This document shows positions 1 to 64,000 of a stretch of 64,000 bases of DNA, in pieces. The notes beneath the pieces are model-generated. The model searched no databases. It saw only the letters and a list, made by a program, of their open reading frames with translations, and was not told where the DNA came from. The stretch covers positions 11,627-75,626 of IMG/VR virus record IMGVR_UViG_2706795922_000001. The stretch is one strand, 5' to 3'. Every line of letters begins with the position of its first letter. The stretch's first letter is position 1. The translations under genes were made by a program, and so were the position numbers. The DNA comes from a virus. Taxonomy: Duplodnaviria > Caudoviricetes.

Positions 1-3000
1 GACGAAGCGGAAGCGATGATGAACCTGGCCGAGGCTCAGGCTGAGGCGAACAATCGACTGGGCAAGTCGGCTTTTGAGCTACAGAAGGACCAGCTACGGC
101 TACGCCGGGCTGAGAACGAGCTTGCGGACACGCGTAAGACGAACGGGCGTCTGGCTCAGGACGTGGCTGAGGCCAATAAGAAGGGCATTGCGGGTAACGA
201 CGCGGTTGTTGCGGCGACGGAGCGGTTGACGGCGGCGCTTGAGGATCAGCGCCGGGGCGCGGATGCGGTGAATGAGCTTGCGGACGCGATGGCGAAGCTG
301 TCTCCGAATGCTCAGGATTTCGTCAACAAGGTCAAGGCGCTGGGCGGCGCGTGGGATGAACTACGCAACGCGGTGCAGGACCGTCTATTCGCCAATCTGG
401 GCGACGATGTAACGACCCTGGCGGGTAAGAGCCTGCCCATGCTCCAAAAGGGGCTGTCGGACGTTGCAGGGTCCCTTAACGGCAATCTGCGGACGGCGCT
501 GCGGGAGCTTGGGTCGGATCAGAACCAGGGATTCCTAGAGAACATCTTCGGCAACACGGCTGAGGCTGGGAAGGTTTTCGATCAGGCGATTAAGCCGCTC
601 CTAGATGGGATTCTGCGGCTTAGCTCGGTGGGGTCGGACTATCTGCCTCGCCTGTCGGATGCTTTCGGCGATGTGATGCGGCGGTTTGACAACTTCATCA
701 CGCGCGCGGACGAGGACGGCAGTCTAGATCGGTGGATTGATCAGGGGCTTACGTCTCTGACGGAGCTTGGTAACACGCTTCTCAATATCGCTTCGATCAT
801 GAACACGGTGTCTGAGGCGTTTACGGGCGCTGGTGGTACTTCGGTCACGAAGTGGCTTGAGGACAACACTAAGCGTCTTGCGGATTTCCTTAAGGGTCCT
901 GAGGGTCAGCAGAAGTTGCGCGACATGTTCGCTAATGCGCGCGCGGAGTTCTCCAAGTGGGAGCCGGTTCTAAAGACCATTCCTGGGATCATTAAGAACA
1001 TCGCTACGGCGGCTCAGAACTGGGCTGACATTGTGATGCCGTTCCTGACGACGGTTGCTCCGATCTTGCGGGATCATCCGGGCTTGGTTATGGCGATCTT
1101 CACGGCGTACATGTCGTGGAAAACGTTCATGCCGATCATCAAGGGCGTTAACACGCTGATTGGTACGGATACCGGCCTGGTGGGTGCGGCTAAGCGTGCT
1201 GGGCGGTCGATTGCGGCTGCGGACGGCCTGACGGGCAAGATGCGGGCGTTTGGTCAATTGATCGGTCCTGGTGGCCTGGTCATGGGTGGCCTGACTGTTC
1301 TGGCCGGGTTCCTGATCAACGATTGGGTTAACGCGCAGCAGACGGCAGCGGACGCGGTTCAGCATCACGCGGACATGGTTGACCTGCTTAAGCAGAACTT
1401 GGATTCGCTGTCTGGGTCTATGACTCAGCAGGGCTTGATCAACACGATTAACGGTTTGAGTTCGTGGACGGACCCTCGCGGTAACCGGCGCGACATTCCG
1501 ATGATCGCTAAGGACTTGGGCCTTACGGATCAGTTCACGCGGGCGGTCAATCCTACAGATCAGGCCGGGCGTAACCAGTTCTCGGGTTCGGTGCGCGAAC
1601 AGCTTCGCCAGGAGCTTGGACCGAAGCTCAAGGAAACCGTTGACTCGGTTAACCATGAGCGGGATTCGCGCGGTGGCGATTCGACGGGCACTCCGGTTCT
1701 TACGGAAGATGCGTTCCTAGACGCTCTGTTGAGTGGTCCGCAGACGCGTACGGACTTCGCCAAGAAGTATTTCATGCGCGAGACGCTGGACGATTTCATC
1801 TTCGGCAGCAAGGGCGGTCCGCTCGGTATCGGTTCTACGTCGGGTCTGTCGGATAGGGCTAAGAACCTTATCTCGCTTAACGCGGCTACTAACGAGGCAG
1901 TGGACTCGGGTCTGGTGCAGGGTGACCTTAACCGGACGTTGGGTTTGTCATTGTCGGGGCAAAAGGCTGAGTTCCAGCCGAACAGTCCGTTCTCGCAGTT
2001 GGGTTCGCCTCGCGCGTTCTACAATATTAACCGCGACGGCGGGGCTGTCATTGAGGTTGATACGCCTCCGGACAAGCTGCCACCGGACCTTAAGGAAAAG
2101 CTCGGGGACTACAACATCACGCCTCTGGCTAACGGTTCGGGGTCGCACATTGTTGTGGACCCTGAGCTTGCTAAGCAGTTCTTGGTTCCGGCGTTCGCGT
2201 CGGGCGGCATGTTCCGTGGTCCTGGTAGTGGCACGTCGGATTCGATTCTGGCGCGGGTGTCTAACGGTGAGTTCATCACTCGGGCGTCTGTGGTGGAGCG
2301 GAATCCTGAGCTATTCCATGCGTTGAATGCTGGTCTGATTGATCCGGCTATGCTGCCTGCGTTCGCGGGCGGTACGCCGTTCCCGCTGGACATTCCGGCG
2401 CTGCCGGGTGGGCCTACGGTCCCTCCGGGTTACACGGCGACGAATGGTCCGACGAACGGGTTCGTCCCGGCGATTGCGGGTGCGCCTATGGTGCCTTGGG
2501 ATCAGCTAAGCGGCGGTGGGGCACAGGTGGTTTCGGCTCCGCGTCCTCCGACGCAGTACCGGACGTTTACGCCTCCGGCTCCTAAGCCAGCGGTTAAGCC
2601 TGCGGCTCCGGCCAGCACGGCTCCGTCGAGCACTGGGACTCCGCACCTTACGGGCGCGGTTCCTGGCCCTACGCAGCACCTAACGGGTCCTAACGGGTCT
2701 CCGGTGCTGCCTGGTCCGTCTGTGGCTGGTGTGCCGGGTATCCCTGGCACGTCGAGCGGCAGCGCGGCGACGGTGGGCGATACGGGCAGCCCGCTACAGA
2801 ACATGATCAACGGTTGGAATCCGACGCTGACGCCTAGTGTGAACGATCCAATGGGCCTTGCTGGGCTTCCGGATAACTTGCAGCCTGTCTCCATCTTGGA
2901 GCAGGCCGGGGAAATCCTGCTTAGCGCGGTTCTTGGGTTCTTTGGCATTGATCCGACGTACTTCAATATCGGTAAGAAAATCTTTACGGGACTTACTGGT

Positions 3001-4776
3001 AAGAGTGGCGATAGGGATAAGCAGAATGCGGCGGTTCCGGGCGTAGACGGTCTGTTGGGGGTTAACCCTTATGACTACTACGGGATCAGTCAGCCGGGCA
3101 CGGCTCAGCTTGTGCCTAACGCTAATAGCACTGACTACCTGGGCAGCATGTCGTCTGTGGCCTCGCAGTTTGGGCTTAGCCTGACTTCGGGAATGCGCGA
3201 TGAGGCCGGTTCGCTTCACAGCACCGGGACGGCGGGCGATTTCTCTAACGGCAGTGGTAACACGCCGGAAATGGAAAAGTTCGCCAACTTCATGGCTGAT
3301 AACTATGCGCCGTACATCACGGAGCTTATCTATGACTCGCCTACGTTCAATAAGACCATCAAGGATGGCAAGATCGTGGGCAAGTTCGGTGAGTTCTACA
3401 CGATGGCGCAGGCCGGTAACCACCAGAACCACGTTCACCTAGCGGTGGACATGCCTCCTATGCTGGCGCAACAGGCTTTCAACCAGTACCAGCAGCAGGC
3501 GGGCGTGGGCGGTGTGGCGGCTCCGGTCGGCGGCGGCGCGGCGGCTTGGCGTCCTAACGTGCAGCAGGCAGTGGCTAACGTCGCTGCTCAGTACGGGATC
3601 ACTAACCAGGCTGCGGTTGTTGAGGACATTCTGGGGCAGATCGACTTTGAGTCTAAGGGTGACGCGGGAGCGCTTAACCCGAATGACTCGGACGGTCTAC
3701 CGGCTATCGGGCTGGGGCAGTTCAAGCAGGGCACGTTCAACGCTCACAACATTACTGGCGGCAGCATCAACGATGGTAACGCTCAGATTTACGCGATGAT
3801 CGACTACTTGGCTTCGGGCAAGTACGGGATTATTCCGGGTGGCGGCGTTAACTGGAAGGGTGTTGGTTGGCGTAATGGGATGGGTTATGCGAATGGCGGT
3901 CTGCTAAGGGGTCCTGGGAACGGCACTTCGGATTCGATTCTGGCGCGCGTTAGCAATGGCGAGTTCATTACTAAGGCGTCGGTGGTTTCTCGTAATCCGG
4001 CTCTGTTCTCGGCGTTCAATTCGGGCGCGCTGGACCCGGCTATGTTCCCTGGTTTCGCGGACGGTACTCCGGTGCCGTTGCAGATCGCGGGTATGCAGCC
4101 GCAGACGCCTCAGCAGGCGGGTCCTCTGCCTCCACCAGCGGCTCCTATGGCGGGTCCTCCGGGACCTGACCCTCAGGCTCCGCAGAGCCAGCCGGGGCAG
4201 CCTCCGGTAACGGATACGGCGGCTCAGGCGCTCGGTGGTATCAGCCTTGGCGGTACTAGTGCGGCAGATGGCGCTCAGCCGGGCGCTGAGGGACCGGAAG
4301 GGGCTAACCCGGAGATTGACCCACGGTCGATTCTCGGTGCGGCTCCGGCGAACACGGACCACAACAATCCTGCTTTGTCTAAGGGCATTCAGGGTGCGTT
4401 TAGCACGGTGGGTTCGATTGCGTCTATGGCGGCGTCGGCAGCTTTGTCGGCGGGCACGATGGGCGCGGGCGCGGCTGCGGCTGGGCCTGCATCGTCTGGT
4501 ATTCAGGCGGGCGCTCAGATGGCCGGTCAGGTCGCTACGGGTGCTCTCAATATCCTGTCGAGCTTGCTTGTTGGTACGGCTCCTGGTCAGACGGGCACGA
4601 CGCAGAACGCGTACGGCGCTCCTGTGCTGCCTCAGGGTCCTCCGCAGAGTCAGCCACGCGGACCGGCTGTGGTGAACAACTACGGCGATATCCATACGGC
4701 TAACTACGAAGAGTTCCATAGGGGACAGCAGCGTAGGGAGGCGCAGACGCAGGCACCATTCCTGCCGATGCGATAA
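1..4776 (+). CDS. tape measure protein (5' truncated by window edge)
   Basis: Ala/Gly-rich ORF of >1586 aa upstream of minor tail genes; helical N-part; two FA(S/N)GG..GPG.GTSDSILARVSNGEFI repeats; transglycosylase-like FESKGD..GLGQF segment. Confidence 0.93.
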   Translation, partial: DEAEAMMNLAEAQAEANNRLGKSAFELQKDQLRLRRAENELADTRKTNGRLAQDVAEANKKGIAGNDAVVAATERLTAALEDQRRGADAVNELADAMAKLSPNAQDFVNKVKALGGAWDELRNAVQDRLFANLGDDVTTLAGKSLPMLQKGLSDVAGSLNGNLRTALRELGSDQNQGFLENIFGNTAEAGKVFDQAIKPLLDGILRLSSVGSDYLPRLSDAFGDVMRRFDNFITRADEDGSLDRWIDQGLTSLTELGNTLLNIASIMNTVSEAFTGAGGTSVTKWLEDNTKRLADFLKGPEGQQKLRDMFANARAEFSKWEPVLKTIPGIIKNIATAAQNWADIVMPFLTTVAPILRDHPGLVMAIFTAYMSWKTFMPIIKGVNTLIGTDTGLVGAAKRAGRSIAAADGLTGKMRAFGQLIGPGGLVMGGLTVLAGFLINDWVNAQQTAADAVQHHADMVDLLKQNLDSLSGSMTQQGLINTINGLSSWTDPRGNRRDIPMIAKDLGLTDQFTRAVNPTDQAGRNQFSGSVREQLRQELGPKLKETVDSVNHERDSRGGDSTGTPVLTEDAFLDALLSGPQTRTDFAKKYFMRETLDDFIFGSKGGPLGIGSTSGLSDRAKNLISLNAATNEAVDSGLVQGDLNRTLGLSLSGQKAEFQPNSPFSQLGSPRAFYNINRDGGAVIEVDTPPDKLPPDLKEKLGDYNITPLANGSGSHIVVDPELAKQFLVPAFASGGMFRGPGSGTSDSILARVSNGEFITRASVVERNPELFHALNAGLIDPAMLPAFAGGTPFPLDIPALPGGPTVPPGYTATNGPTNGFVPAIAGAPMVPWDQLSGGGAQVVSAPRPPTQYRTFTPPAPKPAVKPAAPASTAPSSTGTPHLTGAVPGPTQHLTGPNGSPVLPGPSVAGVPGIPGTSSGSAATVGDTGSPLQNMINGWNPTLTPSVNDPMGLAGLPDNLQPVSILEQAGEILLSAVLGFFGIDPTYFNIGKKIFTGLTGKSGDRDKQNAAVPGVDGLLGVNPYDYYGISQPGTAQLVPNANSTDYLGSMSSVASQFGLSLTSGMRDEAGSLHSTGTAGDFSNGSGNTPEMEKFANFMADNYAPYITELIYDSPTFNKTIKDGKIVGKFGEFYTMAQAGNHQNHVHLAVDMPPMLAQQAFNQYQQQAGVGGVAAPVGGGAAAWRPNVQQAVANVAAQYGITNQAAVVEDILGQIDFESKGDAGALNPNDSDGLPAIGLGQFKQGTFNAHNITGGSINDGNAQIYAMIDYLASGKYGIIPGGGVNWKGVGWRNGMGYANGGLLRGPGNGTSDSILARVSNGEFITKASVVSRNPALFSAFNSGALDPAMFPGFADGTPVPLQIAGMQPQTPQQAGPLPPPAAPMAGPPGPDPQAPQSQPGQPPVTDTAAQALGGISLGGTSAADGAQPGAEGPEGANPEIDPRSILGAAPANTDHNNPALSKGIQGAFSTVGSIASMAASAALSAGTMGAGAAAAGPASSGIQAGAQMAGQVATGALNILSSLLVGTAPGQTGTTQNAYGAPVLPQGPPQSQPRGPAVVNNYGDIHTANYEEFHRGQQRREAQTQAPFLPMR

Positions 4777-4796
4777 CTAAATACGGAAACGCGGTT

Positions 4797-4842
4797 AGGC
4801 CGCTCGGTTAGGGGTTCTACTCCCTTGGCCGGGCGGCCTTTC
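4797..4842 (+). terminator. GC-rich hairpin after tape measure gene
   Basis: AGGCCGCTCGGTTAGGG / CCCTTGGCCGGGCGGCCT inverted repeat followed by a short T run. Confidence 0.55.
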
Positions 4843-4864
4843 CCGTTAGAAAGACAACTGAATA

Positions 4865-5755
4865 GTGACCGATTTTCTCAAGATTGAATTGAAGGGTCGG
4901 GACGGTTCGCTTTGGAATCTATCGGGTCCCGGCATGGGCGCGCAGGGTGTGACGCTTTCGCCTGGTGCGTTGGAGAACTTCTACGACGCTCCGGTTAAGA
5001 CGCTTTACGTCCCTGGTCCGTTCGGTGAGGAATACGCCGGTAAGCGCGCTCAGCGCCGCGAGATTGTGTTTACGGTCCAGGCGTTCGACGGCGAGGCCGA
5101 AACGTGGTCAACCATCGACTCTAAGTGGCGGTGGGCGTGGGATTACGACGAGGAATCTGAGCTAAGGGTTACGACGGCTGACGGTACTCGGTACCTAAGG
5201 GTGCGCCTGATGGAAGCGCCTAAGCCTTACTACGAGAAGGACCCGCATATCACTGCGGATAACCCAATCGTGATGACTGTGACCGCTACGTTCCCTTATT
5301 GGCGGGAAACCGCTAAGGAATACAAGTGGTCAACCCTGCAAACGCAGGACATGACGACTTTTGACATTTTCAACTACGGCGATGTGCCGATCTTTTTGCG
5401 GTGGTTCGTTACCGCTCCTGGTCTGTGGATTCTCCCGGACTTCTCTTGGGGCAACGACATGTACTCGCGTGGCCTTGAGGATCAGGGCCGCACCATTCCT
5501 CTGCCTGAACTGGTGGAGAACGAGCACTGTTCGGTGGATTCGGACCCTCGCGTTCAGACGATCATTGCGGTTAACGGCTCCCCGGTGCAGCACCGCTGGA
5601 AGGGCAACGACCTGCTTTACCCGCTGATGCCGGGTAAGGGCGGGAAGGTCCCGGTTCGGCTTAAGAATGCTCCGCAGGGTGGCGCTATCAAGCTGACGCA
5701 GGAGCGTTGGCATTCGCGGCCTTGGTCGCGGCCAGGGGTGTTGCCGAATGGCTAA
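4865..5755 (+). CDS. minor tail protein (distal tail-like)
   Basis: 296 aa, first gene after tape measure; typical size and position in mycobacteriophages. Confidence 0.85.
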   Translation: MTDFLKIELKGRDGSLWNLSGPGMGAQGVTLSPGALENFYDAPVKTLYVPGPFGEEYAGKRAQRREIVFTVQAFDGEAETWSTIDSKWRWAWDYDEESELRVTTADGTRYLRVRLMEAPKPYYEKDPHITADNPIVMTVTATFPYWRETAKEYKWSTLQTQDMTTFDIFNYGDVPIFLRWFVTAPGLWILPDFSWGNDMYSRGLEDQGRTIPLPELVENEHCSVDSDPRVQTIIAVNGSPVQHRWKGNDLLYPLMPGKGGKVPVRLKNAPQGGAIKLTQERWHSRPWSRPGVLPNG

Positions 5756-7511
5756 TACCGACTGGCAGAGCATCTTGGCGGCGGCTGACGGTGACGAGTG
5801 GGCGGCGTTTAGCTCGCTTGAGGATCAGGCGCAGCAGGTGCGGGATCAGCACGCGGGTATCCGGCGCGCTAAGCCTCTGATCAGGTTGTGGATGAACAAC
5901 CCGGACGGTGATGCGGGCCTGGTCTACGTGGGGCGCGTCGATTACGACGACACCATTAACGGCAGCTTCCCGTTTAAGAACAACACGCCGTCTCAGGGCA
6001 TTTTGAACCTTCGGGATGATCACTACTTGGCGGTGTGGCTTAAGCGGCTGCCTAACGATCCGGCGCTTAAGAAGAACGTCGTTATTACGGTGGACTTCTA
6101 CGGCGGTAAGAAGCGGTGGAGTGGGCTTCTAGATCACTGGAAGATTGTCACTAAGGAACACGTTAAGCAGCTTGAGGTTACGTTTAACGACGACCTGACG
6201 TTCTTGCAGTACCTTTTGTGTCCTCCTAACCCGTTCTTACCAATCCCGGTCCTGCAATTTCCGCGCATTTTCGGGCTGGCTGGCCCGGCAAAATGGACGA
6301 TTAGCGTCCTAATCCTTATCAACCTAATGCGTGTTCAGGGGAACTGGTGGAATCTGCCGGATGACCCCTTTGACCTTGAGTCGTGGGACGACGCGTTTGA
6401 CTGGTCGGATTGGCAGTGCTTCGTTAAGGCCAATTCGTTCCTGCTAGACGATTCGTCGCTGTGGACTTTCGTGTCCTCGCGTATGAATCCGATTGACTCG
6501 GTTATTGCCGATTCGTTGGACGACGCGCAGCTTACGATTACGTACCGGCGCATCCTGACGGATGACGGCGAGGTTAGCGATATTCCGGGTGTTCCTAACC
6601 CAAAGAATGGCGCTCTCGTCTTTGAGGTTGTCGATAACTCTAACGCTACGGCGCTTGAGGGGACCTTCTTTGAGGGGACCATCGTTGACGGCTTCGCGCG
6701 GTCGGTGCTGGTGTACGGCGGCGGCTTTGTTGAGGACACGCTGAGCACGGTTGGCGATGACCAGACGTTGCAGCCTGACGAGTATTACCAGTCGGGATTC
6801 CTGGCGACTATGGCGAAGATGCCTTGGCTGGTGGTCCGAGATAACGAGTGGACGCCTATTGAGTCGTCCGATCTAAGTTGGGGACCGGCTAAGAACGTTA
6901 GCGTTGTGGTCGGTGGCGATAACCCGGCTGCGGACGCTATCGCTAAGCTGATCATCACCACAACTGGAAACCTGTTGGGTTATTTCTTGCTCGGCGGTTT
7001 CTCGTCTGCGGGCGATATCGCAGCGGACATAATCATGCCGTTTATCGTCGGCACGATTGCGGCGTGGCTGTACTGGAAGAACACCGGTCGAGCTACGCAG
7101 TTGGGATGGGTCCACTACTGGGAGCTTTACCAGCAGGGCGCGGAGTCTAACTCCTGGTCGCTAGCGGCCCTTGCGGCTTTGCGTGGCGGGTTCCTGGTTG
7201 GGCGTGCGGAGACCGTTCACACGATGGCTCTGCATGACTCTTGGATCATTCCGGGTCTGCATATCGACATTGGTCAGCGCATGGGATCGACGGTCAACTC
7301 TAAGGGCGTCGAGCAGATCATCTGGGTTAACCAGCTTGAGGAAATGACGGCGGCTTGGGATCACTCGGGCGGCGGCGAAATGCCGCTTAGCTGGGTGCTT
7401 AAGGCCGGTAAGTCTGATCGCGCTATGAGCATGGGCGAGCGTATGGCTCGTTTGACGAAAAAGATGAGTGAAGCTCTCAACAACGTTGGTGTCCAACTGG
7501 TTGCGAGCTAA
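5748..7511 (+). CDS. minor tail protein (baseplate hub-like)
   Basis: 587 aa, overlaps previous gene; PPNPFLPIPVLQFPR motif typical of mycobacteriophage minor tail proteins. Confidence 0.85.
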   Translation: MANTDWQSILAAADGDEWAAFSSLEDQAQQVRDQHAGIRRAKPLIRLWMNNPDGDAGLVYVGRVDYDDTINGSFPFKNNTPSQGILNLRDDHYLAVWLKRLPNDPALKKNVVITVDFYGGKKRWSGLLDHWKIVTKEHVKQLEVTFNDDLTFLQYLLCPPNPFLPIPVLQFPRIFGLAGPAKWTISVLILINLMRVQGNWWNLPDDPFDLESWDDAFDWSDWQCFVKANSFLLDDSSLWTFVSSRMNPIDSVIADSLDDAQLTITYRRILTDDGEVSDIPGVPNPKNGALVFEVVDNSNATALEGTFFEGTIVDGFARSVLVYGGGFVEDTLSTVGDDQTLQPDEYYQSGFLATMAKMPWLVVRDNEWTPIESSDLSWGPAKNVSVVVGGDNPAADAIAKLIITTTGNLLGYFLLGGFSSAGDIAADIIMPFIVGTIAAWLYWKNTGRATQLGWVHYWELYQQGAESNSWSLAALAALRGGFLVGRAETVHTMALHDSWIIPGLHIDIGQRMGSTVNSKGVEQIIWVNQLEEMTAAWDHSGGGEMPLSWVLKAGKSDRAMSMGERMARLTKKMSEALNNVGVQLVAS

Positions 7512-7649
7512 GGGATAAACACCCGCGTACCTACTGACGTGGGCAGCCCATATAAGTGCTGCCGTAAATCGAGTCCGGGTTATCAGCCACGCCGAGGGGC
7601 GTAAAGGCGTGGCACCAAACTTTAGGAACCTTAGGGAGGTTTAGGGGAA

Positions 7650-8099
7650 ATGGCTAAAACGCAAGCGGAGTCCAATCTGGACGATCCGAAAGAAATGTTC
7701 GCGTGGATGTTCGCGGCGGGTGTGCCTGACCCAAGGGATACGGACGGCAAGTTTCCTAACCAGCCGCTTATCCCGCCGATGTGTTTCCCGGTGCTAAGCG
7801 AAATGCTTTACAAGATGGGCGCGCGGTTCCACCCGGAATTGCAGACGGTGTGGGTTAAGCCGGGCGTGGGTCCGGAGCGGAATTTCCAGGCTAACGGCAC
7901 GACGGACATTAAGCCTGAGGACATTGAGGGCGACGTGGCCGAAATGCTGGCCGATCAGTTCCCGGAAATCGCGCAGAAGATTCGGGAAGTTACTCCGGCT
8001 ACTCACCAGGCCGCGCTTGAGCAGACCTCTAAGGAACTGCTCGCCAACCTGGCTGAGCTTAAGAAGGCGCGCGCGCAAATGGAGGGAGGTAGCGCCTAA
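7650..8099 (+). CDS. minor tail-region protein (DUF2744-like)
   Basis: 149 aa; DDPKEMFAW...SEMLYKMGARFHPE pattern; position in tail cassette. Confidence 0.7.
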   Translation: MAKTQAESNLDDPKEMFAWMFAAGVPDPRDTDGKFPNQPLIPPMCFPVLSEMLYKMGARFHPELQTVWVKPGVGPERNFQANGTTDIKPEDIEGDVAEMLADQFPEIAQKIREVTPATHQAALEQTSKELLANLAELKKARAQMEGGSA

Positions 8100-10612
8100 T
8101 GGGTGCCAACCTACCTAATGGGCAGGCGGGGCTTGATCCCGGCGCGTGGCTCGCGCATTGGATGCTTACCAACGACCTGTCGAAGCTGGCTAACCGCACT
8201 GAGGATGAGGTACGGGAGTATTTCGCTGCTCAGGTGCAGGGCGATAGCGGGTGGAACGACGCTTCGGCTACGTTCTTTCAACTGATCCTTGGCGGCTTCC
8301 AGAACCTTGGCGAGTTTGCGTCTTTGATCGTGCAGGCCGTTACGGGGGAGCCGGGCGCGCTAACGGACCTACAGGCGTTCCTTAGCGAGCGCTGGGCCGA
8401 CTTGGCGGCGGCGTTCGGCGCTATTGGCGATCTTATCGACGGCATTGCGGGTGAGGCTGGCGCTTCGCTGGCTGATGCGATTGCGAAGTTGGCGACGTAC
8501 CTCACGGAGGCGTCTCCGCTTAACGCTCTTAACCTGTTCGGCCAGATCAATCCGGGCAACCTGGGGCAGGTCGCGCTAGGCGCTATCGGCAATGTGTCTC
8601 CGGAGTTGCTTGATAACGGCGGCATGAACAGTGCCATTTCCGTTAAGAACAACCCGGACTTTGTGTGGGACGGCACGGTCGGCCACTCCAATGTGGGGTC
8701 GGCTAAGACGACTGCTGACGGGTCCATTAAGACGCTGCGGTCCAACACGGTGGGTGTCACGCAGAACGAGGAACTGGCCGTGTCGGTGTGGGCCAAGTAC
8801 GCGGGTGTCACGGCGACGGCGGGCCAGAACGGTATCCGCTTGTCGGTGTCTGCGTACGCCGATACGACCGGTGATGGCGTCCTGTCGCTCGTCAGCACGA
8901 CGCTGATTGAGGGCATTGCCTCTCCAACGGGCGATGCGACCGGCTGGACGGAACTCTCAGGCACTTACACGGTCCCGGCAGGGGTTGACTACGTGGTGGC
9001 CGAATTGACCGTCACAAGCGCTGTGAGCGCCGGATCGGTCTGGTTCGATGACGCGTCCCTGAAAAAGAACCCTAACTTCCGCATGGAATGGGTGAGCGGC
9101 CTGGTGGCGCGGTTCAGCCAAGTTACCGCTGAGCTTGAGGACGCCATTAGTCAGGTGTTGCACCTTGAAGAGTGGCAGGACTTTCTAGATCAGGTTAAGG
9201 GCGGCGTTGGTGGCACCATTGAGGACCTGCTTAGCCGGATTCAGTGGCTTACTGGCGGCGGGCTGTTCGATGCGTCGAAGCTAACGAACGCCAACAACGT
9301 CGTTGAGCTTCCGGGAACGAAGGTGACCGGTATCGCGTCGAACATCGTTGAGGACTTCCAGCAGAACATTGACGCGCTGGTGAACCGGCTGTTCGGCAGC
9401 AATAACTCTAACCAGACGCTAGCGGACGCTAACGAGGCGCTTAAGTCGCTCAAAGAGACGGTCATGGGCCTGTCGCAGGACGTGCAGGATTTGAAGATTC
9501 AGACGACCGGCAATAACAACTCCGGCAAGAACTACCGGGTTGACTTCACTAAGTTGCCGCCGTCGTCGGACTTCTCTACGGCACCGTTCGATCTGACGTA
9601 CCTGAATAGCACCGGCCATCTGCGGATTAACAATCAGGCTGAGTGGGTTGAGGGCAGCGGCGCGGACAACTACGTGCTTGCTCGCTATACGGGCGGCGTG
9701 ACGGATACCGATTACCAGTTGATTCAGGCGACGGTGGCCGGGCCTCCGGAAGTGGGCGCGTCTAACTGGGCGTGCGCGCGCATGAGTGCCGATAAGCAGA
9801 ACTTCATTTACGCGAAGGGCTACCGGGCGGGCGCGTTCGGCCTGGGCTTCTACGCGGAGATTGGCTGCTATGTGGGCGGTGTTCCGCACGTCTTTCTGAC
9901 GAATATTCCGGCGACGTACAACTACAACCTGTCGGTCCGTGTGGGTATCTCGGGTAACCCTTACCGGTTCCAGGTGCTTTCCGGGTCTAAGGTCGTGGCC
10001 GACTACACGGACACGACGCACGTTAGCCAGATGGGCGCTAACTATCGCGGCTGGGGATTCCTGTCTATGACGGGTAACTCCGGTTCAGCGTCTCCGGCTC
10101 CGGCTGCCTTTGTGGGCTGTTCGGATAACGCTCCGGTGGCCGTGGTTGGCACGACGATGCGCGCTTACCGGTCGGTGACTACTACGGTCACACCGTCTAC
10201 GGGTGATGTACTGCTGCCTGCTAACACGTTCGATGTTGTCGATTACAAGAGCGACGATCTGTTGTGGAATCCGGCTACTAACGCGGTGACGATCACTAAA
10301 GACGGCACTTACCTCTGCACGATGCGGTTGGAATACAACAACATCGCTGGCATGGGTGCTACGGACTGGCATTCGATCTGGTTCGTTAACGGTGTCACTA
10401 AGGCGATTGGTAAGCCAACTAAGTCTGTGTTGGTTAACGGCTTCGGTGTTCCGGCGACTTCGGCTGACTCGGGCATTGGCGGCGATCCGTTTGTCTATTA
10501 CCTGAAAGCGGGCGACGTGCTGCAAATGGGCATGGGTTCGACGGGTTCGACGGACATTAAGGGTGACAGCACCGGTAAGTACACGCACTTCACCATTGCC
10601 AAGATCGCTTAA
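8099..10612 (+). CDS. minor tail protein with carbohydrate-binding-like domain
   Basis: 837 aa; WTELSGTYTVP...VWFDDASL beta-sandwich-like segment; TAATG coupling to upstream gene. Confidence 0.8.
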   Translation: MGANLPNGQAGLDPGAWLAHWMLTNDLSKLANRTEDEVREYFAAQVQGDSGWNDASATFFQLILGGFQNLGEFASLIVQAVTGEPGALTDLQAFLSERWADLAAAFGAIGDLIDGIAGEAGASLADAIAKLATYLTEASPLNALNLFGQINPGNLGQVALGAIGNVSPELLDNGGMNSAISVKNNPDFVWDGTVGHSNVGSAKTTADGSIKTLRSNTVGVTQNEELAVSVWAKYAGVTATAGQNGIRLSVSAYADTTGDGVLSLVSTTLIEGIASPTGDATGWTELSGTYTVPAGVDYVVAELTVTSAVSAGSVWFDDASLKKNPNFRMEWVSGLVARFSQVTAELEDAISQVLHLEEWQDFLDQVKGGVGGTIEDLLSRIQWLTGGGLFDASKLTNANNVVELPGTKVTGIASNIVEDFQQNIDALVNRLFGSNNSNQTLADANEALKSLKETVMGLSQDVQDLKIQTTGNNNSGKNYRVDFTKLPPSSDFSTAPFDLTYLNSTGHLRINNQAEWVEGSGADNYVLARYTGGVTDTDYQLIQATVAGPPEVGASNWACARMSADKQNFIYAKGYRAGAFGLGFYAEIGCYVGGVPHVFLTNIPATYNYNLSVRVGISGNPYRFQVLSGSKVVADYTDTTHVSQMGANYRGWGFLSMTGNSGSASPAPAAFVGCSDNAPVAVVGTTMRAYRSVTTTVTPSTGDVLLPANTFDVVDYKSDDLLWNPATNAVTITKDGTYLCTMRLEYNNIAGMGATDWHSIWFVNGVTKAIGKPTKSVLVNGFGVPATSADSGIGGDPFVYYLKAGDVLQMGMGSTGSTDIKGDSTGKYTHFTIAKIA

Positions 10613-10621
10613 GGGGGGCTT

Positions 10622-11839
10622 ATGTCGTGGGATATAAGCCCACCTGACCTGTCTAAGCCTCCGGCTCGGGGTTGGTTCCCGCCGATTGACAGCACGCCTC
10701 CGACGTACGGGGCGGGCTGGTGGGTGGTTCTCAATGTGGAGAACGCCTTATCGGTGCATCTGGTGACTGAGGCTGAGCTTGGGGCGCTGCTGCATCTAGA
10801 CATGGTTACGGCCATTGAGACTGACCGGGAAGCGGCTTTGCGTCAGGTTTCCATGCTGGTGGCTGATGCGCCGATTGCGGTTGACCGTGTGATGTTCTTT
10901 AGTGCGACTTTCCAGTTCGACAATGAGTTGTCGGTAACGGTGGACCGGGCGCTTGAGTTCTCTCGGACGACTGGGCTTGACCTGTCGGCGGTGTTGACGG
11001 CAAGCAGGGCCGCTGGGCTGATTTCGATTGGCAAGCTAAGCGCTGCGCTAAGCGTGGGCGCTAACCGTTCGTCGGGCCTGGTGAAGGTCGCTCCGGTGAG
11101 CTTGTCGCGGTCGGTGTCGGTTGACCGGTCTGCGGACTTCGCTATCCGGTCGAATATCGACGCGGCGCAGATTGTGTCGGGGGATCGGGCGCTTGAGTTG
11201 GCGCGGATCAACTTCATTGACTCGGCGGCGACCGTTAGCGCTAACCGGTTCGCAGCGATGGGCCGTCCTCCGTATGCGACGACGATTCAGCAGTTCTCGT
11301 CGGCAGGCAGCTACTCGTACACGATTCCGCGTAACTGCGACTTCATTGACGTAGTGCTGCTTGGCGGGGGCGGCGGTGGCCGCTCTATGCCTGCGTTCGG
11401 TACGTGGGGTCAGGGTGGTCGCGCCGGGGCGTGGCAGTTCTACACGCTGGTCAGGGGTGTGGACATTCCTTTCTCGGCAACGGTGATTACCGGGACGGTC
11501 GGTAACGGCGGTAATGGCGGCGCGGCGGCGTTCGGTGCTAACAACGGCCAGCCGGGCGGCGCTACGACGGCGGTCGCTACGGGCTGGGCTGGCACGCACA
11601 GTGCGGCGGGCGGCGCGGGTGGCGGCGGCAGCCTTGACCCTAACGGCCAGGGTCCGGGGGATCAGACCTACAACGGCGAGCTTTACGACGGCGGCGAGGA
11701 CCGGGCGTCCGTGGGTACCGGCTTGACCGGTAACGCTCCGGGCGGCGGCGGGACCGCTTCGCAGGTTTCGCTCGGCTTCACCGGTACTGCCGGTGGTAAT
11801 GGTGCGCCGGGAGCCGCCTGGTTCCGCGCTTATCAATAA
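10622..11839 (+). CDS. minor tail protein, glycine-rich C-terminus
   Basis: 405 aa; GGGGGG/GGAGG repeats ending GAAWFRAYQ, typical of mycobacteriophage tail proteins. Confidence 0.8.
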   Translation: MSWDISPPDLSKPPARGWFPPIDSTPPTYGAGWWVVLNVENALSVHLVTEAELGALLHLDMVTAIETDREAALRQVSMLVADAPIAVDRVMFFSATFQFDNELSVTVDRALEFSRTTGLDLSAVLTASRAAGLISIGKLSAALSVGANRSSGLVKVAPVSLSRSVSVDRSADFAIRSNIDAAQIVSGDRALELARINFIDSAATVSANRFAAMGRPPYATTIQQFSSAGSYSYTIPRNCDFIDVVLLGGGGGGRSMPAFGTWGQGGRAGAWQFYTLVRGVDIPFSATVITGTVGNGGNGGAAAFGANNGQPGGATTAVATGWAGTHSAAGGAGGGGSLDPNGQGPGDQTYNGELYDGGEDRASVGTGLTGNAPGGGGTASQVSLGFTGTAGGNGAPGAAWFRAYQ

Positions 11840-11868
11840 CTCAACAAACAACTTAATAGGGGGCTTTT

Positions 11869-12252
11869 ATGGCGTGGGGCATTTCCTCGTACCTGGCTAA
11901 CAAGCTGCTGGATCACACGTTTAGGAATGTGGCTTATACGCCACCGACTGCTATTTATGCGAAGTTGCATCTGGGCGATCCGGGGGCAGCCGGTACGGCT
12001 AACGCTTCGGCGCTGACGACGCGCGTTGCGACGACGTTCGCGGCTGCGGCTTCTGGTGTTATCGCTATCTCCAATACTCCGGAGTTCACGCTTAACGCGA
12101 CGGAAACCATCGTGGGCGTCTCGTTTTGGGACGCGTCTACTGGCGGCAACTTTCTGTATTCGGTGCAGGCGTCGGTGTCTAAGGGTGGCGCTTCGGGCGA
12201 CATTATCCGCCTGGCTACTAACACGTTCGGTTTGTCACCGATTGCCGCTTAA
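11869..12252 (+). CDS. minor tail protein
   Basis: 127 aa; LHLGDPGAAGT and FWDASTGGNFL motifs. Confidence 0.75.
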   Translation: MAWGISSYLANKLLDHTFRNVAYTPPTAIYAKLHLGDPGAAGTANASALTTRVATTFAAAASGVIAISNTPEFTLNATETIVGVSFWDASTGGNFLYSVQASVSKGGASGDIIRLATNTFGLSPIAA

Positions 12253-12263
12253 GGGGGTTAAGG

Positions 12264-13205
12264 ATGCTTAACCTTGCTCCGACGATGGAAACGCTCGCCT
12301 TGTCGGCGGGCAGCGTGTTTGAGATTCCGGGCTGGCGGCTTAAGGGCACTTACCCGGATGGCACCGTGGCGAAGATCGTTTTTACGGACGACGCGGGCGG
12401 TCTGCTGGGCGAGTTCACTGGCTCGGTGACCGCGAAGGAAATTCACTACATTCAGACTGCGGATGACGTTAAGGACATTCCGCATGGCGCTAACTTCCAG
12501 ATGTTCGTTCAGTACCCGGCTATGCAGCCGATCTGTACGCATTACGGGACGGTGATTCGGCGCGAGCCGCGTTATCCGCTTAGCACGGTGGTTAGTCCTG
12601 AGGACTCGGCTGTGCAGTACACGGCGAACTTCATTGGCGAATATATCGGGCCGATGTGGAAGCCGATGGGTAACGGCTGGGGATCGCTTGGCATTCACAC
12701 GCACGCGCTGATCAGTCAGGACCCGTCGATGGGTCCGAACTACTCGCTATTTAGTGAGGCGTGCGCGCGCTGGCTGTGGCCGCTGAATATGGACTCGGTA
12801 ACGATCAACATTAAGGTCCTTAACGTTGGTGCTGGGAAGCTAAATGTCATCGTCTGCGGTGATTACTCGCTTGAGTCGTACATGGGCATTCAGTTTGAGA
12901 CCGGCATTAGCAATAACCGTGTCCGGGCGATTACCGGTAATGGCCCTTTGGAATACGACTACCAGGGCAGCGCGGTCGATAACACGGTCACTAATGGTGA
13001 CGTTTATCAGGTCAAGTACAACTTCCTGTCTAACAAGCTGGCGCTTTATAAGGGCACCAGCCTTACCCCGCTCTTGGAGTGGGAGGACGTGGACAACATC
13101 GTTCCGCACGGTGAGGGGTTCCGTTATACGGCTCTCGCTTGGCAAACGTCGCTGTTTACGCCGGGCGTTGAGCCTACAGCTTGGGAAGCCAAGGACGGCG
13201 TTTAG
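12264..13205 (+). CDS. minor tail protein
   Basis: 313 aa, last gene of tail cassette, GGGG-type RBS. Confidence 0.7.
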   Translation: MLNLAPTMETLALSAGSVFEIPGWRLKGTYPDGTVAKIVFTDDAGGLLGEFTGSVTAKEIHYIQTADDVKDIPHGANFQMFVQYPAMQPICTHYGTVIRREPRYPLSTVVSPEDSAVQYTANFIGEYIGPMWKPMGNGWGSLGIHTHALISQDPSMGPNYSLFSEACARWLWPLNMDSVTINIKVLNVGAGKLNVIVCGDYSLESYMGIQFETGISNNRVRAITGNGPLEYDYQGSAVDNTVTNGDVYQVKYNFLSNKLALYKGTSLTPLLEWEDVDNIVPHGEGFRYTALAWQTSLFTPGVEPTAWEAKDGV

Positions 13206-13229
13206 CCGGTTAAGAAAAGAAAGGAACAG

Positions 13230-13337
13230 ATGAAGCTAAAAGCAATTCTATTCGTGCTAGGTCTGGCCGTGAAGGTTATCCCCGGCAAGGTGGATGACGA
13301 GGCTTACGAGCTAATCAAGAAGCTGCTAGGTCAGTAA
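13230..13337 (+). CDS. small hypothetical protein (35 aa), hydrophobic N-terminus
   Basis: AAGGAA RBS; MKLKAILFVLGLAVKVIPGKVDDEAYELIKKLLGQ; stop overlaps lysin A start (TAATG); below the ORF-track cutoff. Confidence 0.6.
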   Translation: MKLKAILFVLGLAVKVIPGKVDDEAYELIKKLLGQ

Positions 13338-14809
13338 TGCCTAGAACCGTTTACGGAAACGATTGGTCCGAAAACGGTTGGAGGATGGTTTGGGACACGG
13401 AGTGCCAGTGGACGCAAATCCCTGGCACTTCGGTCACATTGCAGATTGCTAAGGGGTGGCCGCTCGCAGTGATGCGGGCGTTCGCCGCTGACTTCAACGC
13501 TTATGTCGAGCCGTTGCGTGACCCTGACTCTGCGTGTTGGACGCTAACCAACTCGGTAAGCACGTCTAACCACCTGTCGGGCACTGCGATGGACCTTAAC
13601 TGGAACAGTCACCCGTTCAAGGTCGCTAACGCGGGTTTTGACGCGGCAAAGATCGCTACCGTCCGGGAACTTCTGGCCTTTTACGAGGACACGATTTTCT
13701 GGGGTAACGACTGGACTTCGCCTAAAGACGCGATGCACTTCCAGATGGGCTACAACACGTACGGAAACCAGCGCGTAGCGGATTTCATTGCTCGGAAGAT
13801 TCGGGCTGACGGCTACAGCACCTTCCGGCGCGGAAACACGCCTCAGGCGACCGATCCGGCGCTGATCCTGTCTCGGGCTACCGGCCTGACGATTAATCGC
13901 GCACAGGAGATTCTACCGGCTGTTGCGGCGGGTCTGAGGGAGTCCGACTGCCTGACCCCGGCGCGTATCGCTATGTGGCTCGCTCAGTGCGGCCATGAGT
14001 CGGCGGGGTTCAACGCGACGGAGGAATACCAGAACGGTCCTATGGATCAGGAGCGTTGGATTTACAAGGGTCGGACGTGGATTCAACTGACGTGGCTTAG
14101 CGCTTATCGCGGCTTCGGCCAGTGGTGCTACGCGCGCGGCCTGGTCAATGACCCGGAAGTGTTCGTTAAGAATCCGAAGTCTCTAGCTGATCTGCAATGG
14201 GCTGGCCTTGGCGCGGCCTACTACTGGACGACGACTGTCCGGAGCACACGTAAGTACCCGACGCTTAACCAGGCGTCGGACGCGCGCGACGTGCTAGTGG
14301 CAACTCAAATCATTAACGGCGGGACTAACGGTCTAGAGGACCGGCAGAACCGCTACAACCGTGCGGTCGCTGTTGGCGACGATCTAACGCTAATTGTCAA
14401 TGAGGGGGATGATTTCTTGTCTGCACTAAGCGCTGATGAGCAGCGCGAAATGCTGGCGTACATGCGGTGGGCGTTTAAGCCTGTCACTGGTGAGTTCACT
14501 AAGCAATTCCCGCACCGTTCGATGTACGCAGGTAGCCCCGATACCGATACCTTCGCCGGTCGCGCTATTAGCGCTCACGCGTTTGGTTGGGATTACCGGG
14601 TGGAGTATTCGGCTCGCCTCGGTGAGGAATGGGCTATCGACACTATTGCTCAAGCGGCGGCGGGCACGCTCTGGGGCGTTAAGCGCGATGACGGGTCTGT
14701 TGACCAGTTCCGCGTTAATCACGCTAAGAGCGTTCTGGCCGATCTGGAAAAGAACTATCCGCAAGTGCTTGAGGCGTATCTAGCTAAGAAGAGGGGAGGG
14801 GCTGCTTAA
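13337..14809 (+). CDS. lysA: lysin A (peptidase + GH19 glycoside hydrolase)
   Basis: SNHLSGTAMD/DAMHFQ M15-like peptidase; GHES..YKGRTWIQLTW..INGGTNGLEDR GH19 motifs. Confidence 0.93.
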   Translation: MPRTVYGNDWSENGWRMVWDTECQWTQIPGTSVTLQIAKGWPLAVMRAFAADFNAYVEPLRDPDSACWTLTNSVSTSNHLSGTAMDLNWNSHPFKVANAGFDAAKIATVRELLAFYEDTIFWGNDWTSPKDAMHFQMGYNTYGNQRVADFIARKIRADGYSTFRRGNTPQATDPALILSRATGLTINRAQEILPAVAAGLRESDCLTPARIAMWLAQCGHESAGFNATEEYQNGPMDQERWIYKGRTWIQLTWLSAYRGFGQWCYARGLVNDPEVFVKNPKSLADLQWAGLGAAYYWTTTVRSTRKYPTLNQASDARDVLVATQIINGGTNGLEDRQNRYNRAVAVGDDLTLIVNEGDDFLSALSADEQREMLAYMRWAFKPVTGEFTKQFPHRSMYAGSPDTDTFAGRAISAHAFGWDYRVEYSARLGEEWAIDTIAQAAAGTLWGVKRDDGSVDQFRVNHAKSVLADLEKNYPQVLEAYLAKKRGGAA

Positions 14810-15225
14810 TGAATCCTAAGATTCGTCAGTCCATTTACTACCTCGGCGCAATCGTGCCGGGGCTTATGGGCCTGTTCATGCTGTGGGGCGGTCTGTCTCA
14901 GGATGACGCGAACAGCATTGAGAACATCGTCGGCGGTGTTGTGGCGATCCTCGGTTCGGCGGCTCCGGCCACGGCTGCGATCAAGGTTGGTCAGCAGCGT
15001 AAGGACGGCACGTTCGATTCTGTTAGCCCGGCTGAGGCTGTGGTTAACGGGGTCCAGGCCGTGCTTGAGGCGCAGGCTGCGGCGTCGGCTGAGGTTGACA
15101 AGGTTAAGGACGCGATCACTGGCGCGGTTACCCAGATTCCGGGCTTCGGTCCGCTGGCCGCTCAGGTGATCAAGGCGAGCGGTTCGGCGTTCGACACTCT
15201 GCCGGATATCTGGCAGAAGCCGTAA
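14809..15225 (+). CDS. holin
   Basis: 138 aa, two N-terminal hydrophobic helices, between lysA and lysB. Confidence 0.8.
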   Translation: MNPKIRQSIYYLGAIVPGLMGLFMLWGGLSQDDANSIENIVGGVVAILGSAAPATAAIKVGQQRKDGTFDSVSPAEAVVNGVQAVLEAQAAASAEVDKVKDAITGAVTQIPGFGPLAAQVIKASGSAFDTLPDIWQKP

Positions 15226-16268
15226 TGCCGTTGCGTCTAGGCGACCGCAACGAGTCGGTGCGCCAGTGGCGGGTAAAGATGAATGCGTGGTTTGGCGGGC
15301 TTTATACCCGCCTCCACGGCCCGCTGCCTATGGATACGGACGAGTTTGGTCCGCGAGCTAAGGCGTGGCAGGAGGAATACGAGCGGCGCACTGGTCAGGT
15401 CGTTGACGGAGTGGTCAGCGATAATGACCTTAACGCGCTTAAGGTTCCACTGCCTGCGGTCGTCGGTCCGTCGATTATCCACTTCTCAATCAATGGTGCT
15501 GGTTCTACGTGGGACATGGGTTACCCGTATGACATTGGCGAGCTTCTAGATAAGCGGAAGTGTTATCACCAGCCTGTCGGCTATGACACTTCGCCGGTGC
15601 CTATGAGTCGTGGCGTTAAGACGGGCGTTGAAGAGTTCATTCGGCTGCTGCGTCTGCACAATTGTCAGGTTGTTCCGTGGTGCTTCACCGCGTACAGCAT
15701 GGGTGCCATCGTCGCTATGACGGTGCTTATGCGGGTCCTGTATGGCGATCTGCAAGAGTTCAAGGCCACCTATAAGGGCAGTAATGCGTTCGGCAACCCG
15801 ATGCGCCAGAACGGGCATACGTTCCCCGGATGCGCGTACTCGGACGGCGAGGGAATCGTGCTGCCTAACGCGCACGACACGCCGGTTGAGCACTGGGACT
15901 TCACGTCGGATAAGCGGATGGTTGGCGCTAAGGGGGATGACCTCTATTCGTCGTTCGCTAAGCCGGGTAGCTCGGCTGACCAGAACGAGAATATGCGCGC
16001 CGTTTGGGACATTGTGAATACCGGTAACCCGCTCAACTTGGGTAAGCAGGTATTGGAACTGGTTTTGTCTCCGACGTGGCACGAAGCGCAGGGCGCTTTC
16101 GCTGCTGCGTGGGATGCGATTGTGTTCTTTATCGCTAAGGGCACCAGCCCGCATACGACGTACCAGTTCATTAAGCCGATTCCCGGCGACCCGCGCGACT
16201 GTTGGCAGATCGCGCTCAATCACATGCAAGACATTGTTGCCAGCGTGCCTTGGCGCGCGGCAGCTTAG
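15225..16268 (+). CDS. lysB: lysin B (cutinase-like serine esterase)
   Basis: N-terminal peptidoglycan-binding-like region; AYSMG nucleophile elbow; FGNPMR motif. Confidence 0.88.
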   Translation: MPLRLGDRNESVRQWRVKMNAWFGGLYTRLHGPLPMDTDEFGPRAKAWQEEYERRTGQVVDGVVSDNDLNALKVPLPAVVGPSIIHFSINGAGSTWDMGYPYDIGELLDKRKCYHQPVGYDTSPVPMSRGVKTGVEEFIRLLRLHNCQVVPWCFTAYSMGAIVAMTVLMRVLYGDLQEFKATYKGSNAFGNPMRQNGHTFPGCAYSDGEGIVLPNAHDTPVEHWDFTSDKRMVGAKGDDLYSSFAKPGSSADQNENMRAVWDIVNTGNPLNLGKQVLELVLSPTWHEAQGAFAAAWDAIVFFIAKGTSPHTTYQFIKPIPGDPRDCWQIALNHMQDIVASVPWRAAA

Positions 16269-16281
16269 GAGGGTAAGGACA

Positions 16282-16746
16282 TTGTTGGTATATGACGAGC
16301 AGTTGCCGCTGTTGGATGACAGCTTTGAGGGCAACGAGGTAAATCTGCTAGCGGTGCGTGGCCGCAAGGTTGACCCGCACTTTCGCCGGAACTACGCATG
16401 GGCTAAGCACGCGATTGATCGCGGCGCGCTCCGCAAGGTGGTTGTGATCGTGGCGCTCGGCTCGGACTCTTGGGTCCATACGGTCGGTGCGGTCACGTCG
16501 GCGCTCTCGGGGCAGAAGTTGCACCAGGGCGCGCGGTTCAAGGTGGACGCTGAGGTCAGCGACATTGGCACCGACAAGGTGACGCAGGTGCTCGCGGCGC
16601 TCAAAGAGCTAGAGGGTCCGAAGGACGTTTACGTTCTGAACACTCCGAAGGCGCTTGCCACTAAGCAGGCTAAGGCTCCTAAGCCGAAGCCGGAGCCGGA
16701 GCCTGAACAGCCGGTGGAAGATACCCCGCCAGTTAGCGAAAGCTAA
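16282..16746 (+). CDS. hypothetical protein
   Basis: TTG start after GGAGG/AAGGA RBS; fills the gap after lysB. Confidence 0.6.
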   Translation: MLVYDEQLPLLDDSFEGNEVNLLAVRGRKVDPHFRRNYAWAKHAIDRGALRKVVVIVALGSDSWVHTVGAVTSALSGQKLHQGARFKVDAEVSDIGTDKVTQVLAALKELEGPKDVYVLNTPKALATKQAKAPKPKPEPEPEQPVEDTPPVSES

Positions 16747-16748
16747 GC

Positions 16749-17168
16749 ATGGAGACGGGCGACTGGACTGTCATGCTGACGACGAACTGGCCGACGATTG
16801 CGCTTATCGCGTCGTTGGCGTTCGGCATCTATGTCATCGTCCGTTTCCTGGCTGGAACTTTTGAGGCGTTTGGTGATGCGCTCGGGCCGCTAGGGAAGTG
16901 GTTCCAGGCCCGGCGCGCAATCTCTCAGGCTGAATCAGACGATATGCGGCGTCAGATCGTTGCCTTGGACAGGCGCGTTCGGGCGCTGCTGTATCGGGAC
17001 GAATGTTACTTCGCGTACATGGTGACGGATGCGGAGTGGCACCGCAGGGCAGAGCTTATTGCTATTGCTAGGGGCTGGGACCTAGAGCCACATATCCCGT
17101 TCCTCCGCTTCCGTGACAACTGGATGCGCGAACGAGGAATTGATAAGGAACTAGAAATATGGACGTAA
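16749..17168 (+). CDS. membrane protein of lysis region
   Basis: 139 aa, N-terminal TM helix then coiled coil. Confidence 0.7.
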
Positions 17169-17425
17169 CGGTGTATTCGCCGTCTACCCCTTGCACCGGC
17201 TGCATGGCTACGAAGCTCGCGCTTAAGAAGAACGGACTCCCGTTTGCTGCGGAGATTGCTACTGATGAGCAGATTGAGGCGTTTAAGGCTGATGGACACT
17301 CAGCGTTCCCGGTCGTTGTCGTTGAACTTGGCGACGGCGCTACGTGGACGTGGAGTGGTTACCGCCATGACGACATTAAGCGCCTGAAAGAACTAAGTGA
17401 GGAAACGAAGCCGTTAGCGGCTTAA
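17159..17425 (+). CDS. nrdH: NrdH-like glutaredoxin
   Basis: VTVYS..CTGC redox motif, FPVVV, WSGYR. Confidence 0.85.
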
Positions 17426-17431
17426 CAAACT

Positions 17432-17489
17432 CGGGCACTCGCGCTCCCTCTATTTCCCCGGAGGTTGAGCGCGGGTGCCCGCTTTTTTG
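17432..17489 (+). terminator. intrinsic terminator ending late operon
   Basis: CGGGCACTCGCGCTC / GAGCGCGGGTGCCCG stem followed by CTTTTTTG. Confidence 0.8.
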
Positions 17490-17735
17490 TGTTTAAGGGG
17501 ACCGGCCCGACAACAGTGCAGTAGCCGAACTTTCCTTGTGAGCCGGTCCCCGGCCTTAGAGGGGGAGACCAGGCCCAGATAGTCGGCCAGCCCTGGCCTC
17601 CCCGAAACGGCTGCCGGAGGCTAACGATGGACCGGGGGGAGGGGGTTGTCCATCGCGCGAATCCGACAGCCGTTGAAGCCCACGTTAGGCTTCTTTTGCC
17701 ACCTGTCAAGTCTGTGAATTTGCTTGTAAATGCAG

Positions 17736-18011
17736 CTAATCGTCGGGCCAGGTTACCGGTGGGTATTCTCCGTAATAACCGCGCAGTTCGTCGCCCCGCA
17801 GCAAAGCGGAGTCCTGTTCGTACGCCCTGTGAACCAAGTCACGTTCACGCTTCCGGTGCGCGTCCATCCGTCGCAGCACGTACGCAACTGACCGCTTAGT
17901 AAGTTTGAACGTCAGGTACAGCGCCAGACCGAGAAGGACCCACTTCCAGATCGCAGAGACGACCGCGAACAGAACCGCTCCGACTACCAGCCAGACAATG
18001 AGTTCGCCCAT
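17736..18011 (-). CDS. small membrane protein
   Basis: MGELIVWLVVGAVLFAVVSAIWKWVLLGLALYL hydrophobic N-terminus. Confidence 0.65.
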   Translation of the reverse strand: MGELIVWLVVGAVLFAVVSAIWKWVLLGLALYLTFKLTKRSVAYVLRRMDAHRKRERDLVHRAYEQDSALLRGDELRGYYGEYPPVTWPDD

Positions 18012-18021
18012 ACGGGAGAGC

Positions 18022-18762
18022 TTAGACTTGCGCGCCTTGGAAATACCAGACCCGGCGATGCACATTAACGAGCCATTCGTTAACAACGTCCATGTCCGGG
18101 CGCAGCGGCAGCTTAGAGGTTTGCCCCGCCTCTTCGATCCGCTCCCGCCAATACACGATTTCCTCAAGCGCCCTAGCTTCGCTTAGCTCGCCATTGCGGA
18201 CGCTAAGCAGAAAGTCGCGCGCGAGGTCGTGCATGGGCATAGTCATGGTTTGGTGCGTCAGCATTTCGTGACCCTGAATCAGGAGCCGGATAGCGTGGAA
18301 TGCGGCCTTAGTGTCGTAACCGTGCTTAGCGATTAGTTCAGGCCGGTTCGTCCTGGGCGCGCGCACGCCGGTCAGCCGGTCGTACATGCCGTTGGCGTAC
18401 CCGACGTGGGTTACCGCGATCTGCCGGGACAGGAGCTTGGGCGCGAATGCCTGCAAGCCGATCAGGTCCGGGTGCGCGAGGTTCGGCGTGAACAGCAGCG
18501 TGTGCAGCGTCGGGTTACCCTTGACGATTTCGCTGACGAACTTCCGGAGGCCGTAGTAGACAATCTCCGTGTCCCCCGGCTCACTCTTAACCCCTTCGGC
18601 CCGGTCCCTCACTTTGAACGCTCCACGAGCCGCTGAGAGGCCAATAAGCGCCTCTGGCGGGTCGGCGTAGACCGCGATGTAGTCGTGATCGCTCTCTGGC
18701 ACGCCCAGGCCGTGTGCGATTGATCCGATTTCCCCCATGATGAGCGGCTGTACGTCAGCCAT
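18022..18762 (-). CDS. nucleotidyltransferase (pol-beta superfamily, YcgL/RlaP-like)
   Basis: GSIAHGLGVPESDHDY (GS..D.D) motif; KGNPT; GYDTKAAFHAIRLL. Confidence 0.85.
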   Translation of the reverse strand: MADVQPLIMGEIGSIAHGLGVPESDHDYIAVYADPPEALIGLSAARGAFKVRDRAEGVKSEPGDTEIVYYGLRKFVSEIVKGNPTLHTLLFTPNLAHPDLIGLQAFAPKLLSRQIAVTHVGYANGMYDRLTGVRAPRTNRPELIAKHGYDTKAAFHAIRLLIQGHEMLTHQTMTMPMHDLARDFLLSVRNGELSEARALEEIVYWRERIEEAGQTSKLPLRPDMDVVNEWLVNVHRRVWYFQGAQV

Positions 18763-18858
18763 CTTTCCCCCTTAAACGGAGCTAGCCCCGGCGTTCTCCC
18801 CCTCCCAAGGGAAGCGCCAGGGCTAGCGGTCCGTGTACGTCCTGTGACGTACCCCCGT

Positions 18859-19296
18859 TTACGTGCCAGAAAACGCGGGTTCGTCCTTCTTGGCGGTCGG
18901 CGCTTTCTTAGCCGCCGCTTTCTTAGCGGGTTCGGGCTTGTCCTCGGACGTTGCGGCTTTCCATGCTCGCACGACCTCGGCGCTTACGCGACCCTTCTCC
19001 GCTACGTCCATGCCGTTAGCCTGTGCCCATGCGCGGATTTCCGCGAGAGGCAGACCCGGCTCTCCCCCGGAGTGCGTGATCTTCGTACCGCTGCGCTTAC
19101 GCGCCCGGCCACTGCCGGTGCCGGTACGCGAGGCAACTGAGGTCCACTTCTCCATGTCCGCGTCGAACAGCTTCGCGTTCTTTTCGGACAGGTCCAGGTG
19201 GTAGCCGACGTTGCCAACCGAGAACTCGCGCTCGGTTTCCGCGTCCAGGGTGTCGTCCAGGTCATCGAACAGTGTGACCGTTACGCGCTTACCCAT
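18859..19296 (-). CDS. lsr2: Lsr2-family nucleoid-associated protein
   Basis: VTVTLFDDLD..YHLDLSEKNA..EIRAWAQANG..V.EKGRVSAEVV signature. Confidence 0.92.
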   Translation of the reverse strand: MGKRVTVTLFDDLDDTLDAETEREFSVGNVGYHLDLSEKNAKLFDADMEKWTSVASRTGTGSGRARKRSGTKITHSGGEPGLPLAEIRAWAQANGMDVAEKGRVSAEVVRAWKAATSEDKPEPAKKAAAKKAPTAKKDEPAFSGT

Positions 19297-19382
19297 CGTT
19301 TCATCCCTTCTCGGTTTCGTATCCCATCTTAGTTTGGGTACGTGGTGTGACCACTAAAGCACCCTAGTTGCTAATCCGTCAA

Positions 19383-19766
19383 CTAGTGAAGTGGATTAGT
19401 CATTGATTGGGCGATGTAGAGCACCAGCAGCGTTAGGGCCACGAAGGCGACTGTACCCCCGATAAGCAGGGTTAATCCCTTATGGCGCTTAAGACGCGCG
19501 GGTGGCTTTATGCGAGGGCCGCGTTCCTGTAGCACTGGCGGGCGCGGGCGAGGCCGGGGAGCGGATAGCTGACGCTCACGTTCAAGCAGGTAAGAGGGTG
19601 GAATGCCCATAACCGCTTTGCGGAACTCTTCGCGGTTGCGGGCGTAGCTCTGCACCATGCGTTCGTACTCGCGGCGCTGGCTCTGTGCGGCATTGATCAT
19701 GGCTTGGCGCTCGCGGGTGATCTGCGCGTCAAGCTCCCGGAGGAAGTCGTCGGTGAACCTCGTCAT
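19383..19766 (-). CDS. hypothetical membrane protein
   Basis: 127 aa coiled coil with C-terminal TM helix. Confidence 0.6.
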   Translation of the reverse strand: MTRFTDDFLRELDAQITRERQAMINAAQSQRREYERMVQSYARNREEFRKAVMGIPPSYLLERERQLSAPRPRPRPPVLQERGPRIKPPARLKRHKGLTLLIGGTVAFVALTLLVLYIAQSMTNPLH

Positions 19767-19994
19767 CGCGCGCGCGTGTCTCCTTCCGCACTTAACAGAG
19801 CGTGTGTTTTTTACTTGCTTGTTTAACTACCCAAGGTGACGTTCCGTAGGTGGTTACCTCTTGTCGTTGCGATAGTGGGGAACGGCACTAGCAGAGGGTC
19901 CTTTTAGAGCATCCGCGTTTTTTCGCGTTTCCGTAATATTAGAGAACTCTAAGGGCCGGTCTGAGGGGTCTGGCGCATGTCCGTAGTTCCCGGA

Positions 19995-20236
19995 GCTATA
20001 CCAACGACGACCTGCAACGATGCGTCATCCGTAGGTCCCGTTGGTATAGCAGTTGGTATAGCGGCCTCGAAAAACGCTCTGACCTGCATATCCTTAAGGG
20101 TAGCGGAGGCTTAAAAGTCCGCACATAAGACCCCGCATAACCTGCTAGGATCTGTCAAATACCCAGCTAAGCGGCTTAGCGTACGCCTATGCAAGCCTAT
20201 GCAGGCACACGCGTAGGTATAGTGCGTTGGTATAGT
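19995..20236. other. attP region: integrase arm-type repeats flanking a short tRNA-Lys(TTT)-like core
   Basis: GT(T/A)GGTATAG(C/T) at 19995 (inverted), 20040, 20052, 20213, 20226; TTAAAAGTCCGCA at 20111-20123 is the reverse complement of a Lys-TTT anticodon-arm segment. Confidence 0.75.
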
Positions 20237-20272
20237 TGGGCACCGAATTGGCACCGAGCAGAGGGGCATCGA

Positions 20273-21565
20273 GTGACGGAAAACACAGACAAACCTAAGA
20301 AGCGGGCTAACGGAGACGGCGGGCTTTTCTGGTCCGAAACGCAGCAGTTGTGGGTCGGGAAAGTGTGGATCACAGGACCCAACGGAGAGCCGAAAGAGGT
20401 ACGGCGCACAGCCAAGCTCAAGAGCGAAGCTCAGGCCAAACTCAACAAGCTCCGCGCGGACGTACTCAACGGGAAGATTCAGACGGGTCCCAACAAGACG
20501 CAGACGGTCGCGGAGCATCTGGACTACTGGCTGACCGTAAAGAAGCGGGAGAATCGACCTGGGGGCTACGAGAGCTATGCGGGGACGGCGCGGCTGTACC
20601 TCAAGCCGCACCTGGGGGACTACCGGCTAGACAAGCTGACGACCGCTCACGTCCGGACGATGCTCGCGGCGCTACAGGACGGCGGCTCCACCCGGAACGC
20701 GCAGAAGGCGTATCAGGCGCTTAACAACGCGCTTAAGCTCGCGGTAGACGAGCAGATGATTGAGCGCAATCCCTGCGATCCGATCAAGATGCCCAAGCAC
20801 GTCAAGAAGCAGCGCGGCGCGTTTGAGACGAGCGCGGCGGTCCACGTCCTTAAGACGGCGGCGGCGCGGGACGACGAGAACCACCCACGGCGACCTAAGC
20901 TCGCTAGCCGGTTCGTGGCCGCGTTCATGACCGGCGCGCGGCAGGCCGAGTGCTTAGGGCTGGAATGGGACCGGGTTGACTTCGACAAGGGCTACTTGGA
21001 TATCTCCTGGCAGCTACAGCGGCTTAAGTACGCGCACGGCTGCGGGACGAAACCGGACGGCTCGCCTAAGTGCGGTAAGCAGCGGGTCGGCTTCTGCCCG
21101 GACAAGAAAGAGGACTTCCCTCCCGGCTTTGAGTACCGGCACTGCCACCGGTCGCTGTTCTGGACGCGGCCTAAGACGTTAGCGGGGGAGCGGTATATCC
21201 CGATGGCTCCGCTTCTGCTTGAGAGCCTTAAGGTCCATAAGCGGATGGATAGGGACCCTAATCCGCATGGTCTGGTGTGGCATCACCGGGACGGCAGGCC
21301 AATAAGCCAAGAGGACGATAACCAGGAATGGAACATGCTCTTAGCGGCTGCCGGGATTGAGAAGCAGTCGCGCGAGGTCGTGTTGCACGAAGCGCGGAAT
21401 ACGGCGGCGACGATGCTGCTAGAGAGCGGCGTTGACGCGAAGGTCATTCAGAGCATCTTGGGCCACGCGTCCATCTTGCAGACGCGGGAGTATCAGCGGG
21501 TGAGTCTGGAATTGAGTAAGAGCGCCGTCGCTAACGCGTTCGACGCTCTACTCCCGAAGGCTTAG
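20273..21565 (+). CDS. int: tyrosine integrase
   Basis: GARQAE (R), RPKT (K), LHEARNTAA (H-x-x-R), ILGH, EY catalytic residues; GTG start after GAGGGG. Confidence 0.95.
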   Translation: MTENTDKPKKRANGDGGLFWSETQQLWVGKVWITGPNGEPKEVRRTAKLKSEAQAKLNKLRADVLNGKIQTGPNKTQTVAEHLDYWLTVKKRENRPGGYESYAGTARLYLKPHLGDYRLDKLTTAHVRTMLAALQDGGSTRNAQKAYQALNNALKLAVDEQMIERNPCDPIKMPKHVKKQRGAFETSAAVHVLKTAAARDDENHPRRPKLASRFVAAFMTGARQAECLGLEWDRVDFDKGYLDISWQLQRLKYAHGCGTKPDGSPKCGKQRVGFCPDKKEDFPPGFEYRHCHRSLFWTRPKTLAGERYIPMAPLLLESLKVHKRMDRDPNPHGLVWHHRDGRPISQEDDNQEWNMLLAAAGIEKQSREVVLHEARNTAATMLLESGVDAKVIQSILGHASILQTREYQRVSLELSKSAVANAFDALLPKA

Positions 21566-22353
21566 AAGGATTCCATCTGGGGCTTAGGCTGCTTACGCGT
21601 CTTAAGCACGTCGGCGTGAGTGGCCTTGCCCCTGCGGACCTTTTTCCACAGGCCGGTTTTCATGTGGCGCTGCTTAAGCTGCCATGAGATTGCGGACGTA
21701 ATTCCGAAGCCGCACGCGGCGAGCGCGGTGAGTGTCCATGCGTGGCGCGCGTAGTCGTTGTTGTAGAGGACTCCCACGACTCGCTCAGCACCGGCCAGGA
21801 GGGCTACGAAGCAGCACGCGATGTAGGCGCACATGATGTTGCGCGAGCGCGGGTCGGTCATCTTGATAATGACCAGCAGCCGCCCAATCTGGAATATCCA
21901 CCAGGCGAACGCTGCCGTTAGGAGCGCGTCAACGGCCCTGTCGTCGCACAGGGGCGAGTAGAACGCGCCGATCATGGTAGGCGTGATGAGCGTGCAGGGG
22001 AGCGTGATGTTGCGCTTAACCCAATCTTCGCGCTCGTCCTCGGTGTAGTCGAGCCGGGCCGCGAGCGAGTACAGGAATGACGCCATGCCCATGAGGATGA
22101 TGCTGTCACCGAGAATCTGGGGGATGGGCAGAAGCTCGTCCACGAAGCCCAACTCCGGCCATACCGTCGTGCGTACGAATGGCGATCCCAGAGTTAGGCC
22201 CACGGTGCAGCACACACCGCAGAACGTCGTTGCGGATTCCCACCGGCACCGCCAGGTATTTCGTCGCGTCCATTGAATGTAGGCAGATGCCAGAAGCACG
22301 CCGATGAGGATGAGGTTGAAGTACCGGAGGTCCATAGGGACGTACGAGGACAT
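21562..22353 (-). CDS. multi-pass membrane protein downstream of repressor
   Basis: about 263 aa with ~6-7 hydrophobic segments; start uncertain. Confidence 0.7.
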   Translation of the reverse strand: MSSYVPMDLRYFNLILIGVLLASAYIQWTRRNTWRCRWESATTFCGVCCTVGLTLGSPFVRTTVWPELGFVDELLPIPQILGDSIILMGMASFLYSLAARLDYTEDEREDWVKRNITLPCTLITPTMIGAFYSPLCDDRAVDALLTAAFAWWIFQIGRLLVIIKMTDPRSRNIMCAYIACCFVALLAGAERVVGVLYNNDYARHAWTLTALAACGFGITSAISWQLKQRHMKTGLWKKVRRGKATHADVLKTRKQPKPQMESF

Positions 22354-22507
22354 ACGCGCATGGCTTTCTCGAACACGCCCGCCTGGTCTAGATGGGCGCA
22401 ATGTGGGAGGGGGACTGCACTGCTTATCGCTGTTGCGTAGCAAAACGTTTCAGCGGGTGTACGCCTGGGACACTAGTCCCAATTTTGGGAAACGCGCAAG
22501 TGCCCCA

Positions 22508-22891
22508 TCACATTGGCGGGCTGTCGAGTCGCGCCCTGACCCGTCGCCGCTTACTGCGGACCGCTCGGCGGGTCACTATCGAAGGGTGGGGGCTGTCAAT
22601 ATCGTCGTCGCCTTCAACGTCAACCACCCCCTGATCCGCGAGGTAGTCAACAAGCTCCCGTTGGTCTAGGTGCCCGAAGCGCACCAGCAGGTCCACCTTG
22701 TTAAGGCCGAACGCGTCGGCAATGAGCATGAGGTTAGGCACGCTATTGAGCACGCCCTTGTCCCTCTGCTCGTAGTAAGTAGAGCGGGACATGCCCAGCG
22801 CGCTTAGCGCCTCCTGCATTCGCACCTGCCGCTTGAGCAGGTAGGACACAACCACTATGAGGTCGTTGTCCTGATCATTGTTGGCCGACAT
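22508..22891 (-). CDS. immunity repressor (HTH)
   Basis: QEALSALGMSRSTYY HTH; divergent from cro-like gene; near integrase. Confidence 0.8.
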   Translation of the reverse strand: MSANNDQDNDLIVVVSYLLKRQVRMQEALSALGMSRSTYYEQRDKGVLNSVPNLMLIADAFGLNKVDLLVRFGHLDQRELVDYLADQGVVDVEGDDDIDSPHPSIVTRRAVRSKRRRVRARLDSPPM

Positions 22892-22902
22892 GCCGCTCAG
22901 TG

Positions 22903-22987
22903 TGTCGGATTTTCCGGACACTTGCAAGCGGTTCTGACCTGCGAGATTGAAGTCACATCGTTGTAATTTTGTCCGATTTTCCGGACA
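22903..22987. promoter_or_regulatory. two 18-bp near-palindromic operator-like sites
   Basis: TGTCGGATTTTCCGGACA (22903-22920) and TGTCCGATTTTCCGGACA (22970-22987) between repressor and cro. Confidence 0.7.
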
Positions 22988-23029
22988 CGTTTGGCCTGAA
23001 TCGGACTTGGGTATGTTACGTTTCTTTCC

Positions 23030-23329
23030 GTGCCGAACACCCCTCCCAACACCGCAAACCACAGCATCGAATGGATTCCCCAAGCAGTAGAAAACCTGCT
23101 GCACAACCACGACATTTTGACCCGCAACGAGCTTGCCAAGGTTCTCGGAGTTGCCAGGTCCACGGTCTACAGCGCATTTGCTGAGGACTGGACCGGTGAG
23201 CCGTCAATCAAGATGCTTGCCCACATGGCCGGATACTTCCGCGTACCTATCGGAGCGCTTGTCACGGAGCCTGGCCGCACGGCTGCTAAGCGTGCGTCAC
23301 GGCGTGTAAATGTCCGGATAAGCGCATGA
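23030..23329 (+). CDS. Cro-like HTH protein
   Basis: TRNELAKVLGVARSTVY HTH, divergent from repressor. Confidence 0.8.
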   Translation: MPNTPPNTANHSIEWIPQAVENLLHNHDILTRNELAKVLGVARSTVYSAFAEDWTGEPSIKMLAHMAGYFRVPIGALVTEPGRTAAKRASRRVNVRISA

Positions 23330-23541
23330 GTACGGCAACGCTGTCCGATCCGGAAAACCTGACACCGCTAATGGTGACCCGCCAGGACGCGGCCCGGCTC
23401 CTGGGCCTGAGCCTGCGCGAGGTCGATAACCTCCGCGCCTCCGGTCGCCTGATGGCAAAGAAGCACGGCTCCAAAGTTCTGTTCCCCCGCGCTGAGCTTG
23501 AGCGCTTCGTTAACGACCTGCCTTGGGAGATTGACCAGTGA
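23326..23541 (+). CDS. excisionase-like HTH protein
   Basis: VTRQDAARLLGLSLREV..RASGRL...KHGSKVLF HTH_17-like pattern. Confidence 0.75.
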   Translation: MSTATLSDPENLTPLMVTRQDAARLLGLSLREVDNLRASGRLMAKKHGSKVLFPRAELERFVNDLPWEIDQ

Positions 23542-23933
23542 CCGAACAGCCCGAACTTGAGTTCCCGTTTCACATGCAGTTGACCGAACCCGATTACGAC
23601 TCCGCTAAGGCGCTTAAGGACGCGCTAGAGCTTCTAAGAAAGGATGGCTGGGGACGTGGAAAGTTTTACGATCAGTCCACAGGCAAGCGCGACTCTCTTG
23701 GGGCGCTCGGAGCACCCTTCGGGACAACCCGGCCAGAGGCAGTCGATTACCTCGCCTACGCCGTGCGGATGCGTGACGGCGCTCCCCCTATCCCGGCAAG
23801 CATGGACCCGCAGCGCGTCGTCATCGCGTGGAACGACGGCTTCCGGCGCAAGTTCTCAGAAGTCGAGTCCGTGTTCAAAGCAGCTATTCGCTACGCAGAG
23901 GGTAAGGGCGTCTCAGTGCGACCGGGCCGTTAG
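23538..23933 (+). CDS. hypothetical protein
   Basis: 131 aa; GWGRG..LGAL..IAWND pattern common in actinophage proteins; GTGA overlap. Confidence 0.65.
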   Translation: MTEQPELEFPFHMQLTEPDYDSAKALKDALELLRKDGWGRGKFYDQSTGKRDSLGALGAPFGTTRPEAVDYLAYAVRMRDGAPPIPASMDPQRVVIAWNDGFRRKFSEVESVFKAAIRYAEGKGVSVRPGR

Positions 23934-24104
23934 GGACACGGTTCTCTGCGCGCTTTCCTTAGCGGCTCTGATCCTCATTGGAGCCATCGTTCTTAACGCT
24001 TGGTTTGGAGGTTGGTTCTAATGGAGTCATGCGCTGTACTCGGAAGTCCTATTCTCACGGATTCTCGCCTCTTCCCGTTATCCTATAAAGGTGAGGGTGA
24101 GGGG

Positions 24105-24428
24105 ATGAGAAAGTTCAAGGACGTGATCGCGGAAGCGCGAATGGTCGCAATGCTTAACCCTCTCGGTCGCAATGAGAATGCGGCTTACACGGAGAGGGAC
24201 GGAGAGCCATGCTGCATCTTCGGTCACGTTCTTGAACGCCTGGGAATCGGTATCGCGTCCTGGGAAGTGCTTAACAACTTCACACTCGCTGAACTGCCTT
24301 GGGCCGACTTCGGCTTTGAGGAACCTAATGCCTACCAGATTCTTTGGACTACTAAGGTCCAAGCGGCTGCGGACAGCGGGGACGCGTGGATCATCGCAAT
24401 TGCGATGGCTGACGCAACCCTGATCTAA
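24105..24428 (+). CDS. hypothetical protein
   Basis: GAGGG RBS then ATG; PCCIFGHVL motif. Confidence 0.6.
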   Translation: MRKFKDVIAEARMVAMLNPLGRNENAAYTERDGEPCCIFGHVLERLGIGIASWEVLNNFTLAELPWADFGFEEPNAYQILWTTKVQAAADSGDAWIIAIAMADATLI

Positions 24429-24448
24429 GCAGCATTTAGTAACAACCA

Positions 24449-24810
24449 TACGTAGTTGACCTCTACGAACTAACCCCGTTGCCGGGGAGCCTGTGAACAT
24501 GTACCGGGCTGCTGAGTGGTTCGCCAGCAAGTAAGTCAACGTGAGTACGTAACGCGGACGAACCGGTCCCTATGGGCGAATGCCCATAGCAGCCGGAGAA
24601 CGCGGGAGCGATGAGTAGCGGTTAGTGCCAGATCGGCGGCTACAAGCAAGGGCTATGGGTGAAAGTGATTGCCTAGCTTACGGGTGCAATCCCCGTTCAT
24701 CGCACCAGGCCGGGGCGGTCGAGACGCACGGAACGACGGGCATCGTTCTTAAGGGGCGCGGACGCGTAAGGGTGTGACGCTACGCAGCCCGATGCTGCTC
24801 CCCCCCGGCC
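24449..24810 (+). ncRNA. candidate structured ncRNA with tRNA-like domain (24608-24707) ending ACCA
   Basis: no convincing ORF; many nested helices; acceptor GCGATGA/TCATCGC+ACCA and T-arm ACGGG-TGCAATC-CCCGT. Confidence 0.6.
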
Positions 24811-24850
24811 ATTCTCTTAAGTCACCACAACCACAACGAAAGGGCACGCA

Positions 24851-25213
24851 ATGACGGGTGTTATCTATCTCGGTGAGCCGACCGGCCCACGACTGCGGAG
24901 CCTTAGCCTCGCTAAGACGCGCGAGCTTGACGCGTGGTTGACGCACGCAATTTCCTTCGGTGCTTCCAAGCACGATAAGGACTTGCCGGTGGACTACACG
25001 CGAGCGCTTAGCACGCTGGCGCAGCGCCGGGGCATCCGGTTCCACTTCAACGGGGACCGTATGCGCGTACCGGGTGAGGTCCCGCTGGGGTCGAACATTC
25101 CCGGCTGTGTGGGTGGCTCTAAACGAAAGATCACCGTTACCGACGAACGCGCGAACGCATCGAAACATGGACAGGCCGTCGAACCGTGGAATATGCGGGA
25201 TTGGCGGGAATAG
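24851..25213 (+). CDS. hypothetical protein
   Basis: 120 aa with GAAAGGG RBS. Confidence 0.55.
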   Translation: MTGVIYLGEPTGPRLRSLSLAKTRELDAWLTHAISFGASKHDKDLPVDYTRALSTLAQRRGIRFHFNGDRMRVPGEVPLGSNIPGCVGGSKRKITVTDERANASKHGQAVEPWNMRDWRE

Positions 25214-25243
25214 TTGACGAGTACCGGTCACGCCGTGTACGGT
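25214..25243 (+). promoter_or_regulatory. SigA-like promoter with CACGCCGTG spacer motif
   Basis: TTGACG-18 nt-TACGGT; spacer shared with right-end promoters. Confidence 0.6.
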
Positions 25244-25396
25244 ATCAATCAGTGGAGGACCGAATGGCTCAACTCTCCTGCGAACTGAATTGCGGGGCTA
25301 GCTACACCGAGGAATACCAGCTTCACCTTCACCACTACGCATCCGAAAAGGGCATCCTTCCCACCTGTGGTAAGGGCCGCGAGCGAAAGGCGCGCA

Positions 25397-26206
25397 ATGC
25401 CGAGCGAGGAAATCAGGTCGCCTGACAAGCTGATGCTTGCCGGGGACTGGCACGGTAACTTGCCGTGGGCGTTCAAGGCGCTGCATTACGCGAAGTCGGA
25501 AGGTGCGGACACGATTCTGCACCTGGGAGACTTCGGGTTCTGGCAGACCGCTAACCCACGGACCGTGCAGTTCCTTAGCGAGGTTGATAAGGAGCTTAAG
25601 GCTCTTAACATCAATCTGCTTTGGGTTGACGGCAACCATGAAGATCACGCGTTCTGGAACAGCTTCAACCGTCCGGGCGCGGAGCCGGTCACGCTCTCTT
25701 CGTGCTCCAACATCACACACCTTCCGCGTGGTTACCGCTGGGAGTGGTGGGGCGATACGTGGATGGCGCTAGGCGGCGCTCATTCGATCAACTCGCATTA
25801 CTGCACGCCGGGCGAGGACTGGTGGCCGGGCGAGTGGATTGACGACGAACAGCTTGAGTACGCGATGCGTCCCGGCAAGGTGGACATAATCGTCGCTCAC
25901 GACGCGCCGACCAACGCGGACATTCCGGGGATCGTTCCCGGTAAGGCCGTTTACCTCCATATCGGGGGGATGAAGCGGCGCATGACGACCGGCGACATGT
26001 TCAAGGCTCAGGAACACCGGGAGCGTATTCAAGCCGTGTGCGATGCGGTTAAGCCGGTGGAGTTCTACCACGGCCATTACCACAAGGCATACAACACCTT
26101 GGCTCGCGTTAAGGGCGGCAGTTACGTCAACGTGCGCGGGCTGGACAAAGACGAAACGACTATGGCAGCGAACACCCATTTCATCACGGAAGGTTTGAAC
26201 GACTAA
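25397..26206 (+). CDS. calcineurin-like metallophosphoesterase
   Basis: GDWH, HLGD, GNHE, HGHYH motifs. Confidence 0.9.
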   Translation: MPSEEIRSPDKLMLAGDWHGNLPWAFKALHYAKSEGADTILHLGDFGFWQTANPRTVQFLSEVDKELKALNINLLWVDGNHEDHAFWNSFNRPGAEPVTLSSCSNITHLPRGYRWEWWGDTWMALGGAHSINSHYCTPGEDWWPGEWIDDEQLEYAMRPGKVDIIVAHDAPTNADIPGIVPGKAVYLHIGGMKRRMTTGDMFKAQEHRERIQAVCDAVKPVEFYHGHYHKAYNTLARVKGGSYVNVRGLDKDETTMAANTHFITEGLND

Positions 26207-26424
26207 TGCTGGACACCGCAGAGCGAAAGGTCACCCGCCGTCCGGACGGTGACCTGACGATTGAGGGCACAAGCGTTTGGATGCCCGCTGACCCTAAGAA
26301 GCTCGCCCAGGAGCGCGCGGAGGTCATGCAGCGGCTTGCTGATCTGACGCGGGCTGAGTTGTTTCTTGCCGCGACACCCACGCCCACCTACATGCTGAGG
26401 GGGGATTACTACCGTGAGGGCTAG
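26206..26424 (+). CDS. hypothetical protein
   Basis: TAATG-coupled 72 aa ORF. Confidence 0.6.
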   Translation: MLDTAERKVTRRPDGDLTIEGTSVWMPADPKKLAQERAEVMQRLADLTRAELFLAATPTPTYMLRGDYYREG

Positions 26425-26621
26425 TGAGCGCTTAGAGCAGCGCAACGACATTCTGGCGGTCATCGCGCAGATAGATGACGACCTAAGCGGGCTTAGCGAC
26501 GATAAGTCTTTCCGGTCTGCTCAGCAGGCGCGGGAAATGTTGGAAACGCGGCACGAACTGTCGCGCGAGTTGCAAACGCTCGGGTTCCAAGCGCCTGAGC
26601 TTGACGAAAGGTTGCGGAACC

Positions 26622-26882
26622 GTGAGGGCAATCCTGGCTCTCGTCGTCCTCGCTTTGGTGGCGGCGGCGATCCTTCTCGTACTGGCGTGGTTGCGAAACG
26701 CCGTATTGGCCCGGCGAGCGCGAGCTAAGGCGCTTACCGACAAGTACCCGCTTCTGGGCGTGCTTAAGGGCGCGGACCGTAAGCGCTATCTAGCTGAGCT
26801 AGTTGAGCGCGAGCAAGAGGCGTACGACGAGGAAAAGACTGAGCGGTTCTCGGACATGCTCAAGCGCAGTACCTACAACTGA
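26622..26882 (+). CDS. small membrane protein
   Basis: GTG start, long hydrophobic N-terminus. Confidence 0.55.
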   Translation: MRAILALVVLALVAAAILLVLAWLRNAVLARRARAKALTDKYPLLGVLKGADRKRYLAELVEREQEAYDEEKTERFSDMLKRSTYN

Positions 26883-26950
26883 ATATCGCATCCGAAAAGG
26901 GACCCCTGAGGCTAAGGCTTCGGGGGTCCTTTCCTATGGAAGGAACCAGT

Positions 26951-27883
26951 TTGAACCGTAAGCGCATTGCGGCTTTCGCGGTGGCGGCTCTGGCCGTCCT
27001 GCCTATCGTCGCGTGTTCTACGTCGGTGCCAGCGGGTGTTACGGCGGTCAAGGTGGAGGACTACGCGTTCATCCCGACTGACCCGACCGTTGAGGGCTGC
27101 ATTAAGCCTGAGACGAACGAGTACAACCCGATTGGCGGCTTCAAGGCGTACATGTACCCGGCCCGCCAGATCAGCTACGACGCGCTGGACGCGCCGGATG
27201 CCGAGGCTCCGGCCACGGTCGTCGTGTCTAACGCTTCGGCTCCGGCTGAGCTTAAGGTCCCGGTTACGGTGACGTTCGATCTGACGCAGGACTGCGAGCA
27301 GCTTAAGAACTTCCACCGTGACTTCGGTACCAAGTACCAGGGCTGGCTTAACGATGACGGCTCGGTGTCTCAGGGCTGGAAAGACCTGCTGAACTACGTG
27401 GTGGGTCAGCCGTTGCAGAACACGTTGGTTTCCATCGCGCAGAAGTACGAGTGGCGCAAAATCTGGAACGACGAGGCCGTTCGGGTCGAGTTCCAGAACG
27501 CTCTCCGGGAGACGCTGCCTAAGGTGTCGCGGGACCGTACTGACGGCGTGGACTACTTCACCAATTTCCAGGTGACGGTTATGAAGCCCGATCCGGTGGA
27601 CGCCAACCTCAAGTCGGCCATCATCGCTGAGCAGAACAGCATCGCGCAGGCTCGCGCGGCTGAGGCTAAGGGCGTGGCTGACGCTAACGCTGCTAAGGCT
27701 AAGGCCGAAGCGGACGTGGCGGCGGCGGTCGCTCAGACCAAGGTCGCTGAGCAGGAGGCGCTTAAGCGCGCTGCCGAGATTCGGGGTTACCCGGACGTGG
27801 ATTCCTACCTCAAGGCGGTTGCCATTGAGAAGGGCATCACGCCGTGGCCGTCTCCGGTGATCGCGGGCGCTCCGGCTCGCTAA
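26951..27883 (+). CDS. SPFH/Band-7-like lipoprotein
   Basis: signal peptide with IVAC lipobox; SPFH-like core; Ala/Glu/Lys coiled-coil tail. Confidence 0.75.
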   Translation: MNRKRIAAFAVAALAVLPIVACSTSVPAGVTAVKVEDYAFIPTDPTVEGCIKPETNEYNPIGGFKAYMYPARQISYDALDAPDAEAPATVVVSNASAPAELKVPVTVTFDLTQDCEQLKNFHRDFGTKYQGWLNDDGSVSQGWKDLLNYVVGQPLQNTLVSIAQKYEWRKIWNDEAVRVEFQNALRETLPKVSRDRTDGVDYFTNFQVTVMKPDPVDANLKSAIIAEQNSIAQARAAEAKGVADANAAKAKAEADVAAAVAQTKVAEQEALKRAAEIRGYPDVDSYLKAVAIEKGITPWPSPVIAGAPAR

Positions 27884-27938
27884 TTCTCCCTTAGGTGGGG
27901 CGCGTCACCTAAGCGGCTGCTCTACAACAACGCGCGCT

Positions 27939-28021
27939 GTGGCGAAGGCAACTGTTGGTTTGTTGCACCTGCCTGTAAAGCAGGCGCTTCGGCTTCGGGG
28001 GTTCAATTCCCTCTCGCCACA
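27939..28021 (+). tRNA. tRNA-Tyr(GTA)
   Basis: acceptor GTGGCGA/TCGCCAC; CCTGC-CTGTAAA-GCAGG anticodon arm; long variable arm; GGTTCAATTCC T-arm; atypical D-arm. Confidence 0.8.
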
Positions 28022-28054
28022 CGCTTTACCAGTAACCAAACCCTTAAGGATGAC

Positions 28055-28450
28055 ATGTCTAAGAGCAATCTCTTTGATCAGCCGGGCGTCGAGCAGATGA
28101 TTCCCGGTAAGGAACTGCCGGTAGCCGTTAAGGTCACCGGTCGCAACATGCACGCGGTGTCGCTGCTGGTGTCGGTGGCCGGTGAGCAGACCGGCGTCCG
28201 TACCGCTGTCTCGGCGTTCTTTGAGTCGGACGGCTCGCTTGATCACGTCAAGCTGACCGCGCCGGGCTACGACCAGGACGTGCCTGCCGGTGACTACTTG
28301 GTGCTGAGCGACGACAAGACGACCATCGTCGTTACGGATCAGGAAACCTACGAGTACAGCAAGGCGCTGTTCCCGATCCTGTCCGCTGTCGATGAAGCCG
28401 TTAGCGCTGTCGCGGACGCGCTCGGTTCGACGCTGGGGCTTGTGAAATGA
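28055..28450 (+). CDS. hypothetical protein
   Basis: 131 aa, AAGGA RBS. Confidence 0.65.
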   Translation: MSKSNLFDQPGVEQMIPGKELPVAVKVTGRNMHAVSLLVSVAGEQTGVRTAVSAFFESDGSLDHVKLTAPGYDQDVPAGDYLVLSDDKTTIVVTDQETYEYSKALFPILSAVDEAVSAVADALGSTLGLVK

Positions 28451-28692
28451 GCCTCTTCAAGAAGCCAGCCGCGCCGGTTGCCGTTAAGGCTCCTAAGACC
28501 GTGGCGTCCATCACGGCGGGGCTGAGCGACACGCTTGCGGAGCTTGAGGCGCACGCCGACGAGCAGACGACGCAGGCTGAGGCTCAGCGGCAAATGGCTG
28601 AGTACGCGTTGGCCGCTGCTGATAAGCACAAGGCTGAGTCTGAACTGGCGGTTAAGGTTGCCGGGAATATCAAGGCTCTGCTCGGCGCGTGA
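28447..28692 (+). CDS. hypothetical coiled-coil protein
   Basis: 81 aa, ATGA overlap. Confidence 0.65.
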   Translation: MSLFKKPAAPVAVKAPKTVASITAGLSDTLAELEAHADEQTTQAEAQRQMAEYALAAADKHKAESELAVKVAGNIKALLGA

Positions 28693-28947
28693 TCACGTCA
28701 GTTATGAGGCACCTGTTCGCGCTCCATTACTTCCGTAAGGAGCGCGGCAGGTTGCCAACACTCAGAGAGCACTACCGAGAGGTAACAGGTAAGTGAACCT
28801 TCGCTTTAAGGTGCTCGGCTACACCATTGCGTCAGTCGAGCTTGAAATGCCGGAGTCCGTTGAGCCGGAAGTTGCCCAGCCGGTCACGAAGCTCACGCAA
28901 CGCCTCGTTAAGGGCGTTAGCCGCTTGTGGGTTAAGGGGATGGCGGC

Positions 28948-29181
28948 GTGACGGTGGACGGCGTTAAGAAGCGCTCCCCGGAGCAGGGCCGCATCGTTAT
29001 CACCCTTGAGTACGACGTGCCCCGTTCGTACTGGCACCAATACGCAGAGGGCCGCAAGATCACGGTCACTGATGCAGTCGATTGCCTACGGCTGAACGTT
29101 CAGGACTGGGAGGCGGGCGAGCTTTCCCTTGCGGAACTAATCGACGGCGCTAGCGAGATAAGCGTTACCGCCACTAAGTAA
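28948..29181 (+). CDS. hypothetical protein
   Basis: 77 aa, GTG start. Confidence 0.55.
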   Translation: MTVDGVKKRSPEQGRIVITLEYDVPRSYWHQYAEGRKITVTDAVDCLRLNVQDWEAGELSLAELIDGASEISVTATK

Positions 29182-29192
29182 GAAAGACGAAC

Positions 29193-30632
29193 ATGACCAC
29201 TTTCCTACGCAGCTTGCAAGAGCAGTTCAACCACACCACGACGGAGAACGGCGCTCTTGCCCATAAGAGCAGCTTTGATCCGGTGGTGGATTACTTCGGT
29301 CTGGCGGGCGCTATGCGTAACCGGGCTGAGGCTTCGGCTGACCTGTTTGAGACGGCTTTCCGTTCGGACGTGCAGGCCGCGATCCGGACCCTGTTCTATC
29401 TGCGCGACGTGCGCGGCGGGCAGGGGGAGCGCGATGTGTTCCGCGCGGGCCTTAAGCGGCTCGTCGGCCTTAGCCCCGTTAAGGCGGGCCGGGTGTTGCA
29501 GCATGTCCCGTTCTACGGGCGCTGGGACGATCTGCTGATTGAGGGTGTGTTCCAGCACCCGGAGGTCCAGAAGATCATCCTTAACCAGTGGACGGCTGAC
29601 GTGGCGGCGTACGAGCGCGGCGAGGGCGTGTCGCTGATGGCTAAGTGGCTCCCGTCCGACAAGGCGGCGAATAAGGAACTGGCTATCGCGGTCCGCAAGT
29701 CGCTGGGCTTGACGCAGCGCGAGTACCGCCAGACGCTTAGCGCGCTTAGGTCGCGGATCGGTCTGCTTGAGCAGTCTATGTCCCGGAACGATTGGGATAT
29801 CGACTACGGCAAGCTCCCGGCGCAGGCGCACCGTAAGCACGTCAAGGCGTTCCGTCGTCACGCGGAGGGCGAGTACCAGGCGTACTTGGATGCCGTCGAG
29901 CGCGGCGAAGCCAAGATCAACACGGCCACGCTGTACCCGCATGAGCTTTACGACATGGCGACCCGCTACAGCGGCGACCGTAAGGCCGCTGACGTGATGT
30001 GGAACAACCTGCCGGATTACACGCGGGGTACGGAGGCCATCGTCATGGCTGACGTGTCGGGTTCTATGCACCAGTCGTGGAGCCAGGGCGCTAACCCAAT
30101 CGCGGTGTCGGTGTCGTTGGCGCTGTACTTCGCGGAGCGGAACCAGGGCGACTACGCGGGCTACTTCATGACGTTCGCGTCCACTCCGGCGCTCATGAAG
30201 GTGCCTTCCGGGGACCTGAGTGCCCGTCTGAGCGCCATTGAGAACTCTACGGGGTGGATGGGTAGCACAGACGTTGGAAAGGCGTTTGACGCGATCCTGG
30301 CGGCTGGCGTGAAGTCGGGCACTGTCCCGGCGACTCTCTACATCATTTCGGACATGCAGTTCGACCAAGCGATTGACGACGGAAACGATACGACGTTCCA
30401 GACGGCTAAGCGGAAGTTCGCGGCTGCCGGGCTGGAATTGCCGCATGTCGTGTTCTGGAACGTGGACGCTCGGAACGATCAGCTTCCGGCGACGATCTTG
30501 GACGGCCAAGTCACATTGGTTTCCGGCTTCTCGCCTACGGTGTTCGGGATGGCGGTAGAGGGCAAGACTCCGCGCGAGCTTGTGGACTCCGTTATCAACT
30601 CTGAGCGCTACGAGCGGATTAATCCGTTCTAA
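29193..30632 (+). CDS. Ro60/TROVE-like VWA protein (DUF2828 family)
   Basis: TENGA, LRDVRGGQGER, YGRWDDL, AKWLPS motifs; VWA MIDAS DVSGSM, ISDMQFD, FWNV, VSGFS. Confidence 0.88.
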   Translation: MTTFLRSLQEQFNHTTTENGALAHKSSFDPVVDYFGLAGAMRNRAEASADLFETAFRSDVQAAIRTLFYLRDVRGGQGERDVFRAGLKRLVGLSPVKAGRVLQHVPFYGRWDDLLIEGVFQHPEVQKIILNQWTADVAAYERGEGVSLMAKWLPSDKAANKELAIAVRKSLGLTQREYRQTLSALRSRIGLLEQSMSRNDWDIDYGKLPAQAHRKHVKAFRRHAEGEYQAYLDAVERGEAKINTATLYPHELYDMATRYSGDRKAADVMWNNLPDYTRGTEAIVMADVSGSMHQSWSQGANPIAVSVSLALYFAERNQGDYAGYFMTFASTPALMKVPSGDLSARLSAIENSTGWMGSTDVGKAFDAILAAGVKSGTVPATLYIISDMQFDQAIDDGNDTTFQTAKRKFAAAGLELPHVVFWNVDARNDQLPATILDGQVTLVSGFSPTVFGMAVEGKTPRELVDSVINSERYERINPF

Positions 30633-30635
30633 AAC

Positions 30636-30942
30636 TTCCATACTGCGGCTCTGAACCGTAAGCTATGGAAATAGGTGGACACAGACAGCAATTACTTTGT
30701 TTGCATACAACAGAGAAATGTGTCCAGTAATGCTTGTGGACCCCCACAGCAATTGACAACTCACAGGAAAAACCGGTGGTCGCGGGTTCGAGTCCCGCTC
30801 GCTCGGGTAGACCGGGCGATAGCTCAGTTGGTAGAGCATTGGTCGCAGTTAAAAACGGGGTCCAGTTAAAGCGGTTGTGGACGGTAACAGCAACCTAAAA
30901 CTTTCACTGCTAATGAAATCAAATTCCGTCCAGTCCCACCGC
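30636..30942 (+). ncRNA. array of Y-RNA-like ncRNAs with tRNA-mimic modules
   Basis: three GTGGAC-N4-ACAGCAA...GTCCAGT units with covarying stems; permuted T-acceptor-D module; anticodon-like hairpins. Confidence 0.8.
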
Positions 30943-30949
30943 GCAGATC

Positions 30950-30991
30950 GCCTCCGTATTCAGCCTTAGCGGCTGACCGGGGGCTTTTTTG
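30950..30991 (+). terminator. intrinsic terminator after RNA array
   Basis: GCCTCCG..TCAGCC-TTAGC-GGCTGA..CGGGGGC followed by TTTTTTG. Confidence 0.7.
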
Positions 30992-31013
30992 TGCCCAAAC
31001 TAAGGGAGACACC

Positions 31014-31355
31014 ATGAAGAGAGTTATCGGCGCGCTCGCTGCCGCTGCCGCGCTTGTGGCACTGCCCGCGTGCGCCACCCAGAATCAGCACTGGGAAAAC
31101 GGCTGCAAGGTCACGTCCAAGGACACCATTTACGACAAGGACTCCGAGGGCGGCGTTAAGCGCGTTAAGCGCGTTAGCACGACCTGCGGCGCGTTCAACG
31201 TGGAGGACGCCTGGGAGGCCGGATCGTTCAACAGCTACGACCTGTGGGCGAAGCTGGAAGAGGGCAAGGTCTACGACCTCAAGGTTGGCGGCATCCGCAA
31301 CGGCTTCTTTTCCATGTTCCAGACGGTCCTAGAGGTTAAGGGTCCGAATGGCTAG
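31014..31355 (+). CDS. lipoprotein
   Basis: MKRVIGALAAAAALVALPAC signal peptide/lipobox; GGGAG RBS. Confidence 0.75.
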   Translation: MKRVIGALAAAAALVALPACATQNQHWENGCKVTSKDTIYDKDSEGGVKRVKRVSTTCGAFNVEDAWEAGSFNSYDLWAKLEEGKVYDLKVGGIRNGFFSMFQTVLEVKGPNG

Positions 31356-31665
31356 CCGGATCGTTCGGGAGGCCATCGCCAAGTACGCCGAGGCCAAGGG
31401 CCAGGACACCGGGCTAGACACGTTCTACCCGGTGCCTAACCGGGCCATGAAGCGGGCGTTCACCTTCGGCGGCAAGAAAACCCTGATCCCTAGCGGTAAC
31501 GGGGTGCCTGCGGTGCTGATGCGTGAGGGCCGGTCGCGGATTACGAGGGGTACCTCGCGGCCTAAGCCTCGCGGCAAGGTGCTAACGGACGGCCTTAAGC
31601 CGATCTTCGTTGACGAGCACGGCGAAGTCGTGGACATGGCGAAGTTCTACGAGGCGGCGGCGTGA
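31348..31665 (+). CDS. hypothetical protein
   Basis: 105 aa, overlaps previous gene. Confidence 0.6.
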   Translation: MASRIVREAIAKYAEAKGQDTGLDTFYPVPNRAMKRAFTFGGKKTLIPSGNGVPAVLMREGRSRITRGTSRPKPRGKVLTDGLKPIFVDEHGEVVDMAKFYEAAA

Positions 31666-31957
31666 TCGAAGAGGTATTGCTGACCGCAGCCACCATGTTC
31701 CTGCTCCTGCTCGTCTGCTTCGTGCCGTGGTACCTGATCGCGGTTATCGCTGCGGCGTTCGGCGCGGGCTTCGTCTACGGGGGAGGGACTTATGAGTTTC
31801 CGCGTAGAGGTTAAGTGCGCTAAGGGCGAGCCGCGCATCATCGTCACCGACCGTGAGCCGGTCGTCGGAAAGATCGGAACCTTAACCGTCCTTAAGGACT
31901 CGTCGTACGTGGTGTACGGGCCGGGTTATTGGCAGAGCTACAGCGTGGAGGAACACA

Positions 31958-32149
31958 GTGGAACCTAAGCATCCGATTGGCACCGTGCTCTACAAGCGGT
32001 TTCCCGACGTTGGCCCGGACGCGTTCGACGTGTTCGTGATGACGCATTACGGGTGGGTCGCGGTTGACCAGTACGGCATTCAGACCGGCCAGTTCCCGCA
32101 GTTCGACGCGGAGACGGTCAACATCACGCCGAAGGTTAGCGAGGCGTAA
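31958..32149 (+). CDS. hypothetical protein
   Basis: 63 aa, GGAGG RBS. Confidence 0.55.
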   Translation: MEPKHPIGTVLYKRFPDVGPDAFDVFVMTHYGWVAVDQYGIQTGQFPQFDAETVNITPKVSEA

Positions 32150-33126
32150 TCACCGACTATCAAGTAAAGCGGGACTACTGGGATAGGCCAATCGTCTGGC
32201 CCGAAGGGGAGACGGACCTATCCGGGGAGTGGAAAGACGGGAGAGGGCGCGATGGCAAGCCAAAGCGATGGTTCCGGCCAAGGTCCAAAGGCGCTAAGGG
32301 CTATAGCCGCGCGTCAGGTGCCGGGAAAGGGCTTGACTCCAAAGACGGCCTTGTCGATTGGGCAGCCTGTCAAGCAGCCGTTGGAATCATGTTGGATGCC
32401 TCCGCGCGCTCAGAGGTCACAACGCTTATCAACGAGTACGAAGCCGACCCTTGGAACAAAGGCGACGACGGCGGCACCCGCTCCGGTAAGCAGCGGCTTA
32501 AGGACGCTGTTGAGCAAGCGCGTAACACTGCCGGTCAGCACACTGCTGCTAGCGCTGGCACTGAGTTCCATAAGCTCGGCGAGCTACGCAATAAGGGTAA
32601 GAAACCGCATGTCGTCCAAGAGCACCTAAAGGAACCGCTCTCTAAGTACGACGCGGCGGTTGAGCCGATTGAGTTCATTAGCCAGGAAATCCTTATCGTC
32701 AACGACGCTCTGGAACTGGCTGGCTCGGTCGATTACCTCATGGGGCTGCCTCCGGGGATTACCACTCCTGACGGGGTGTACCACGAAAAGGAATTGGTTG
32801 TGGTTGGCGACCTTAAAACGGGTCGCTGGGACGCGCGGTTTCCGCTTAGCGTGACGTGCCAATTGTGCGCCTACGGGACTGGTGTGCGTTATGACCAGGA
32901 GACGAACACTCGCTCTCCGCTGCATAACCAGATCAATACCAAGTGGGGCGTCATGGTGCATTTCCCGATCATGACTAAGGACCCGGAGGTTCGCTTCTAT
33001 TGGGTGGACTTGGAAATGGGCCTTAAGGCGTCTCTGCTCGCTAAAGAGGTTCAGGCTATGCGTAACCAGTTCAACTCAAAGGACGCGCAGCTTACGGAAT
33101 TGGATTTGAGCAAGTATCAATGGTGA
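32149..33126 (+). CDS. PD-(D/E)XK (Cas4/RecE-like) exonuclease, probable non-canonical ATC start
   Basis: AGTEFH, AGSVD, GDLKTG, QLCAY motifs; frame is open 80 codons upstream of the first ATG (32389). Confidence 0.8.
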   Translation: MTDYQVKRDYWDRPIVWPEGETDLSGEWKDGRGRDGKPKRWFRPRSKGAKGYSRASGAGKGLDSKDGLVDWAACQAAVGIMLDASARSEVTTLINEYEADPWNKGDDGGTRSGKQRLKDAVEQARNTAGQHTAASAGTEFHKLGELRNKGKKPHVVQEHLKEPLSKYDAAVEPIEFISQEILIVNDALELAGSVDYLMGLPPGITTPDGVYHEKELVVVGDLKTGRWDARFPLSVTCQLCAYGTGVRYDQETNTRSPLHNQINTKWGVMVHFPIMTKDPEVRFYWVDLEMGLKASLLAKEVQAMRNQFNSKDAQLTELDLSKYQW

Positions 33127-33137
33127 ACGGAGAGCAA

Positions 33138-33905
33138 TTGAGTGAAGAGTCCGTAAAGGCTGCGCCTAAGAAGTTCACGCTGGCTGAGGCTGAGGCTCAG
33201 ATCGGTGACCTGACGGCGCTAGTGGAGGACATTCAGGCGCGCGGCGGTACCGGCGACAAGCCGACTGTCTTTGAGTCGTGGAATCGGGTAATGCGCGACG
33301 TGCAGGCGATCCGCAAAGACTCGTACAACTCGGGTCAGAAGTTCAACTTCCGTGGCATTGACGCGGTGATGAACGCGGTTGGCCCGGCGCTGCGCGAGCA
33401 CGGCGTTACGGTCGTCCCTCGCGCGCTTAGCGCGGAAGCGGAGCGTTACCAGACCGCTAAGGGCGGTCAGATGTGTAACCGCACCGTGGAAATGGGCTTC
33501 CGGGTGTTCGGCCCGGCTGGCGACTACTTCGACGGCACGGCGTACGGCGAGGCTGCCGACTCGGGCGATAAGTCGATGACTAAGGCTGAGTCCGTCGCGC
33601 TTAGGACGTTCCTGCTGCAATCGCTGATGATTCCGACTGACGATCCGGACCCGGATGCTGAGTCGCATGAGCGGGCCACTCCGGCTACTGCTGCACGCTT
33701 GCAGCCTCCGGCTCCGGTGGGTAACGCGGACTCCGCGCAGGCTCGCGCTGAGCTTAAGGAACTGGCCGGTCAGAAGGGCTGGGACCTGAACGCGATTGCC
33801 GACAAGTTCGCAGCCGACAACAACGGCAAGTTGCTTAAGGACGCGACCGGCGAAGAGGTCACGGCCTACAAGAACCTTCTACAGACAGGGGCGGTAACCG
33901 TCTAA
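33138..33905 (+). CDS. ERF-family ssDNA annealing protein
   Basis: FNFRGIDAVMNAV..GEAADSGDKSMTKAESVALRTFL; adjacent to exonuclease. Confidence 0.85.
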   Translation: MSEESVKAAPKKFTLAEAEAQIGDLTALVEDIQARGGTGDKPTVFESWNRVMRDVQAIRKDSYNSGQKFNFRGIDAVMNAVGPALREHGVTVVPRALSAEAERYQTAKGGQMCNRTVEMGFRVFGPAGDYFDGTAYGEAADSGDKSMTKAESVALRTFLLQSLMIPTDDPDPDAESHERATPATAARLQPPAPVGNADSAQARAELKELAGQKGWDLNAIADKFAADNNGKLLKDATGEEVTAYKNLLQTGAVTV

Positions 33906-34177
33906 TGCTTAACAACACGATTGCGGGTGTGCCGGTCGGCCTCATTGAGGCTCCGGCGCACCTGTTCGTGCCCTGCGAACAGTGCTTTGAGAGAGAGGCT
34001 GAGTTCGCGGTCGGGCACTCGGATCACAAGCTGGTGTGCGAGTCCTGCTTGGACTGGGGCGACTCGCGGCGCTGGTGGCATCTTGAGCCGCGCCAGGCGC
34101 TTAGGGGCAGCGGAGCTATCGCCTTGGCCCACGACGCGGAGCACGACGCTTACACGTATTGGGTGTGGGCCGCATGA
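33905..34177 (+). CDS. small zinc-finger-like protein
   Basis: CEQC and CESC pairs; TAATG coupling. Confidence 0.55.
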   Translation: MLNNTIAGVPVGLIEAPAHLFVPCEQCFEREAEFAVGHSDHKLVCESCLDWGDSRRWWHLEPRQALRGSGAIALAHDAEHDAYTYWVWAA

Positions 34178-34491
34178 GCGCGAACTTTCCACCTGTGCTG
34201 CCTGCCGCTAAGGGTGCGCCGGTTCTGTGGGACGCGCGCCAGCTTATTTCCTCGTTTGAGGACGGCAACGAACACGGCTGGCATGAGGAACTGCAATTCC
34301 TGTGGTTTGACGACCGCGAGCGGACCATGAAGCTGCTGGACGAGGTTGGCAACGTGGGCCGGATCATGGAGCCGGTCACTGTCGGCCACGACCGTCGCGT
34401 GTGGGACGGCCATCACCGGATCGCTGTAGCGCTGGCGCTTAGCTTGCCGGTTCCTGTTGTGTTCGCGGAAGAACAGGAGCCTAGTGAGTGA
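34174..34491 (+). CDS. ParB/Srx-like domain protein
   Basis: EPVTV..VWDGHHRIAVA..VPV motif. Confidence 0.7.
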   Translation: MSANFPPVLPAAKGAPVLWDARQLISSFEDGNEHGWHEELQFLWFDDRERTMKLLDEVGNVGRIMEPVTVGHDRRVWDGHHRIAVALALSLPVPVVFAEEQEPSE

Positions 34492-34855
34492 GCCAACCCA
34501 CGAATACAACCCGGTAAGCATTGAGCAGGAAATCCTAGCGACGGTTAACGAACTGTCGAAGGGGATTGTCACCGCGCGTGACGCCCATGAGGCGGCGCTG
34601 GCTGCGGAGCGTGCCTACAAGCGCGCTTACGCGAAGGCGTTCATGGAACACAAGGGTCCGCAGACCGAAAAGAAGATCGCGGCCAACATTGTTCCTGAGG
34701 TTATGGACGCGGAGGATATGCGCGACGTTACCGACGTTGCTTATTCCTACGCTAAGGACCTTAACAACACGCTCGGTAAGAAGTTGGACGCTATTCGCTC
34801 GGTGGGCGCTTCGGTGCGCCAGGCGTACGCAAACGCGGGCCGTGGCGAGTGGTGA
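34484..34855 (+). CDS. hypothetical coiled-coil protein
   Basis: GTG start, helical, ends IRSVGASVRQAY. Confidence 0.65.
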   Translation: MSEPTHEYNPVSIEQEILATVNELSKGIVTARDAHEAALAAERAYKRAYAKAFMEHKGPQTEKKIAANIVPEVMDAEDMRDVTDVAYSYAKDLNNTLGKKLDAIRSVGASVRQAYANAGRGEW

Positions 34856-35174
34856 GGCGTACTGCCGTCGCGTCCTAAAGGACCGCTCTGGGGGCTTCTG
34901 CGAGCGATGCACACGCTGGGGACACCTAACCCTGCATCACCGCAAGAAACGCTCTCAGGGCGGTCTCTGGACCCCCGATAACTGCGTGCTCCTGTGCGGC
35001 CACGGCACGACCGGCTGTCACGGATGGATTGAGCATCACCCGGACCGCGCTGAGGCGCAGGGCTGGCATGTGCGCCCCTGGCAGGAACCGTCTGAGGTCC
35101 CGGTGCTGTGGCGCGGAAACGAATGGTCACTTTTAACCCCCGAAGGAACAATCAATGAGTATCACGCTGGATGA
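34842..35174 (+). CDS. HNH endonuclease
   Basis: CERC..HHRKKRSQGG..NCVLLC..CH. Confidence 0.8.
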   Translation: MASGEAYCRRVLKDRSGGFCERCTRWGHLTLHHRKKRSQGGLWTPDNCVLLCGHGTTGCHGWIEHHPDRAEAQGWHVRPWQEPSEVPVLWRGNEWSLLTPEGTINEYHAG

Positions 35175-35616
35175 AGCGCGCGACGATCTGCACGACAAGA
35201 TGGGCGAGGGTGCGGAATGCCCTTGCTGCGGCCAGTTCGCAAAGGTGTATCGCGTTAAGTTCCCGGCTACGGCGGTAAAGCTGATGGCCGAAATGCTTAA
35301 GCAGCACCGCGCGGGTGTGCAGTGGGTCCACGCTCCTACCGCTGGCCCTCCGGGAGGTAACCCGGTTAAGGCCCGGCATTGGGGTCTGATCGAACCGATG
35401 CCGGATGCGGTGCGCGAGGACGGCTCTAAGCGCGTCGGCTTGTGGCGGCTTACGACCAAGGGTTACGGGTTCATCCGCAACATGGTCGCTGTCCCGAAGT
35501 ACGCGCTTCTGTTCAACAACGACTGCTTGGCGCTTGACGACAGTGAGGGCAACGTCACTGCCGCCGAAGCGGCTGGTCACAAGTTCAACTACCGGGAGCT
35601 AATGGCGGGTGTCTGA
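35155..35616 (+). CDS. hypothetical protein with CPCC motif and winged-helix-like C-part
   Basis: 153 aa, GAAGGA RBS. Confidence 0.6.
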   Translation: MSITLDEARDDLHDKMGEGAECPCCGQFAKVYRVKFPATAVKLMAEMLKQHRAGVQWVHAPTAGPPGGNPVKARHWGLIEPMPDAVREDGSKRVGLWRLTTKGYGFIRNMVAVPKYALLFNNDCLALDDSEGNVTAAEAAGHKFNYRELMAGV

Positions 35617-36289
35617 CTTCGGCAGGATTGACCGGAAGTTCTGGGATCATCCCAAAGCTAAGCAAGCCGGTAACGCTGCGCTAGGTCTGTGGGCTAAGGC
35701 GAACTCCTGGTGCCGGGATAACCGGTCCGGGGGGTTCGTCCCCCGCGAGGTCGCGCTAGAGCTTGGCACTCGGGACGAGGCGAACGCTCTCGTTAAGGCC
35801 GGGCTGTGGCGCACCGTCAATAAGGACGGCGCGTTTATCGGCGTGCAGTTCAACGACTATGACCATTGGAACGACGACGTTGAGCCAAACACCGTCGCGG
35901 GCGATTTAGTCCGCAAGGTCGTTCCGGAATCCCAGCCAGTAGCGATCCGTAAGCAGTTGGTCAAAAAGACTGCGGAAATGCTGCGGGAGGGGATCGACGC
36001 GGAGATTTTGGAGCGCGCTCTTAACCTCTGGCTCGCTAAGGACTTCGGGCCGGGCATCCTGCCCAACCTCGTTAGTGAGGCGCAGAAAGAGGCGCAGCGC
36101 GCGGCCACTCTCCGCAACTGCATCACCGAATGTCTTAAGACGGGGCAGGTCAGTCCGCTTAAGGCGTACGGGTACATCTTCACGCCTCCCGTACCTCCGG
36201 ACGGCCTTGACGTGCAATCGCGTCGGGCATGGATGGACGGCGCTAAGCGGGATTGGCTGAACGAACTGAGAGGACGGGTCGCAGCTTGA
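35609..36289 (+). CDS. putative replication/DNA-binding protein
   Basis: 226 aa immediately upstream of DnaB; FWDHPK..ALGLW..LVKAGLW pattern. Confidence 0.5.
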   Translation: MSDFGRIDRKFWDHPKAKQAGNAALGLWAKANSWCRDNRSGGFVPREVALELGTRDEANALVKAGLWRTVNKDGAFIGVQFNDYDHWNDDVEPNTVAGDLVRKVVPESQPVAIRKQLVKKTAEMLREGIDAEILERALNLWLAKDFGPGILPNLVSEAQKEAQRAATLRNCITECLKTGQVSPLKAYGYIFTPPVPPDGLDVQSRRAWMDGAKRDWLNELRGRVAA

Positions 36290-37551
36290 GCGAAGCTCAG
36301 CCACCGCAGGACGCTAACGCTGAACAGTGCGTAATCGGGTCCATTCTCATGTCGGCTAAGGCTCTTAACGAGCTTTCGACGATGATTACGGCTGAGGATT
36401 TCTACCGGCCTATCCACGGCGAGATTTTCGCTGCTGCGATGGCCTTGCTGTCTGCCGGGGAGCCGGTGGACGCGATGACGACCGCCAAAGAGCTTGAGTC
36501 GCGCGGCCAGCTTCGCAAGATCGGCGGGGCACCGTACCTGCTGACCTGCCTTGAGGTCACACCTACGGCGACGAACGCTCGGGCGTACGCGCAAATGGTG
36601 CTGGACAAGGCGAAGCTCCGGCGCATGGCTGAGCTTGGTAACAGGCTTAAGCAACTGGCGTACTCGGAGACGAGTAACAGCGAGGACGTGGCGGCGCTCC
36701 TGGGCGAGGGTGAGAAGTTCTTTCGGCAGGAGCATGAGCCGGATGACTCCGCGCTCAGCATGGGCAAGATGATTGAGTCCTGGGAGCACTGGCAGTCCAC
36801 GGCTGAGGGCTACATCAAGACTCCGTGGGAGGCCGTCAATGAGCGGCTGAACGGCGGTCTACAGCGCGGGAGGCTCTACACCATTGGTGCTAGGCCGGGC
36901 GTCGGTAAAAGTGTCGCAGCGTTGCAGATAGCGGCCAATTCGGCGTTCTGGGGCTTCCCTGCCGCGTTCTTTACGTTGGAAATGTCGTCGGATGAGGTCA
37001 CGTCGCGTCTGGTGTCGTCCGGATCAAGCGTGGATTTCGGGAAGATCATGCGTAAGAAGATCGACCTTGAGGACCGCGCGAAGATCGACAACTACCTAAA
37101 GCTGAACGACACCATGCCGCTACAGGTGGTTGACCGGGCGACGATCACCACGGAGCAGATCGTGGCGCATTGCCGGGCGGTCGGGAATCTGGACACCGTT
37201 GTTGTGGATTACCTGCAACTGATTAAGGCCAGTGACCCGAAGCTCTCGCGTGAACAGCAAGTGGCGCACATGTCTCGGTCGCTAAAGATCGCGGCGCGTG
37301 AGCTTAACGTCGCAATGGTCGTGTGTTCGCAGCTAAACCGCGGTCCCCTTAAGGACGGTAAGACGCGCGCTCCGAATATCGGGGACCTACGCGAGTCGGG
37401 CGCGGTCGAACAGGACTCGGACGTGGTTCTGCTTTTGCACCATGACGAGGACGACCCCGGAATCATTCAAATGATTATCGGTAAGAACCGTAATGGGAGG
37501 ATGGGCGATCTTGCGCTCAACTTTGAGGGTCACTATCAGCGGATCACATGA
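36286..37551 (+). CDS. dnaB: DnaB-like replicative helicase
   Basis: AEQCVIGSIL, GARPGVGKS, TLEM, VVDYLQL, SQLNR, DLRESGAVEQDSD, KNRNG. Confidence 0.96.
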   Translation: MSEAQPPQDANAEQCVIGSILMSAKALNELSTMITAEDFYRPIHGEIFAAAMALLSAGEPVDAMTTAKELESRGQLRKIGGAPYLLTCLEVTPTATNARAYAQMVLDKAKLRRMAELGNRLKQLAYSETSNSEDVAALLGEGEKFFRQEHEPDDSALSMGKMIESWEHWQSTAEGYIKTPWEAVNERLNGGLQRGRLYTIGARPGVGKSVAALQIAANSAFWGFPAAFFTLEMSSDEVTSRLVSSGSSVDFGKIMRKKIDLEDRAKIDNYLKLNDTMPLQVVDRATITTEQIVAHCRAVGNLDTVVVDYLQLIKASDPKLSREQQVAHMSRSLKIAARELNVAMVVCSQLNRGPLKDGKTRAPNIGDLRESGAVEQDSDVVLLLHHDEDDPGIIQMIIGKNRNGRMGDLALNFEGHYQRIT

Positions 37552-37829
37552 GTAAAGAGATTGAGGCGCTTATGTCGCCTAAGCCTCTGCATTGGACCGA
37601 AGAGGCGCTTTGTCATGATGACCGGCGCTTTACGGGTGACGAAAAATTTCTAGGTCCGCAGGACTGGACGGAAATGGCGGCTAAGTGCTTTGACTGCCCG
37701 GTCCGTAAGCAGTGCGACGACTGGGCCATTCGTGAGGGCGTTACCGACGTGTTCGCGGCTGGCTATTGGAGGCATGGACATGGCGAGGCCGAGGAAAGCG
37801 CCGGAGACGGCGGCGGTACCGACAACTGA
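37548..37829 (+). CDS. WhiB-like protein
   Basis: W...ALC..CFDCPVRKQC four-Cys pattern. Confidence 0.65.
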   Translation: MSKEIEALMSPKPLHWTEEALCHDDRRFTGDEKFLGPQDWTEMAAKCFDCPVRKQCDDWAIREGVTDVFAAGYWRHGHGEAEESAGDGGGTDN

Positions 37830-38264
37830 AACGAGCAGGCCATCTTGGCGCTTTCAACGGTTCACGCCCGCTTCGGGTAAGAACCGGCTCCTGTTCTCGT
37901 ACGAGGGCGGGGATGAGCTTCTGAACGACAAAGGTGTCAACGCTGCGCTAACGAGGCTTAGCGAGCAGTTAAGGGGCGTGAAGTGACGGCGTATTTCAAC
38001 GTTCTCCGGGCGGCTGCCGGTGAGAACCCTTGGGGGCATGGCTGCGCGGGTTGCGGTCAGTCCACTTACGGCCAGCGCCACGGCGCGTGCGAGCGCTGCG
38101 AGGGCGGCTACGACGACGAAGAGGACTACCCGCGTGATTGAGCCGGATGAGGACTACGAAAACCCGATTGGTGAAGTGCTGGACGAGGACACCGTTGCGG
38201 ACCTTGCGTCGGCCCACTTCACCTATTCCATTGCCGGTCTGCTGGGAATCAAGTTAGGGAGTCC

Positions 38265-39128
38265 GTGGTGGCCGTTTACTTAAGGGCTTACAACGAGGAA
38301 CTGGGCACCGTGCGAAATGTGGCGGTGCCCTTTCAGTATCCCGGTGGCGAATGGGACCTTAAAGCGGTCCACCAGTTCGACTACCAGTACGTGACGTGGG
38401 TGGCCGAAGTTCGCGGCGCTGACCTTAACGACTATATGGCGGCGGCTCTGCTGTCTAACGTCGCGGTACAGCGTGGCGAGGACTTCGTTCTTATGGTCCC
38501 TTACCTGCCTGCTGCTCGCGCGGACAAGGGGAGTCCTGCCGGTTGCATCCCGTATGGCGACCTAATCGCGGCGATGAACACGACGAACATCATCACGATT
38601 GATCCGCACTCTTACCGGATGCCCGACTATCTGCGGGCGACCGCTGGTGCGGTTACCGCGTTGTCGGCGCTGCCGCTGCTGGACCGGTCGCTTGAGAGCC
38701 AGGGGCATTGGCGGTTCGACGGGATCATTGCACCGGATAAGGGCGCTAAGGACCGCGCCGAAGAGGTCGCTAAGCATTACGGGTTGGACCTGTATGTGGC
38801 CGACAAGGTGCGCGATTTCGACACCGGCAAGATTCTTGACTACAAGATCAACGTTCCTAAGAGCGGTCAATATCTGGTGGTTGACGATATCTGCGACGGC
38901 GGCTGGACGTTCAAAGAGCTAGCGGAGGTTAGCGGCCTGTTCCAGTCGCAGCTTAGCTTGTGGGTTACGCATGGAATCTTTTCCGGTAACGCCCATGAGC
39001 TTCGCACTTATTACCGGCGCATCTATACGACGGACTCGCATCCCGGCCATAACCGGGTGGGGATCGCTACGACGATTGTGCCCACCTTTACCTACATGCA
39101 TGAAGCGATGACTAAGGGGATCAAGTGA
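38265..39128 (+). CDS. ribose-phosphate pyrophosphokinase-like enzyme (Adps-like)
   Basis: PYLPAARADK, IDPHS, APDKGA, VVDDICDGG, THGIFS. Confidence 0.88.
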   Translation: MVAVYLRAYNEELGTVRNVAVPFQYPGGEWDLKAVHQFDYQYVTWVAEVRGADLNDYMAAALLSNVAVQRGEDFVLMVPYLPAARADKGSPAGCIPYGDLIAAMNTTNIITIDPHSYRMPDYLRATAGAVTALSALPLLDRSLESQGHWRFDGIIAPDKGAKDRAEEVAKHYGLDLYVADKVRDFDTGKILDYKINVPKSGQYLVVDDICDGGWTFKELAEVSGLFQSQLSLWVTHGIFSGNAHELRTYYRRIYTTDSHPGHNRVGIATTIVPTFTYMHEAMTKGIK

Positions 39129-40600
39129 GCACGAAATTCGCGCCAGTGGCGGCGCTGTTCCAGACGGACGCGTACAAGCTGGGGCACATTCAGCAGTACG
39201 CGCTTAGCGGGAACGTGACTAACGTCTATTCCAACTGGACTAACCGGAAGTCGCGCCTGCCAGGCGTCGATAAGGTCGTTCACTTCGGCTTGCAGGCTTA
39301 TATCGCTAAGCACCTGATGGAAGCGTTTGAGCCGTTCTTTGAGGCTGACGAGGACACGGTTGCCGCGCTGTACGAGGAACGCGTTACGCAGATTCTCGGG
39401 CCTAACACGATTGGCTCCGGCCATATCCGCAAGCTGCACCGTAAGGGCTATCTGCCGCTCCGCTTCTGTGCGGTGCCGGAGGGGACGATGGTTCCTATCG
39501 GCGTGCCTAGCTTCACCGTGGAGAACACGGACCCGGAGTTCTACTGGCTGACCAACTACGTGGAGACCGGCATTAGCGCGGGCGTGTGGCAGGCCAGCAC
39601 TAGCGCGACCATCGCTAAGGAATACCGGCGCGTGATGATGGACGCGGCGCGGCTTACCGGCTCAGACCCGGTTGGCGTTGACTGGCAGGTCCACGACTTC
39701 TCTTACCGGGGCATGTCCTCGCATGAGAGCGCGGCGGCGTCGGGCGCGGCTCACCTGTTGAGCTTCACCGGAACGGACTCGCTGGTGTCGCTTGAGTGGA
39801 TCGACCGCTACTACGGCGGCGACTACATCGCTGGCTCGGTGCCCGCTACTGAGCACTCGGTGATGTGTACCGGCATTGAGACGGTAGGGGAGCTTGAGAC
39901 GTTCAAGCGGCTCTTGGCGCTGTACCCGGACGGGATCGTTAGCGTCGTTAGCGACACCTTCGATCTGTGGCGCGTGCTGTGGGAGTACCTGCCTGCCTTG
40001 CAGAAGCAGATCATGGCGCGCAACGGCAAGCTGGTGATCCGGCCTGACTCGGGCGATCCGGAAAAGATCATCTGCGGTGATCCTGACGCGCCGGTCGGCT
40101 CTAAAGAGTGGTACGGCGTGCTGGGCGCTCTCTACGAGCACTTCGGCGGCAAGCAGAACGCGGCGGGCTTCATTGAGATTGATTCGCACGTAGGCGTCAT
40201 TTACGGCGACTCCATCACGCTTGAGCGCGCTAAGAGCATCACTGACCGGATGGCGAAGCTCGGCTATGCCTCTTCCAATGTGGTGTTCGGTGTGGGCAGC
40301 TTCACCTACCAGCACAACACGCGCGACACGTTCGGGTCCGCGATGAAAGCGACGTGGGTAAAGGTCGGCGCTAACACGTACGACCTGCTTAAGGACCCGG
40401 TTACCGACGACGGCACCAAGAAGTCCGCGACCGGGCGTCTGGCGGTGCTACGCGATCTGCACGGCGAGCTTGTACTTCTGCAAAGGGCCGACTGGATGGA
40501 CGAATACTCGTCGGAGCTTCGTCCGGTTTGGGAGAACGGCAAGTTCGTCAACTTCCAGTCATTTGCCCACGTCAGGGGCGTGCTGGGGTCCTACTCGTAA
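39125..40600 (+). CDS. nicotinamide phosphoribosyltransferase-like enzyme (Namat-like)
   Basis: TDAYKLGH, HDFSYRG, SVPATEHSVM, SVVSDTFD, IRPDSGDP, YGDSIT, KKSATG. Confidence 0.92.
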   Translation: MSTKFAPVAALFQTDAYKLGHIQQYALSGNVTNVYSNWTNRKSRLPGVDKVVHFGLQAYIAKHLMEAFEPFFEADEDTVAALYEERVTQILGPNTIGSGHIRKLHRKGYLPLRFCAVPEGTMVPIGVPSFTVENTDPEFYWLTNYVETGISAGVWQASTSATIAKEYRRVMMDAARLTGSDPVGVDWQVHDFSYRGMSSHESAAASGAAHLLSFTGTDSLVSLEWIDRYYGGDYIAGSVPATEHSVMCTGIETVGELETFKRLLALYPDGIVSVVSDTFDLWRVLWEYLPALQKQIMARNGKLVIRPDSGDPEKIICGDPDAPVGSKEWYGVLGALYEHFGGKQNAAGFIEIDSHVGVIYGDSITLERAKSITDRMAKLGYASSNVVFGVGSFTYQHNTRDTFGSAMKATWVKVGANTYDLLKDPVTDDGTKKSATGRLAVLRDLHGELVLLQRADWMDEYSSELRPVWENGKFVNFQSFAHVRGVLGSYS

Positions 40601-40607
40601 ATTCAGG

Positions 40608-40653
40608 TGTCCGACTTTCCGGACAGATTGGCGTCTGTCCGGACTGTCGGTGC
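40608..40653. promoter_or_regulatory. distal copy of the immunity operator-like site
   Basis: TGTCCGACTTTCCGGACA (40608-40625) plus a partial inverted copy at 40636-40653. Confidence 0.6.
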
Positions 40654-40686
40654 TTGACTGATTTGCAGACGAGAAAGGGGGCCAGA

Positions 40687-41625
40687 ATGGCTCTGACTCT
40701 TACCGCGATGCGGGGATATCCCGGCTCGGGTAAAAGCACGAAAGCGCGGGAGATTGCGGACGCTACCGGGGCGGTAGTCGTTAACCGCGATGCGCTCCGG
40801 AAGATGCTTCACGGCGAGTGGTTCCACGACACGCACGCTAAGGACGCTAAGACGTTTGAGGCTGAGGTAACCATTGCGGAGCGCGCGGCGGTTCAGGCTT
40901 ACCTCAAAGAGGGCGTGTCGGTGGTGGTGGACGCTACGCACTTGGAGCCGTCTTACCTCCGCAAGTGGAGCAAGCTCGCGGCGCAGTACGGCGCTCAGTT
41001 CGTCCGCGTTGACGTGGATACGGACTTGGCGACGTGTAAGCAGCGTGACCATGCTCGGATGCTGGCTGGTGGCCGGTACGTCGGTGACAAGGTGATTGAC
41101 CGGATGGCTAAGCGTCATCCGGTTAAGAACTGGCCGGATATTCAAGCGCCACCCACCTTTGAGGTTGAGCCGGTCGAATGGCTGCCGTGCCTGCCTGAGG
41201 CGATCATCGTTGACATTGACGGGACGCTCGCGCAGATGACCGGGCGCTCTCCGTACGACTACAGCCAGGTCCATACGGACGTGGTTGACGAGCAGATCAA
41301 GTGGCTCGTTAACACGCTCTGGCAGTGGAACGAGGACTTGCGGGTTCTGATCGTTTCCGGGCGAGACGACGAGTGCCGGGACGCAACCTTTAGCTGGCTG
41401 GTCGCTAACGGTATTCGGTTCGACCAGTTGCATATGCGGCCTACCGGCTCGGTGGATAACCACGGAAACAAGCTGCCGGATTACCTGATCAAGTACCGGC
41501 TGTTCAACGAGCACATTCGCGGGAAGTACAACGTCCGCTTTGTGCTGGACGACCGTAATCAGGTGGTGGACCTGTGGCGTTCACTCGGGCTTAAGTGCCT
41601 GCAAGTTCAACCGGGAGATTTCTAA
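40687..41625 (+). CDS. pnk: polynucleotide kinase/3'-phosphatase (T4 Pnk-like)
   Basis: GYPGSGKST P-loop, NRDALR; HAD DIDGT, SGR, LDDR. Confidence 0.92.
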   Translation: MALTLTAMRGYPGSGKSTKAREIADATGAVVVNRDALRKMLHGEWFHDTHAKDAKTFEAEVTIAERAAVQAYLKEGVSVVVDATHLEPSYLRKWSKLAAQYGAQFVRVDVDTDLATCKQRDHARMLAGGRYVGDKVIDRMAKRHPVKNWPDIQAPPTFEVEPVEWLPCLPEAIIVDIDGTLAQMTGRSPYDYSQVHTDVVDEQIKWLVNTLWQWNEDLRVLIVSGRDDECRDATFSWLVANGIRFDQLHMRPTGSVDNHGNKLPDYLIKYRLFNEHIRGKYNVRFVLDDRNQVVDLWRSLGLKCLQVQPGDF

Positions 41626-41807
41626 TGCCGACGATAAGCATTACGCCTAACGGCGTGCAGTTCCCGATTCCGGATTGTGACGCTGAGGTCTTTTATGACC
41701 CTAAGACGCGCACTCTCCTGATTGAGGGGCTAACAGACGAGGACCGCATTACCACGCGTTCCGACAGTAGGGACGGCTCACAGGCGGTTCTTATCCGGAT
41801 CGCGTAA

Positions 41808-42200
41808 GTGGAGCACCGGCTAACAGTGCCTTTCAAACGGCCACCCATGACCGCTAATGATCAGCGGCGCGCACACTGGGCCGTAGTTGCTAAGGCCAAG
41901 AAAGAAGTCGGGGACGTAGTTGAGTGGCAGGCACGGCGGGCGGGCATTAAGGACTTAGGTCCGTCCGTCGTGTCGGTCCTCTGGTACACGCCCACTAAGC
42001 GTGCTACCGACTCCGATTCACTCGGGCCGTTCGTTAAGGGTGCTCTGGACGGCTTAGTAAGGGCTGGGGTCTGGCCTGACGACAACTCGCGTTACGTCAA
42101 ACAGACCTGCATGGCAGTAAGTGACGGGGATACGAAAAACCCACGTATTGAGATAAGGATTAGGGAAGTTGGCGACACAGGAATTGAAGTGGTGGCATGA
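41808..42200 (+). CDS. RusA-like resolvase
   Basis: PPMTAN..DSDSL..KGALDGL..DD pattern. Confidence 0.75.
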   Translation: MEHRLTVPFKRPPMTANDQRRAHWAVVAKAKKEVGDVVEWQARRAGIKDLGPSVVSVLWYTPTKRATDSDSLGPFVKGALDGLVRAGVWPDDNSRYVKQTCMAVSDGDTKNPRIEIRIREVGDTGIEVVA

Positions 42201-42438
42201 GGCGCTTTGCGCTCAGGTAGACACCGATCTGTTCTTTCCGGAAAAGGGTCAGGGCGTTTCGCTTGCTAGGCGGGTCTGCAATCTCTGCCCGGTTAAGGCT
42301 GAGTGCCTTGAGGACGCTTTGGTTGAGGAATACGGCAAGTGCAAAACCCTCCGCTTCGGTGTGCGCGGCGGGACGACCCCTAACGCTCGGTACCACATGG
42401 AAAAGCAGCGTGAGCGCGAAATGACGGAGGCGGCGTGA
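42169..42438 (+). CDS. WhiB-family transcription factor
   Basis: ALC..DLFFP..VCNLCPVKAEC..FGVRGG. Confidence 0.88.
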   Translation: MATQELKWWHEALCAQVDTDLFFPEKGQGVSLARRVCNLCPVKAECLEDALVEEYGKCKTLRFGVRGGTTPNARYHMEKQREREMTEAA

Positions 42439-42758
42439 CCATAGAGGCTCTGCACTTGTCCGGTATCCGGACCCGTCAGATTCCCGAATTAGCGGACTTC
42501 CCGTCGCTCCCAGGCGCGCTCTGCAAGGGCCATGAGGACCCGGACCTATGGCACCCCGGCCCAGGCGCGGGAGGCCGTAACAGGCGCGATCAGGCCATCG
42601 CAATCTGCAAGCAGTGCCCGGTACAAGCGGCGTGTCTGGAATACGCATTGGAGTGGGACCGGGACCACGCCTACCTAGACCGCGTGCAGGGCGTCTGGGG
42701 CGGTGTCGCTGAGCCTGACCGCAGGAAAATGCTTAAGGAGAATAAGGGTGCTGCTTAG
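42435..42758 (+). CDS. WhiB-family transcription factor
   Basis: ALC..ICKQCPVQAAC..GVWGG. Confidence 0.88.
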   Translation: MTIEALHLSGIRTRQIPELADFPSLPGALCKGHEDPDLWHPGPGAGGRNRRDQAIAICKQCPVQAACLEYALEWDRDHAYLDRVQGVWGGVAEPDRRKMLKENKGAA

Positions 42759-43227
42759 CACGAAGATCAAGCTGGACTGCGGGGTTCTGGACTACTCCTA
42801 CAACCCGGTAGCCGACAACCATTGCGTGAAGTTCCAAGCGGGCTGCACGCGGGGTATGTGGGTCAAGCTGCTCTACAAGCCGGGCGAGGTAATCAGCGCG
42901 ATTGCGCCTTACCGGGGGCATCCGGACGTGGACGCGCTCTGCTCCTGGTTGCAGAGTCAAGCCAAGCTGCCGCGCTATGTCCGCTAGGTACATCGTTCTG
43001 CGCTTTGAGAAAGGCGCGGACGGTGAGCGGTCTGTGGAGTGGGAGCTTAACGAGAACATGGACGACCCTAAGCGTCCTAGCTGGGGTCCTAAGCGCTACC
43101 GCACGTTCAAGCGCGAGAAAGACGCGATCCGGTACGCGATCAAAACTCACGGTTCGGTCCTGAGGGTTGGCGTTGACCCATTGACAATGGAGGTTTCTAC
43201 GCGGTGGGTGACGACTTACGAACCGCT

Positions 43228-43788
43228 GTGAGTCCGCGTTGCCGCTCCGGTAAGCGATGCGTCAGCCGCACGTCGGACGGTCCCGCTCTGGTGGCGCTCC
43301 GTCCGCTGTGCGACGGCTGCGTTAAGGACATTCAGAAGTGCCTTGACGAACTGCCCGGCTACATAGGGATGCTTGAGCTTTACAAGGGCTACACGCCCGG
43401 CTCAGTTGGGCAGTCCAAGGTAAGCAACGGGTCCACGGAGCCTAAAGCGCCGCTGAACATGACGGTCATTGACCTTATCGGCCAGGCGCACGCGGTGATC
43501 CGTCGCGTGGACGGCTATCTGGTGCGGGACCTAATCACGCTTAGCGGCGGCTTAGAGATTGCGTTGGATATCCGCGATGTGCATTCCAAGGCTGACGGGA
43601 TTATCGGCCTGCAACGGGTGTGGGAGCGGCGGCGCGTCCCCTGCCCAGATTGCAACCTAGCCACTCTCGGGGGATGGCTGGGAGAGGACCGCATTTACTG
43701 CACTAACAGTGAGTGCATGTCCGTCTTTAGTAAAGCGCAGTACGAAGAGTATTGCTTAGCGAAATCGAAAGAGAGAAAGCGTGCCTAA
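43228..43788 (+). CDS. Cys-rich hypothetical protein
   Basis: several CxxC pairs; GTGA overlap. Confidence 0.6.
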   Translation: MSPRCRSGKRCVSRTSDGPALVALRPLCDGCVKDIQKCLDELPGYIGMLELYKGYTPGSVGQSKVSNGSTEPKAPLNMTVIDLIGQAHAVIRRVDGYLVRDLITLSGGLEIALDIRDVHSKADGIIGLQRVWERRRVPCPDCNLATLGGWLGEDRIYCTNSECMSVFSKAQYEEYCLAKSKERKRA

Positions 43789-44164
43789 CGCGGCTATTCA
43801 AATTCAAGGCAACCTCACCGCTGATCCGGAACTGAGGTTCTTGGACTCCGGCGTGGCGGTCGCTCAGTTCTCGGTGGCGTCTACTCCCCGCAAGTTCAAC
43901 AAGCAGACGAACGAGTGGGAGGACGGCGAAACCGTGTTCCTCCGTACGTCGGTGTGGCGCGAGCTTGCAGAGGGCGCGGCTGAGAACCTGCGTAAGGGTG
44001 ACAACGTTGTCGTGATCGGCAACCTCAAGCAGCGCGCTTACGAGAAGGACGGCCAGACTCGCACCGTCTTTGAGATTGACGGCGAGTTCGTCGGCAAGAG
44101 CGTGCGTGCGCGTAAGAGTGGTGGCGGCTCTAAGGCTGCCGCTAACGACGGTCCCGGCTGGTAA
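43781..44164 (+). CDS. ssb: single-stranded DNA-binding protein
   Basis: GNLTADPELRF..VAQFSVASTPR..KGDNVVVIGNLKQR actinobacterial SSB signature. Confidence 0.95.
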   Translation: MPNAAIQIQGNLTADPELRFLDSGVAVAQFSVASTPRKFNKQTNEWEDGETVFLRTSVWRELAEGAAENLRKGDNVVVIGNLKQRAYEKDGQTRTVFEIDGEFVGKSVRARKSGGGSKAAANDGPGW

Positions 44165-44188
44165 CCAGCCACGGACGACGAAACTCTT

Positions 44189-44407
44189 ATGTCTCACGAA
44201 AAGACTTCCGAGGTAGTTCGGAAGATTCATAAGGCTGCTCGCGTCCGGGGGATGGAACTAACCATTTCCCGGCGCGGGGGCAATCACACCATTTACGACT
44301 TAGACGGTCACATGGTCACTATCCCTAACGGCTCTAAGGTCACGCGGGTTGAGGCCACTTACCGGCAGTTGCAACCGAAACTTGGAAAAGGGTGGTGGCG
44401 CGAATGA
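44189..44407 (+). CDS. HicA-like small protein
   Basis: 72 aa; RRGGNHTIY..VTIP pattern. Confidence 0.5.
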   Translation: MSHEKTSEVVRKIHKAARVRGMELTISRRGGNHTIYDLDGHMVTIPNGSKVTRVEATYRQLQPKLGKGWWRE

Positions 44408-45702
44408 GCTTCGACGCACCTGAGAACGTTAACTACGCGGCGACCATCGTTAAGCTGCCTGAGCCGCAGGCGGTGCCGGGGCTGGACAACCTCGTCGGTA
44501 TCCCGATGTTCGGTTACCAGGCGCTAACGCAGAAGGACTCCGCTAAGGCCGGGGACCTCCGGGTGCTGTTCGTCGCGGAGACGCAGCTTGACCATGAGTA
44601 CGCGAGCGCCAACAACCTGTACCGGGAGGCGACCCTTAACGCGGACTCCACTCAGACCGGCTACCTAGAGCAGAACGCTCGGGTTAAGGCGATCCGGCTC
44701 CGCAAGAACCAGTCGGACTGTCTGCTGATGCCGCTTGAGTCGCTGGCCTACACCGGCTACGACGTGAGCACGCTCAAGGTCGGGGACACGTTCGACAAGC
44801 TGAACGGCCACGTTGTTTGCCGTAAGTACGTTCCTGCTGGTCAGCGCACCGCCGGCTCGGTTGCTGGGGCGCCCAAGATTCGGCAGCGGGTTGACCAGAA
44901 GTTGTTCCCGATGCATCTGGACACGGAGCACCTGTTCCGGAATCTCCAATGGTTCCGTAAGCCCCGCCACGTCGTCATCACGCAGAAGTTGCATGGGACT
45001 AGCTGGCGCGGCGGGAACGTGCCTGTGCGGCGAGATAAGGGCCGTTTGGAGCGCCTTGTGAACCGGCTGGGGATCAAGACTCCGGACACGGAGTACGAGC
45101 ATGTGTTCGGCTCGCGTCGGGTGGTCAAGGGCAAGAGCACCGACAACCACTACTACGAGTCCGATCTGTGGACCGACTACGGGCAGAAGCTCTTGGGGCT
45201 TATCCCTAAGAACTTCATGGTCTACGGCGAGCTTATTGGGTGGGTGGACGACCAGTCCCCGATTCAGAAGGGCTACACGTACAACCTGCTGCCGGGCACC
45301 GCTGAGCTTTACGTGTACCGGGTGGCGACGGTTAACGAGGACGGCGTTATCGCTGACCTGTCCTGGGAGGGCGTTAAGGACTTCTGCCGGTCGCTTGGGC
45401 TTAAGTGGACGCCTGAGCTTTGGGCGGGGATCGAATGCGTGCCGGAATCGGTAGACGATGAGAGCTTCGTTTCCGGCTACCAGTTGGACTACTTGGACGC
45501 GCGGTTCACCGATAGTCCGGGTGCCCAGCATTTCAACGAGGCTCCGGTTCCGCTTAGCAACGCTAAGACGGTGGATGAGGGCATTTGCGTGCGGATTGAG
45601 GGTCAGATTCCGCGCGTGTTCAAGGCCAAGTCTCCCAAGTTCTTGGAACACGAGACTAAGGCGCTTGATAACAACGAGGTCGATTTGGAGGCCGCTGCTT
45701 AA
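44404..45702 (+). CDS. ATP-dependent RNA ligase (Rnl2/DRB0094-like)
   Basis: TQKLHGTS adenylylation motif, VYGEL, DEGICVR, FKAKS. Confidence 0.88.
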   Translation: MSFDAPENVNYAATIVKLPEPQAVPGLDNLVGIPMFGYQALTQKDSAKAGDLRVLFVAETQLDHEYASANNLYREATLNADSTQTGYLEQNARVKAIRLRKNQSDCLLMPLESLAYTGYDVSTLKVGDTFDKLNGHVVCRKYVPAGQRTAGSVAGAPKIRQRVDQKLFPMHLDTEHLFRNLQWFRKPRHVVITQKLHGTSWRGGNVPVRRDKGRLERLVNRLGIKTPDTEYEHVFGSRRVVKGKSTDNHYYESDLWTDYGQKLLGLIPKNFMVYGELIGWVDDQSPIQKGYTYNLLPGTAELYVYRVATVNEDGVIADLSWEGVKDFCRSLGLKWTPELWAGIECVPESVDDESFVSGYQLDYLDARFTDSPGAQHFNEAPVPLSNAKTVDEGICVRIEGQIPRVFKAKSPKFLEHETKALDNNEVDLEAAA

Positions 45703-46352
45703 TGACTGACTACAAAGAGGAAATCAAGGCGCTGCGGTTGCGCGAGCTTAAGGCTAAGGCTGAGCTTGCAGAGTTGCACGCGGCTCAGGCCGCGCGCCAG
45801 GAGGCCCATTTCCTAGCGACTGATGACATGGTGCGTAAGCACTACTTCATTGGTGGCGTGGACTCTAAGAACGTCGCGGATTGCGCGCAGCACTTGGAGT
45901 TCTGGCACCGGATTGACCCGACGTGCGACATGACCATTGAGATTCACTCGGGCGGCGGCTCGGCGCTGGCGGGGATCAACCTGTTTGAGCACCTGACGCG
46001 CTACAGCTTGCAGGGCGGCGGGACGCACAAGCTGACCATGCATGTGTGTGGCCTGGCTGCCTCTATGGCGACGGTGCTGGTGCAGGCTGCCGACGAGCGT
46101 GTCATTGGGCCGGAGTCGTGGTTCATGGTGCATGAACTGTCGGGCCAGACGGCGGGCAAGATCGGTGAGCTTGAGGACACGATGAGCTTCTACCGGCGTC
46201 TTAACGACCGTATTGGCGAAATCTATGTGGCGCGGTCGGGCGGCAAGTTGTCCCCGGAGGGCTTTAAGGCTCTGTGGACGCGGCAGGACGTGTGGCTGAC
46301 GCCCACGCAGGCGCTTGACTTCGGCATGGTGGATCGGATTGGAGGCGTTTAA
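45702..46352 (+). CDS. ClpP-like protease
   Basis: HSGGG, GLAASMA (Ser), MVHE (His), DVWLT..ALDFGMVD. Confidence 0.88.
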   Translation: MTDYKEEIKALRLRELKAKAELAELHAAQAARQEAHFLATDDMVRKHYFIGGVDSKNVADCAQHLEFWHRIDPTCDMTIEIHSGGGSALAGINLFEHLTRYSLQGGGTHKLTMHVCGLAASMATVLVQAADERVIGPESWFMVHELSGQTAGKIGELEDTMSFYRRLNDRIGEIYVARSGGKLSPEGFKALWTRQDVWLTPTQALDFGMVDRIGGV

Positions 46353-46897
46353 TGAGCTTTAAGGCTCCTACCCTGAGGGATCAGGGCGCATACGGCGTGC
46401 AGCCGCATGAGGTCGCGTTCGCGCCTGAGGCTCCGGTGTCGCAGCCGGTGTCCAAGATCAAGGCGATTAAGGCGGCGCGCGATGCTGTCGAGCGCGGCGG
46501 GTTCGGTAACCGGCTGGGCCTTAAGGACGCTAAGGACGCGGTTGAGGCCGTGTTCCAGTCCATTGAGGATCAGGGGTTCAAGCTCGTTGACTCGCCGGTC
46601 GGTGAGGATGAGGTTGTCCTGTCGGACGCGGAGACCAAGGCGGCGCGTAAGGCGCTTACGCAGGTCCACGCTAACGCGGACGTGAAGCTGGCGGCGGTGC
46701 TGGCGGCGATCAACAACATTCGCAACAACGATCCGGTGGGCACGCTGCGTAAGAACAGCAAGGGCCAGTACGCGTTCTCCTACGAGCCGGGTAAGTGGCT
46801 GCTGATCGACGTGGATAAGCCTGCTTACCGGGCTGAGGAATCCCCGGCGCAGAGCGCGGCCATTCAGGGTTCCTGGGCGCTGATCGCTAAGGGCTAA
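46352..46897 (+). CDS. hypothetical protein with ribosomal protein L7/L12 CTD-like motif
   Basis: KIKAIKAAR..LGLKDAKDAVE. Confidence 0.55.
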   Translation: MSFKAPTLRDQGAYGVQPHEVAFAPEAPVSQPVSKIKAIKAARDAVERGGFGNRLGLKDAKDAVEAVFQSIEDQGFKLVDSPVGEDEVVLSDAETKAARKALTQVHANADVKLAAVLAAINNIRNNDPVGTLRKNSKGQYAFSYEPGKWLLIDVDKPAYRAEESPAQSAAIQGSWALIAKG

Positions 46898-46998
46898 GTG
46901 GCTGCGGTTCTTATCGGCGCGATGGTGGGGGTGCTCTTTCTGCTGATCATCCCCGCCATCGTTGTCGGCCTACTAGTGCTGATAAGGGACTTATTCAG

Positions 46999-47229
46999 AT
47001 GAGATACACATTGCTTGCCGGGTCGCGCGACGGCCTGGCCTTGGTGATGCATGAGGGCGGCGAGACGTACCGGTACAACCTGAACGGCGACGTAATCACC
47101 TACCAGCTTGCGGACCACGCGCGCGCGTTCTATCCGGGCACTTCTGAGACGTGGCATTACGTCGGTAAGACGTTTGACTCTGTGCAGCAGATGCAGGTCT
47201 GGTGGCGATACGAACGGACGGGTGTCTAA
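46999..47229 (+). CDS. hypothetical protein
   Basis: 76 aa ORF. Confidence 0.5.
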   Translation: MRYTLLAGSRDGLALVMHEGGETYRYNLNGDVITYQLADHARAFYPGTSETWHYVGKTFDSVQQMQVWWRYERTGV

Positions 47230-47560
47230 GTGGCCTTGGCCGTCAGATACTAAGGACGACCGGTACCGGAGGATCATTGATCACTACCGGTCGGCCTTAG
47301 CTGATATCGACCTAGAGGCTTGCTTAGCAGTCGATAAGAAGATGGCCGATTACGGACAGCCGTGGGTGTCTGATAACTCCGTCGTGGACGTTAACGAAAT
47401 GCTGAGCGCTCGCCAATTCGCGGAGCGGTTCGGTATCTCGGAATGGGACGTGCGGAATTGGGCTAAGCGGTACCCGGAGAAGATTCGCAAGCATAAGGCG
47501 GCTAATGGTCGGACGCTCTTTAGGGTGGGCGACGTACTGACGTACAACGCGACTCGCTAA
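47222..47560 (+). CDS. HTH DNA-binding protein
   Basis: LSARQFAERFGISEWDVRNWA; GTG start. Confidence 0.65.
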   Translation: MSKWPWPSDTKDDRYRRIIDHYRSALADIDLEACLAVDKKMADYGQPWVSDNSVVDVNEMLSARQFAERFGISEWDVRNWAKRYPEKIRKHKAANGRTLFRVGDVLTYNATR

Positions 47561-47609
47561 AGGGAACTCTTGGTCATGATTTAATTAAAGAGGGGAAAAG
47601 TGTATCTAA

Positions 47610-48017
47610 ATGTGGGCTGAGTCTCCGCTTGTGCCCGGCATTCAGGTTTCCGATCAGGGCATTATCAAGGGTCCCCGCAAAGAGCTTTCACAGTGGACAG
47701 ACGATCAGGGCTGTAAGCGCGTCAAGGCGGGCGGGAGGCCGTACGCGGTACATCTGCTGGTGTTGACTGCGTTCGTCGGCCCACGGCCACCTGGGGGCAA
47801 GCCACGATGGCTTAACGGTGACCCAACGGACAACCGGCTGGTGAATCTCACCTGGCAGGTTCCCGACGAGCCGGAAGTGCTGACGCGGATCAATCGCTGC
47901 CGGAACGGTCACGTCTACTCACGCGAGAACACGAAGGTATGGGGTTCAGGTCACCGGATTTGTTTGGACTGCGAACGCGGCCATCCCCCGGTGATAACGC
48001 TTCCAGAGGTTCTATAG
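47610..48017 (+). CDS. NUMOD4/HNH-like endonuclease (possibly degenerate)
   Basis: VSDQG, VHLLVLTAFVGPRP, NGDPTDNRLVNL, CRNGH; expected His replaced by W. Confidence 0.65.
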   Translation: MWAESPLVPGIQVSDQGIIKGPRKELSQWTDDQGCKRVKAGGRPYAVHLLVLTAFVGPRPPGGKPRWLNGDPTDNRLVNLTWQVPDEPEVLTRINRCRNGHVYSRENTKVWGSGHRICLDCERGHPPVITLPEVL

Positions 48018-48103
48018 CGCGCACGCCCAGTGTGGGGCGGTTCTGGCTGCGCTAGCGGACGGTCATATAGCGGGCCGTCCGTTCTTTCGCGTTAGGAGGT
48101 CAC

Positions 48104-48373
48104 ATGCCAAAGCTGAGGCCATCCGATATCGCTTGGCTAAGCATGGTCGCGGGGATTCTCGCTTACGAGTGGCGCGCGCCTGCGGGGGAGCTACTTAGCG
48201 AGGGTTGGGATCGGTACTTGCAGAGTCATCCTGTCGCGGCTCGGGTGTTCCCGGTGCTGCTGATTCTGCATGTCATTAACGCGCTGCCGCAAAGGGTTGA
48301 CCCATTCCATTGGGCATTCTGCGCTATGCAGGCAGCGGGGAGAAAAGCAATTGACCACGAAGGATGCAATTAA
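48104..48373 (+). CDS. small membrane-associated hypothetical protein
   Basis: AGGAGG RBS; GELLSEGWDRY motif. Confidence 0.6.
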   Translation: MPKLRPSDIAWLSMVAGILAYEWRAPAGELLSEGWDRYLQSHPVAARVFPVLLILHVINALPQRVDPFHWAFCAMQAAGRKAIDHEGCN

Positions 48374-48692
48374 CCCGTCGCACTACAAAGACGGTTGGTC
48401 GAATGGCGCGGAAGTCATCGACATTACCGAGAATTTGAACTTTAACCGTGGCAATGCGGTCAAGTACATTGCCCGCGCTGGGGCTAAGGACCCGGATAAG
48501 ACTATTGAGGACCTTGAAAAGGCTCAGTGGTATTTGCAGCGCGAGCTTAAGCGCCTTAAGCGTGAGGCCGATAAGCCTAAGGGTCAGATCGTTGATACGA
48601 CGATCCTGATTGGCGGCGGGCCGGTCGCGGGGCAGCTTATGAACGAGGACTACTACAGGTCGCTCGCAAAGATGCCGAGGGGGTTTGCGTGA
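48351..48692 (+). CDS. DUF3310-family protein
   Basis: INPSHY..FNRGNAVKYIARAGAK..EDLEKAQWYL. Confidence 0.8.
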   Translation: MTTKDAINPSHYKDGWSNGAEVIDITENLNFNRGNAVKYIARAGAKDPDKTIEDLEKAQWYLQRELKRLKREADKPKGQIVDTTILIGGGPVAGQLMNEDYYRSLAKMPRGFA

Positions 48693-49471
48693 GCGCTAAG
48701 GTTCTGGTCCTAGACATTGAGACGCAGCGAGCGATCGTTGAGACGTTTTCCCTGTTCAGGCCGTTTATCGGCATTGACCGGGTGATTAAGCCGACGCGCG
48801 TCCTTTGCTTCGCCGCTAAGTGGCGCGACCAGGACAAGGTGATCTTCAAGAGCGCCTGGGACGACGACGACGAGGACGCCTACCTCCGCATGATGCAGGC
48901 CGCTTGGGACCTGCTTAACGAGGCAGACATTGTGGTCACTTGGAATGGTGACCGGTTCGACGTGCAGTGGTTTGAGGCTGAGTTCCTGCGCCTGGGCCTG
49001 GGCCGTCCGCTCCCGTACAAGAGCGTTGACCTGATTAAGACGGTTAAGCGCTGGTTCAAGGGCGGGCTTATGTCCATGAAGTTGGATTGGTCCTCGCGCA
49101 TCGTCCTTAAGGACCGCAAGGTGCATCACGGCGGCGCTGATCTGTGGCATGACATTCGTTGGGGGACCCGCGCTGAGAAGCGGGCCGCGCAGAAGCTAAT
49201 GCGTGAGTACAACGAGCATGACGTGGTTCTTACGGGTCGCTTGTTTGAGCATCACTTGCCGTACCTGACGAATTTGAACTTGGCTCTGTATGAGCAGAAC
49301 GAGGACGGCGAATTGCACTGCACTAAGTGCAACAGCACGAATCTAAAGAAAGACGGAGTGAAGGCTTACGTCACTAGCGCGGGTGTCTATCAGATGTTCC
49401 GCTGCAAGGACTGTGATGCCACGTCTAAGGGCAAGAAGATTCGCTCCACTACGGAATTGAGGCCGGTCTAA
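48689..49471 (+). CDS. DnaQ-like (DEDD) 3'-5' exonuclease with C-terminal Zn ribbon
   Basis: LDIET, WNGDRFD, YNEHDV; CTKC..CKDC. Confidence 0.85.
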   Translation: MSAKVLVLDIETQRAIVETFSLFRPFIGIDRVIKPTRVLCFAAKWRDQDKVIFKSAWDDDDEDAYLRMMQAAWDLLNEADIVVTWNGDRFDVQWFEAEFLRLGLGRPLPYKSVDLIKTVKRWFKGGLMSMKLDWSSRIVLKDRKVHHGGADLWHDIRWGTRAEKRAAQKLMREYNEHDVVLTGRLFEHHLPYLTNLNLALYEQNEDGELHCTKCNSTNLKKDGVKAYVTSAGVYQMFRCKDCDATSKGKKIRSTTELRPV

Positions 49472-49604
49472 TGAAGCCTGTAGCGCAGCCGAATAAGCAT
49501 TATCAAGTGATGCTGGCGAGCTTGCTTGCGAACAAGCGGGGGACGCTTGCGAACAACGTCTCCGCTTTTAACGTGGACCTAGCGGCTAGGCGTTGGATTA
49601 AGTA

Positions 49605-49847
49605 ATGGCTGCCGGGAAAGAGGTCACCCCTAAGGACGCGGAGAATACCGAGAAGCTACGCCAATATTGGCTGGTCGGTAACGGCTCTCATGTGATCCGA
49701 TGGGGCGCTCCTGGTGACTTTTCACGCTGTGTCGTCGCGGTCGGGCGGTTCATGAAGGACCCTGAGGGGTACTGCGCGAACCTGCATCACCGGGCGTTGG
49801 GTTATTGGCCCGCCACGCACGCGAAGATGGAACGCGAAGGTACATAG
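49605..49847 (+). CDS. hypothetical protein
   Basis: IRWGAPGDFSRCV..GYCANLH motif. Confidence 0.6.
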   Translation: MAAGKEVTPKDAENTEKLRQYWLVGNGSHVIRWGAPGDFSRCVVAVGRFMKDPEGYCANLHHRALGYWPATHAKMEREGT

Positions 49848-49991
49848 CGTGTACGCTGGCAGCTATGTCTAAGGCAGCAGCGCGCGCACGTCAGGAGCTT
49901 CGTCGGTCTAACGCGGCGGTTCCTCACCGTAACCGTTATCGGGAGCACAAATCGGGGAAGGGTTTGCATGGGGAGGCCGTAGCAGAGGGGG

Positions 49992-50417
49992 TTGCTGATG
50001 CCTGGGAATCTACGGAAGAAGAGTGGGGCTGGCAAGACTGAACGCGATTACCTCCGGGCACGTCGGCGTGTCCTGAGGCAGTCGCAAATCTGCGCTTACC
50101 CTCCGTGCCGTAAGGCTATCGACTTGAACCTTAAGCCGATCTGTCAGTTTGTGGACACGTCATTGTTCACGGTTGAGACGGCGCATCTAATCCCGCTGAC
50201 TTGTGGGGACGGCTGCCGGGAAGCTAAGCATTCACGCAAGGCTAACCCGTATGGCGCGTCTGCTAACCACAAAATCCCGGTGTCGCAGTTGCCTCCGGAT
50301 TCCGACATGCTCGCTTCTGCTAAGAACCTTGAACCTATGCACCTTAAGTGCAATCAGGAGCTTGGGGACGGCGACATTAAGCCTAGAAACAAGGTTTCTA
50401 GAGATTGGTTCGCATAA
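49992..50417 (+). CDS. HNH endonuclease
   Basis: CAYPPC..NHKIP..NLEPMHLKCN. Confidence 0.7.
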   Translation: MLMPGNLRKKSGAGKTERDYLRARRRVLRQSQICAYPPCRKAIDLNLKPICQFVDTSLFTVETAHLIPLTCGDGCREAKHSRKANPYGASANHKIPVSQLPPDSDMLASAKNLEPMHLKCNQELGDGDIKPRNKVSRDWFA

Positions 50418-50647
50418 TGTCTGATGAGTTCGATCCCGATAATGCTGATGACGACGGCAACTTGCTGGTCGCTGAGCTTAGGATCATTCAGTACATCGAC
50501 GCTGACGGTCAGCTAAATACCGTCGATTTCTCGCAAGGCGCTGGTGGCGTTGAGCTTGAGGAAAATGATTACGCGAAGCTGCTGGACTGGGCGCGGGCGT
50601 TTGTGCTTGCTCCTAAGGTGGCGGCGATTCTAGCCGGTAATGACTGA
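50417..50647 (+). CDS. acidic hypothetical protein
   Basis: TAATG-coupled ORF. Confidence 0.55.
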   Translation: MSDEFDPDNADDDGNLLVAELRIIQYIDADGQLNTVDFSQGAGGVELEENDYAKLLDWARAFVLAPKVAAILAGND

Positions 50648-51166
50648 GGTCTATAAGTCCGACGTTGAGTGCCGGTGCCTTAGCTGTGACGACATGATCC
50701 GGCTAGGTGATGAAGTGCAGGAACTATCCGGAGAGCTATTTCATGCCGAGTGCATTTAGGCCGTACGACCGTTGGGGACCGTTGCCGACTGTGGCGCAGG
50801 TAGAGGCCATCTATAACGCGGTGGGCTACTCCTACGAGGCCGGTGAGTTTCCGGAAAACATGGACCCGTACACGGAGGCTTTCGTGGTGGGGGACGGCGG
50901 GCTGCTTAACGCGCTGTCGGCCCTTAAGCGGGCGCTGTGCCTGCTGGACGTTCAGCGGGTGGAACGGGAGCGGGAGCGTGCCGGATCAATTCATGGCTGA
51001 CTGCTGCGTTGCAGATCACGGCATGTGCGATCCGTGCTGCCTGTGTGGGGAGCCGGAGGGCATTAACGAGCGCCCGGATTTAGCTCCCCCGTCTAACCCG
51101 ATCCCAGCGCGCGTCAAGCGGAAGATCAATAATCCTTGGCCTACGGAACGTAAGGGCTGGGGCTAA

Positions 51167-51238
51167 GCCACCTTAGCTCAGCGGTAGAGCAGCGCCTTCG
51201 TAACGCGCAGGTCAACGGTTCGATTCCGTTAGGTGGCT
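51167..51238 (+). tRNA. tRNA-Thr(CGT)
   Basis: GCCACCT/AGGTGGC acceptor; TTCGTAA loop; GGTTCGATTCC T-arm. Confidence 0.88.
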
Positions 51239-51264
51239 CTGTAAACAAACATTGGAGGTAGAAG

Positions 51265-51468
51265 ATGGACCCGGTACTAATTGAGAAGCAGCGGCGCGGC
51301 GCGGTGCAGGAGCTTCGGGACCGTAAGGCTTGGCCTACGGCGACTGAGCCGGTTGACCCAAAGACGGAGTTTGAGCCTGAGGCTGAGAAGCCTAAGCGCG
51401 GTCGCCCGGCTAAGCAGGATGCTCCGAAGCCTGAGGCTGAGGACATTGAGGTCGCGGTCAGCGAATAA
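51265..51468 (+). CDS. hypothetical protein
   Basis: GGAGG RBS; PKRGRP AT-hook-like motif. Confidence 0.6.
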   Translation: MDPVLIEKQRRGAVQELRDRKAWPTATEPVDPKTEFEPEAEKPKRGRPAKQDAPKPEAEDIEVAVSE

Positions 51469-51591
51469 GCATTACCGCGTATCGTCCGCATAGGGACTGC
51501 TAGCCCGGACTGGTACGCATTTTAACTGGGAGTCGTAGTCCCCCGTTCAAATTGCTAGCAGAAGCCCATACCGGTTAGGGCAACTACGTTC

Positions 51592-51663
51592 CGGAAACAG
51601 GTGTAATGGTTGCATGAGGCGTTTGGATCGCCGGGGTTCGGGGTTCGACTCCCTGGTTTCCGA
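51592..51663 (+). tRNA. tRNA-Pro(TGG)
   Basis: CGGAAAC/GTTTCCG acceptor; GGCG-TTTGGAT-CGCC; GGTTCGACTCC. Confidence 0.8.
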
Positions 51664-52006
51664 CATGATTGAGCTAGACAAAGAGTCCACTTACCGTGAC
51701 CGTTTAGGCCGTAAGTGGGAATGGTCAGACCTTAGCGGTTGGGTGATCAACCGCATGGCTACCTTCGGGGGGTTCTGGCCTGATGATGAGTTTGCGCCGT
51801 TCACGGTGATTGATCCGTGTCCGACGTGTGGAAGGTAAGGCGCACGCTAGCCTCACGGTTAGTGGCCTTCGGTTATGTCCCTACCGACTGAAAGGGATCG
51901 TTGCAGAACTTTCGTATAACTGTCGTCCTGCCGGGGGTTGCGTAACACTGACCTATACCCGGTCGCTGTATGGTTCCACGGTGTTAAGCAAACGGGCCAC
52001 TTTCTT

Positions 52007-52079
52007 AGCTCGGTAGCTCAACTGGTAGAGCAGTGGTCTCCAAAGCCACCGGTTGCAGGTTCGACTCCTGTCCGGGTTG
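52007..52079 (+). tRNA. tRNA-Trp(CCA)
   Basis: GTGGT-CTCCAAA-GCCAC anticodon arm; canonical D and T arms. Confidence 0.92.
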
Positions 52080-52080
52080 C

Positions 52081-52154
52081 GGTTCCGTAGGCAAACTGGC
52101 AAAGCCGTCTGACTTAGAATCAGGTGTTTGGGAGTTCGACTCTCCCCGGAACTA
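52081..52154 (+). tRNA. tRNA-Leu(TAG), short variable arm
   Basis: GGTTCCG/CGGAACT acceptor; TCTGA-CTTAGAA-TCAGG. Confidence 0.85.
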
Positions 52155-52229
52155 CGCTAAGTAGCTTAATGGTAAAGCCCCCGGTTGTGGTCCGGGCGAT
52201 CACGGTTCAACTCCGTGCTTAAGCCACCA
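52155..52229 (+). tRNA. tRNA-His(GTG)
   Basis: CCCGG-TTGTGGT-CCGGG; T-arm CACGG-TTCAACT-CCGTG; irregular acceptor; CCA encoded. Confidence 0.8.
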
Positions 52230-52249
52230 ACTTTGAAGGGGAGAGATTA

Positions 52250-52504
52250 ATGCCAACAATCGCTGTTTACGCTATGGACACTGAGGGCCAGCAGCAGCAA
52301 GGGTCTGTGACCGTTGACGAGGACACCGACATTCAGGCTGCGGCTATTGCGCTACGCGACGAGCTTATTGCGCGTGGCTATTTCTGCTCTCCGCAGTACA
52401 TCGTTAAGGAATCAACGGAGTCCCCGCTTACGGTGGGCGAGGCTTCGTTCACGATGATGACTGAGGCGTTTCGCGTCTTGGAGATTCCCGTTGAACTTCT
52501 TTAA
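52250..52504 (+). CDS. hypothetical protein
   Basis: 84 aa between tRNAs, GGGGAG RBS. Confidence 0.6.
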   Translation: MPTIAVYAMDTEGQQQQGSVTVDEDTDIQAAAIALRDELIARGYFCSPQYIVKESTESPLTVGEASFTMMTEAFRVLEIPVELL

Positions 52505-52578
52505 TGCCCGCTAGCACAATTGGCAGTTGCGCTGCGCTCTGAACGCAGAGGTTCCAGGTTCGACTCCTGGGTGGGCAG
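52505..52578 (+). tRNA. tRNA-Gln(CTG)
   Basis: TGCCCGC/GTGGGCA acceptor; CTGCG-CTCTGAA-CGCAG. Confidence 0.88.
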
Positions 52579-52588
52579 CGCTTAACGC

Positions 52589-52661
52589 GCGTCGTTAGCT
52601 CAGTTGGTAGAGCAGGGCACTCTTAATGCTCGGGTCGGGGGTTCAAGTCCCTCACGGCGCA
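52589..52661 (+). tRNA. tRNA-Lys(CTT)
   Basis: GGGCA-CTCTTAA-TGCTC; canonical D-arm. Confidence 0.9.
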
Positions 52662-52700
52662 CATTACGTACTCACGTTGACTTACTGGGGGGTGGTCTGT

Positions 52701-53408
52701 GTGTCGGGGGTTCTTAGCCTTTACGGCACACGGAGTTCTAAGTTCTGGGCTGAGGCTCCGGCGAAGTTCGACGTGCTTAATCTGCGCGCGATCTTCCCGT
52801 CGAGTTCCCGCGAGGGCATCCCTGATCTAGAGCGTTGCGATTGGGTCCCGGACGTGTTGGGCGCTTGGCATATGCCGCGCCAGCGTGAGGCTGCGGCTCG
52901 GGAGAACGGCGCGGTCCACTTCTTTCTGGACGACTACAGGTTTGAGACTGCGTTTAGCAGCCCTGAGAGGACTGTGGGGCGAGTTTTGGACGTGGGTGGT
53001 GCCCTAGAGCCGAACTTCTCCATTTACTACGACATGCCGCGTGTGGCGCAGGTTTGGAACACGTACCGGACCCGCTGGTGTGGTGCCTACTGGCAGAGCC
53101 AGGGCGTGAAGGTGATTCCTACCGTCTGCTGGGCACGCTCAGAGACTTTTGAGTTCGTCTTTGACGGGATACCGCAGGGCGGCACTGTGGCGCTCTCAGC
53201 GCTCGGTATGGGGCAGAAGCCGGAGGACATTCAGATATTCGTTGACGGCCTCCGTGAGCTTGTTGACCGGGTGCAGCCTTCCACGATTCTTTCGTACGGG
53301 AAGCTCCGGCATGTTCCGGACTCGCTGAGCCTGCCGACTGTGCGCGAGTACCCGACGTTCTGGGATATGCGCCGGAAGATGCTTAAGGCCGCTAATGGGT
53401 CGGGGTAG
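52701..53408 (+). CDS. DUF4417-family protein
   Basis: HFFLDDYRFE, PNFSIYYDMP, WNTYRTRWCGAYWQ..VIPTVCW. Confidence 0.8.
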   Translation: MSGVLSLYGTRSSKFWAEAPAKFDVLNLRAIFPSSSREGIPDLERCDWVPDVLGAWHMPRQREAAARENGAVHFFLDDYRFETAFSSPERTVGRVLDVGGALEPNFSIYYDMPRVAQVWNTYRTRWCGAYWQSQGVKVIPTVCWARSETFEFVFDGIPQGGTVALSALGMGQKPEDIQIFVDGLRELVDRVQPSTILSYGKLRHVPDSLSLPTVREYPTFWDMRRKMLKAANGSG

Positions 53409-53781
53409 GTCGCCAAGCGGTACGGGTTACCGCTCTCGGCGTGATCCTGACTATGTGACGCTTTACCATCGCGCGCGCTCGGCTGACGCTGCGGAGTCAA
53501 TCGCTAAAGAGGGTTTCAGGCCCGGTTCACGCGGTGATTGGGTGTTCCTTAGCACTAAGCTGGACTCGCACCATTCGCCTTTCGGTGATCATGTGGTGGA
53601 GGTCCGGGTGCCTAAGGCTCAGGTGTACGCGGATAACGAGGACCAGGGCTACGCGGTGCGGGTTAAGCGCGAGCATGTTGAGGTCACTAAGAATTACTTC
53701 CATGTCGGGAAGGTGCCGGATAAGTTTCCGAAGCGCCGTCCGCGTTGGGTTAAGAACGATAAGCAGATGCGTCCTAAGTAG
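53395..53781 (+). CDS. putative ADP-ribosyltransferase-fold protein
   Basis: TLYH..AESIAKEGF..VFLS..FG..VVEVRV resembles ART strand pattern; N-terminus MGRGR. Confidence 0.45.
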   Translation: MGRGRSPSGTGYRSRRDPDYVTLYHRARSADAAESIAKEGFRPGSRGDWVFLSTKLDSHHSPFGDHVVEVRVPKAQVYADNEDQGYAVRVKREHVEVTKNYFHVGKVPDKFPKRRPRWVKNDKQMRPK

Positions 53782-53825
53782 CCCCTACCTAAGCCTCTCC
53801 TAGATGCTCAAATGGGTAGGGCCGT

Positions 53826-53896
53826 TCCCCTGTCATCTAAAGGCAGGATGCCTCGCTGTTAACGAGGTCACGCAGGTTCGACCCCTGCTGGGGGAG
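53826..53896 (+). tRNA. tRNA-Asn(GTT)
   Basis: TCCCCTG/TGGGGGA acceptor; CCTCG-CTGTTAA-CGAGG. Confidence 0.85.
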
Positions 53897-53902
53897 CTTA
53901 AG

Positions 53903-53975
53903 TACCGCGCCGGGGGATCGAACCCCGGACCCGCTGATTAAAAGTCAGCTGCTCTACCAACTGAGCTAGCGCGGC
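53903..53975 (-). tRNA. tRNA-Lys(TTT), opposite strand to other tRNAs
   Basis: reverse complement GCCGCGCTAGCTCAGTTGGTAGAGCAGCTGACTTTTAATCAGCGGGTCCGGGGTTCGATCCCCCGGCGCGGTA. Confidence 0.93.
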
Positions 53976-53987
53976 GGTGCGAGTGTA

Positions 53988-54236
53988 TCAGACGTAGTGG
54001 TCGTCGCCCTTAAAGAACTTACGGGCTGCGTCCAGGTCGTCCGTCTCAAATAGGACGATAACGTCGCAGAGCGAGTCGGGGTCGAACGTCCACACGACGT
54101 GCGCGACCTCCAAGGCAACTCCGTTCTTGTAGCAGGTATCCCCTAAGCGGGGTACGTGATCCATTACTCGTTCGCCGCTTAGGTCGTCCTTGTCGTCCTT
54201 CTGGCCGTTAATGCCGAAACGTACTCGGGCTTTCAC
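53988..54236 (-). CDS. hypothetical protein
   Basis: 82 aa, GGAGGA RBS. Confidence 0.6.
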   Translation of the reverse strand: MKARVRFGINGQKDDKDDLSGERVMDHVPRLGDTCYKNGVALEVAHVVWTFDPDSLCDVIVLFETDDLDAARKFFKGDDHYV

Positions 54237-54376
54237 TCTTCCTCCATCCAGACCACGGCGTCGGGCATGATCGCCGTTAGGTTCTTAACGAGCCGGTCGG
54301 CCTGGTGGTAAGCGAGTCCGCTAAGCACTGACCGGTCGTCGTCTATGGCGTCTTTCATCCATACGGCGTACACGGT

Positions 54377-54811
54377 TTAACCCATCCTCACGTCATCGCG
54401 GCGAGTGCTGATCTTGCTGATGGCGCGTTCCGCGTCCTCGCCTGGGCATTCGATATCGCGGATGCCATGCTCCGCTGCTTCGGCTCCGGAGGCAAACAGG
54501 GGGACTGACGTGCTGTAGTCCACCGTGGCCTGTATCTGCCGGTCAGACATGTTGCCGAACACAGCGGCTAAGCGGAGTGCTAGCAGGTTCTCCGCGCCGT
54601 GTGTGCCCACCCAGCCCGCGCATAAACGTGACTGGTCCGATCCGCGGTCGTTCTGGTGGCACAGGAACAGGCCGGGAGGCTGAAACGCCATGTCGGCGTC
54701 ATACTCGGGGAGCTTGCGGTATTCCTCTTCGGCCCACACGCCGGAGGGTGTGTCGCAGCGGTAGGGGCAGGACCCGCAGGGGTTAGGCGCTGGTGCCTTT
54801 ACGTCGCTCAT
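54377..54811 (-). CDS. Cys-rich protein (DUF6283-like)
   Basis: PCGSCPYRCD..SGVW..FLCH..LCAGW. Confidence 0.7.
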   Translation of the reverse strand: MSDVKAPAPNPCGSCPYRCDTPSGVWAEEEYRKLPEYDADMAFQPPGLFLCHQNDRGSDQSRLCAGWVGTHGAENLLALRLAAVFGNMSDRQIQATVDYSTSVPLFASGAEAAEHGIRDIECPGEDAERAISKISTRRDDVRMG

Positions 54812-54816
54812 AGCCC

Positions 54817-55068
54817 TTAGTCCTCCGGCCAGACTGTGTTAGCGTCGATAACGCGAGCGAGGTAAGCGATTTTCGCGGCTACGTCCGCTTCGCCTACGGC
54901 CTTGATTGCGGCTATGTCGTCCTCGTCCCAGCACTCCCCGGCTTCGGGAATGAAGGTGTGGGACTGCGGCAGGTGGTCATAGACCGTTTCGGAAATGACA
55001 CCTTCGGAAACGAGGCGGTCAACCTCGGCCTGTAGTGCGGTGAGTGTGAGTTGCTGGCTTGTTGTCAT
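54817..55068 (-). CDS. hypothetical protein, probably leaderless
   Basis: ATG 6 nt downstream of a predicted -10 element. Confidence 0.6.
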   Translation of the reverse strand: MTTSQQLTLTALQAEVDRLVSEGVISETVYDHLPQSHTFIPEAGECWDEDDIAAIKAVGEADVAAKIAYLARVIDANTVWPED

Positions 55069-55236
55069 GTCTTTAACGTACAGGGCATGTACGGGGCTGT
55101 CAACACCTTTCTTGCCCGCGCTGCATAACTTCTAGCTCGCGGCATTCCGGGCAGATGTGAGTCTTAAGTAAGCTCTTACCCTTAGCGCAGACGCGGCAGA
55201 CGCCCACGCCGATTGTCTTAACGCGCTTAGCCATTC

Positions 55237-55476
55237 TTAGTCGTCCTCGTTCCAGCGTTCTCCGGCATAGGTCGGATCGAACCACGCGGGCGGGATATCG
55301 GTATCGGGGTACCGCTCGCGTATGGCGTCCATGCGCGGCTGTACGCGTTCTACGTACATGCCGTAGTGACGCTCGCAACGAGGGTACCGGAGGCCAGAGC
55401 CGGAGAGCGCCAGGTACTCGCTCACCGGCCCTGAGCAGGGTCCGTACTCTCCGAAGCCGGAATCTGTGCAGTCCAC
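55237..55476 (-). CDS. hypothetical protein
   Basis: AGGAGG RBS before GTG; PPAWFDPTYAGERW. Confidence 0.6.
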   Translation of the reverse strand: MDCTDSGFGEYGPCSGPVSEYLALSGSGLRYPRCERHYGMYVERVQPRMDAIRERYPDTDIPPAWFDPTYAGERWNEDD

Positions 55477-55504
55477 GGCCCTACCTCCTTTTGTCACTGT
55501 GACG

Positions 55505-56365
55505 TTAAGACGCCTGCATGAGGCCAAGTTGCTTGAGAATCATGGGCACGAACTGCCCCGCTTGAGCGTCCCGTGTGATGCACGGAATGTAAATGCTGTA
55601 CGGGGGAAAGTCGTCCATGTCGGCAGCGTTGTTCACGCAGGAGCCGTACCCGCCGCGCGGATGGATACCGCACGCCCGGCGAACGTCCGCTTCGTGCGTG
55701 TGCATTGCGTTGAAGATGTGCGCCCGCAGGAATGAGGCGTGCGTCAGTGCGTACATGAAGGTGGACACGTCGAACGCTTGCCCGGCGCTCTTGAGCTTGA
55801 TAGCGGTCCGCGCGTAATACTTAACGTCGCCGTAGCCGCTAACGTTCATGTCCACCCAGATTTCAGCCTGCATACCCTGAGTTTCGATTGCCTCAACTAG
55901 AGCCATCATTGCTAAGCCGTTTTCCTTAATGGCCTTAGCGCTGATCATGCAGTTGTAGGTGATGTTCATGATGAGGGCAACGATCTTGTTCTGACCGGGT
56001 TCCTCAATCATTTCGCTAGCCACCATGCACTCCGGCTCGCCGCTGACGTACCGGCCCATGTCCACGTAGCCACCGGCCACGTCGTACACGTCCTGGTACA
56101 CGTCGCGGTGAAGCTCACCGGCCACCTGGGCTACCTTGTGGTGTGCAATCTTGATTGCCTGTACGCCGTCGCGGGGGAGTCCCTTACGGGCGAGGTCGTC
56201 GGCCTCTTTCATGTTCGACACGCCGTAGAAGCTCGGCCCGTTGTCCTCCATGTGCGCGGAGCGGTAGTCCTTCTTGAGGTTGTGGTCAATGAGGTCGGTG
56301 AAGCTGTCGAACAGCACCACGGAGCGCTTCGTGCCGTCGTCCTCGTTGGTCCGGTAGGTACGCAT
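55505..56365 (-). CDS. VWA-like MoxR partner protein, paralog 1
   Basis: YVDMGRYVSGEPECMV and FDVS.FMYALTH.S.LR shared with 59236-60063. Confidence 0.65.
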   Translation of the reverse strand: MRTYRTNEDDGTKRSVVLFDSFTDLIDHNLKKDYRSAHMEDNGPSFYGVSNMKEADDLARKGLPRDGVQAIKIAHHKVAQVAGELHRDVYQDVYDVAGGYVDMGRYVSGEPECMVASEMIEEPGQNKIVALIMNITYNCMISAKAIKENGLAMMALVEAIETQGMQAEIWVDMNVSGYGDVKYYARTAIKLKSAGQAFDVSTFMYALTHASFLRAHIFNAMHTHEADVRRACGIHPRGGYGSCVNNAADMDDFPPYSIYIPCITRDAQAGQFVPMILKQLGLMQAS

Positions 56366-56432
56366 GATTAAGCCACCTTTGCTTTAGCAGGTTAAAGAGG
56401 GAAGAGTTTGTGGGAGTCAGACCGGGGACCCG

Positions 56433-56813
56433 TTAAAGGTCCCCGGCCCGCTCTACCATTTCGATCACCTTGGCAGGCACGGAGAGGGTGTCTCCGTTCC
56501 TGTCTGCGCCGCCAGTCACCACAACCACACCGCGCAGGTGATCGACGCCCGTCGCGTCTGCGTTCAGGCTCCACCACAGAGCCGTCGCCTTGACGTTGAC
56601 AGGCTGATTGCGAAGTTTACCCTCTTCGTTGCAGAAAAAGGTCACGTCAGCCGCGTACTGCTCCGGGTCGCGGGTCCAGCCGTACACACCTTCGATGTAG
56701 CCACCCACGTAGCCCTGTAGTGCGCGGAGTTCTCCGTCGCGGGCAATGTCCGTGAGTTCCATCGTGTCGTCGGGGCTGATGACCAGTGCTCGGAGGTCTG
56801 TCTGCTTGCTCAT
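56433..56813 (-). CDS. DUF3846-like protein, probably leaderless
   Basis: LQGYVGGYIE..CNEEGKL..PVN..AT..L.G.VVV.G. Confidence 0.75.
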   Translation of the reverse strand: MSKQTDLRALVISPDDTMELTDIARDGELRALQGYVGGYIEGVYGWTRDPEQYAADVTFFCNEEGKLRNQPVNVKATALWWSLNADATGVDHLRGVVVVTGGADRNGDTLSVPAKVIEMVERAGDL

Positions 56814-56853
56814 GCCAACTACGTTACACGGCGTGACCGATACGTGTCAACCC

Positions 56854-57090
56854 TCAATCAGAAAATTCTTCTGCCACCGAAAAACGCGGGGTCTTTCCGA
56901 CTAACACGTTCTGCAATGTTCCGCGCGGGAAGCCGGTTGCGTTACCAAGCTCGTTATAAGAGTAGCCATTGTCCTTAGCGTCTCTTATGCATTGGTAAAG
57001 CGCAAGTATGTCGCGCGTGATCTTTTCCGCGCGCTCGCGTATTTCCGACAGTGTGGCGTCAGTAGTCACGCTCGGAGAGTACACGTTCAC
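56854..57090 (-). CDS. HTH DNA-binding protein
   Basis: GYSYNELGNATGFPRGTLQN. Confidence 0.65.
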   Translation of the reverse strand: MNVYSPSVTTDATLSEIRERAEKITRDILALYQCIRDAKDNGYSYNELGNATGFPRGTLQNVLVGKTPRFSVAEEFSD

Positions 57091-57253
57091 CGTCGCTTAC
57101 CTGCCTTAGTCGTGAGTCGATGTGATCTATTCGCTTCTGGCGGGCAGTGATTTCCTGCACTAGCCGGATGCGCTCAGTGGTTAGTTTCTGCCGCTCCTGG
57201 GCCAGCATGAGGGCTGCGGCGCTGTCGGGAATGTCGTTAAGGACGTTAGCCAT
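57059..57253 (-). CDS. hypothetical coiled-coil protein
   Basis: 64 aa, AGGAG RBS. Confidence 0.55.
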   Translation of the reverse strand: MANVLNDIPDSAAALMLAQERQKLTTERIRLVQEITARQKRIDHIDSRLRQVSDGERVLSERDY

Positions 57254-57337
57254 TCGTAAGAACTCCTAGTAGTGACTTAGCGGGCCACCCCGGCTCGGGT
57301 GACCCGCTCGGCCCTCCCACATACAGGGTAGGGCACA

Positions 57338-57682
57338 TCACGCCTGCTCAGGCGTTTCCTCCCAGGAGTCCGCGATGGCCTGCGCCAGGTGCCGGAAGTA
57401 CGGCAACGGGTCCTGGTTGAGAAAATCCAGCCTGACCAGCGTGTTCTTGATTACCAACTGCTCCGCAGCAGACACAGACTTGGCCGCGAGCACGACGACG
57501 GGCATGGGCACCATGTGCGTAGACCAGAACTTGCCGGGCGTGTCGCAGGAGAACAGGTGGTCCTCCGGATCAATGCCCTTCTCGTCTAGGTAGGTGTCCA
57601 GCCAGTTTGCGAACGCGCCCATGATCACGCTCCCTTCGGGTAGGCGATACCGAACAGGGGCGGGTGCTTGGGGTTCCCGCAC
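57338..57682 (-). CDS. hypothetical protein
   Basis: 114 aa; NWLDTYLDEKGID..YFRHLAQAI. Confidence 0.6.
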   Translation of the reverse strand: MREPQAPAPVRYRLPEGSVIMGAFANWLDTYLDEKGIDPEDHLFSCDTPGKFWSTHMVPMPVVVLAAKSVSAAEQLVIKNTLVRLDFLNQDPLPYFRHLAQAIADSWEETPEQA

Positions 57683-57775
57683 TGGCAGGTACCCACGGTG
57701 GGTAGTCCTCCGGTGACGAGTGCGAGCACTGCGGTCACGAAGATTTCGTGCGCCTGGCGCTGCCAGTCCAACATG

Positions 57776-57961
57776 TCATGCTCCCTTCATTGCGGCATTG
57801 GCGAGTGACTTGAGGCCGACCTTGGATTTCGTGGGTGCGAGGCGCACCTTGGGCTGCGGGTGCGGCTCATTCGGGAATGAGTAGCTGATAGAGCCGTCCT
57901 CGGCCTGGTGCATCAATGTCAATCCCGTTGGGGAAACCCAGATGATCTTTCCTGCTGTCAT
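57776..57961 (-). CDS. hypothetical protein, probably leaderless
   Basis: ATG 6 nt downstream of the TTGACA-17-TACGTT promoter at 57968-57996. Confidence 0.5.
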   Translation of the reverse strand: MTAGKIIWVSPTGLTLMHQAEDGSISYSFPNEPHPQPKVRLAPTKSKVGLKSLANAAMKGA

Positions 57962-58248
57962 GGCAATAACGTACATGCCGTGACCGGCAGTGTCAACAGG
58001 CAGATTTCACGCGGTGACTGCTGCTCGGAATCTAAACGCAATTTCTCAATAGCGCAATGTCGGGGGCGCGCGCGGGGGTCGGGCGTCGTGCCTGGTCAGG
58101 GGCGCGCGGGCGGTCGGGAACCGAGCAGCACCCACGGCGGGCGGGCCGGATCGGGCTAAGGGGTAGGCTGACCTCGCTTAAGGCGCTAAGGGGTCGCTGG
58201 CCTGGGCCGGAACCGAGCAGCACACACCAAACGGGACGGAGTTAGCTA

Positions 58249-58704
58249 ATGGGCAGAGGTCGCGGCGGCGGGGGACGCGGCGGGGGAGCATCCCCTAATC
58301 CCCTAACGGACCCTAATCTTACGGCTGATCTTGTTAACGATAGGGCAGCGGTTGACGCGCAAGCGGACACGCCTAACGCGGAGCAAGCGGCAGAAAACTT
58401 AGGTTTGCAGGACGACGCTAAGGACGACTTTGTTAACGGCGCGGACGCAACCGGTAAGGACCTAAACAACAAAACTCCGGAGCAAGCATTAAGCGCACAC
58501 ACCGCGCGCGTTAAGGCTTACGAACGGAAATATGGGCGCTATGCGGCAAGGGCATACGCAAGCGGAGGTTATTGGTCGCTTATCCGCGCGATAAAGACTG
58601 CAATGGCTGTAAGCGCTACGGCTACTAGCGCTCCGGCAGCGCCAGCGCTGGCAGCGGTAAACGCGAGTCTCATAGCTGCTTACTGGTTGGGTAAGACCAA
58701 CTAG
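58249..58704 (+). CDS. hypothetical protein with MGRGRGGGGRGG N-terminus
   Basis: 151 aa; sole rightward gene in the leftward region; GGAG RBS. Confidence 0.6.
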   Translation: MGRGRGGGGRGGGASPNPLTDPNLTADLVNDRAAVDAQADTPNAEQAAENLGLQDDAKDDFVNGADATGKDLNNKTPEQALSAHTARVKAYERKYGRYAARAYASGGYWSLIRAIKTAMAVSATATSAPAAPALAAVNASLIAAYWLGKTN

Positions 58705-59183
58705 CGAAGCGCCCAGGAGCGCGGAGCGGATACGAGCAGCATGGTAGTGCCAACCGGTTACGCGGAGCGGAGCGCTAAGCGTGCTTAGGTCCCTTTAGCG
58801 CCCAGGAGCGCGGCCCAGGTTGCCGGAGCTGCTTGGTTTGTCACCTGGCAGCGCCCAGCGCGGCCCAGGAGTACAGCGCCCAGGAGCCACGCGCGTAAGC
58901 ACGCGTTAGGAGCGCCCAGGAGCGCCGTAGGGACACGCAAGCGGACACCGCACACAACGGAGCGCCCAGGAGCGCCAGCGCGGCCCAGGAGCGCGGCAGC
59001 GCCCAGGAGCCAACCGGCTAGCGGAGCGCCAGCGCGGCAGCGGCCCAGAAACGGCGCTGAGTGCCACGCTGAGCGACTAACGGCGCTTAGCCGGATAGAC
59101 GCGACGGGACCTAAGTGCCCAGGAGCCACACAGGAGCGCGGCCCAGGAGCACGCGCGCCAGGAGCGCCCAGGAGCACAAAGCA

Positions 59184-59217
59184 AGGGACCCGGCTAGCGC
59201 GGTGCTAACCGGGTCCT
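59184..59217 (-). terminator. conserved hairpin after leftward gene (copies at 60386-60424 and 62043-62080)
   Basis: GGGACCCGG..CCGGGTCC stem followed on the minus strand by CTTGCT(T/G)TG. Confidence 0.65.
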
Positions 59218-59235
59218 AAGTGCTGGCGCTGGGCG

Positions 59236-60063
59236 CTACTTGCGTAGCAATCCCAGCTTGTCGAGAACCTTACGCGTGCAACCTTCCGGGTCCCGGTTGT
59301 CGGTAAGGGAATCAATGTAAATAGCACCTTCCGGAAACTCTTCCATGTGAGTCGCGCCAGTAATGGCAGCGCCGTAGCTGCTAGGGCAACCGATAGCCTT
59401 AACCCAGCGCGCGGGCAAGTGATGCATGGTGTGAAACATGACTGACCGGAGGTAAGAATCGTGGGTAAGCGCGTACATAAACGCGGACACGTCGAATAGT
59501 CCTCCGGCAGTCTTAAGCCTTACAGCGGTGCGGCAAGTGACACCGCTAGCGCGCGTTTGGTCGTCAGTCCAAACTTCCACCTGAGCGCCAGTAGTAACGA
59601 TTGCTTGGATAAGCGCCACAATTGCGCGTCCGCGCCGTTCGATTGACTCGCTAGTGATGTAAGCGTTATGGGACACGCTGACCACAAGCGTAATGATTGG
59701 CCGAACCTGCTCCGTTTCTGCCAATTCGTAAGCCACCATGCACTCAGGTTCTCCGGACACGTAGCGGCCCATATCGACGTAAGCGCCAGCGGTGTCCATG
59801 TAGGTATCAAAGCTGACAGTCTTAAGCGGCATATCGTGCTGTGTGGCGCTTGCGAAGTCGATTGCAGCGAGTCCAGCGCTGGGCAGTCCCTTACGCGCAA
59901 TTTCGTAGGCGTGCTGCATATCGCGCGCGCCGTAGAAGCTGTGATTGCCGTATTCGCGCATTTCTTTTGACCGGTAGTCAGGACCGGCAGCGTTGTAGTC
60001 GATTAGCTCAGTCAGCGAGTCAAAGAACAGACTCGCATGGTTGCCGTTCTGGTTGGCGCGCAT
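59236..60063 (-). CDS. VWA-like MoxR partner protein, paralog 2
   Basis: directly downstream of the AAA+ gene; clear paralog of 55505-56365. Confidence 0.65.
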   Translation of the reverse strand: MRANQNGNHASLFFDSLTELIDYNAAGPDYRSKEMREYGNHSFYGARDMQHAYEIARKGLPSAGLAAIDFASATQHDMPLKTVSFDTYMDTAGAYVDMGRYVSGEPECMVAYELAETEQVRPIITLVVSVSHNAYITSESIERRGRAIVALIQAIVTTGAQVEVWTDDQTRASGVTCRTAVRLKTAGGLFDVSAFMYALTHDSYLRSVMFHTMHHLPARWVKAIGCPSSYGAAITGATHMEEFPEGAIYIDSLTDNRDPEGCTRKVLDKLGLLRK

Positions 60064-60103
60064 GGTGTCCTCCGTGGTGTGGTGTGGTGCGGTGCTGAGT
60101 GGC

Positions 60104-60132
60104 ACGTTACACGCCGTGACCGGAGCACGCAA
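60104..60132 (-). promoter_or_regulatory. member of a repeated promoter family (also 55075, 56821, 57968, 61700, 62889 minus; 25214, 63729 plus)
   Basis: TTG(A/C)NN-17/18 nt-TANNNT with CA(C/T)G(G/C)C(G/C/A)TG abutting the -10. Confidence 0.7.
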
Positions 60133-60441
60133 GCGGAATCGCTAACGGCGCTTAGGGACCCTTAGCGCCAGCGGCCCAGGAGCACGACGGAGCTGCTTGG
60201 TTTCACGCCTGGCAGCGCGGCCCAGGAGCGCGCTAACGCACACACGCCCAGGAGCGCGCCGTTAGCACGCCCAGGAGCGCCCAGGAGCGCCGTAGCGCGC
60301 TTAGGCACACACACGCCCAGGAGAACACGCGCTAGCGCCGTAGGAGCGCACACAGCGCCCAGGAGCGCGGCCCAGGAGCCACACAGCAAGGGACCCGGCT
60401 ACCTGAGCGGCAACCGGGTCCCTGTGCGGAGCGCTGAGCGC

Positions 60442-61644
60442 TTACGCGCTCACCTTCCCCCAAGCGGCATCATCCATGCCCTTGCGAAGCGTCCAAGCAA
60501 CGGCGTCGTCCCAATCGACACCTTGCGCCAGGAGCGCGGCCATGTTCTGCGAAGCGCGCGGAGACACGACAACTCCGGCGATTGCTTCGCGCTTGACATT
60601 GGCGCGGACACGCTGCACGTAAGCGACGGCGCGCTTAGTCACGTCAACCGGAGCACCTTCCGACATTGCCGCTTGCAATTCGATGTTTTCGTCAATGTCC
60701 CACCAAATTGCGACGAAACGGTCCTTAAATTCCGCGCTGAACTTCTGCGCTGCCGGGAACTCCCAAGTAGGACCGTCGCCCCAAGTGTTAGTAGCGGCAA
60801 CCATAACGTGCTTATCGGTCAGCTTGACCGTTTCACGGTTGGGGAAGGTAATCCACCGGTTGCTCAGGAGCGAATTAAGCGCCGCTTGAATACCCGCGTG
60901 GCTACGGTCCAATTCATCGTTAAGCAGGACACCGCCGTTAGGGTTAGTCGCCCAATCGTAAACAACGGTCCAAACAAACTCACCGGTAGCGGACATGTAA
61001 CCCTTAAGCTCCGAAGCGGTGCTTTGCAGGTGGTAGCCAATGCTGTAGAAGTCGATTCCCAGCGCTTCGGCAACCTGGGCGCAAACGTGAGTCTTACCGG
61101 TTCCCGGAGGACCCACAAGCTGCACGTTACGGCGCGCGGCAATTGCCTTAAGCAGCTTGTCAAAGTCCTTATGCGTAACTCCGTCAATTTCGCGCCGTTC
61201 GTTATCGGCAACCACAATCGTCCGCTCAGGCATAACCACACCTTCAATCACTTCGCGGGCAATGTCCTTAACCTGCTCAGCGTCAATCTGCGGAGTACCC
61301 AGAACCTTAAGCAGCAAGTCCCGGAGCGCTGCCATTTCGTCAGCGGTGCCAGCGCCGTTGTTCTCCTGGGCAGGAGCCGGGACAATCTCGGAATCGCTGC
61401 CGTTGTCCTGTGCAGGAGCCGGGACCTCCGTGCCGTTGTGCGTACCCGTTTGCTCCGTGCAGACGTGCAGGTAGCTCAGCGGAATCGACTCACCCTGTGC
61501 GACGTTCAGCGTGGCTTTGTTGGCGATAACGCGGTGCTCCGCGCCGTTCTGGTCGGTTGCCGCGTAGAACGGACCGGCATTGCCGCACTTCGGGCAAGCG
61601 GAGCGCATGGCGCGGATAGAAACCTTGGTAAGCGACTCGATCAT
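60442..61644 (-). CDS. MoxR/CbbQ-like AAA+ ATPase with N-terminal CxxC
   Basis: GPPGTGKT Walker A, LLNDELD Walker B, AATN, DRF, SPR; CPKC; CGGAGG RBS. Confidence 0.88.
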   Translation of the reverse strand: MIESLTKVSIRAMRSACPKCGNAGPFYAATDQNGAEHRVIANKATLNVAQGESIPLSYLHVCTEQTGTHNGTEVPAPAQDNGSDSEIVPAPAQENNGAGTADEMAALRDLLLKVLGTPQIDAEQVKDIAREVIEGVVMPERTIVVADNERREIDGVTHKDFDKLLKAIAARRNVQLVGPPGTGKTHVCAQVAEALGIDFYSIGYHLQSTASELKGYMSATGEFVWTVVYDWATNPNGGVLLNDELDRSHAGIQAALNSLLSNRWITFPNRETVKLTDKHVMVAATNTWGDGPTWEFPAAQKFSAEFKDRFVAIWWDIDENIELQAAMSEGAPVDVTKRAVAYVQRVRANVKREAIAGVVVSPRASQNMAALLAQGVDWDDAVAWTLRKGMDDAAWGKVSA

Positions 61645-62092
61645 TTCGGACCTCCGTGGTGTGTGCGCTGGTTGGGCGCTGCGGTGACTGACAGGAGCGA
61701 CGTTACACGCCGTGACCGGTAAGCGCAACACTAAGTTTCACGCCGTGACCGATAAGCACGCTGACCAGCGCGTTAGGAGCGCTTAGCGGTGTGTCGCTTA
61801 GCGCTGTAGCGGTGTCCCAGGAGCACGCGCGGCCCAGGAGCGGCCCAGCGCTGCCGGAGCTGCTTGGTTTCACGCCTGGCAGCACGCTTAGCGCGCTTAG
61901 CGCCCAGCGCCCAGGAGCACGACACCGCGCGCGGCCCAGGAGCGCCCAGGAGCGCCCAGGAGCCTTAAGGGACACGCTGACACGCGCTAGCACGCTAACG
62001 GCGCTTAGAACGGCGCTCAGCGCCCAGGAACACACGCACAAAGCAAGGGACCCGGCTAGCCGTAGCCAACCGGGTCCCTGTGTGCAGCGGTG

Positions 62093-62425
62093 CTAGTCGC
62101 TGTAGCGCTGGCAGTCGTCCGCGTAGACATTGCCGCTTGTGTCCTGCCACACCACACAGCGCACAACGTCAGCGCTAGCCGTAGCCGTAGGACCGTGCAG
62201 CGCCAGCGCTGCCAAACCAGCGCCCAGGAGCACGCACAGCGCCAGGAGCACAACGGAGCGCCGCGCTGTGTACCGGACACGCGTAACGGTCACACCTTCC
62301 GCGCGGAGCGACTGAACAAACGCGTTTGTCCCAGCGTCGATATCCTCCGGAGTAATGCCCTGTGCGTTAAGCGCGCTAACCAGCGCGTCAACGTCGAAAC
62401 TTTCACCTTCCGGCATAGCGAACAT
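62093..62425 (-). CDS. hypothetical membrane protein
   Basis: 110 aa, CGGAGG RBS, one TM helix. Confidence 0.55.
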   Translation of the reverse strand: MFAMPEGESFDVDALVSALNAQGITPEDIDAGTNAFVQSLRAEGVTVTRVRYTARRSVVLLALCVLLGAGLAALALHGPTATASADVVRCVVWQDTSGNVYADDCQRYSD

Positions 62426-62519
62426 ATTGGTTACCTCCGTGGTTGTGGTGTGGTTGCTTACCGTGCCGGATAGCGGAATCGGACCGCTACGAAGCGCGCC
62501 AGCGCTCCGGCTACCGTGC

Positions 62520-62843
62520 CTAGCGCGCGCTCAGCGCCCAATCGTGCATTTCTGCAATCTCGTCAGCGCTGTAATCCGTGTCCGCGCGGTGCTCCGCGTA
62601 GTCGTCCATGTATTCCGCGTGCATGTCTGCAATGTCCTGAGCAACCTGCTCCGCGCTATCCGTGAACATCTGCAAACCTTCAATTTCGTCGGTTTCTGCC
62701 CAACCGTAAGCGGTGCGGATATCCACCCAAACGACATAACCGACGCTTCGCAGAAACTTCGCGCGGTCCTCCGCTTCGCTGACCGTTGCGTAGCACTCAG
62801 TAGCGCCGACAACGTGAACGCGGGCCTGTGCCTGTGTGAGCAT
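62520..62843 (-). CDS. acidic hypothetical protein
   Basis: 107 aa, CGGAGG RBS, promoter upstream. Confidence 0.6.
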   Translation of the reverse strand: MLTQAQARVHVVGATECYATVSEAEDRAKFLRSVGYVVWVDIRTAYGWAETDEIEGLQMFTDSAEQVAQDIADMHAEYMDDYAEHRADTDYSADEIAEMHDWALSAR

Positions 62844-63990
62844 TTCGTTTACCTCCGTGGTGTGGTGTGTGTCGTGGTGACAGGAGCGAAGTTACACGCC
62901 GTGACCGATACACGCAACACACACGCGCGAAGCGCCCAGGAGCACGCACACAGGAGCGCACAGCGGAGCGTTAAGCGCTAAGCACGCTAAGCGCCGTTAA
63001 GGGCAGCGCCCAGGAGCACAACCAAGCAGCTTCGGCGGCGCGGCCCAGTAAGCACGCCCAGGAGCGCGCGCGATTGCCTAAGCACGCCTAAGCCACACAC
63101 CACACCGCACAGCGGCCCAGCACGCCCAGGAGCGACACCGCACAGGACGCCGCACACACATAGCGCCGTATATGCGCCCAGGAGCGCACACACACCGCAT
63201 AGGGACACACACAGCACGCATACACAGCACGCCCAGGAGCACGCACACACACACCACACACAGCGGCCCAGGAACACACCACACAGGGCAGCGCTACACA
63301 CACCACACACACGCACACACACAGCGCACAGGGCAGCGCCATACACACGCCCAGGAGCGCACAGGAGCCACGCACAGCGCTAAGCCATACACACGCATAC
63401 GTAAGCGCTCAGCGGAGCGCACACACGCACACAGCACGCCTAGCGATAGGGCAGCGCACAGCACGCGCGAATATGCCCAATCGGGTAAATGCGAATTGCC
63501 ATTAATGCCCATATGCCAATAGCGCCCATATGCGCCCAGGAGCCACACACCGCACATATGCGGGTAAGCGCTAAGGGCAGCGCTAAGCGCTAAGCACAGG
63601 AGCACACAGGGCAGCGGAGCGCACATAGCTAGGGCAGCGACTAAGCACGCCTAAGCCTTAGGCACAGGGACACGCTAAGCACGCCCCTAAGGGAACCGAC
63701 ACGCCGTAAGGACGACACGCCGTTAGGGTTGACAATGGGTTACACGCCCTGTACCATGCCCCCGCTTAGCGTCGAGCAAAGCCCCTTAGGTGTTTGCTGG
63801 CCTAAGCCTAACGCATTGTTACGAATCGCCGGCTCAGCATGGCCTCTGACCTGCGGAAACGCTAAGTTACTAAGCGGTAGGCGTGTGACTAAGCAGGCCG
63901 CTTAGAGTTAGCTAAGCGCTAGCAAAACGCCTCTGACCTGCGGTTTTACCCCCCTGGGGGGTGCGCTGGGGGGGTTAGCTGTGCCCCTCC

Positions 63991-64000
63991 TCGATCAGCC
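63991..64000. other. probable right genome end / 10-nt 3' cohesive overhang TCGATCAGCC
   Basis: window ends in this 10-mer, which I recall as the cluster L overhang; preceded by ~1 kb of non-coding DNA. Confidence 0.65.

Follow-up and report, generated by a model that had tools for sequence, protein, structure and literature searches.

The DUF2828 locus of a Cluster L mycobacteriophage

The window analyzed here (64 kb in all) derives from a Cluster L mycobacteriophage and carries on its + strand a DUF2828/vWA gene, directly followed by three RNA units built on a common handle and by a hairpin with a U6 tract. The features, with the evidence for each, are as follows (R1 is a covariance model of the handle):

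29193..30632, + strand: DUF2828 + DUF7788/vWA protein, 479 aa (Pfam, PHROG, AF2 model, structural matches)
30676..30727, + strand: unit 1, 52 nt (sequence, fold, R1)
30737..30865, + strand: unit 2, 129 nt, permuted tRNA mimic of the YrlA type (sequence, Rfam, fold, covariation)
30878..30933, + strand: unit 3, 56 nt (sequence, R1)
30950..30990, + strand: terminator-like bulged hairpin with a T6 tract (fold)

The original prediction had placed an array of three units 3' of the gene, each with the geometry GTGGAC-N4-ACAGCAA...GTCCAGT, with closing stems that covary between the copies and a single terminator at the end, and all of this is borne out on inspection of the sequence and its folds. Every unit follows the same plan, namely a covarying closing stem, one or two nucleotides, ACAGCAA, a variable cargo, the 3' strand of the stem and a G. 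The outer five pairs of the stem are identical in the three copies, and the inner two to three pairs differ with compensation. In unit 1 the handle consists of an 8-bp stem between TGGACACA (30676-30683) and TGTGTCCA (30719-30726), ACAGCAA at 30685-30691 and G at 30727, and encloses a 7-bp hairpin (30695-30715) with the 7-nt loop UGCAUAC; its minimum free energy (MFE) fold has -15.3 kcal/mol (z -2.2). The handle of unit 2 pairs TGGACCCC (30737-30744) with GGGGTCCA (30857-30864), with ACAGCAA at 30746-30752 and G at 30865; its larger cargo comprises a T arm (30782-30798), an acceptor-like hairpin (30799-30819) and a D arm (30822-30837), and the unit folds with -53.1 kcal/mol (z -2.8). Unit 3 is closed by a 7-bp stem, TGGACGG (30878-30884) with CCGTCCA (30926-30932), with ACAGCAA at 30887-30893 and G at 30933, and contains a 5-bp hairpin (30902-30918) whose loop, CUGCUAA, resembles an anticodon loop. 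When folded in isolation its MFE structure is weak (-11 kcal/mol, z -1.1), with AGCA pairing with UGCU instead. R1 recovers units 1 and 3 with 35.9 bits (E 6e-6) and 44.4 bits (E 6.1e-8) respectively, both units having belonged to its training set, and finds no others in the window or anywhere else in the phage record of 75.6 kb. The ACAGCAA heptamer alone occurs 8 times in the window against 6.9 expected, which is chance level; what is significant is the clustering of units with a stem-motif-stem geometry.

The terminator-like hairpin itself (30950-30984) folds with -25.3 kcal/mol (z -3.1) and is followed by TTTTTT; a simple consensus scan of 30400-31100 reported 0 terminators and 0 promoters, so that the terminator is called from folding alone. 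The three-unit layout is retained in the Subcluster L2 phages Kahlid and Archie, whose DUF2828 gene shows about 74% DNA identity, and in their unit 3 a compensated stem change from GGAC/GTCC to GGTC/GACC is seen. A tRNA-Tyr gene lies upstream of the DUF2828 gene at 27939-28022, with no further tRNA genes in the intervening 1.17 kb or in the 20 kb past the array. The array does not qualify as a CRISPR, retron or mobile repeat, since its copies have only the handle in common and RT and cas genes are missing from the vicinity.

The DUF2828 protein and its predicted Ro60-like fold

Sequence profile analysis of the 479-aa protein recovered DUF7788 (PF25043; 7.5e-33, 114.1 bits against a cut-off of 27.1) and DUF2828 (PF11443; 8.8e-26, 91.1 bits against a cut-off of 29), as well as phrog_850, annotated as "RNA-binding protein" (3.1e-161). 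Its AF2 model (pLDDT 80.4) has Ro60 structures as all of its top 10 structural matches, with Z-scores of 17.8-12.4 over 388-414 residues, i.e. over the full length; the best is the Ro60 of phage phiLo (Z 17.8, rmsd 4.5 A, 400 residues, 16-17% sequence identity). Foldseek likewise gave E-values of 1e-7 to 7e-5 against Ro60 entries, and the matches below the Ro60 tier are restricted to the vWA domain, with Z of at most 9.8. The residues D287, S289, S291, T359 and D387 are invariant across 16 homologs and constitute a DxSxS...T...D pattern, which we take to be an intact MIDAS-type site. Thus, the protein is predicted to combine a helical-repeat ring with a vWA domain bearing a MIDAS site, in a Ro60-like arrangement. 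It had been described in the original prediction as a TROVE/VWA protein: the vWA domain and the structural likeness to Ro60 stand, but the TROVE assignment does not hold at the sequence level, as Pfam detected no TROVE family in it at E<=0.1 and a profile of the 16 homologs recovered no Ro60 chain among PDB sequences at E<=1.

The DUF2828 family comprises 5,857 clusters at 50% identity, and homologs occur in 699 of 50,697 sequenced phage records, including phages of the Felix O1, P100, Twort and KVP40 types. The gp130 protein of Bas63 (Escherichia phage JohannRWettstein, Felix O1-type) is a full-length homolog (164/477 identical residues, 34%; E 3e-83), and is encoded directly before a tRNA array inside which an R1 match lies between two tRNAs.

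Linkage of the handle to DUF2828 genes

Sequence lying no more than 1.2 kb from one of 162 DUF2828 genes holds 408 exact ACAGCAA sites on the gene strand and 17 on the antisense strand, and composition-matched heptamers (n=104) have a median of 29 occurrences at the same loci. A stem of at least 7 bp accompanies 357 of the 408 sites versus 23 of 59 minus-strand controls, a chance rate of about 39% that makes for a high background. Given that 7-bp stems are so common by chance, we rely instead on the bias in strand, on R1 and on the tests with whole genomes. A strict scan found one or more units, with up to 7 copies, in 141 of the 162 loci and none in the other 21; the units lie upstream of the gene in 91 loci and downstream in 65, always on the gene strand. 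R1 yielded 282 matches (137 + 145) at E<=0.01 in 159 DUF2828 loci, every one on the gene strand.

The association is equally specific at the level of whole genomes. In four bacterial genomes (18.4 Mb) all six R1 matches lie 95-1090 nt from one of five DUF2828 genes and on the same strand, one of these five genes being a second copy outside the previously collected loci. Among 61 genomes of one family only a single genome carries a DUF2828 gene, and R1 matches were found in that genome and in none of the other 60. A megablast search of E. coli genomes, a method poorly suited to such a search, returned no match. The proposed covariance-model search of DUF2828 flanks has thus come out strongly in favor of the pairing, with the handle accompanying the gene in phages and bacteria, on its strand, in arrays and with varying cargo.

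In an alignment of the units all eight pairs of the stem change on both sides; the 95% pairing and the invariance of the motif in this alignment are partly by construction, because the units for the alignment and for R1 were chosen by exact motif and stem. Among 130 distinct R1 matches the exact ACAGCAA is present in 107, CAGCAA in 124 and the 3' G in 129. The outer positions of the stem are specific to the locus (identity of 0.69-0.80 within a locus versus 0.38-0.57 between loci) but the inner positions are not. With Rfam at gathering thresholds, 20 DUF2828 loci gave 42 tRNA matches, distributed over 9 of the loci, and one SRP RNA, and several loci (L019, L117, L011 and L119) have true tRNA genes scattered among the units.

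The cargo of the units

The cargo of unit 2 is clearly tRNA-like. Its region 30762-30870 matches the Rfam YrlA model (RF02553) with 39.3 bits and E 5e-7, well below the gathering threshold of 69 bits, with a good alignment only over the tRNA-like core; a tmRNA T-arm match was also recovered, and the remaining Rfam rows over the array region are weak and at chance level. The consensus of 21 RNAs of the unit 2 type shows compensatory change in 18 of 24 pairs and supports the T arm, the acceptor-like hairpin and the D arm. A search of 10 DUF2828 loci with Rfam at E<=1 added nothing beyond sub-threshold YrlA matches and noise; besides the present locus, three loci have such YrlA matches. Units bearing a T arm are present in 104 of 141 loci, and 81 of 104 multi-unit loci mix different classes of cargo.

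For the short units the picture is more graded. An anticodon-loop signature is found in 56 of 173 of them versus 5.5 in shuffled sequences, with 53 in a reverse-complement control that does not discriminate, as the pattern is nearly self-complementary. These counts are suggestive of anticodon-arm-like cargo in the short units, including unit 3 with its 5-bp stem and CUGCUAA loop. The loop of unit 1 lacks a U33-type signature, which leaves a tRNA origin of this unit unsupported and its cargo a plain hairpin. Thus, the earlier claim that each unit holds tRNA-derived cargo applies clearly to unit 2 and suggestively to unit 3, and is unsupported for unit 1.

Relationship to Y RNAs and to Dictyostelium Class I RNAs

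The locus resembles the classical Ro60/Y RNA loci in several respects. In Salmonella, M. smegmatis and mycobacteriophages such as ET08 the Ro60 protein (Rsr, with TROVE and vWA domains) has the ring-plus-vWA fold that is predicted here; the candidate partner RNAs adjoin the gene on the same strand, often with several at one locus; the two ends of each RNA pair to close it, next to a conserved 5' element; and a permuted tRNA-like domain is present in one of the RNAs at a locus. Chen et al. (2014) describe YrlA RNAs beside Ro60 in 22 phages, mycobacteriophages included, with several Y RNAs per locus, and confine the survey to genomes annotated with a TROVE domain (PMC4201824). There are also differences. 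The 479-aa protein is devoid of the TROVE sequence signature, its short ACAGCAA units often carry hairpins that are suggestive of anticodon arms, and the handle, TGGAC-N3-4-ACAGCAA plus a 3' G, departs from the classical Ro-binding site, a GNCGAA(N)G / CGAA helix motif (PMC4201824, PMC12135203), with no CGAA-type element in the units. On this last point the first reading, that this is not the classical Y-RNA motif, was correct. The host M. smegmatis has a classical YrlA-like RNA of its own (PMC4201824), and for this reason the phage handle may be orthogonal to the host Ro60/YrlA system. A parallel in another phage is phiLo of Thermus, which has a Ro60-type protein (PDB 9KOP, 9L5Y) with two small RNAs, Yrl1 and Yrl2, beside its gene; their binding was demonstrated by EMSA and cryo-EM, but they were found and validated via a CGAA motif (PMC12135203), which is absent from the units described here.

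A second resemblance is to the Class I RNAs of Dictyostelium. As described by Kjellin et al. (2021, PMC7919456), these RNAs of 42-65 nt have a short 5'/3' stem whose 5' strand adjoins a conserved single-stranded motif, and are otherwise variable; in one of them, of the same design as the handle RNAs, in vitro probing found the motif unstructured, and the genes have their own DUSE promoter about 60 nt upstream and are reported to be unique to Dictyostelia. Units 1 and 3 (52 and 56 nt) conform to this description in size, in their short stem, in the motif beside the 5' strand and in the variable rest. The printed Class I search pattern, GTTGRCCTTACAGCAA ... GTCAACTG (Mosig et al. 2006, PMC5054030), has in common with both units a GRC/GYC stem core, an N2-4 spacer and ACAGCAA. 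The Class I RNAs differ in being eukaryotic and in their 3' tail, which is CUGU as opposed to G(U) in the phage units, and the only named direct binder of a Class I RNA is the RRM protein Rnp1A. The Rfam model RF01414 gave no match at E<=10 in 30400-31200; it was likewise absent from 61.6 kb of sequence covering 10 other loci (E<=1) and from the 20 loci run at gathering thresholds. Among the matches listed in a literature search for the ACAGCAA string only the Fragrep paper was relevant.

The original prediction was aware of no description of the arrayed form. Neither that form nor the motif is entirely new to the literature, because Ro60 loci with several Y RNAs, namely YrlA/YrlB in Salmonella (PMC4201824) and Yrl1/Yrl2 in phiLo (PMC12135203), and the stem-plus-ACAGCAA design of the Dictyostelium RNAs are already in print. 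The pairing of ACAGCAA RNAs with DUF2828 is what stands: we found no description of it in the literature searched, which covered main texts, and the titles and abstract openings of papers on DUF2828 contain nothing on RNA partners.

Alternative explanations

The alternative closest to published knowledge is that this is an ordinary Ro60/Y RNA locus as reported in 2014, with a diverged Rsr ortholog, YrlA as unit 2 and YrlB-like RNAs as units 1 and 3. The E-value of the YrlA match, the predicted Ro60-like fold and the precedents in that study (PMC4201824) would all agree with it, but the match is far under the gathering threshold outside of a tRNA-like core, ACAGCAA stands where the defining CGAA-type site should be, and a protein without a TROVE match would be expected to fall outside what the TROVE-based survey took in, although a Cluster L phage may still be among its 22; we regard such an origin of the locus as quite unlikely. 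It is also improbable that the handle is read by some other factor, such as a host RNase or a protein that processes or stabilizes operon transcripts resembling tRNA, with the linkage reflecting shared operons in phage tRNA islands. The interleaving with tRNA genes, the Rfam tRNA matches and the position of the Bas63 R1 match would be accounted for in this way, as would the activity of gp130 in T7 away from its RNAs (see below). However, no tRNA genes lie in the 1.17 kb from tRNA-Tyr to the mycobacteriophage DUF2828 gene or in the 20 kb past its array, the bacterial matches track the DUF2828 gene and not tRNA genes, and the locus-specific outer stem is what would be expected of a dedicated, co-evolving partner.

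The constant position of the units on the gene strand, directly upstream or downstream, together with the lack of a separate promoter by the consensus scan at the array, could mean that they act in cis on the DUF2828 mRNA, for instance as operators for autoregulation, as decoys or as stabilizers, rather than as free small RNAs. An operator role is hard to credit, because the copies are many (up to seven) and their cargo is elaborate, tRNA-like and selectively kept, with purifying selection and compensatory change; moreover, both the analogous partners of Ro60 and the Class I RNAs of Dictyostelium exist as free small RNAs (PMC4201824, PMC7919456). A cis-acting role consequently seems very unlikely to us. 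Lastly, a 64-aa ORF with a GTG start spans 30675-30869, and in the relative Samty it carries a hypothetical-protein annotation (gene 55), which would make the repeats coincidental to a small coding region. It has no PHROG match, and relatives do not keep the frame open, with at most 32 aa free of stops in one of them; its G+C content is 0.49 versus 0.62 in the flanking genes, and the stems covary, leaving the coding explanation with a negligible probability.

A probable second kind of Ro/Y-type particle

We therefore favor as the likely interpretation that the DUF2828 protein is a structurally Ro60-like ring and that the three downstream RNAs are its cognate partners of the Y RNA type. As the gene-RNA pairing recurs faithfully in distant phages and bacteria, it probably defines a second, largely undescribed kind of Ro/Y RNA particle. 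The RNAs would be expressed and processed as discrete units, each closed by its end-to-end stem, and the protein would most likely bind them by reading the constant handle, i.e. the outer five pairs, the unpaired ACAGCAA next to the 5' strand and the G past the 3' strand, with no constraint on the inner pairs or the cargo. The latter might then serve to display parts of tRNAs: unit 2 would present a whole permuted elbow, consisting of a T arm, an acceptor stem with a cap and a D arm, and unit 3 an anticodon-arm-like hairpin, with unit 1 offering a plain hairpin. By analogy with Ro60 and its Y RNAs, these RNAs could control access to the ring or link it to proteins that handle tRNA.

The most likely role of the phage particle would be counter-defense, where host and phage vie for control of their RNAs and tRNAs. 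In the PhageMaP preprint (10.1101/2024.10.10.617714) Bas63 gp130 counters the Ppl defense, and with gp130 alone, in the absence of RNAs from Bas63, T7 regained the ability to form plaques on the Ppl strain, so that at least the anti-Ppl activity may not need the cognate RNAs. Its authors had noted the Ro60-like fold of gp130 and speculated that Y RNAs might be hidden among the annotated "tRNAs"; unlike the mycobacteriophage protein, gp130 comes from a Gram-negative myovirus, and the preprint identifies no RNA partner for it. Elsewhere in the anti-defense literature Ro60-like proteins are named in phage Clusters C and AF, with no RNAs mentioned.

More tentatively, DUF2828 proteins and ACAGCAA RNAs could constitute a second and ancient Ro/Y-type RNP system spread over phages, giant viruses, bacteria and eukaryotes, with the Dictyostelium Class I RNAs as its eukaryotic members. 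The phage particle would then use one handle, orthogonal to the host Ro60/YrlA system, to show interchangeable tRNA parts (anticodon arms, elbows and whole permuted tRNAs) as decoys or adaptors against RNA- or tRNA-directed immunity of the host. We consider this wider scheme possible but doubtful as a whole. Tying DUF2828 to its RNAs would also offer a hint as to the origin and possible binders of the Class I RNAs, which have been thought unique to the social amoebae, and would give annotators reason to drop small ORFs called over handle RNAs, as in Samty. The constant handle with variable cargo also amounts to a natural scaffold for the display of RNA modules. For Bas63 gp130, a counter-defense protein shown genetically, the pairing would suggest a testable mechanism, and for DUF2828 at large, a family of great size to which no mechanism has been assigned, an easily recognized RNA partner would turn it into a testable RNP.

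The DUF2828 locus and its RNA array in a Cluster L mycobacteriophage

The window belongs to a Cluster L mycobacteriophage, whose virus record extends over 75.6 kb. Comparison with phage records gave 94-98% identity between window positions 29193-31000 and Samty, Lolly9, Whirlwind and their relatives, and all 51 phage records matching this segment (12 with query coverage of at least 80%) are from Mycobacterium phages. The segment combines a DUF2828 gene with three RNA units, each comprising a closing stem, one or two nucleotides, the heptamer ACAGCAA, a variable cargo, the 3' strand of the stem and a G (the stem, ACAGCAA and 3' G are hereinafter the handle):

29193-30632: DUF2828 gene, ORF of 479 aa; Pfam DUF7788 (7.5e-33) and DUF2828 (8.8e-26)
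30676-30727 (+): unit 1
30737-30865 (+): unit 2
30878-30933 (+): unit 3

In Pfam the 479-aa ORF further recovered a sub-threshold VWA_2 match and no match to TROVE; it also matches phrog_850 ('RNA-binding protein'), and GenBank labels the gene in relatives 'Ro-like RNA binding protein'. The locus is flanked by lipoprotein and secreted-protein genes. The main tRNA cluster is at 51.1-54.0 kb; far from it, a lone 84-nt tRNA-Tyr(GTA) at 27939-28022 precedes the DUF2828 gene by 1.17 kb. On the downstream side, some 1.5 kb past the array (32389-33905), is a phage recombination module made up of the phrog_466 exonuclease and the phrog_155 Erf-like annealing protein. Elsewhere in the window, the Rfam abiF RNA motif is matched at 53784-53821 (39 bits against a gathering threshold of 37, E 0.0015), abutting a tRNA gene that ARAGORN and Rfam call differently (region 53784-53897): ARAGORN reports a 93-nt 'tRNA-Pyl (cta)' at 53805-53897, and Rfam a tRNA at 53826-53896 with the anticodon arm CCTCG-CTGTTAA-CGAGG, that is, GTT.

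The three units lie downstream of the gene exactly where the original prediction had placed them from the sequence. Common to all three are the five outermost stem pairs (TGGAC/GTCCA), ACAGCAA and the G that follows the 3' strand; their inner stem pairs differ with compensation (ACA/TGT, CCC/GGG, GG/CC). Subcluster L2 phages, in which the gene is about 74% identical, retain the three-unit layout, and their unit 3 displays a compensated change within the 'constant' stem. The closing terminator that had also been proposed is favored by folding, which predicts a bulged hairpin (-25.3 kcal/mol) ahead of a T6 tract, but a consensus terminator scan returned none; a consensus scan of 30400-31100 likewise detected no promoter. 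The G+C content is 49% in the array as against 62% in the gene. The array RNAs are unannotated in all three phage records opened (Samty, Kahlid and Archie). In Samty, GenBank annotates a hypothetical 64-aa CDS (gene 55; 3083-3277 of the fetched locus L003) over units 1-2, an ORF without a family match and with no conserved frame among relatives. By itself, ACAGCAA shows no enrichment in the window (8 matches, 6.9 expected); the case for the units is made by comparison with other loci.

Linkage of handle units to DUF2828 genes

The DUF2828 family is very large: one search returned at least 4,859 proteins, and there are 5,857 clusters at 50% identity. Homologs occur in 699 of 50,697 phage records, including phages of Escherichia, Salmonella, Vibrio, Listeria, Staphylococcus, Campylobacter, Enterococcus and Bacillus. 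We assembled 162 loci. Besides three from GenBank, these include 159 fetched loci that encode homologs: the best 80 of 494 confirmed stretches in GTDB genomes and the best 79 of 511 loci in IMG/VR. Counts of ACAGCAA within 1.2 kb of the gene are 408 on the gene strand and 17 on the opposite strand; 104 composition-matched heptamers have a median of 29, and the only two above 62 are both one-base shifts of ACAGCAA. A closing stem of at least 7 bp encloses 357 of the 408 gene-strand heptamers, as against 23 of 59 minus-strand controls. A strict scan recovered at least one unit in 141 of the 162 loci (0-7 per locus); 91 loci have units upstream of the gene and 65 have them downstream.

In an alignment of 70 short units all eight stem pairs vary on both sides, although its 95% pairing and motif invariance are partly by construction, since the units were selected on both. 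The covariance model built from this alignment (R1) gave 137 matches in the 80 genome loci and 145 in the 79 viral loci at E<=0.01, and 282 of 282 are on the gene strand. Thus, the proposal that stem and ACAGCAA accompany DUF2828 genes in phages and bacteria is upheld by the kind of search suggested with it. Among 130 distinct viral matches, ACAGCAA is exact in 107, CAGCAA in 124 and the 3' G present in 129. Whole-genome searches with R1 are the least biased tests of linkage: in four bacterial genomes (18.4 Mb) there are six matches at E<=0.001, each on the strand of a DUF2828 gene (five in all) and at a distance of 95-1090 nt from it; one of the five is a second copy absent from the fetched loci. 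Across 61 genomes of the family to which one of these four bacteria belongs, the gene is present in a single genome, and R1 matches occur in that genome alone.

A Succinimonas genome (G003, reached via locus L039) carries two DUF2828 genes (G003:C1:1470043-1472079 and G003:C3:100548-102717), each preceded, at a distance of 524-655 nt, by a handle RNA of its own. In two further loci, L019 (150-2412, 3930-4492) and L117 (70-5473), the gene sits inside long tRNA arrays, with 23 and 17 Rfam tRNA matches respectively, and handle units are interspersed among the tRNA genes.

Predicted fold of the DUF2828 protein

An AlphaFold2 model of the 479-aa protein, computed from 16 homologs, has a pLDDT of 80.4 and a pTM of 0.67. 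All 12 Foldseek matches of this model below E 1e-4 are Ro60 chains, and the top ten entries of a second structural aligner are again all Ro60, with 388-414 residues aligned; below these come matches to vWA domains only (Z<=9.8).

Ro60 structural matches of the predicted model
Thermus phage phiLo: Z 17.8
Deinococcus Rsr: Z 15.4
Human and Xenopus Ro60: Z ~14

At the sequence level no link to Ro60 emerged: the DUF2828 family profile recovered no Ro60 chain among PDB sequences at E<=1.

tRNA-like cargo of the units

Unit 2 scores 39.3 bits against Rfam YrlA, the tRNA-like Y RNA (RF02553; threshold 69, E 5e-7). The consensus fold of unit-2-type RNAs, derived from 21 units (11 mycobacterial and 10 distant), contains, besides the handle stem, a T arm and a D arm and, between them, a capped acceptor-like hairpin; compensatory change is seen in 18 of its 24 pairs. 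Many of these RNAs have an extra hairpin with a 7-nt CUNNNAA-type loop between handle and T arm, which, beside the T and D arms, makes them complete permuted tRNA mimics; unit 2 of the window has an AAAAA-loop hairpin in its place. In other loci the handle occupies the acceptor-stem position and the tRNA order is ordinary. One locus (L147 2132-2241) has a 110-nt Rfam tRNA match (47.6 bits) with ACAGCAA at 2185; here the handle motif is embedded in an RNA shaped like a tRNA.

Cargo classes of 347 units
Short, without T arm: 188
With T-arm motif: 87
Long, without the motif: 72

A D-like element follows the T-arm motif in 42 of the 87 units; a T-arm unit is present in 104 of 141 loci, and more than one cargo class in 81 of the 104 loci with several units. 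Hairpins with a 7-nt loop and a stem of 4 bp or more occur in 127 of 173 distinct short units (56 +/- 5 in shuffles), and a YU-NNN-R-N loop in 56 of 173 (5.5 in shuffles, maximum 13), a signature that the reverse-complement control does not discriminate. The hairpin of unit 3 (5 bp, CUGCUAA) fits this signature and that of unit 1 (7 bp, UGCAUAC) does not. Hence, the suggested combination of a constant handle with variable tRNA-like cargo describes the family well and, in the window, holds for unit 2 and probably also for unit 3.

Relation to known systems and potential functions

Ro60 associates with Y RNAs from neighboring genes by binding their conserved stem, and one member of the bacterial and phage Y RNAs is tRNA-like, as described in PMC4201824; the Ro60 of phage phiLo is reported to bind two adjacent RNAs via a CGAA motif (PMC12135203). 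The window system has the same architecture but a different handle. The TROVE signature and CGAA-type site, two defining sequence features of Ro60/Y RNA, are missing, and the unit 2 score is below the YrlA threshold. The handle design and ACAGCAA are the same as in Dictyostelium Class I RNAs, for which the printed search pattern is GTTGRCCTTACAGCAA ... GTCAACTG (PMC5054030). PMC7919456 describes these RNAs as unique to Dictyostelia and as measuring 42-65 nt; they combine a 5'/3' stem with a conserved motif that is unstructured, and the rest of the molecule varies. The Rfam Class I model (RF01414) gave no match at the window region (E<=10) or in 10 other loci (E<=1). We found no literature linking DUF2828 to ACAGCAA-handle RNAs, and in the PhageMaP preprint (10.1101/2024.10.10.617714) the authors venture only a guess that some 'tRNAs' of Bas63 (Escherichia phage JohannRWettstein, Felix O1-type) are Y RNAs.

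The gene with its handle-RNA array is well supported as a real feature, and by analogy the system may work like Ro60/Y RNA, with putative binding. Outer stem positions are 0.69-0.80 identical within a locus versus 0.38-0.57 between loci, and inner positions vary freely. This pattern fits a dedicated protein that would read the outer stem, ACAGCAA and the 3' G, though the likeness within a locus could also stem from concerted evolution of the copies. On balance, we favor the DUF2828 protein and the handle RNAs forming a cognate RNP.

A clue to function comes from the DUF2828 homolog of Bas63, gp130 (34% identity to the window protein, E 3e-83), which is encoded just before a tRNA array containing an R1 match. 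According to the PhageMaP preprint, gp130 counters Ppl defence, even when transferred alone into T7, which weighs against an obligatory role of the RNAs in this activity. A role of the system in counter-defence or a tRNA-centred conflict is less certain than the cognate RNP itself. Given that the host genus Mycobacterium has its own classical YrlA-type RNA (PMC4201824), the distinct handle may keep the phage particle apart from the YrlA-type system of its host.

What the first reader, a model, noticed from the sequence alone, without database searches (positions are those of the whole stretch)
30636..30918. Free-standing anticodon stem-loops (Gln-CUG, Ser-GCU) in the array: candidate decoys for anticodon nucleases
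Seen: TGCGG-CTCTGAA-CCGTA (30644-30660), nested in a TTCCATA/TATGGAA stem, has the same 7-nt loop as this phage's tRNA-Gln(CTG). Unit 3 holds TTTCA-CTGCTAA-TGAAA (30902-30918), a canonical 5-bp stem with CU-GCU-AA loop; no tRNA-Ser gene was found in the window. Unit 1 has CTTTGTT-TGCATAC-AACAGAG with CAT central but no U33, so it is ambiguous. Established: mycobacterial VapC/MazF toxins and several anti-phage effectors cut tRNA anticodon loops. Inference: these hairpins act as decoys, sensors or repair substrates held by the Ro-like protein.
Basis: partly seen in the sequence, partly recalled or inferred. Interest (0 to 1): 0.85.

Follow-up and report, generated by a model that had tools for sequence, protein, structure and literature searches.

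The report
Anticodon-arm mimics on phage Y RNAs
Just after a Ro60-like gene this mycobacteriophage encodes three small Y-type RNAs, one of which ends in a hairpin that copies a tRNA anticodon arm; many unrelated phages repeat this design with other 'anticodons', possibly to bait enzymes that cut or handle tRNAs.

Summary
The region 30633-30990 holds a post-stop hairpin, three Y-RNA-like units and a terminator, downstream of a DUF2828/VWA gene. That gene's model matches Ro60 structures. Each unit is closed by a UGGAC-N/N-GUCCA stem followed by ACAGCAA. Unit 2 is a YrlA-type tRNA mimic.

Unit 3's head (UUUCA-CUGCUAA-UGAAA, 30902-30918) is a real anticodon-arm mimic. The same frame flanks Ro-like genes in 68 of 83 metagenomic phage loci and in Listeria, Felix-O1-like, Campylobacter and Staphylococcus phages. 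Among 113 unique small units, 23 carry a CU-NNN-AA 7-nt loop on a stem of at least 4 bp (shuffles 0.67, 0 of 1000 reach it). Stems are mostly 5 bp and covary.

The 'Gln' hairpin (30644-30660) lies outside any unit. Its loop is unique to this phage; five relatives have GCUAGG. Unit 1's UGCAUAC head belongs to a different, non-anticodon class.

Function is inferred: a Ro-anchored bait or tether for proteins that read anticodon loops. A decoy for the known mycobacterial nucleases is not supported, because tRNA-Ser(GCU) is reported as untargeted. This is a new variant of a known kind, and I found no description of it in print.

The parts
29193..30632 (+). Ro60-fold gene (479 aa; DUF2828 + DUF7788 + VWA with a DxSxS motif)
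   Evidence: ORF list. Pfam: DUF7788 at 7.5e-33, DUF2828 at 8.8e-26, VWA_2 at 24.7 bits (below its cut-off of 27). No Ro60 by sequence in the PDB. AlphaFold2 model pLDDT 92.3, pTM 0.92. All matches with Foldseek E <= 0.001 are Ro60/TROVE structures (1yvr E 5.4e-8, TM 0.61; phage phiLo 9l5y).
30636..30670 (+). Post-stop hairpin ('hairpin 0'): outer stem TTCCATA/TATGGAA, inner TGCGG-CTCTGAA-CCGTA. Not a Y-RNA unit; possibly a processing or stability element.
   Evidence: It has no ACAGCAA frame. A hairpin at this spot is kept in all cluster L relatives read, but with other loops: GCTAGG in five relatives and GATACCGGG-type stems with 4-5-nt loops in L1/L2. The window's loop shares the 9-nt string GCTCTGAAC with the phage tRNA-Gln.
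30676..30726 (+). Y-RNA-like unit 1: frame TGGACACA / TGTGTCCA, ACAGCAA at 30685-30691, head CTTTGTT-TGCATAC-AACAGAG at 30695-30715 (UGC-class head, G at position 33)
   Evidence: Orthologous units in relatives show compensatory frame changes (TGGACGC/GCGTCCA, TGAGCGC/GCGCTCA, TGGGCGCG/TGCGCCCA) and other heads.
30737..30864 (+). Y-RNA-like unit 2: YrlA-type tRNA mimic. Frame TGGACCCC / GGGGTCCA, ACAGCAA at 30746-30752, T-arm about 30781-30798, then a closed 7-bp acceptor-like hairpin and a D-arm.
   Evidence: Rfam YrlA RF02553 at 30762-30870: 39.3 bits, E 4.4e-7, below the gathering score of 69. The tmRNA/tRNA T-arm sub-hit is at 30781-30798. Fold.
30878..30932 (+). Y-RNA-like unit 3: frame TGGACGG / CCGTCCA, ACAGCAA at 30887-30893, anticodon-arm mimic TTTCA-CTGCTAA-TGAAA at 30902-30918 (C32 30907, U33 30908, 'GCU' 30909-30911, A37 30912, A38 30913)
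   Evidence: The family-wide anticodon-loop signature is shown.
30950..30990 (+). Terminator-like stem (GCCTCCG...CGGGGGC around an inner TCAGCC/GGCTGA hairpin) followed by six T
   Evidence: Sequence. Fold. The simple consensus scan did not list it. Equivalent G+C-rich hairpin plus T-run ends the array in relatives.

Best explanation
The stretch is part of a three-unit array of Y-type non-coding RNAs. It is probably co-transcribed with the upstream Ro60-fold (DUF2828/VWA) gene and ends at a terminator.

Each unit has two modules. The first is a conserved anchor: a 7-8-bp terminal stem (U-G-G-A-C-N / N-G-U-C-C-A-G) followed on the 5' strand by ACAGCAA. By analogy with Y RNAs this anchor docks on the Ro-like ring. 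The second is an exchangeable head.

Unit 2 displays a tRNA elbow (YrlA type). Unit 3 displays a free anticodon arm: 5-bp stem, 7-nt loop C32-U33-GCU-A37-A38. Unit 1 displays a different UGC-type loop.

The mechanism I commit to is that the anchored anticodon arm acts as bait. It competes with, or tethers, proteins that read tRNA anticodon loops. In a phage that also carries Pnkp, an RNA ligase and ten tRNAs, the most likely targets are host anticodon-loop nucleases or the enzymes that mend their damage.

The post-stop 'Gln' hairpin is not part of this system as far as the comparison shows.

Shown: the anatomy, the Ro60 fold, and the recurrence and anticodon-loop signature of the heads. Inferred: transcription and processing, binding to the Ro-like protein, and the bait function.

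My odds: Y-RNA array with a real anticodon-arm mimic about 0.85; held by the Ro-like protein about 0.7; bait or tether for anticodon-loop readers about 0.45; specifically an anti-nuclease decoy about 0.25.
For: 1. Frames. The strict frame occurs 3 times in 64 kb and 0 times on the other strand. A looser frame occurs within 700 nt of Ro-like genes 219 times on the gene's strand against 34 on the opposite strand. It is present in 68 of 83 IMG/VR loci, with two or more units in 51. It is also present in Listeria P100, Felix-O1-like UAB_Phi87, Campylobacter F336 and a Staphylococcus phage.

2. Frame covariation. The stem changes by compensation: UGGAC/GUCCA becomes UAGAC/GUCUA, AAGAU/AUCUU, UGAGC/GCUCA and others.

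3. Ro60 fold of the neighbouring protein, and unit 2 matching YrlA.

4. Heads. After removing tRNA overlaps there are 113 unique small-unit interiors.
- 77 have a 7-nt-loop hairpin with a stem of at least 4 bp; dinucleotide shuffles give 36.6 +/- 4.6.
- 29 have YU...R.; shuffles give 4.0 +/- 1.9.
- 23 have CU...AA; shuffles give 0.67 +/- 0.81. 0 of 1000 shuffles reach any of these three counts.
- Three permuted control patterns each score 0.

5. The 23 strict heads come from 21 loci. They comprise 17 distinct stem+loop combinations and 10 different loops, and 16 of 23 have 5-bp stems.

6. In a MAFFT alignment of 20 such units, U33, A37 and A38 are nearly invariant besides CAGCAA. The 5 stem pairs are 92% paired, with 43 double-change cells against 13.9 in shuffles.

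7. Some relatives keep more of a tRNA. L019 unit 3127-3210 has a mini D-arm, an arm UUUUUCA-CUCAUAA-UGAAAAA and a T-arm. L051 has four tRNA-model hits in which the anchor replaces the anticodon loop.

8. Context. The window encodes Pnkp (40528-41625) and an RNA ligase (44392-45702) plus 10 tRNAs. P100 has RtcB near its Ro-like gene.

9. A competitive-inhibitor role against an anticodon nuclease has been proposed in print for the tRNA-like domain of Salmonella YrlA (PMC7790460, passages read).
Against: - There is no expression, processing or binding evidence.
- Only 23-29 of 113 unique small units have anticodon-like heads. Others form UGG-type (A-AAUGG-U, AUUUGGA) and UGC-type (UGCAUAC, UGCGGAU) classes or have no clear hairpin.
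- At the orthologous unit-3 position the mimic is kept only in L3 and in CELFI.
- Triplet diversity is narrower than it looks. 15 of 23 strict loops fit CU[GU][CU]UAA and 17 of 23 have U36. The motif could be a protein site unrelated to tRNA.
- The two commonest loops, CUGCUAA and CUGUUAA, are complementary to ACAGCAA. 13 of 77 loops have at least 4 nt of complementarity, against 3.1 +/- 1.6 after shuffling the loops.
- Unique sequences are not independent; about 15 lineages carry the strict heads.
- The looser frame detector has a background of about 21 hits per strand in this 64-kb window. Judged by the 34 opposite-strand hits, a fifth or so of the 219 units may be false.
- The rows of the covariation alignment were chosen because they had the hairpin.
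- tRNA-Ser(gct) is described as not targeted by the known mycobacterial nucleases (PMC10264068).
- Head triplets show no rule relative to the phage's own tRNA set. GCU, GAU, GGU and UCU are absent from it, but GUU is present in CELFI and Archie.
Confidence: 0.45

Rival explanations
1. The Gln-CUG and Ser-GCU stem-loops are decoys, sensors or repair substrates for mycobacterial VapC/MazF-type anticodon nucleases and are held by the Ro-like protein.
For: Both hairpins have canonical anticodon-loop form. The phage carries Pnkp and an RNA ligase. Phage tRNAs are argued to counter host anticodon nucleases in mycobacteriophages (PMC10264068). A competitive-inhibitor idea exists for YrlA (PMC7790460).
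Against: The Gln hairpin has no Y-RNA frame, and its loop is absent from all five close and distant relatives aligned. tRNA-Ser(gct) is stated not to be a target of the known mycobacterial nucleases. The same head types occur in phages of Listeria-, Campylobacter- and enterobacteria-type hosts and in many uncultured phages, so nothing ties them to mycobacterial toxins.
Confidence: 0.12
2. Repair or modification platform. The anticodon-arm head recruits tRNA-handling enzymes to the Ro-like ring, so that damaged tRNAs are mended or cleared there. Candidates are the phage Pnkp and RNA ligase, host RtcB, PNPase, or anticodon-loop modification enzymes such as the t6A machinery, which needs U36-A37 (recalled). 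The head is not a bait for nucleases.
For: Ro60 and Y RNAs are encoded with RtcB/RtcA in bacteria, and Y RNA tethers PNPase (PMC7790460 and PMC4201824 passages). The Thermus phage Ro60, Yrl RNAs and host PNPase form complexes (PMC12135203). P100 has RtcB close by. The window has Pnkp and a ligase. 17 of 23 strict loops have U36-A37-A38. YrlA is modified by tRNA enzymes in vivo (PMC4201824 abstract).
Against: In the window Pnkp and the ligase lie 10-14 kb from the array, not next to it. No partner has been identified. The U36 bias may reflect A+T-rich composition and relatedness.
Confidence: 0.2
3. Relic or generic cap. These Y RNAs descend from tRNAs, and the anticodon-like heads are inherited, stable U-turn hairpins that merely close the RNA. 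The triplet and loop identity have no function.
For: tRNA ancestry is visible: YrlA-type units, the L019 unit with D-like, anticodon and T arms, and the L051 tRNA hits with the anchor in place of the anticodon loop. Heads are swapped freely between classes in close relatives.
Against: U33, A37 and A38 stay nearly invariant while the stems change at all five pairs. The CU...AA excess is 23 against 0.67. A neutral relic should decay, and decayed forms are indeed seen in Archie, Tourach and L024.
Confidence: 0.13
4. Loop-anchor pairing. Heads such as CUGCUAA and CUGUUAA pair with the ACAGCAA element of the same or a neighbouring unit, as a pseudoknot or kissing contact. This would control folding or Ro binding, and the anticodon likeness would be a by-product.
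For: 13 of 77 head loops have at least 4 nt of Watson-Crick complementarity to ACAGCAA, against 3.1 +/- 1.6 for shuffled loops (0 of 2000 reach it). Three scrambled control motifs score 2-3.
Against: 14 of the 23 strict heads (CUUCUAA, CUUUUAA, CUUGAAA, CUGCAAA, CUCAUAA and others) lack such complementarity. The 13 are few lineages. Pairing does not explain C32, U33, A37 and A38.
Confidence: 0.07
5. Chance hairpins in an intergenic region or in small protein-coding ORFs (relatives annotate hypothetical CDSs over the array).
For: GenBank relatives annotate CDSs here (Finnry 55, Samty 55). The window has ORFs 30675-30869 and 30734-30898.
Against: See the frame statistics, strand bias, compensatory changes, YrlA match and loop signature above. 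DuncansLeg carries a 5-nt insertion inside the region.
Confidence: 0.03

Closest known systems
Bacterial and phage Y RNAs YrlA/YrlB next to Ro60 (Rsr) (Chen et al. 2014, PMC4201824; abstract and passages read; supplementary tables not visible)
   Same: Small RNAs are encoded beside, and on the strand of, a Ro60-type gene, often several in a row and processed from one precursor. They have a terminal stem with a conserved 5'-strand motif. One RNA has a permuted tRNA-like domain (T-arm, closed acceptor stem, D-arm). Mycobacteriophages are among the 22 phages reported.
   Different: The protein here is DUF2828/DUF7788+VWA, not Pfam TROVE, and is recognisable as Ro60 only by fold. The anchor motif is ACAGCAA, not GNCGAAN0-1G. 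The companion small RNAs are described there as long hairpins with small pyrimidine-rich loops, not as 5-bp/7-nt anticodon arms. In the passages read, the only 'anticodon arm' mentioned (D. radiodurans Yrn1) has a 6-nt loop.
Thermus phage phiLo Ro60 with Yrl1/Yrl2 (PMC12135203; abstract and passages read; PDB 9l5y, 9kop)
   Same: A phage-encoded Ro60-fold protein with two adjacent Y-like RNAs. These structures are among the best fold matches of the window's protein. A counter-defence role is proposed there through host PNPase.
   Different: phiLo RNAs carry the CGAA motif and a stem-bulge-stem shape. No tRNA-part heads appear in the passages read.
Salmonella rsr-yrlBA-rtcBA operon (Hughes et al. 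2020, PMC7790460; passages read)
   Same: It links Ro60 and Y RNA to anticodon-loop cleavage of tRNAs and to RNA repair. The authors suggest that the YrlA tRNA-like domain could be a competitive inhibitor of the anticodon nuclease.
   Different: YrlA lacks an anticodon loop. Here the loop itself is displayed on separate small units, in phages, with varying triplets.
Phage tRNAs that escape or replace nuclease-targeted host tRNAs (van den Berg et al. 2023, PMC10264068; passages read), and the T4 Pnkp/Rnl1 repair of PrrC-cut tRNA-Lys (cited there; otherwise recalled)
   Same: The same arms-race setting. The window has 10 tRNAs, Pnkp and an RNA ligase.
   Different: Those are functional tRNAs or enzymes. 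The heads here are arms without a tRNA body and cannot be charged.
tRNA anticodon stem-loop (general tRNA architecture, established knowledge)
   Same: 5-bp stem, 7-nt loop, pyrimidine 32, U33, purine (A) 37 and A38. The loops equal those of the window's own tRNAs in form.
   Different: The stems are A+U-rich. Neither ARAGORN nor the Rfam tRNA model calls a tRNA there.

Membership tests
Y RNA (Ro60-associated ncRNA) | Encoded next to, and on the same strand as, a Ro60 ortholog | tested here: met
   Units start 44 nt after the stop codon of the 29193-30632 gene. The Ro60 fold is shown by an AlphaFold2 model (pLDDT 92.3) and Foldseek (all hits at E <= 0.001 are Ro60/TROVE). The protein is not Pfam TROVE and gives no Ro60 hit by sequence.
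Y RNA (Ro60-associated ncRNA) | Terminal stem formed by the 5' and 3' ends, with a conserved motif on the 5' strand (GNCGAAN0-1G in bacterial YrlA/YrlB; GGUCCGA in vertebrates) | tested here: inconclusive
   The terminal stem is present and covaries. A conserved 5'-strand motif sits in the same position, but it reads ACAGCAA, not GNCGAA. UGGAC/GUCCA and UGGUC/GACCA resemble the vertebrate UGGUC/GACCA helix (the vertebrate sequence is recalled).
Y RNA (Ro60-associated ncRNA) | Physically bound and stabilised by the Ro60 protein | not testable with these tools
   This needs immunoprecipitation or EMSA. No RNA-protein prediction tool was on hand.
YrlA (Rfam RF02553) | Scores at or above the family's gathering score of 69 bits | tested here: not met
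   Unit 2 scores 39.3 bits (E 4.4e-7) at 30762-30870. The T-arm, closed acceptor-like stem and D-arm are in YrlA order, so it works like a YrlA but falls below the curated threshold.
tRNA anticodon stem-loop (as a mimic) | 5-bp stem and 7-nt loop | tested here: met
   Unit 3: TTTCA / 7 nt / TGAAA. In the family, 16 of 23 strict heads have 5-bp stems, and 7-nt loops are in excess (77 of 113 against 36.6) while 5-, 6- and 8-nt loops are not.
tRNA anticodon stem-loop (as a mimic) | Pyrimidine 32, U33, purine 37 (A38 usual in bacteria) | tested here: met
   Unit 3 has C32, U33, A37 and A38. In the family there are 29 YU...R. and 23 CU...AA loops among 113 units, against 4.0 and 0.67 in shuffles. 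Window unit 1 (UGCAUAC) fails U33. Hairpin 0 meets the pattern in this phage only.
tRNA anticodon stem-loop (as a mimic) | Features conserved in homologous RNAs while the triplet varies | tested here: met
   There are 10 different strict loops (GCU, GUU, UCU, UUU, GCA, UGA, CAU, AUU, UUC, UCC) on 17 different stem+loop combinations. U33, A37 and A38 are nearly invariant in alignment A4. Caveat: 15 of 23 fit CU[GU][CU]UAA.
tRNA gene | Cloverleaf recognised by ARAGORN or the Rfam tRNA model | tested here: not met
   No tRNA is called in 30633-30990.
Anticodon-nuclease decoy or inhibitor | Binds or is cut by an anticodon nuclease and protects tRNA or the phage | not testable with these tools
   No such RNA family is defined. 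The idea for YrlA is a suggestion in PMC7790460.

The most novel reading that the evidence does not exclude
Ro60-fold DUF2828/VWA proteins, present in about 700 sequenced phages of many hosts, form a widespread counter-defence RNP. A constant anchor RNA module carries interchangeable tRNA parts: anticodon arms with different triplets, tRNA elbows, or whole tRNA bodies. These parts trap, report or redirect host enzymes that attack tRNA anticodon loops. The triplet on the bait tracks the specificity of the nucleases met by each phage lineage.
Probability: 0.22. Interest if true: 0.9.

Novelty: new variant of a known kind. Interest (0 to 1): 0.74.

Why it matters
Y RNAs and their tRNA-like domain are known, but what the tRNA likeness is for remains open. 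The authors of the Salmonella work could only suggest competition with an anticodon nuclease.

This family offers a much sharper handle. The RNAs are very short. Their only variable part is a textbook anticodon arm, they occur with different triplets in tandem, and they come from phages that can be engineered and plated on M. smegmatis. That makes the question directly testable by swapping the triplet or mutating U33/A37 and asking what binds and what changes.

The work also links a large uncharacterised phage protein family (DUF2828/DUF7788, 699 phage records) to Ro60 biology. It defines an RNA module (stem + ACAGCAA) that Rfam 15 does not hold. It suggests that several annotated hypothetical CDSs in phage genomes are really RNA genes.

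Tried and rejected
- Earlier notes of this scan: nothing near.
- Rfam: no family other than YrlA (sub-threshold) covers the array. None covers the small units in the window, L018-L023, L051 or four named phages.
- PDB by sequence: no Ro60 hit; the fold search was needed.
- Consensus promoter/terminator scan of 28900-31400: 0 sites of either kind. The terminator is inferred from the fold and the T-run.
- Head triplet against the phage's own tRNA set in six cluster L phages: no rule. About 2 of 8 head triplets coincide with an own tRNA, roughly what chance would give.
- Gene conversion from tRNA-Gln into hairpin 0: only a 9-nt shared string. About 0.5 such matches are expected somewhere in the window by my estimate, so the idea is left open and not claimed.
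- Vibrio phage nt-1: no convincing unit next to its homolog.
- The looser detector misses frames with UCAGCAA, seen by eye in L051. It also picked up one real tRNA (L098) and three T-arm artefacts (L051 3214, L079 3215, L061 3119), which were removed before the final counts.
- Four Ro-like genes with in-frame stops (L069, L076, L082, L097) were left out of the protein alignment.
- Two rows of alignment A4 (L092d, L068b) are misaligned by MAFFT and were kept; they count as unpaired.
- The Burroughs & Aravind 2016 paper was not held.
- Supplementary tables of Chen et al. 2014, which list the 22 phages, could not be seen. They may already include the YrlA-type unit of cluster L phages.
- 'Not in print' rests on searches only.
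Full report
What is there.

The window is most of a 75.6-kb cluster-L (Lumosvirus-like) mycobacteriophage genome. The nearest GenBank relatives over 30500-31020 are Lolly9, MiniLon, MiniMac, Samty and Moostard at 95.6-96.0% identity.

ORF 29193-30632 is annotated 'Ro-like RNA binding protein' in relatives. Pfam sees DUF7788, DUF2828 and a weak VWA domain, not TROVE. A sequence search of the PDB finds no Ro60. An AlphaFold2 model built on 53 homologs has pLDDT 92.3 and pTM 0.92. Its only significant Foldseek matches are Ro60 structures, full length (1yvr E 5.4e-8, TM 0.61; also the Thermus phage phiLo protein). The protein is therefore a Ro60-fold ring with a VWA domain.

Anatomy of 30633-30990.

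- A 35-nt hairpin begins four bases after the stop codon (30636-30670).
- Three units follow, each closed by a terminal stem and carrying ACAGCAA just after the 5' strand: 30676-30726, 30737-30864 and 30878-30932.
- A G+C-rich stem with a T-run follows (30950-30990).

The strict frame TGGAC-N(2-5)-ACAGCAA occurs three times in the 64-kb window, only here, and never on the other strand.

Unit 2 matches Rfam YrlA (39.3 bits, E 4.4e-7, below the gathering score of 69). It shows a T-arm, a closed acceptor-like stem and a D-arm. Units 1 and 3 are 51 and 55 nt, each with one apical hairpin.

No promoter-like site separates gene and array, so co-transcription is inferred.

The observation.

The Gln loop equals that of the phage tRNA-Gln(CTG). 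No tRNA-Ser exists in the window or in the whole genome.

Hairpins with a stem of at least 5 bp and a CT...AA loop are rare in the window: 14 on both strands.

Relatives in cluster L.

I read 16 arrays. All have the same plan: post-stop hairpin, small unit, YrlA-type unit, small unit and terminator. In Aegeus the middle unit is small.

The frame stems change by compensation. Unit 1 runs TGGACAC/GTGTCCA, TGGACGC/GCGTCCA, TGAGCGC/GCGCTCA and TGGGCGCG/TGCGCCCA. Unit 3 runs TGGACGG/CCGTCCA, TGGTCAC/GTGACCA and TGGACACG/TGTGTCCA.

The heads, by contrast, are swapped:

| Group | Unit 1 head | Unit 3 head |
|---|---|---|
| L3 (window and six relatives) | UGCAUAC | CUGCUAA |
| L4-type (Douge, Chaser, DyoEdafos) | CUGCUAA (Bromden: one A fewer) | ACUGG or AAUGG |
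| L2-type | UGCGGAU | CUGUUAA in CELFI; degenerate in Archie and Tourach |
| L1-type (AvadaKedavra, Fezzik) | AUGGUAA | irregular |
| Aegeus | CUUCUAA | no anticodon-like hairpin was resolved |

In several YrlA-type units an extra hairpin before the T-arm has loop AUGAUAA or CUGUUAA on a weak stem.

Each subcluster therefore keeps at least one anticodon-like head, but not at a fixed position.

The post-stop hairpin keeps the loop GCUAGG in Samty, Lolly9, Whirlwind, Douge and Bromden. Only the window has CUCUGAA. L1 and L2 phages have a different perfect hairpin there.

Wider family.

tblastn finds homologs of the protein in 699 phage records. I fetched 83 distinct IMG/VR loci.

The detector is a script that asks for a stem of at least 7 bp whose 5' strand ends 0-3 nt before [AG]CAGC[AG][AC]. 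Within 700 nt of the gene it finds 150 small and 69 large units on the gene's strand, against 34 on the other strand. 68 of 83 loci have at least one unit and 51 have two or more, either upstream or downstream of the gene.

The frame covaries widely: UAGAC/GUCUAG, AAGAC/GUCUUG, UAAGAU/AUCUUG and others.

The same units sit beside the homolog in several named phages:
- Listeria phage P100: three units behind a TTGACA...TATCAT promoter, with RtcB downstream.
- Felix-O1-like UAB_Phi87: units inside the tRNA array.
- Campylobacter phage F336: a head CAUUA-CUGAUAA-UGAUG.
- A Staphylococcus phage.

Rfam 15 has no model that hits them.

The detector's background is not negligible, at about 21 hits per strand in this G+C-rich 64-kb window. 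A minority of the 219 units are therefore false.

Are the heads anticodon arms?

I removed one unit that was a real tRNA and three T-arm artefacts. That left 146 small units from 76 loci, giving 113 unique interiors. The counts against 1000 dinucleotide shuffles are:

| Feature | Observed (of 113) | Shuffles | Shuffles reaching it |
|---|---|---|---|
| 7-nt loop on a stem of at least 4 bp | 77 | 36.6 +/- 4.6 | 0 |
| YU...R. loop | 29 | 4.0 +/- 1.9 | 0 |
| CU...AA loop | 23 | 0.67 +/- 0.81 | 0 |
| Three permuted control patterns | 0 each | 0.35-0.60 (means) | not applicable |

Loops of 5, 6 or 8 nt are not in excess.

The 23 strict heads come from 21 loci, which I judge to be about 15 lineages. 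They comprise 17 distinct stem+loop combinations and 10 loops, and 16 of 23 have 5-bp stems.

In a structure-blind alignment of 20 such units, U33, A37 and A38 are nearly invariant next to CAGCAA. The five stem pairs are 92% paired. They hold 43 cells changed on both sides, against 13.9 +/- 2.9 in shuffles and 9-15 when the partner is slid. The rows were chosen for having the hairpin, so the pairing percentage is partly built in. The loop conservation is not.

Some relatives keep more of a tRNA. L019 3127-3210 has a small D-like hairpin, an arm with loop CUCAUAA and a T-arm inside the frame. L051 has four hits to the tRNA model above its threshold in which a 51-52-nt insert, consisting of the anchor closed by a loop, replaces the anticodon loop. 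These forms tie the family to tRNA ancestry and to YrlA by circular permutation.

Limits of the mimicry claim.

- Other head classes exist: UGG-type, UGC-type (including window unit 1) and irregular ones.
- 15 of 23 strict loops fit CU[GU][CU]UAA and 17 have U36. The triplets are therefore less free than in a set of tRNAs. This is the signature of tRNAs that read ANN codons (recalled), but it could also be one protein's binding site.
- CUGCUAA and CUGUUAA are complementary to ACAGCAA. 13 of 77 loops have at least 4 complementary bases, against 3.1 +/- 1.6.

How it may work.

What follows from established knowledge: Ro60 binds Y RNAs on a conserved stem, and the rest of the Y RNA tethers other proteins or gates the ring (passages of PMC4201824 and PMC7790460). 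A phage Ro60 with its Yrl RNAs binds host PNPase (PMC12135203).

What I infer: here the anchor is the stem plus ACAGCAA, and the head is the effector part. An anticodon arm as effector points to proteins that read anticodon loops.

The phage carries Pnkp (40528-41625), an RNA ligase (44392-45702), NAD-salvage genes and ten tRNAs. This kit is commonly read as an answer to tRNA-cleaving and NAD-depleting defences (PMC7824862 and PMC10264068 passages). I therefore favour a bait or tether for anticodon-loop nucleases or for the enzymes that repair their cuts.

The specific link to the known mycobacterial toxins is weak. tRNA-Ser(gct) is said not to be a target, and the same head types occur in phages of very different hosts. 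Head triplets bear no clear relation to the phage's own tRNAs.

Known or new.

Known:
- Y RNAs beside Ro60 in bacteria and 22 phages, including mycobacteriophages.
- tRNA mimicry by YrlA.
- The suggestion that YrlA might compete with an anticodon nuclease.

I found no description of the following:
- The DUF2828-type Ro60 family with its ACAGCAA anchor.
- Small units whose head is a canonical anticodon arm with varying triplet.
- The unpermuted tRNA-anchor chimeras.

The searches were made, and I read passages, not whole papers. The supplements of Chen et al. 2014 were closed and may list the YrlA-type unit of cluster L phages.

Verdict.

This is a new variant of a known kind, and its function is still inferred.

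Noticed in passing
L051:3165-3832 (IMG/VR locus, downstream of its Ro-like gene): There are four hits to the Rfam tRNA model above threshold (53.3, 52.4, 36.6 and 36.0 bits), each about 113-118 nt. In each, a 51-52-nt insert replaces the anticodon loop. The insert is the Y-RNA anchor (frame stem closed by a small loop, then ACAGCAA). This is the unpermuted counterpart of YrlA, a 'tRNA with a Ro handle'. The first one also keeps a CTTTTT-CTGCAAA-AAAAAG arm.
   Followed up: partly
L103:1100-1430 (Listeria phage P100, upstream of gp165), L104:3258-3324 and 3930-4055 (UAB_Phi87), L106:1322-1473 (Campylobacter F336), L107:3032-3094: The same stem+ACAGCAA units sit beside DUF2828 genes of well-studied phage groups. 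P100 has a TTGACA/TATCAT promoter in front of three units and an RtcB 'tRNA splicing ligase' about 1.3 kb downstream. In UAB_Phi87 one unit lies under an annotated minus-strand hypothetical CDS (Phi87_08).
   Followed up: partly
window 30649-30655 compared with relatives (alignment A2): Within a region about 96% identical to relatives, the loop of the post-stop hairpin is rewritten from the 6-nt GCTAGG, which is conserved from L3 to L4 phages, to the 7-nt CTCTGAA. The new version shares the 9-nt string GCTCTGAAC with the phage's own tRNA-Gln. This could be a patch conversion or selection, but chance is not excluded.
   Followed up: partly
window 30675-30869 and 30734-30898; Samty gene 55, Finnry gene 55: ORFs that relatives annotate as hypothetical proteins lie entirely over the Y-RNA units. 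They are probably not genes.
   Followed up: no
window 53784-53897: Rfam reports an abiF RNA hit (39 bits, gathering score 37) at 53784-53821, directly in front of a tRNA (Rfam 53826-53896). ARAGORN calls that tRNA tRNA-Pyl(cta) over 53805-53897, but its arm reads GCCTCG-CTGTTAA-CGAGGT (Asn-like), and Samty annotates tRNA-Asn there.
   Followed up: no
window 39125-41625 and 44392-46352: A counter-defence-looking gene set: NAPRTase-family enzyme, Pnkp (kinase + HAD phosphatase), RNA ligase and ClpP-like protease. Samty also annotates a phosphoribosyl pyrophosphate transferase and a nucleotidyl transferase.
   Followed up: partly
L069, L076, L082, L097 (Ro-like genes): The tblastn-matched Ro-like reading frames contain in-frame TAA or TAG codons (one or two each). 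They could be pseudogenes, sequencing errors or recoded stop codons.
   Followed up: no
head loops of small units, all loci: Besides the anticodon-like class there are recurrent non-anticodon head classes. One holds UGG loops closed by A-U (A-AAUGG-U, A-ACUGG-U, AUUUGGA, AUUUGG). The other holds UGC loops (UGCAUAC, UGCAUAU, UGCGGAU, UUGCAU). Their meaning is unknown. Many contain bases complementary to ACAGCAA.
   Followed up: partly
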